Shown here piece by piece: positions 1-12,500 of a stretch of 12,500 nucleotides of DNA (within the stretch, counting starts at the first letter, position 1; every line of letters starts with the position of its first letter). A program made the position numbers and the translations under genes. The DNA lies in assembly GCA_050178385.1 (NCBI GenBank), contig JBFXGD010000100.1:1-12500 (forward strand), in the 5' to 3' direction. The notes under the pieces are model-generated. The model was not told where the DNA came from, did not search any database, and was given only the letters and a program-made list of their open reading frames with translations. The stretch is from Calditrichaceae bacterium. Lineage in GTDB: Bacteria > Calditrichota > Calditrichia > Calditrichales > JBFXGD01.

Positions 1-420
1 GGTTGAGTAATTCTTATTCAAAATTAAATTTATTACCGATTCACCAGTCTTCTTTTTCAGGCTGCCGGGCTATCTCGGAAAATCGTTCTCTCAATGATTA
101 TGAACATGCTAACTTTTTAATTATAAATAATATTTCTTTGATTCAATTGATATGCCTTTAAAGAAATAAATTAATTTTAGCCGGTATAGTTCACAAGATT
201 TTTATTCCTTCCCGGAAGCCGGATTTTAAAATGAACGAATAATTCGCAGGTTAAAGATTATCTTAACCATAATAACATTCATTTCCTTTTCCGGTATTTA
301 ATATTTTAAACGTTATTTTTAAATAGTTGTATTTGTTGTTCAGAATACAGAATTTATCTTAATTTCATTGTGAAATGATATGGGCGTTATTGTCTGAAAT
401 TATCTAACGTAGGAGTCAGG

Positions 421-1719
421 ATGCAGTCAAGAAAAAATCATCCTCCGGGAGTAAACCTAAATCTAAATGTAAGAGGATTGCAGCAATCCGCCACACTTCG
501 AATTAATGAAATCAGCAATAAAATGATTCGTGAAGGTCATCAGATTTTTAAACTGGGGCTGGGGCAATCACCCTTTCCGGTGCCGCAGGTCGTTCAGGAA
601 GAACTAAAAGCAAATACTCACCAAAAAGATTATTTGCCGGTCATGGGTTTACGGGAACTGAGAGGCGCGGTCGCGGGGTACTTACATCGCGCGCAGGGTG
701 TCGATTTTACTCCTGACAACATCATGATCGGTCCGGGTTCAAAGGAATTAATGTTCATTCTTCAACTGGTTTATTATGGCGATCTTGTTATTCCTACGCC
801 GAGCTGGGTTTCTTACGCGCCACAGGCGCATATTGTAGGGCGGCATATAAGCTGGGTGCCCACACGTGCGGAGGATTGCTGGCGTATCATGCCGGAAGAG
901 TTTGAAAAATTATGCAGCAGGGACCCGGACAAACCGAGACTGATGATTCTGAATTATCCCGCCAATCCACATGGATGTACCTATCGGATTGATGAACTTA
1001 AAGCGCTCGCGCATATTGCCCGCAAATACAGTGTCTTGCTCTTATCAGACGAAATTTACGGTGAATTGCATCACTTGGGACAGCATGTTTCCATCTCGCG
1101 GTATTATCCGGAAGGCACCATCATTAGTTCAGGCCTTAGTAAGTGGTGCGGTGCCGGTGGGTGGCGCCTTGGTACATTCGCCTTCCCAAGATCATTGGCC
1201 TGGCTGCGTGAAGCCATGTCCGTTGTCGCCAGTGAAACATATACATCCACATCAGCCCCTATTCAATACGCGGCAGTCAGAGCGTTTCAGGGCGGCCTGG
1301 AAATCGAGCGATACCTGTGGCAGTCAAGACGGGTGTTAAGATCTCTGAGCGCGGTTCTGCTATCCAAATTAAGAAAGGTCGGAGTCAGTTTGTCAGAGCC
1401 TAAAGGCGCTTTTTATCTGTTTCCGGATTTTAGCCCTTTCAGGGAGAAGCTTGAGCAGAAGGGAATTTATAACAATGAACAGTTCTGTGAACGTCTTCTT
1501 GAGGAAACCGGTGTGGCGATATTACCGGGGAGTGTTTTTGGAAGACCACCGGAAGAACTGACCGCAAGGCTTGCATATGTTGATTTTGACGGCGCGCGTG
1601 TTTTGACCGCCGCTGCTCAGATTCCAGAGGGAAAACCGCTTGATAAGGCGTTTCTAGATACTTATTGCCGGAATTGCCTGACGGCCATTGATAAAATTTG
1701 TGATTGGTTAGACACGTAA
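421..1719 (+). CDS. PLP-dependent aminotransferase class I/II (aspartate aminotransferase-like)
   Basis: 432-aa ORF with AGGAG RBS at 411-415. Fold-type I motifs: LGLGQS, YLPVMGLRELR, ILNYPANPHG, SDEIY, and SGLSKWCGAGGWRLG (PLP lysine plus Arg). GAFY and ILPGSVFG lie near the C-terminus. Confidence 0.93.
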   Translation: MQSRKNHPPGVNLNLNVRGLQQSATLRINEISNKMIREGHQIFKLGLGQSPFPVPQVVQEELKANTHQKDYLPVMGLRELRGAVAGYLHRAQGVDFTPDNIMIGPGSKELMFILQLVYYGDLVIPTPSWVSYAPQAHIVGRHISWVPTRAEDCWRIMPEEFEKLCSRDPDKPRLMILNYPANPHGCTYRIDELKALAHIARKYSVLLLSDEIYGELHHLGQHVSISRYYPEGTIISSGLSKWCGAGGWRLGTFAFPRSLAWLREAMSVVASETYTSTSAPIQYAAVRAFQGGLEIERYLWQSRRVLRSLSAVLLSKLRKVGVSLSEPKGAFYLFPDFSPFREKLEQKGIYNNEQFCERLLEETGVAILPGSVFGRPPEELTARLAYVDFDGARVLTAAAQIPEGKPLDKAFLDTYCRNCLTAIDKICDWLDT

Positions 1720-1783
1720 ATAAGAGTTTTAATAAAATTTCAGATATTCATACATGATCTTCACAAAAATCGGGGGATGTGAG

Positions 1784-2623
1784 GTGAGAAGAATATTATT
1801 TTGTTGTATTATTTTAATGGTTATTCTGTTTCATACGATGCTCAACGCGGCGGAAATCCGCAGGGATGAAAACGCTCCCGGCGCCAGAGCGGCTATGGGA
1901 TTGTTTGCCAATGCTTACAGTAAGTCACTGACTACAAATGTTTTTGGCCTCGAACCTTTATCACTTAAAGGCCGGCTAGGCAGCCTGGTAATCGCGGCGG
2001 CAGGTTACCAGCTGATCTCATATGACACCATGGATGGTATCCAGCTTAACCCGTTCACATTCAGGAAAGAATGGCATGGATATTGGGAAGGCTATCTCGG
2101 GGCAGAGGGGTTGGATATTTTTCTCAGAATTGTCCGTAAATATGACGGGGCGAAATTTATCGTCGCATCTACCGTTCTCATATCGATGGGGATTATCGTC
2201 GCGAACGGTGAAGATGGTGATGGTTGGAGAAATGCGGATGATTCGCCGCTTACTCTGAAAAATCTTTTTAAAAACAGGGATTCCTATTGGATTCATTTTG
2301 CCGGATCGGGAGGTTTGTTCTGGGCAATATCGAATCACACGGTTTCAAAAGAATCCGCCTTGATTTATACCGCTTCTCTTGTCTGGCTTTGGGAAATTAA
2401 AGATGGATATCTGAAATGGGAAGACGCCGGTTTTATAGGCGGAGACGGTTTTTCCTGGAGGGATGGAACGGCAGGGACAATAGCGGTTTTTGGCAGTTAT
2501 GCGGTCAGTAAGTGGATATTTCCCCGGATAAAAAGGGTTATAGGGAATCTTGGTGTGGACGGAATATCAACAACCGCGGACAAAGACGGCTTTAGACTTC
2601 TGGTAAGATTCGACTTACCCTGA
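1784..2623 (+). CDS. Signal-peptide-bearing membrane protein with YfiM/DUF2279-like C-terminal domain
   Basis: The ORF track starts at ATG 1754, but GTG 1784 follows GGGGGA (1772-1777) and gives a clean signal peptide, MRRILFCCIILMVILFHTMLNA|AE. The motifs YWIHFAGS, WLWEIKDG and GDGFSWRD recall the HF...E..D...FSW.D pattern of YfiM/DUF2279 proteins. The family call is from recall. Confidence 0.6.
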   Translation: MRRILFCCIILMVILFHTMLNAAEIRRDENAPGARAAMGLFANAYSKSLTTNVFGLEPLSLKGRLGSLVIAAAGYQLISYDTMDGIQLNPFTFRKEWHGYWEGYLGAEGLDIFLRIVRKYDGAKFIVASTVLISMGIIVANGEDGDGWRNADDSPLTLKNLFKNRDSYWIHFAGSGGLFWAISNHTVSKESALIYTASLVWLWEIKDGYLKWEDAGFIGGDGFSWRDGTAGTIAVFGSYAVSKWIFPRIKRVIGNLGVDGISTTADKDGFRLLVRFDLP

Positions 2624-2683
2624 GTAAAGAATAGCAGTAATACATTGTTTGTTTAGACAATATGTGATATCAAAAGGACTTTT

Positions 2684-3382
2684 ATGAAGAAAATTCTGGT
2701 GACGGGATCAAACAGGGGAATTGGGATCGAGTTTGTCAGGCAATTTCTGGCGCGCGGAGATTATGTGTTTGCCGGATGCAGAAATCCGGATTCTGCCATC
2801 GAATTGCGGAGGCTGAATGATGCATACCCGGATCGGTTGATGATATTTAAACTGGATCTTGAGAGAACGGACTTATTTGATGATGTCGAAAATGACATAA
2901 GCAAGTTGACCGGCAGACTGGATATTTTGATCAACAATGCAGGTATTTATATAAAAAATGAGGACCTTGATAATCTGGATGAATCAAAAATGATGACCGC
3001 GTTCAGGATAAATTCTATAGCGCCGATTCTTTTCTCCCGGAGTTTTATCAATCTGCTGAAAAAAGGCAGAGATCCAAAAATAATAAATATTAGTTCGCAA
3101 ATGGGTTCGCTTCAAAATAAATCAACCGGTGGTGATTACAGTTACTGTTCTTCCAAAGCGGCTCTCAATATGCTCACACGTTCATTGGCTTATGATATCA
3201 GACAGCTGGGAATCATTGCGGTTACTGTTCATCCGGGATGGGTGCGGACAGATATGGGCGGCTCCAATGCCATGATTGATCCTTCAGACTCCGTTTATGA
3301 TATGATCAAGCTCATCGACCGTTTAGAATTGAATGACTCTTCAAAATTTTTTATGCGGGATGGCAAAATCCATCCCTGGTAA
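2684..3382 (+). CDS. Short-chain dehydrogenase/reductase, C-factor (CsgA)-like classical SDR
   Basis: TGSNRGIG Rossmann motif, NNAG, NISSQMGS, catalytic YCSSK, HPGWVRTDMGG, and a terminal PW typical of the CsgA-like subfamily. AAGGA RBS upstream. Confidence 0.93.
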   Translation: MKKILVTGSNRGIGIEFVRQFLARGDYVFAGCRNPDSAIELRRLNDAYPDRLMIFKLDLERTDLFDDVENDISKLTGRLDILINNAGIYIKNEDLDNLDESKMMTAFRINSIAPILFSRSFINLLKKGRDPKIINISSQMGSLQNKSTGGDYSYCSSKAALNMLTRSLAYDIRQLGIIAVTVHPGWVRTDMGGSNAMIDPSDSVYDMIKLIDRLELNDSSKFFMRDGKIHPW

Positions 3383-3752
3383 GAGCTCATAATGTTTGGT
3401 CGTCGGGTTCACGGGAATTTTAGTTCTGTCTTGAGAATAAATTATTTTTATTCATGTATTTTAACTTTGGTTCGATATTATAAAATACAGCGGAGTAGCA
3501 TTGAGCTGCCATTTATTTTAGTCCTTGTGGCGACATAACATAAACAAATACTCGGAAAAATATAGGATGAGGAAACACTGATATCTCTTTGAACAGTATA
3601 TTGATAAGCCGGTATTGGATAATTTTTTTTACCCGTTACTCATAATTAGAATAATTTTAAAATAAGACTCATGTGTAGAGTATGAATATGGAGTATTTTT
3701 TTTGTAGAACGGAATAATTGCCGTGAAAATTGAAGTGTGAAGGGGGACAAAA

Positions 3753-4196
3753 ATGGGCATGAAATTACCTGTTTCGGGGAAAGACACTGAACAAAAGAAA
3801 AGAAGTTCCAAAAATACGGTGGATAAACAGATTTTTATTGTTGAGGACGAGGAAATTATAAGAAACCTTTACAAAGATATTCTCGGAAATAACGGGTATG
3901 AACTTCTAATGTCGAAGACGGTTAAAGAGGGTAAATCCAATTGGGGTGACGGAAATTATGATCTCGTCATTTGTGACCTGGGGCTGCCCGGCGAGAATGG
4001 CTGGGGATTTATTAAATTCGTGAGAGAAAATAATCAAAGTATCCCCATTGTCGCTCTGACGGGATGGGGGGATATGATTTCAAAAGAGCAATCCTCAAAA
4101 TTTAATATACAGCGTGTAGTCGCAAAGCCGGTTTCTGTGGGTCAGTTATTGAAACTTGTATCAGATTTGACATCAGAAGAGCCTTCTGTTTCCTAA
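3753..4196 (+). CDS. Single-domain response regulator (CheY-like receiver)
   Basis: VEDE acidic pocket, DLVICDLGLPGENG (phosphoacceptor Asp), LTGWG switch Thr, conserved KP. No output domain. AAGGGGG RBS just upstream. Confidence 0.9.
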   Translation: MGMKLPVSGKDTEQKKRSSKNTVDKQIFIVEDEEIIRNLYKDILGNNGYELLMSKTVKEGKSNWGDGNYDLVICDLGLPGENGWGFIKFVRENNQSIPIVALTGWGDMISKEQSSKFNIQRVVAKPVSVGQLLKLVSDLTSEEPSVS

Positions 4197-4200
4197 ACCT

Positions 4201-4310
4201 TTATAGTATTGATTCGCAGCTATAATTGATGACCTTGTCCACAAGACTATAACCAGCCGAATATGTCATGGCGCATATCCAATCTATCCTGCATGACCAT
4301 CAACCAACTT
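4201..4310 (-). pseudogene. Possible degraded YoeB/Txe-family toxin remnant
   Basis: The minus-strand frame 4305->4201 reads G*WSCRIDW...YSLVDKVINYSCESIL*, with RLV in an adjacent frame. This resembles the YoeB C-terminal pattern GxWSRRIxxxHRLVY...IxSCRxHY*. The match is short and needs frameshifts. Confidence 0.3.
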
Positions 4311-4426
4311 TAATCTGTCGAATTAACTAAAAAAATTGAATCTAACTTTTTTATTCGGGTTTTATTAGATTTGAATTAAAATTCACAGAATATCCGGTTC
4401 CTTTAATATCATAAAATGAGATAAAC

Positions 4427-5584
4427 ATGAAAATCAGCGGATTTGTAATATTTCTGACAATTATTCTTGCTATCTATGGTTCGGTTAATTTTTATATCTT
4501 CGTAAGAGGATGGGAAGCCCTGTCGCAATTTTCTTCAGCTAAAATATATTTTAGTATTTTTTTCTGGTTTATCGCCGCATCCTTTATCGCCGGAAGGGTT
4601 CTCGAAAAATACGGTTTTTCCGTTGTTGCCAATTTTATGATTCATTTGGGATCCTATTGGCTGGCGATGATGCTCTATTTGTTTTTGATTCTGGTTTTAA
4701 TTGATCTGATAAGGCTGATAAATCATTTTATCCCATTTTTTCCCGGTTATATCTATGAGAATTATAATTTATTCAAACAAATAACAGCGTTGTCTGTAAT
4801 CATGGTTGTAATAATCATAACCTGGGTAGGACATATCAATGCTACGAATCCCGGAATCAGAACACTTGAAATAGGCATTGATAAACGGGTTGAAAATACA
4901 AAAAAATTAAATATTGTTGTAGCATCGGATATCCATCTCGGGACTATGATCGGTCGTTCAGAGATAGATAACATCGTGGCCATAATTAATAAACTTGAGC
5001 CTGATATTGTTCTTCTGCCCGGAGATATTGTTGATGAGGATATGGGCCCGGTAATAAGACAAAATTTGGGTGAGGCGCTTAATAACATTCGGGCGCGGTA
5101 TGGTGTTTTTGCCGTTACGGGAAATCACGAATATATCGGTGGTGTCGAGCCTGCTTTTCAATACCTTTCAGCACATAAAATCAATGTGTTAAGGGATAGC
5201 GTGGCGCAGGTTAATGGCGACATTTATATAGTGGGAAGAGAAGATATCTCGGTTAATCGAATTAGAGGGAAAAAACGTTATTCCCTTGAGAAATTATTGG
5301 AGAATGTGAATAAAACGTATCCGGTGATTCTGCTTGATCATCAGCCGTTTAATTTAAATGAAGCCGCCGATAATGGGATCGATTTACAGGTTTCCGGGCA
5401 TACACATCATGGGCAATTGTGGCCGTTTAATTATATCACTTCCAGGGTGTATGAAATAAGTCATGGTTATAAAAAATCCAAAAACACACATTTTTATATT
5501 TCATCCGGAGTCGGGACCTGGGGACCACCGGTCAGGATTGGAAACCGCCCTGAAATAGTCAACATAATATTAAGTTTTAAGTGA
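4427..5584 (+). CDS. Membrane-anchored calcineurin-like metallophosphoesterase (YkuE/YaeI-like)
   Basis: About four N-terminal hydrophobic helices, then the complete metal-binding motif set SDIH, GDIVD, GNHE, LDHQP and GHTHHGQ. GVGTWGPPVR tail typical of the subfamily. Confidence 0.93.
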   Translation: MKISGFVIFLTIILAIYGSVNFYIFVRGWEALSQFSSAKIYFSIFFWFIAASFIAGRVLEKYGFSVVANFMIHLGSYWLAMMLYLFLILVLIDLIRLINHFIPFFPGYIYENYNLFKQITALSVIMVVIIITWVGHINATNPGIRTLEIGIDKRVENTKKLNIVVASDIHLGTMIGRSEIDNIVAIINKLEPDIVLLPGDIVDEDMGPVIRQNLGEALNNIRARYGVFAVTGNHEYIGGVEPAFQYLSAHKINVLRDSVAQVNGDIYIVGREDISVNRIRGKKRYSLEKLLENVNKTYPVILLDHQPFNLNEAADNGIDLQVSGHTHHGQLWPFNYITSRVYEISHGYKKSKNTHFYISSGVGTWGPPVRIGNRPEIVNIILSFK

Positions 5585-5738
5585 CGGAAATGGACGGAAA
5601 TAGCCGTAAAAATTCAAATGACTCAAAGCAAAGATAAATTCCTTGTCGGGAAAATTGACCAGGCGGATAAAAATAAATGAAAATTATTAAAATTTGGCCG
5701 ATGATTTTTATATGGATCTCTAACGCAGGGAGGCTTGT

Positions 5739-6038
5739 ATGAAAATATTTATCGGAAATGTGTCAAAATCCGTCGAAGCAAAAGAACTAAAAGAAGCATT
5801 TCAGGCATTCGGCCGGCTTGAATCGATCGAAATCCAGGAGCAGGATGTAAATGGAAAAATGGAAACGTACATTATTGTTGAAATGCCGGTTGAGTCTGAG
5901 GCAAAGAAGGCAATGGAAAGTTTGGATGGAATGGACTGGATGGGGAACATCATCAGTGTTCATCCTGCCAGGATAAACGTCAAGGACCGCCGAAAAAACG
6001 GAAGAGGAGGCGGACGCCGCTTTACTGATCATATGTGA
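5739..6038 (+). CDS. Single RRM-domain RNA-binding protein
   Basis: MKIFIGNV (RNP2), ELKEAFQAFG, VEM, EAKKAMESLDG, ISVHPAR, and an Arg/Gly tail. Strong GGGAGG RBS at 5728-5733. Confidence 0.88.
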   Translation: MKIFIGNVSKSVEAKELKEAFQAFGRLESIEIQEQDVNGKMETYIIVEMPVESEAKKAMESLDGMDWMGNIISVHPARINVKDRRKNGRGGGRRFTDHM

Positions 6039-6061
6039 TCTTAAGCGGCCAAATGTGGGAA

Positions 6062-6365
6062 ATGATAACAGGTATTCACATTATACTTACTTACAACTGT
6101 ATTTTTGGGTGCGATCATTCTTTTCTGTATTGCGGGCCGGGGGCAGAGTGTTATTCAAAGGCCGGGCGGCTGATTTGCTGACAAATGGTCTACCGGTAAG
6201 ACCGGCAAGCGATCTGACAAGCTGTCCTTTTGAAGACCTGGAGAATCCTTCCGGGGTTTAGTGGATGTCTTTGGAAATGTTCAGATTTGTCAGGGTATCG
6301 GTATTGGAAATTATCAAAAAGACCCCATATACTCACACCGGGGCAGGTATATGGGATGTAAATAA
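6062..6365 (+). pseudogene. Radical SAM protein pseudogene (internal deletion plus frameshifts)
   Basis: Three frames join into one protein. 6062-6148: MITGIHIILTYNCIFGCDHSFLYCGPGAE (CxxxCxxC with the third Cys changed to Ser). 6148-6258: VLFKGRAADLLTNGLPVRPASDLTSCPFEDLENPSGV. 6261 onward: VDVFGNVQICQGIGIGN (SPASM/twitch-like). The TIM-barrel core is missing. Confidence 0.8.
6324..6355. repeat. Perfect 9-bp inverted repeat (terminator-like hairpin)
   Basis: CCCATATAC (6324-6332) and GTATATGGG (6347-6355) with a 14-nt loop. An A-tract at 6316-6320 provides a U-tail only on the minus strand. Confidence 0.5.
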
Positions 6366-6433
6366 ATTAATGAATAAATGCTGTCCGAAACATAAGCCGG
6401 AAATGAACGTAGATTATTAAAAACAAAATTAGG

Positions 6434-6631
6434 ATGAAAATGGTAAAATTATATCGATCCAGAAAAGACAGAAAAGTAGCGGGAATTTGCGGAGGGTTGG
6501 AACCTGTATTGGGACTGGATTCAACAATCATACGTTTGTTGGTTGTTTTGATTGGCCTTGCCACCGCTGTATTTCCGGTTCTTTTTACTTACATCATCGG
6601 CTGGATAATCATTCCGGAATCGCCCGAGTAA
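6434..6631 (+). CDS. pspC: PspC domain-containing membrane protein
   Basis: KLYRSRKDRKVAGICGGL...D.TIIRL, a hydrophobic segment, then YIIGWIIIP: the canonical PspC signature. AGG precedes the ATG; the start could be 6440. Confidence 0.9.
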   Translation: MKMVKLYRSRKDRKVAGICGGLEPVLGLDSTIIRLLVVLIGLATAVFPVLFTYIIGWIIIPESPE

Positions 6632-6737
6632 TAAATTCAATTTTCCGGATTGGGATTGGAGGATTCCCGCCGATTTTATTTGCGGCATTCAGAAAATTAA
6701 TTAATTCTGCTTGTTCCGTCCTGAAATTTTTTAATTC

Positions 6738-6766
6738 TTGATTATCGAAGAGAACTCATTTATTAT
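6738..6766 (+). promoter_or_regulatory. Putative sigma70-type promoter upstream of the phoD-like gene
   Basis: TTGATT (6738-6743), 17-nt spacer, TATTAT (6761-6766). The AT-rich context makes a chance match possible. Confidence 0.45.
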
Positions 6767-6889
6767 ATTCATGTCCGGCCGGATTTTAGCGACGCTGAAC
6801 TGACAATTATGCGAATCAAGCCTCCGGCCAATCATCCGTATCCTGATCATTCATTATTCACAAAAAAATTGACAATTTATCGAATGGGG

Positions 6890-7100
6890 GAGATTCGATG
6901 TATATATCAATTGCCGGATAATGACTCGTCTGAAAATAAAATATTAAGGTAACTCCGGATCACCACCTGCATCGTTACAGCAGCACCTGTATTCTGACCA
7001 CAAAGACAATACCATCCGCATCATCTCATCACGTGCTACAAATAAATTAAGATATCTTTTTGATTTTAGGAAAATTGAATACATGGAGGAAAGTAACTAA
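6890..7100 (+). pseudogene. Possible degraded BrnT (DUF497) toxin remnant
   Basis: Frame 6948-7100 contains LYSDHKDNTIRIISSRATNK...EYMEESN*, resembling the BrnT C-terminal motif VYTER..TIRIISARKAT...YEE. Upstream frameshifted pieces read DSMYISI and PDNDSSEN, resembling the DPxxxxxxDxxHSxxE segment. There is no start codon, and an in-frame stop lies at 6945-6947. Confidence 0.42.
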
Positions 7101-7121
7101 TCTTTTTCATCGGGGGGATTT

Positions 7122-9266
7122 ATGATAAAGTCTTTCATGGTAATGGCGGGTATTGTCCTGATCTGCGCGGGACAGCTGAGAGCGCAGGCTGTCACTCACG
7201 GCCCTGTGGTAGGCGGGGTGACGTCACAATCCGCGGTATTCGTAATAAGAGTTGACGAAGCTGCTGTAATCCAGTTACAATTATCTAAGAATCTTTCTTT
7301 TTCTCCTTCCATTTTGTCAACGGCATCTTATGCGGATATTTCCACCGATTTCTTTGGAAAAGTAACTGTCGCAGATCTATCAGCGGCAACACAGTATTAC
7401 TACAGACCTGTGATTAACGGCATAACGGTTGAGAATGCCGCTGTCCGGTCATTCAGAACTTTTCCGCCTCCCGGAAGTCCTGCAGAATTCAAATTCTTAA
7501 CAGGTTCATGTCAGCAGGCGGATCCCGATCCGAATTCGGGCATTGGGTTGATTTTTCCAAAAATGGCCATGGAAAACGCGCTTTTCCTGTTACATCAGGG
7601 AGACTGGGGATATCCGGATACGACTGATATAGAATCAGGCACTCCGGGTAATTATTTTGCATTGGACTACGGCCGTGTTCAGGAAACTTACCGGTCCAGG
7701 TATGATCCGGCTTTTCCGATGGATGCACTTCTGAAGGTCATGCCTGTCGACTACACTTATGATGATCATGACATGATTGATGACAACAGTGATTATACCT
7801 ATCCGGGAATTGCCAATTCTATAAAAGGGTACATGGAAATGTTTCCGAATTATCATCTTCCGAATCCTGATGGCGGTATTTGGCATAAATTTACCTGCGG
7901 TAACGCCGATTTCTTTATGCTGGATAACCGATCCCAGCGTGATCCTTCATTGGAGTCCTTTTTCTCTCTGCCCCCCAATAACTTTCTGGGTGATGGATAC
8001 GTTTTGTATAATCCGTCCCCGGATCATAGAATTTTATCCGGGAATCCGTTTTTAGCAGGTGAAGATCAAATGACCTGGCTTCTTAGAGAATTGAGCAATT
8101 CAACGGCGGACTGGAAATTTATATCCACGGGAACTCCTTTTAATCCGGCGCTAAGGGGTGGGATTGAACTCGCCTTACTGTTGCAGAATGATCCGCGTTT
8201 CAATCCAATCATTACGCCGCAGGGGTCGTTTACTCCCGTTCAGATTGCCGGTGAATTTGCCGATAAATGGGCCGGTTATCCCGAAAGTATCATACGGCTG
8301 CTTAATCACATTATTACAAACAAAATTGAAAATGTAATTTTTCTAAGCGGCGATACTCATACATCAGGCATAGATGACGGGGCCAATTCAATCATCCCCG
8401 AACTCATGGCCGGACCGCTTGACAGAATCAACAGCAGAATAGTTGCTCTTCTGGAGCAGTTCGGCGTATTTATTTTCAACAGAGGCGGACAGACGAGTAC
8501 GCAGACAGATTTTGGAAATACATATGGTCGTGTCAGTGTATCAGGTTCAGAATCTGTTACGTTAGATATTGTGAGTGAGAGTGGAAATGTCATTGCGAGT
8601 CATGTAGTTGAATCGGGATTTCTTCCATCACGTGTTGGTGGTCTTGTCGTGCCGGCAGGTCTGGCTTTTGGAGAATTAAATACGGGGAACATTGGAGCGC
8701 AGGCAATCCTGGTTGTCAATACCAGTGTTGATCCGCTTATAGTGTCAAATATTGCAAGCAGCGATCCGCTTCATTTCAGGGTGTTTCCAAAATCATTTAC
8801 CGTTTTACCCGGCACTGTCCGGCGCGCCGCGGTTACCTACTTTCCGTTCGGTACGGGAAAAACCCATCAGGCCCTGCTTACCGTAAATACAAATGACCCG
8901 GACGGACCAATTTATGTTCAGGTATCCGGATCCGTGGCGAAGGCAGTCGCAATGGCTGATGAACAAAGTGATATATCAGGGATACCTTATCAGTTTAAGC
9001 TGCATCAGAATCATCCAAATCCGTTTAATCCCAGGACGGAGATTCAGTACAGTATCCCTGAAATAAGTCAGGTTTCGATCACTGTGTTTAATGTGCTGGG
9101 TGAAAGGATAAAAACACTTATAAAAGAGGAAAAAAGACCCGGAAATCACCTTGTTTCCTGGGACGGGACTAATGAGCATCAAATTCCGGTTCAAAGTGGT
9201 ATATATTTTTATACAATAACAGCGGGAAAATTTAAAGAAACCCGAAAAATGATGCTCTTAAAATAA
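7122..9266 (+). CDS. Secreted PhoD-family alkaline phosphatase/phosphodiesterase with Ig-like domain and C-terminal FlgD-Ig/T9SS type A-like sorting domain
   Basis: Signal peptide (...QLRA|Q) and a purple-acid-phosphatase-like N-domain (HGPVVGGVT, TQYYYR). PhoD motifs GSCQ, GDWGYPD, DDHD, LDNRSQRD, DKWAGY and SGDTH. An Ig-like segment (LAFGEL...VNTNDPD) and a LHQNHPNPFNP...WDG...SGIYFY...KMMLLK tail follow. GGGGGG RBS. Confidence 0.88.
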   Translation: MIKSFMVMAGIVLICAGQLRAQAVTHGPVVGGVTSQSAVFVIRVDEAAVIQLQLSKNLSFSPSILSTASYADISTDFFGKVTVADLSAATQYYYRPVINGITVENAAVRSFRTFPPPGSPAEFKFLTGSCQQADPDPNSGIGLIFPKMAMENALFLLHQGDWGYPDTTDIESGTPGNYFALDYGRVQETYRSRYDPAFPMDALLKVMPVDYTYDDHDMIDDNSDYTYPGIANSIKGYMEMFPNYHLPNPDGGIWHKFTCGNADFFMLDNRSQRDPSLESFFSLPPNNFLGDGYVLYNPSPDHRILSGNPFLAGEDQMTWLLRELSNSTADWKFISTGTPFNPALRGGIELALLLQNDPRFNPIITPQGSFTPVQIAGEFADKWAGYPESIIRLLNHIITNKIENVIFLSGDTHTSGIDDGANSIIPELMAGPLDRINSRIVALLEQFGVFIFNRGGQTSTQTDFGNTYGRVSVSGSESVTLDIVSESGNVIASHVVESGFLPSRVGGLVVPAGLAFGELNTGNIGAQAILVVNTSVDPLIVSNIASSDPLHFRVFPKSFTVLPGTVRRAAVTYFPFGTGKTHQALLTVNTNDPDGPIYVQVSGSVAKAVAMADEQSDISGIPYQFKLHQNHPNPFNPRTEIQYSIPEISQVSITVFNVLGERIKTLIKEEKRPGNHLVSWDGTNEHQIPVQSGIYFYTITAGKFKETRKMMLLK

Positions 9267-9329
9267 TTTTAAGCTTGAAAATTTTATATGTGGGATTTTA
9301 GAAAAATGAAAATTTCCGGACTAAATTAT

Positions 9330-9827
9330 ATGATGACAAAGTTTCTTATAATAAGTATAATAATTATGGCGGGAATAACGGCTTGTTCGCAGAAGACCAA
9401 TCATTCGGAAAGGTTAAATGTGAAATATAAAATTCAGAAATCGGACGAGCAGTGGCGTAAAATTCTGACAAATGAACAGTACATCATAACCAGAAAAAAA
9501 GGGACAGAATCTCCATTTTCGGGACAATATAACAACTTTAAAGAACAGGGAATGTTTAAATGTGTATGCTGCGGAAATGAGCTGTTTAGTTCGGAAGCAA
9601 AATATAATTCAGGAAGCGGATGGCCTAGTTTCTGGGCTCCTCTCTCCGATAAAAAAATTATCGAGGATGAAGACCGCAGTTTGTTTATGACAAGAACTGA
9701 AGTAACATGCAGTCAGTGCGGGGCGCATCTTGGACATGTTTTTGATGATGGTCCCGAGCCAACAGGCCTCCGTTATTGTATAAATTCAGCCGCACTAAAG
9801 TTTGCAGGTAATAAAGACGATAAATAG
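9330..9827 (+). CDS. msrB: Peptide-methionine (R)-S-oxide reductase MsrB, predicted lipoprotein
   Basis: W..LT.EQY..TR.KGTE, Zn-binding CVCC and [21 protein letters not shown], catalytic RYCINS. Start placed at ATG 9330/9333 because this gives a lipoprotein signal ending ITA|C; the ORF track starts at 9288. Confidence 0.95.
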
Positions 9828-9860
9828 GAAATGAGATACAAACCGGCACTTAAAATTAAT

Positions 9861-9890
9861 TTGAACTTATCCTGATTCGGTTTGTAAAAT
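9861..9890 (+). promoter_or_regulatory. Putative sigma70 promoter of the downstream small RNA
   Basis: TTGAAC (9861-9866), 18-nt spacer, TAAAAT (9885-9890). It lies ~10 nt before the first hairpin. Confidence 0.55.
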
Positions 9891-9966
9891 AATTTATGCT
9901 GCGCGGGATATTTAACAGGGAAATGTTTTGCGCGATGATTGATGCCCTATGTAAGGAGGTGATCCT

Positions 9967-10011
9967 ATTAGTAGTCAAAGTATGAAAGGAGCCTCCGTCG
10001 AGATCTGCTAG
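9967..10011 (+). CDS. Putative 14-aa small ORF, (M)SSQSMKGASVEIC, with an AUU start
   Basis: ATT lies 6 nt after GGAGGT and the frame is open to TAG 10009-10011. There is an in-frame ATG at 9982 (9 aa), and a TAA closes the frame upstream at 9952-9954. Confidence 0.35.
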   Translation: MSSQSMKGASVEIC

Positions 10012-10037
10012 CACCAGATCCGCGGGTTCCATAAGTT

Positions 10038-10071
10038 AAAAGCCCCCGTTTGTTTCCGGGGGCTTTTTTTT
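10038..10071. terminator. Bidirectional rho-independent terminator
   Basis: AAAAGCCCCCG (10038-10048), 8-nt loop, CGGGGGCTTTT, with a T8 run on + and a T4 run on -. It sits between the RNA/msrB and the convergent GGDEF-EAL gene. Confidence 0.92.
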
Positions 10072-10121
10072 GTTGAAAATGTCAAATCAATTCAATTTAT
10101 ATTGATTGAGAAGATATATTT

Positions 10122-11933
10122 CTAGGAAAATACTGTACTGAGCAGATTTTCTTTCTGTAAATACTTTTCGAACGCGCTGAGAGTTAAAGGCGGGCTGAAT
10201 AAAAATCCCTGGTACTTGCTGCAATTTTGAGATTCAAGAAGATACAAATCTTCCAACTGTTCAATTCCTTCGGCAATGATGTCTTTGTTTAAATCCTGAC
10301 CAAGCTTGATAATTGAATTTACGAGTTCCATGTGTTTGGGATTTGTGCTTATGTGCTTGACGAATGATTTATCAATTTTAATTGTCTGGGCGGTGAATTT
10401 CTGAAGATAAACAAGCGACGCATAGCCGGTTCCAAAGTCATCTATAGCAAGCCTGAAGCCGAGCGAAGATAATTCATTTAAATTTCTGAGAACTTCAATG
10501 TGATTATCCATATAACTTGTTTCGGTTAATTCGATTTGTATCATCCCAGGATCTACATCAAGAACCCGCATCATTTTCTCGATTTTTCGTATCATATTTG
10601 TCGCCTGAAGCTGCTTTGCCGAGAAATTAACGGAGACATACAAACGATCACTATGGCGCGACACTATCTCTTTATAATCTCTGCAAGCTTTATATAAAAT
10701 CCATTCGCCGATAGTCGATATGAGGTTTGATTGTTCAGCTATTGGAATAAAAAGTTCCGGATGAACAACGCCAAGTTCGGGGTGTTTCCAGCGTACCAGT
10801 GCTTCCGAACCAATCGTCTTGTATAAATTTTTAGATATTTTTTCTACAATCGGCTGATATAAAATCTCAAACTGACTTGAAAAATCGTCTTCATTTGAAA
10901 CTCTTCTGAGCGCTTTTTCAATGTTTAATTTCCTGAGCAGCTGTTCTGTCATATTCCTTGAGAAAAACTGAAAGTTGTTTTTGCCTTTTTTCTTCGCGTT
11001 ATACATGGCCGTGTCAGCATTCTGGATGAGCAGTTCATTTGTCGCGCCGTCCTTTGGGAATAATACTATCCCGATACTTATGCTCAGGAATGTTATTTTA
11101 TGACCGGAAATATAATAGGGATCAGCAACATATTGTGTGATTTTTTCAGCTATTTTGCCCGCGTCATAATCCTGATGGACATTTTTGAGTATGACGGAGA
11201 ATTCATCTCCGCCAACTCTGAATACTGAATCTGTTTTACGAACACAAATGCTGATTCTTGATGCCACCTCTTTCAAAATTTTATCACCGACATCATGACC
11301 AAACGAGTCGTTTATTACCTTAAAGTTATCCAGATCACAATATAAAATGGCTGTTATATTCTCCTCGGTGTCTCTCTCGGCATCCATAATGATCTGATTT
11401 ACCACTTCGTAAAACGCGTACCGGTTTTTGAGTCCGGTGAGCATATCGTGATAAGCCTGATATTTAAGCTCTTTTTGACCAAGGATTGTAGAGCTGAGAT
11501 TGGTTCCAAACAGACAAATGCAGGAAATTTTTGTCTGATCTTTATCAGTGAAAATAGGCTGATAGTATCGTTTATAATAGAGGGTCTTTTTTTTGTCAGG
11601 GATATATAATTTTTCAGTAAATTTTATGGTAGTCTTTTCAGCCAGTACGCGTTCAAAATGCGTTTTACGTTTGTTTCCGGATTCTGGTGAAATGCCCATC
11701 ATGGCAAAGTACACGCTATCGTCTTTACCGATGAGCGTATCCCGCCCGAATTCATTAGGGTAATAACTCGCGTTAATAAATTTATATCTCCCTTCAAGAT
11801 CATAAACCGCGATCTCCATCGGGACATTTTTAAATATTTCATATGCTTCGAGCAATTCGACATGGCCGTTTTTAGAATGATTGCTGCCGGAAGTTTTCTG
11901 ACGTCCGGATACTTTTTTGAATAGAGACTGCAT
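10122..11933 (-). CDS. PAS-like sensor GGDEF-EAL diguanylate cyclase/c-di-GMP phosphodiesterase
   Basis: N-terminal PAS-like region (IAVYDLEGRYKFIN...LIGK). GGDEF domain: HDMLTGLKNR, DLDNFKVINDSFGH, RKTD I-site, RVGGDEF. EAL domain: EALVRW, SVNFS, ELTE, IDDFGTGYAS, KIDKSF, AEGIE, QGF. The protein is soluble with no TM helix. Confidence 0.95.
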   Translation of the reverse strand: MQSLFKKVSGRQKTSGSNHSKNGHVELLEAYEIFKNVPMEIAVYDLEGRYKFINASYYPNEFGRDTLIGKDDSVYFAMMGISPESGNKRKTHFERVLAEKTTIKFTEKLYIPDKKKTLYYKRYYQPIFTDKDQTKISCICLFGTNLSSTILGQKELKYQAYHDMLTGLKNRYAFYEVVNQIIMDAERDTEENITAILYCDLDNFKVINDSFGHDVGDKILKEVASRISICVRKTDSVFRVGGDEFSVILKNVHQDYDAGKIAEKITQYVADPYYISGHKITFLSISIGIVLFPKDGATNELLIQNADTAMYNAKKKGKNNFQFFSRNMTEQLLRKLNIEKALRRVSNEDDFSSQFEILYQPIVEKISKNLYKTIGSEALVRWKHPELGVVHPELFIPIAEQSNLISTIGEWILYKACRDYKEIVSRHSDRLYVSVNFSAKQLQATNMIRKIEKMMRVLDVDPGMIQIELTETSYMDNHIEVLRNLNELSSLGFRLAIDDFGTGYASLVYLQKFTAQTIKIDKSFVKHISTNPKHMELVNSIIKLGQDLNKDIIAEGIEQLEDLYLLESQNCSKYQGFLFSPPLTLSAFEKYLQKENLLSTVFS

Positions 11934-12225
11934 ATTTTGACCTAATAGTTCAGGAACCGTTCAAACAAATGTAATTTCTTTTTTCAGCGCGAATGTTTAT
12001 ATTAGAGATAACTCTACTATCGAAATGTTTTTTATGTTCTTTAAAGAATTTTTACCAATGAGCGTATATTTGCTATGCAAATGATAGTAAAATTACATAA
12101 AAAGTGCAAATTGTTAAAAAAATATGTGCGCATTGTAAAAGTATGACTATTTAGATTTACGGGACCTATTGTTTCTTCTGTTCAAAAATACGGGTTTTTA
12201 AGAATAAAAAATACGGGAATTTCAT

Positions 12226-12500
12226 ATGATTCATCGTATCCGCAATAATATTCTACCCTATCTGCTATTCATTACCCTAATATTGAATAGCTCGCTTGTG
12301 TTGGGACAGAATTTCCAGTGGAGAGTGGGGGAAGAACTGGTTTACAAGGTTAAGTGGTCATTTCTAAGACTCGGAACGGTCAAACTGCAAATAGTTGATA
12401 CAACAAAAATAGAGAATGTACCGGTATATCACTTAAGATTTTTTATTTATTCCAATCCATTGTTGTTCTTTGTAAATAATCACAGTGTGTACAATAGTTT
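12226..12500 (+). CDS. DUF3108-like exported protein (5' part, truncated by the window end)
   Basis: Not in the ORF track. ATG 12226 opens MIHRIRNNILPYLLFITLILNSSLVLGQNFQWRVGEELVYKVKWSFLRLGTVKLQIVDTTKIENVPVYHLRF..., open to the edge. It has a signal-peptide-like segment and the GEEL.Y.V.W...G pattern typical of DUF3108 N-termini. Confidence 0.75.
   Translation, partial: MIHRIRNNILPYLLFITLILNSSLVLGQNFQWRVGEELVYKVKWSFLRLGTVKLQIVDTTKIENVPVYHLRFFIYSNPLLFFVNNHSVYNS

Follow-up and report, generated by a model that had tools for sequence, protein, structure and literature searches.

The element described here occupies positions 9861 to 10071 of the window, by which we mean the whole 12,500-nucleotide stretch of Calditrichaceae DNA that was analysed. 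Its features all lie on the + strand and run in the following order from a promoter-like site to an intrinsic terminator.

9861..9890, + strand: promoter-like site, with a -35 box TTGAAC (9861-9866), an 18-nt spacer and a -10 box TAAAAT (9885-9890); 9/12 matches
~9897, + strand: predicted transcription start of the element
9901..9933, + strand: P1 hairpin, 9901-9913 with 9921-9933, including four G-U pairs, around a loop at 9914-9920
9916..9920, + strand: 5' strand of a pseudoknot, in the P1 loop; family consensus CAGGG, C-AGGG in the window
9945..9949, + strand: 3' strand of the pseudoknot, 3-6 nt 5' of the Shine-Dalgarno (SD) stretch; CCCUA in the window, CCCUG in the family
9952-9965, + strand: the 14-mer TAAGGAGGTGATCC, as seen in the letters
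9953..9965, + strand: extended SD AAGGAGGUGAUCC, the 13-nt complement of the 16S 3' tail of Calditrichia relatives
9955..9996, + strand: predicted SD-masking helix, GGAGGU (9955-9960) with GCCUCC (9991-9996) and UCCU (9963-9966) with AGGA (9987-9990)
9967..10011, + strand: putative mini-ORF of 14 codons (ISSQSMKGASVEIC), with an AUU start (9967-9969) and a UAG stop (10009-10011)
9988..10030, + strand: P3 hairpin, GGAGCC (9988-9993) with GGUUCC (10025-10030) and GAUCUG (10002-10007) with CAGAUC (10015-10020)
10008-10014, + strand: P3 loop, from the fold, which holds the stop codon of the mini-ORF
10038..10071, + strand: intrinsic terminator, an 11-bp stem (10038-10067) followed by eight U

An initial annotation of this DNA, made from the letters, had called the promoter-like site, P1, P3, the terminator and TAAGGAGGTGATCC, and all of these are present at the places it gave. 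It had also assigned the element to the + strand, and the minimum free energy fold of that strand reproduces the three hairpins that it drew (-62.6 kcal/mol, z -3.47; a fold as good was obtained in 0/200 shuffles), the - strand folding less well (-50.8 kcal/mol). The promoter boxes exist as described, but the match taken alone is not above chance, with 6 such sites against 4.9 +/- 2.3 in shuffles.

An ORF of 58 aa on the minus strand (9856-10032) overlaps the element; covariation, the G-U pairs and the reading frame all favour the + strand. Two further candidates were rejected: a remnant of a 16S 3' end on the minus strand, of which only 13-14 nt match while the flanks differ when compared by eye, and a long ORF from ATG 9936, whose frame is broken by a 1-nt indel relative to the same-genus copy and whose ATG is not conserved.

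The element is single-copy in its own genome. By BLASTN it was found in 24 of 61 genomes, its own included, and a strict pattern search returned 52 loci among about 185,000 species genomes, 45 of which were kept as credible. The other seven (L037, L040, L047, L051, L054, L072 and L073) were dropped as chance matches, having been judged by eye to be mostly GC-rich, coding-looking sequence without P1 and P3. The metagenome-assembled genomes (MAGs) that carry the kept loci are titled Calditrichia or Caldithrix abyssi, Fibrobacterota, Chitinivibrionales or Chitinispirillaceae, KSB1, Rhodothermaceae, "Cytophagia", "Bacteroidetes", Lentisphaerae, Kiritimatiellae, Nitrospinaceae, and OM182 or Pseudomonadales (Gammaproteobacteria). 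Caldithrix abyssi, whose name is on one of these MAGs (L075), is a cultured organism.

A covariance model, R1 (147 positions, 26 pairs; its E-values are rough), identified a single copy in each of 29 out of 86 Calditrichota genomes, spanning 24 of 55 genera, and one copy apiece in five genomes labelled as other phyla. It also matched 8 of 151 genomes (5 strongly, 3 weakly) from the phylum of a Rhodothermaceae-titled MAG and 17 of 121 from the phylum of a Fibrobacterota-titled MAG, and found no copy in the complete Calditrichota genome G003. These distribution figures describe samples of genomes, in which "not found" does not equal absent, and they exclude three weak model matches (L102-L104) and a truncated second copy in L014. 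The homologue search that the initial annotation had proposed thus recovered an element conserved across phyla, with its SD-like stretch and P1 and P3 included, and we conclude that the element is a conserved gene spread over several phyla. Its absence from most Calditrichota genomes, the complete one among them, means that it is no core part of translation. Searches for a mobile origin gave no match in phages or plasmids and no pattern match in IMG/VR. The homologue statistics below refer to 56 distinct homologues aligned to the model (alignment A3), and because these homologues are related to one another, the counts overstate the independent support.

No 16S gene is present in the source assembly, a MAG of 320 contigs. 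The initial annotation had proposed comparing the SD-like stretch with the host's own 16S 3' end, and this comparison was made on three Calditrichia relatives, of which two are complete chromosomes with the titles Calditrichales and Calditrichia. Their 16S genes end in GGAUCACCUCCUUU|CU, and the contiguous complement to this tail is 13 nt (9953-9965), with U9952 facing a U. The 14-nt complement originally claimed is valid only for an E. coli-type 16S end, ...CCUCCUUA; against the tails of the relatives a long complement stands, at 13 nt rather than 14. Within the 3.89-Mb assembly there is one exact match to the 14-mer, besides two sites with one mismatch, and a reversed control gave 0 matches. 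The predicted SD:16S duplex has an energy of -24.7 kcal/mol, compared with -8.4 to -12.0 kcal/mol for four other genes in the window. Among the 56 homologues the complement is 13 nt long in 21, 14 nt in 7, 15 nt in 13, 16 nt in 7 and shorter in 8, figures that assume one 16S tail everywhere, the tail having been checked in the three Calditrichia genomes only. In none of the 56 does the complement extend beyond GAUCC, and in the window it ends at C9965, so that U9966 separates it from the AUU start at 9967.

It is true, as the initial annotation stated, that no ordinary gene follows the SD, but a conserved 14-codon ORF that it missed begins at AUU 9967. In the homologues this frame begins one base after GAUCC, passes through an almost invariant GGA-GCC-UCC and reaches a stop. 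It is open in 56 of 56 homologues, as against 6 and 3 for the other two frames. The distance from the end of the SD to GGA is 18 nt in 23 homologues, 21 nt in 30, and 24, 30 and 22 nt in one each (the last with a shifted start); in 55 of 56 it is divisible by three, the indels coming in threes. The ORF has 13 codons in 23 homologues, 14 in 29, 15 in 2, 12 in 1 and 19 in 1, which places 52 of 56 at 13 or 14. The first codon is AUU, AUC or AUA in 49 homologues (ATT 30, ATC 14, ATA 5, one of these shifted by +1), the others having ATG (4), GTG (1), TTG (1) or CTC (1). The stop codon is TAG in 36, TAA in 17 and TGA in 3, and falls in one alignment column in 50 of 56. From this pattern we infer that the mini-ORF is translated.

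We also looked at the conservation of RNA structure, a covariation check having been proposed in the initial annotation. P1, the pseudoknot and upper P3 covary; the hairpin that it had called P2 does not. In A3, compensatory changes are found in 10 of 10 counted pairs of P1, with 87.9% of cells paired, and in 8 of 8 pairs of upper P3, with 74% paired; lower P3 is badly aligned and 64.9% paired. As A3 was fitted to a model containing P1 and P3 and is biased towards them, the two helices were also checked free of the alignment. Cognate strands of P1 pair at -15.1 kcal/mol against -7.4 kcal/mol for non-cognate strands, and those of upper P3 at -9.5 against -5.5 kcal/mol. The pseudoknot CAGGG:CCCUG is 94.5% paired, its second pair being AU in 38, GC in 8, GU in 6 and UA in 1 (n=56), and CGGGG:CCCCG variants occur in L020, L039, L056, L062 and L080; in the window only the four pairs AGGG:CCCU are possible. 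For P1, the pseudoknot and upper P3 the observed covariation score (0.43) was reached by 0/500 shuffles, and slid controls gave at most 0.13. The P2 drawing is without comparative support, because its base is paired in only 52-55% of cells across the 56 homologues and its apex is invariant. Nor does the P2 base stand out clearly from shuffles, of which 12/500 reached its covariation score and 367/500 its count of pairs with changes on both sides.

In place of P2, an RNAalifold consensus of 40 sequences aligned with plain MAFFT pairs GGAGGU with GCCUCC and UCCUA with UAGGA, that is, it masks the SD. This masking helix is 97% paired and nearly invariant, with one compensatory pair; being almost invariant, it is a helix that covariation cannot prove. 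In 50 of 56 homologues no SD-free fold is predicted to match its stability, the mean difference being -5.4 kcal/mol, with fold energies being unreliable for homologues with long P3 inserts. The start codon of the mini-ORF lies within the apical part of the helix, and in the predicted ground state of the window just A9953-A9954 of the complement is free. The mask and P3 are mutually exclusive, because the base of P3 uses the same GGAGCCUCC, and single-sequence folds switch between a mask state and a P3 state.

The independence of the transcription unit, which the initial annotation had proposed from the window, is borne out in the homologues. A sigma-70-like match (at least 9/12) lies upstream in 32 of 56, and among these 32 the -10 box mostly ends 3-16 nt 5' of the conserved RNA; support for the promoter comes from this conserved position, the match itself being at chance level. 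A hairpin with a T-run follows the element in 46 of 56. The 66 neighbouring proteins belong to unrelated families with nothing in common beyond local synteny, and no conserved partner gene was found among them. These data indicate that the locus is a free-standing gene for an RNA of ~175 nt, with transcription limits that are predicted from the promoter-like and terminator motifs.

An RNA of this layout is already known from Alphaproteobacteria. The rreB mRNA of Bradyrhizobiaceae is 165 nt long, has a promoter and a terminator of its own and contains a 14-aa sORF; over 17 nt it is complementary to the 16S tail, the last of these being the G of its GUG start (PMC5711450). The RNA is found in the ribosomal fraction and co-sediments with 30S, only the first five nucleotides of the complement being predicted to be free; its weak translation is put down to the length of the SD and to the GUG start, and replacing the start codon, on which turnover depends, stabilises it (PMC5711450).

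We read the element as a probable new, sequence-unrelated variant of this rre kind, and put at about 0.68 the probability that the locus is the gene of an rre-like, self-masked, ribosome-docking mini-mRNA of ~175 nt. In the model that we propose, the P1 loop forms a pseudoknot just 5' of the ribosome-binding site, the extended SD, 13 nt long here and as much as 16 nt elsewhere in the family, would pair with nearly the whole free 16S tail, and the Gly-Ala-Ser codons GGA GCC UCC would double as an internal anti-SD. In the ground state the SD would be masked by CCUCC. The 16S tail could displace this mask, because the intermolecular duplex is predicted to be much stronger than the masking hairpin (-24.7 versus -13.9 kcal/mol), and the 3' strand of P3 would compete for the same CCUCC. 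Docking would be strong and productive initiation throttled, because of the over-long SD helix and a weak AUH start, which belongs to a codon class that IF3 discriminates against. As with rreB, what is regulated would be the docking of the RNA at the ribosome together with the translation of its mini-ORF there. It is from these features that we infer 30S docking, weak translation, sensitivity to IF3 and any physiological role. The initial annotation is partly supported overall: it had offered an RNA that captures or stores ribosomes, one that senses initiation, or a gated micro-mRNA, and the last fits best, given a 13-15-codon frame in 56/56 homologues and a predicted SD mask in 50/56.

If the mini-ORF is translated, its product could itself be what is conserved, the locus being a micropeptide gene with 13-15 functional residues around an [I/M/L]-G-[A/T]-S core and with the RNA structure and the SD merely tuning expression. 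The reading frame, the stop and the length of the ORF are conserved, Gly-Ala/Thr-Ser is nearly invariant, and for RreB and RreR the peptide is conserved within the clade of each (PMC5711450). However, the frame is conserved more than the peptide, because close pairs of homologues differ mostly by amino-acid changes (window/L012, Q/R; L014/L015, S/T and A/T; L077/L078, C/S; L086/L087, four changes) and because the covarying P3 stem dictates the final three to four residues. The third positions of GGA GCC UCC are conserved too, as an RNA constraint would give, and no conserved partner gene lies nearby. An exception is found in L029 and L032, where two Ser codons are kept through a codon-family switch from AGU to UCA/UCU, which suggests a degree of peptide-level selection and runs counter to a pure "act of translation" view. 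A micropeptide gene in this sense seems to us unlikely, though it keeps some weight, and under the mini-mRNA reading the output that is conserved is more probably translation as such, or turnover coupled to the ribosome, than a peptide of specific sequence.

A predicted SD:anti-SD duplex as strong as this one, in front of a start codon that is weak in 49 of 56 homologues, could also belong to an untranslated RNA that binds or parks 30S subunits as a ribosome sponge or sensor, the ORF being incidental; rreB, in the accessible part of its description, is mainly in the ribosomal fraction and barely translated (PMC5711450). The triplet spacing in 55 of 56 homologues and a frame open in all 56, against 6 and 3 for the alternatives, are hard to explain on such terms, and all three stop codons are used at one position. 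The gene is also single-copy, and overproduction of rreB left growth unaffected, its authors arguing against simple ribosome titration (PMC5711450, available part). We regard an untranslated 30S binder as improbable.

A role in cis, either as a leader-peptide attenuator of the downstream gene or as the 3' UTR and terminator of an upstream msrB, is very improbable, although 21 of 32 loci have a co-oriented downstream neighbour, in some cases only 1-31 nt away, and SelR/msrB is upstream and co-oriented in the window, L017, L018 and L021 (and, inferred from protein likeness, in L012). Downstream, the genes come from unrelated families, and 11 of the 32 loci, together with the window and L012, show a convergent arrangement; loci other than those just named lack msrB; and most homologues have promoter-like boxes and a terminator of their own.

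The initial annotation had likened the element to the Chlorobi-1 (RF01696) and Acido-1 (RF01686) motifs. At gathering score, Rfam 15 has 0 matches in the window; up to E 10, the interval 9780-10130 gives 29 matches, mostly terminator-driven, with no Chlorobi-1, Acido-1 or RF01867 among them, and cmscan of 20 homologous loci (E up to 0.01) returned only a partial CC2171 match and neither of the two motifs. The Chlorobi-1, Acido-1 and Acido-Lenti-1 seeds, as given in supplement file 5 and the accessible text of PMC2864571, are short hairpin motifs without an SD-like stretch, which also led us to set Acido-Lenti-1 aside, and those of Chlorobi-1 and Acido-1 are two-hairpin RNAs of about 45-70 nt without AAGGAGGUGAUCC. 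Distant membership in Chlorobi-1 or Acido-1, for which only the general layout of a stand-alone unit with hairpins and then a terminator can be cited, is refuted at the level of the Rfam models. The accompanying idea of an orphan class in a new lineage was right in spirit, but the class is that of the rre small mRNAs rather than Chlorobi-1/Acido-1.

The CC2171 sRNA (RF01867) comes from Caulobacter, with Northern blot expression also in Methylorubrum (bioRxiv 10.1101/2022.01.24.477521, accessible part). On L056, RF01867 scores 29.1 bits against a gathering score of 75, and in the other direction the best R1 score on 18 CC2171-type loci is 16.1 bits. When 151 genomes were sampled with RF01867, 19 matches were obtained in 18 of them, and 1 of the 19 passes the family cut-off. 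Sixteen of the 19 have GAAAGGAGGTGATC(C) and a 7-nt spacer to GTG or ATG with TCN as the second codon, and the CC2171-type loci continue with a frame of 14-25 codons and then, mostly, a terminator-like hairpin (by eye); one of them, L125, has GATCT instead of GATCC. On this evidence Rfam's CC2171 "sRNA" carries a short frame in an rre mRNA layout, and the loci match the description of the Caulobacterales rre analogues in the available part of PMC5711450. For a possible link between the CC2171-type ORFs and S. meliloti SEP1, the peptide fragment looked for was not found in the accessible part of the PMC10117765 supplement. The geometry of SD, spacer and start is common to these loci and the element, whereas the start of CC2171 is a canonical GUG/AUG, and CC2171 is without the P1/pseudoknot domain and the GAS/CCUCC core.

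The AUH start has its own parallel in infC-type sites. In S. aureus, infC, cvfC1 and ccpN have non-canonical AUU/AUA/AUC starts with strong or extended SDs, and such starts lower and sensitise translation, as reported in the accessible part of PMC13009471. In the infC gene of the organism studied here, none of ATG, GTG and TTG occurs in frame from the upstream stop to the conserved N-terminus, and an ATC lies six bases after TAAGGAGA; its start appears to be the AUC after UAAGGAGA. The element resembles the infC-type sites of PMC13009471, as far as its available text describes them, in having a near-cognate AUH start chosen by an extended SD that reaches towards it, and differs in being a terminator-bounded frame of 14 codons where those sites head ordinary proteins. 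A doubtful extension is that this FCB-type family could be a dedicated initiation-fidelity sensor and that ribosome-docking mini-mRNAs could form a widespread, polyphyletic class. If so, a maximal SD would park 30S on a near-cognate AUH, the codon class of the organism's own infC; the reading of 14 codons and the survival of the RNA would report the status of IF3 or of free 30S; and the threshold would be set by the pseudoknot and by a three-way competition of the SD and CCUCC with P3's GGRGG-like 3' strand.

The closest comparison remains that with the rre small mRNAs, which in print come only from Alphaproteobacteria: the available part of PMC5711450 describes rre analogues (rreR of Rhodobacterales and others) in four alphaproteobacterial orders, with a function given there as unknown. 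In the literature searched, which did not cover most subscription journals, no report of rre-type RNAs outside Alphaproteobacteria and no further work on the rre RNAs was found, and searches for the motif itself returned only primer listings. As far as the accessible description of rre goes (PMC5711450), both are free-standing RNAs of ~165-175 nt with a promoter and a terminator, which in the element are recognised by sequence only. Both extend the SD on both sides of AGGAGG so that most of the free 16S tail can be paired, and leave only the 5' edge of the complement unpaired, with the rest in a conserved hairpin that in the element is predicted. In both, a sORF of 14-18 codons (14 in the element) with a sub-optimal start lies directly 3' of the extended SD, and the genomic context is not conserved across clades.

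Set against the same account, the complement of the element is 13 nt (13-16 in the family), compared with the 16-17 nt that define rre, and it stops one base before the start, whereas that of rre takes in the start codon's first base. The element starts with AUU, AUC or AUA in 49 of 56 homologues and with GTG in 1 of 56, in contrast to the GUG of rre, and to it alone belong the 5' hairpin with a pseudoknot, the in-frame CCUCC mask and the placing of the stop codon within a hairpin loop. The two are unrelated in both peptide and RNA sequence, and the element is found in Calditrichota and other non-alphaproteobacterial lineages. The occurrence of this design in an unrelated family, across at least seven lineages that carry different labels, suggests that cells have repeatedly met some need by docking a tiny, self-masked message onto the entire 16S tail, and the conserved AUH start and the in-frame anti-SD would be handles on that need, be it IF3, free 30S or ribosome-coupled decay.

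The genome that carries the element also has a probable non-canonical start at its own infC, and the two genes discussed first are located as follows.

Window 9288-9827, + strand: SelR/MsrB gene, upstream of the element.
Contig C55, 18548-19048 (locus L114): infC start region, with the site at about 1450-1500 of the locus.

Between the TAA stop of the upstream gene and the conserved IF3 N-terminus, infC contains no in-frame ATG, GTG or TTG. As an ATC lies downstream of TAAGGAGA, separated from it by six bases, translation probably begins at a non-canonical AUC, judging from the sequence. A non-canonical infC start is a feature of classic IF3 autoregulation. Elsewhere in this genome, we found only two sites matching the 14-mer that spans the element's extended SD with one mismatch, at C21:29642-29655 and C170:263-276, the latter of which appears to lie inside protein-coding-like sequence.

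The SelR/MsrB protein carries an N-terminal extension of ~58 residues, within which a hydrophobic stretch ends in ...GITAC. This stretch looks like a lipoprotein signal and suggests an exported methionine-sulfoxide reductase. On the other side of the element, its terminator hairpin (10038-10071) has AAAA on the 5' side and eight T on the 3' side, and lies ~50 nt past the stop of a convergent GGDEF-EAL gene (10122-11933, - strand). The same hairpin may thus also end the GGDEF-EAL transcript, more weakly (four U).

Among the homologues, P3, the hairpin with the stop codon in its loop, is much longer in six loci (L041, L043, L046, L053, L061 and L065), where it holds a conserved insert, CUAA..CCAGUUAG..CUAACUAGG; the model alignment truncates this longer P3. 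The start codon in this subgroup is ATA or ATT, and the genome titles read KSB1, 'Cytophagia', bacteria and, once, Calditrichaceae. The contig of another relative (L014) carries the element at 1461-1606 (-) and an inverted second copy ~105 nt away at 1712-1779 (+). This copy comprises only the first 68 nt, ended by the contig edge; it reflects either a genuine inverted duplication or a misassembly.

We also collected 19 matches to CC2171 (RF01867, typed 'sRNA' in Rfam; loci L115-L133, genomes G392-G504). As only one of them passed the gathering score, the RF01867 model seems too narrow. In sixteen of the 19, a spacer of 7 nt separates GAAAGGAGGTGATC(C) from a GTG or ATG start codon, TCN comes next, and the frame runs for 14-25 codons, which is the layout of the alphaproteobacterial rre mRNAs (PMC5711450).
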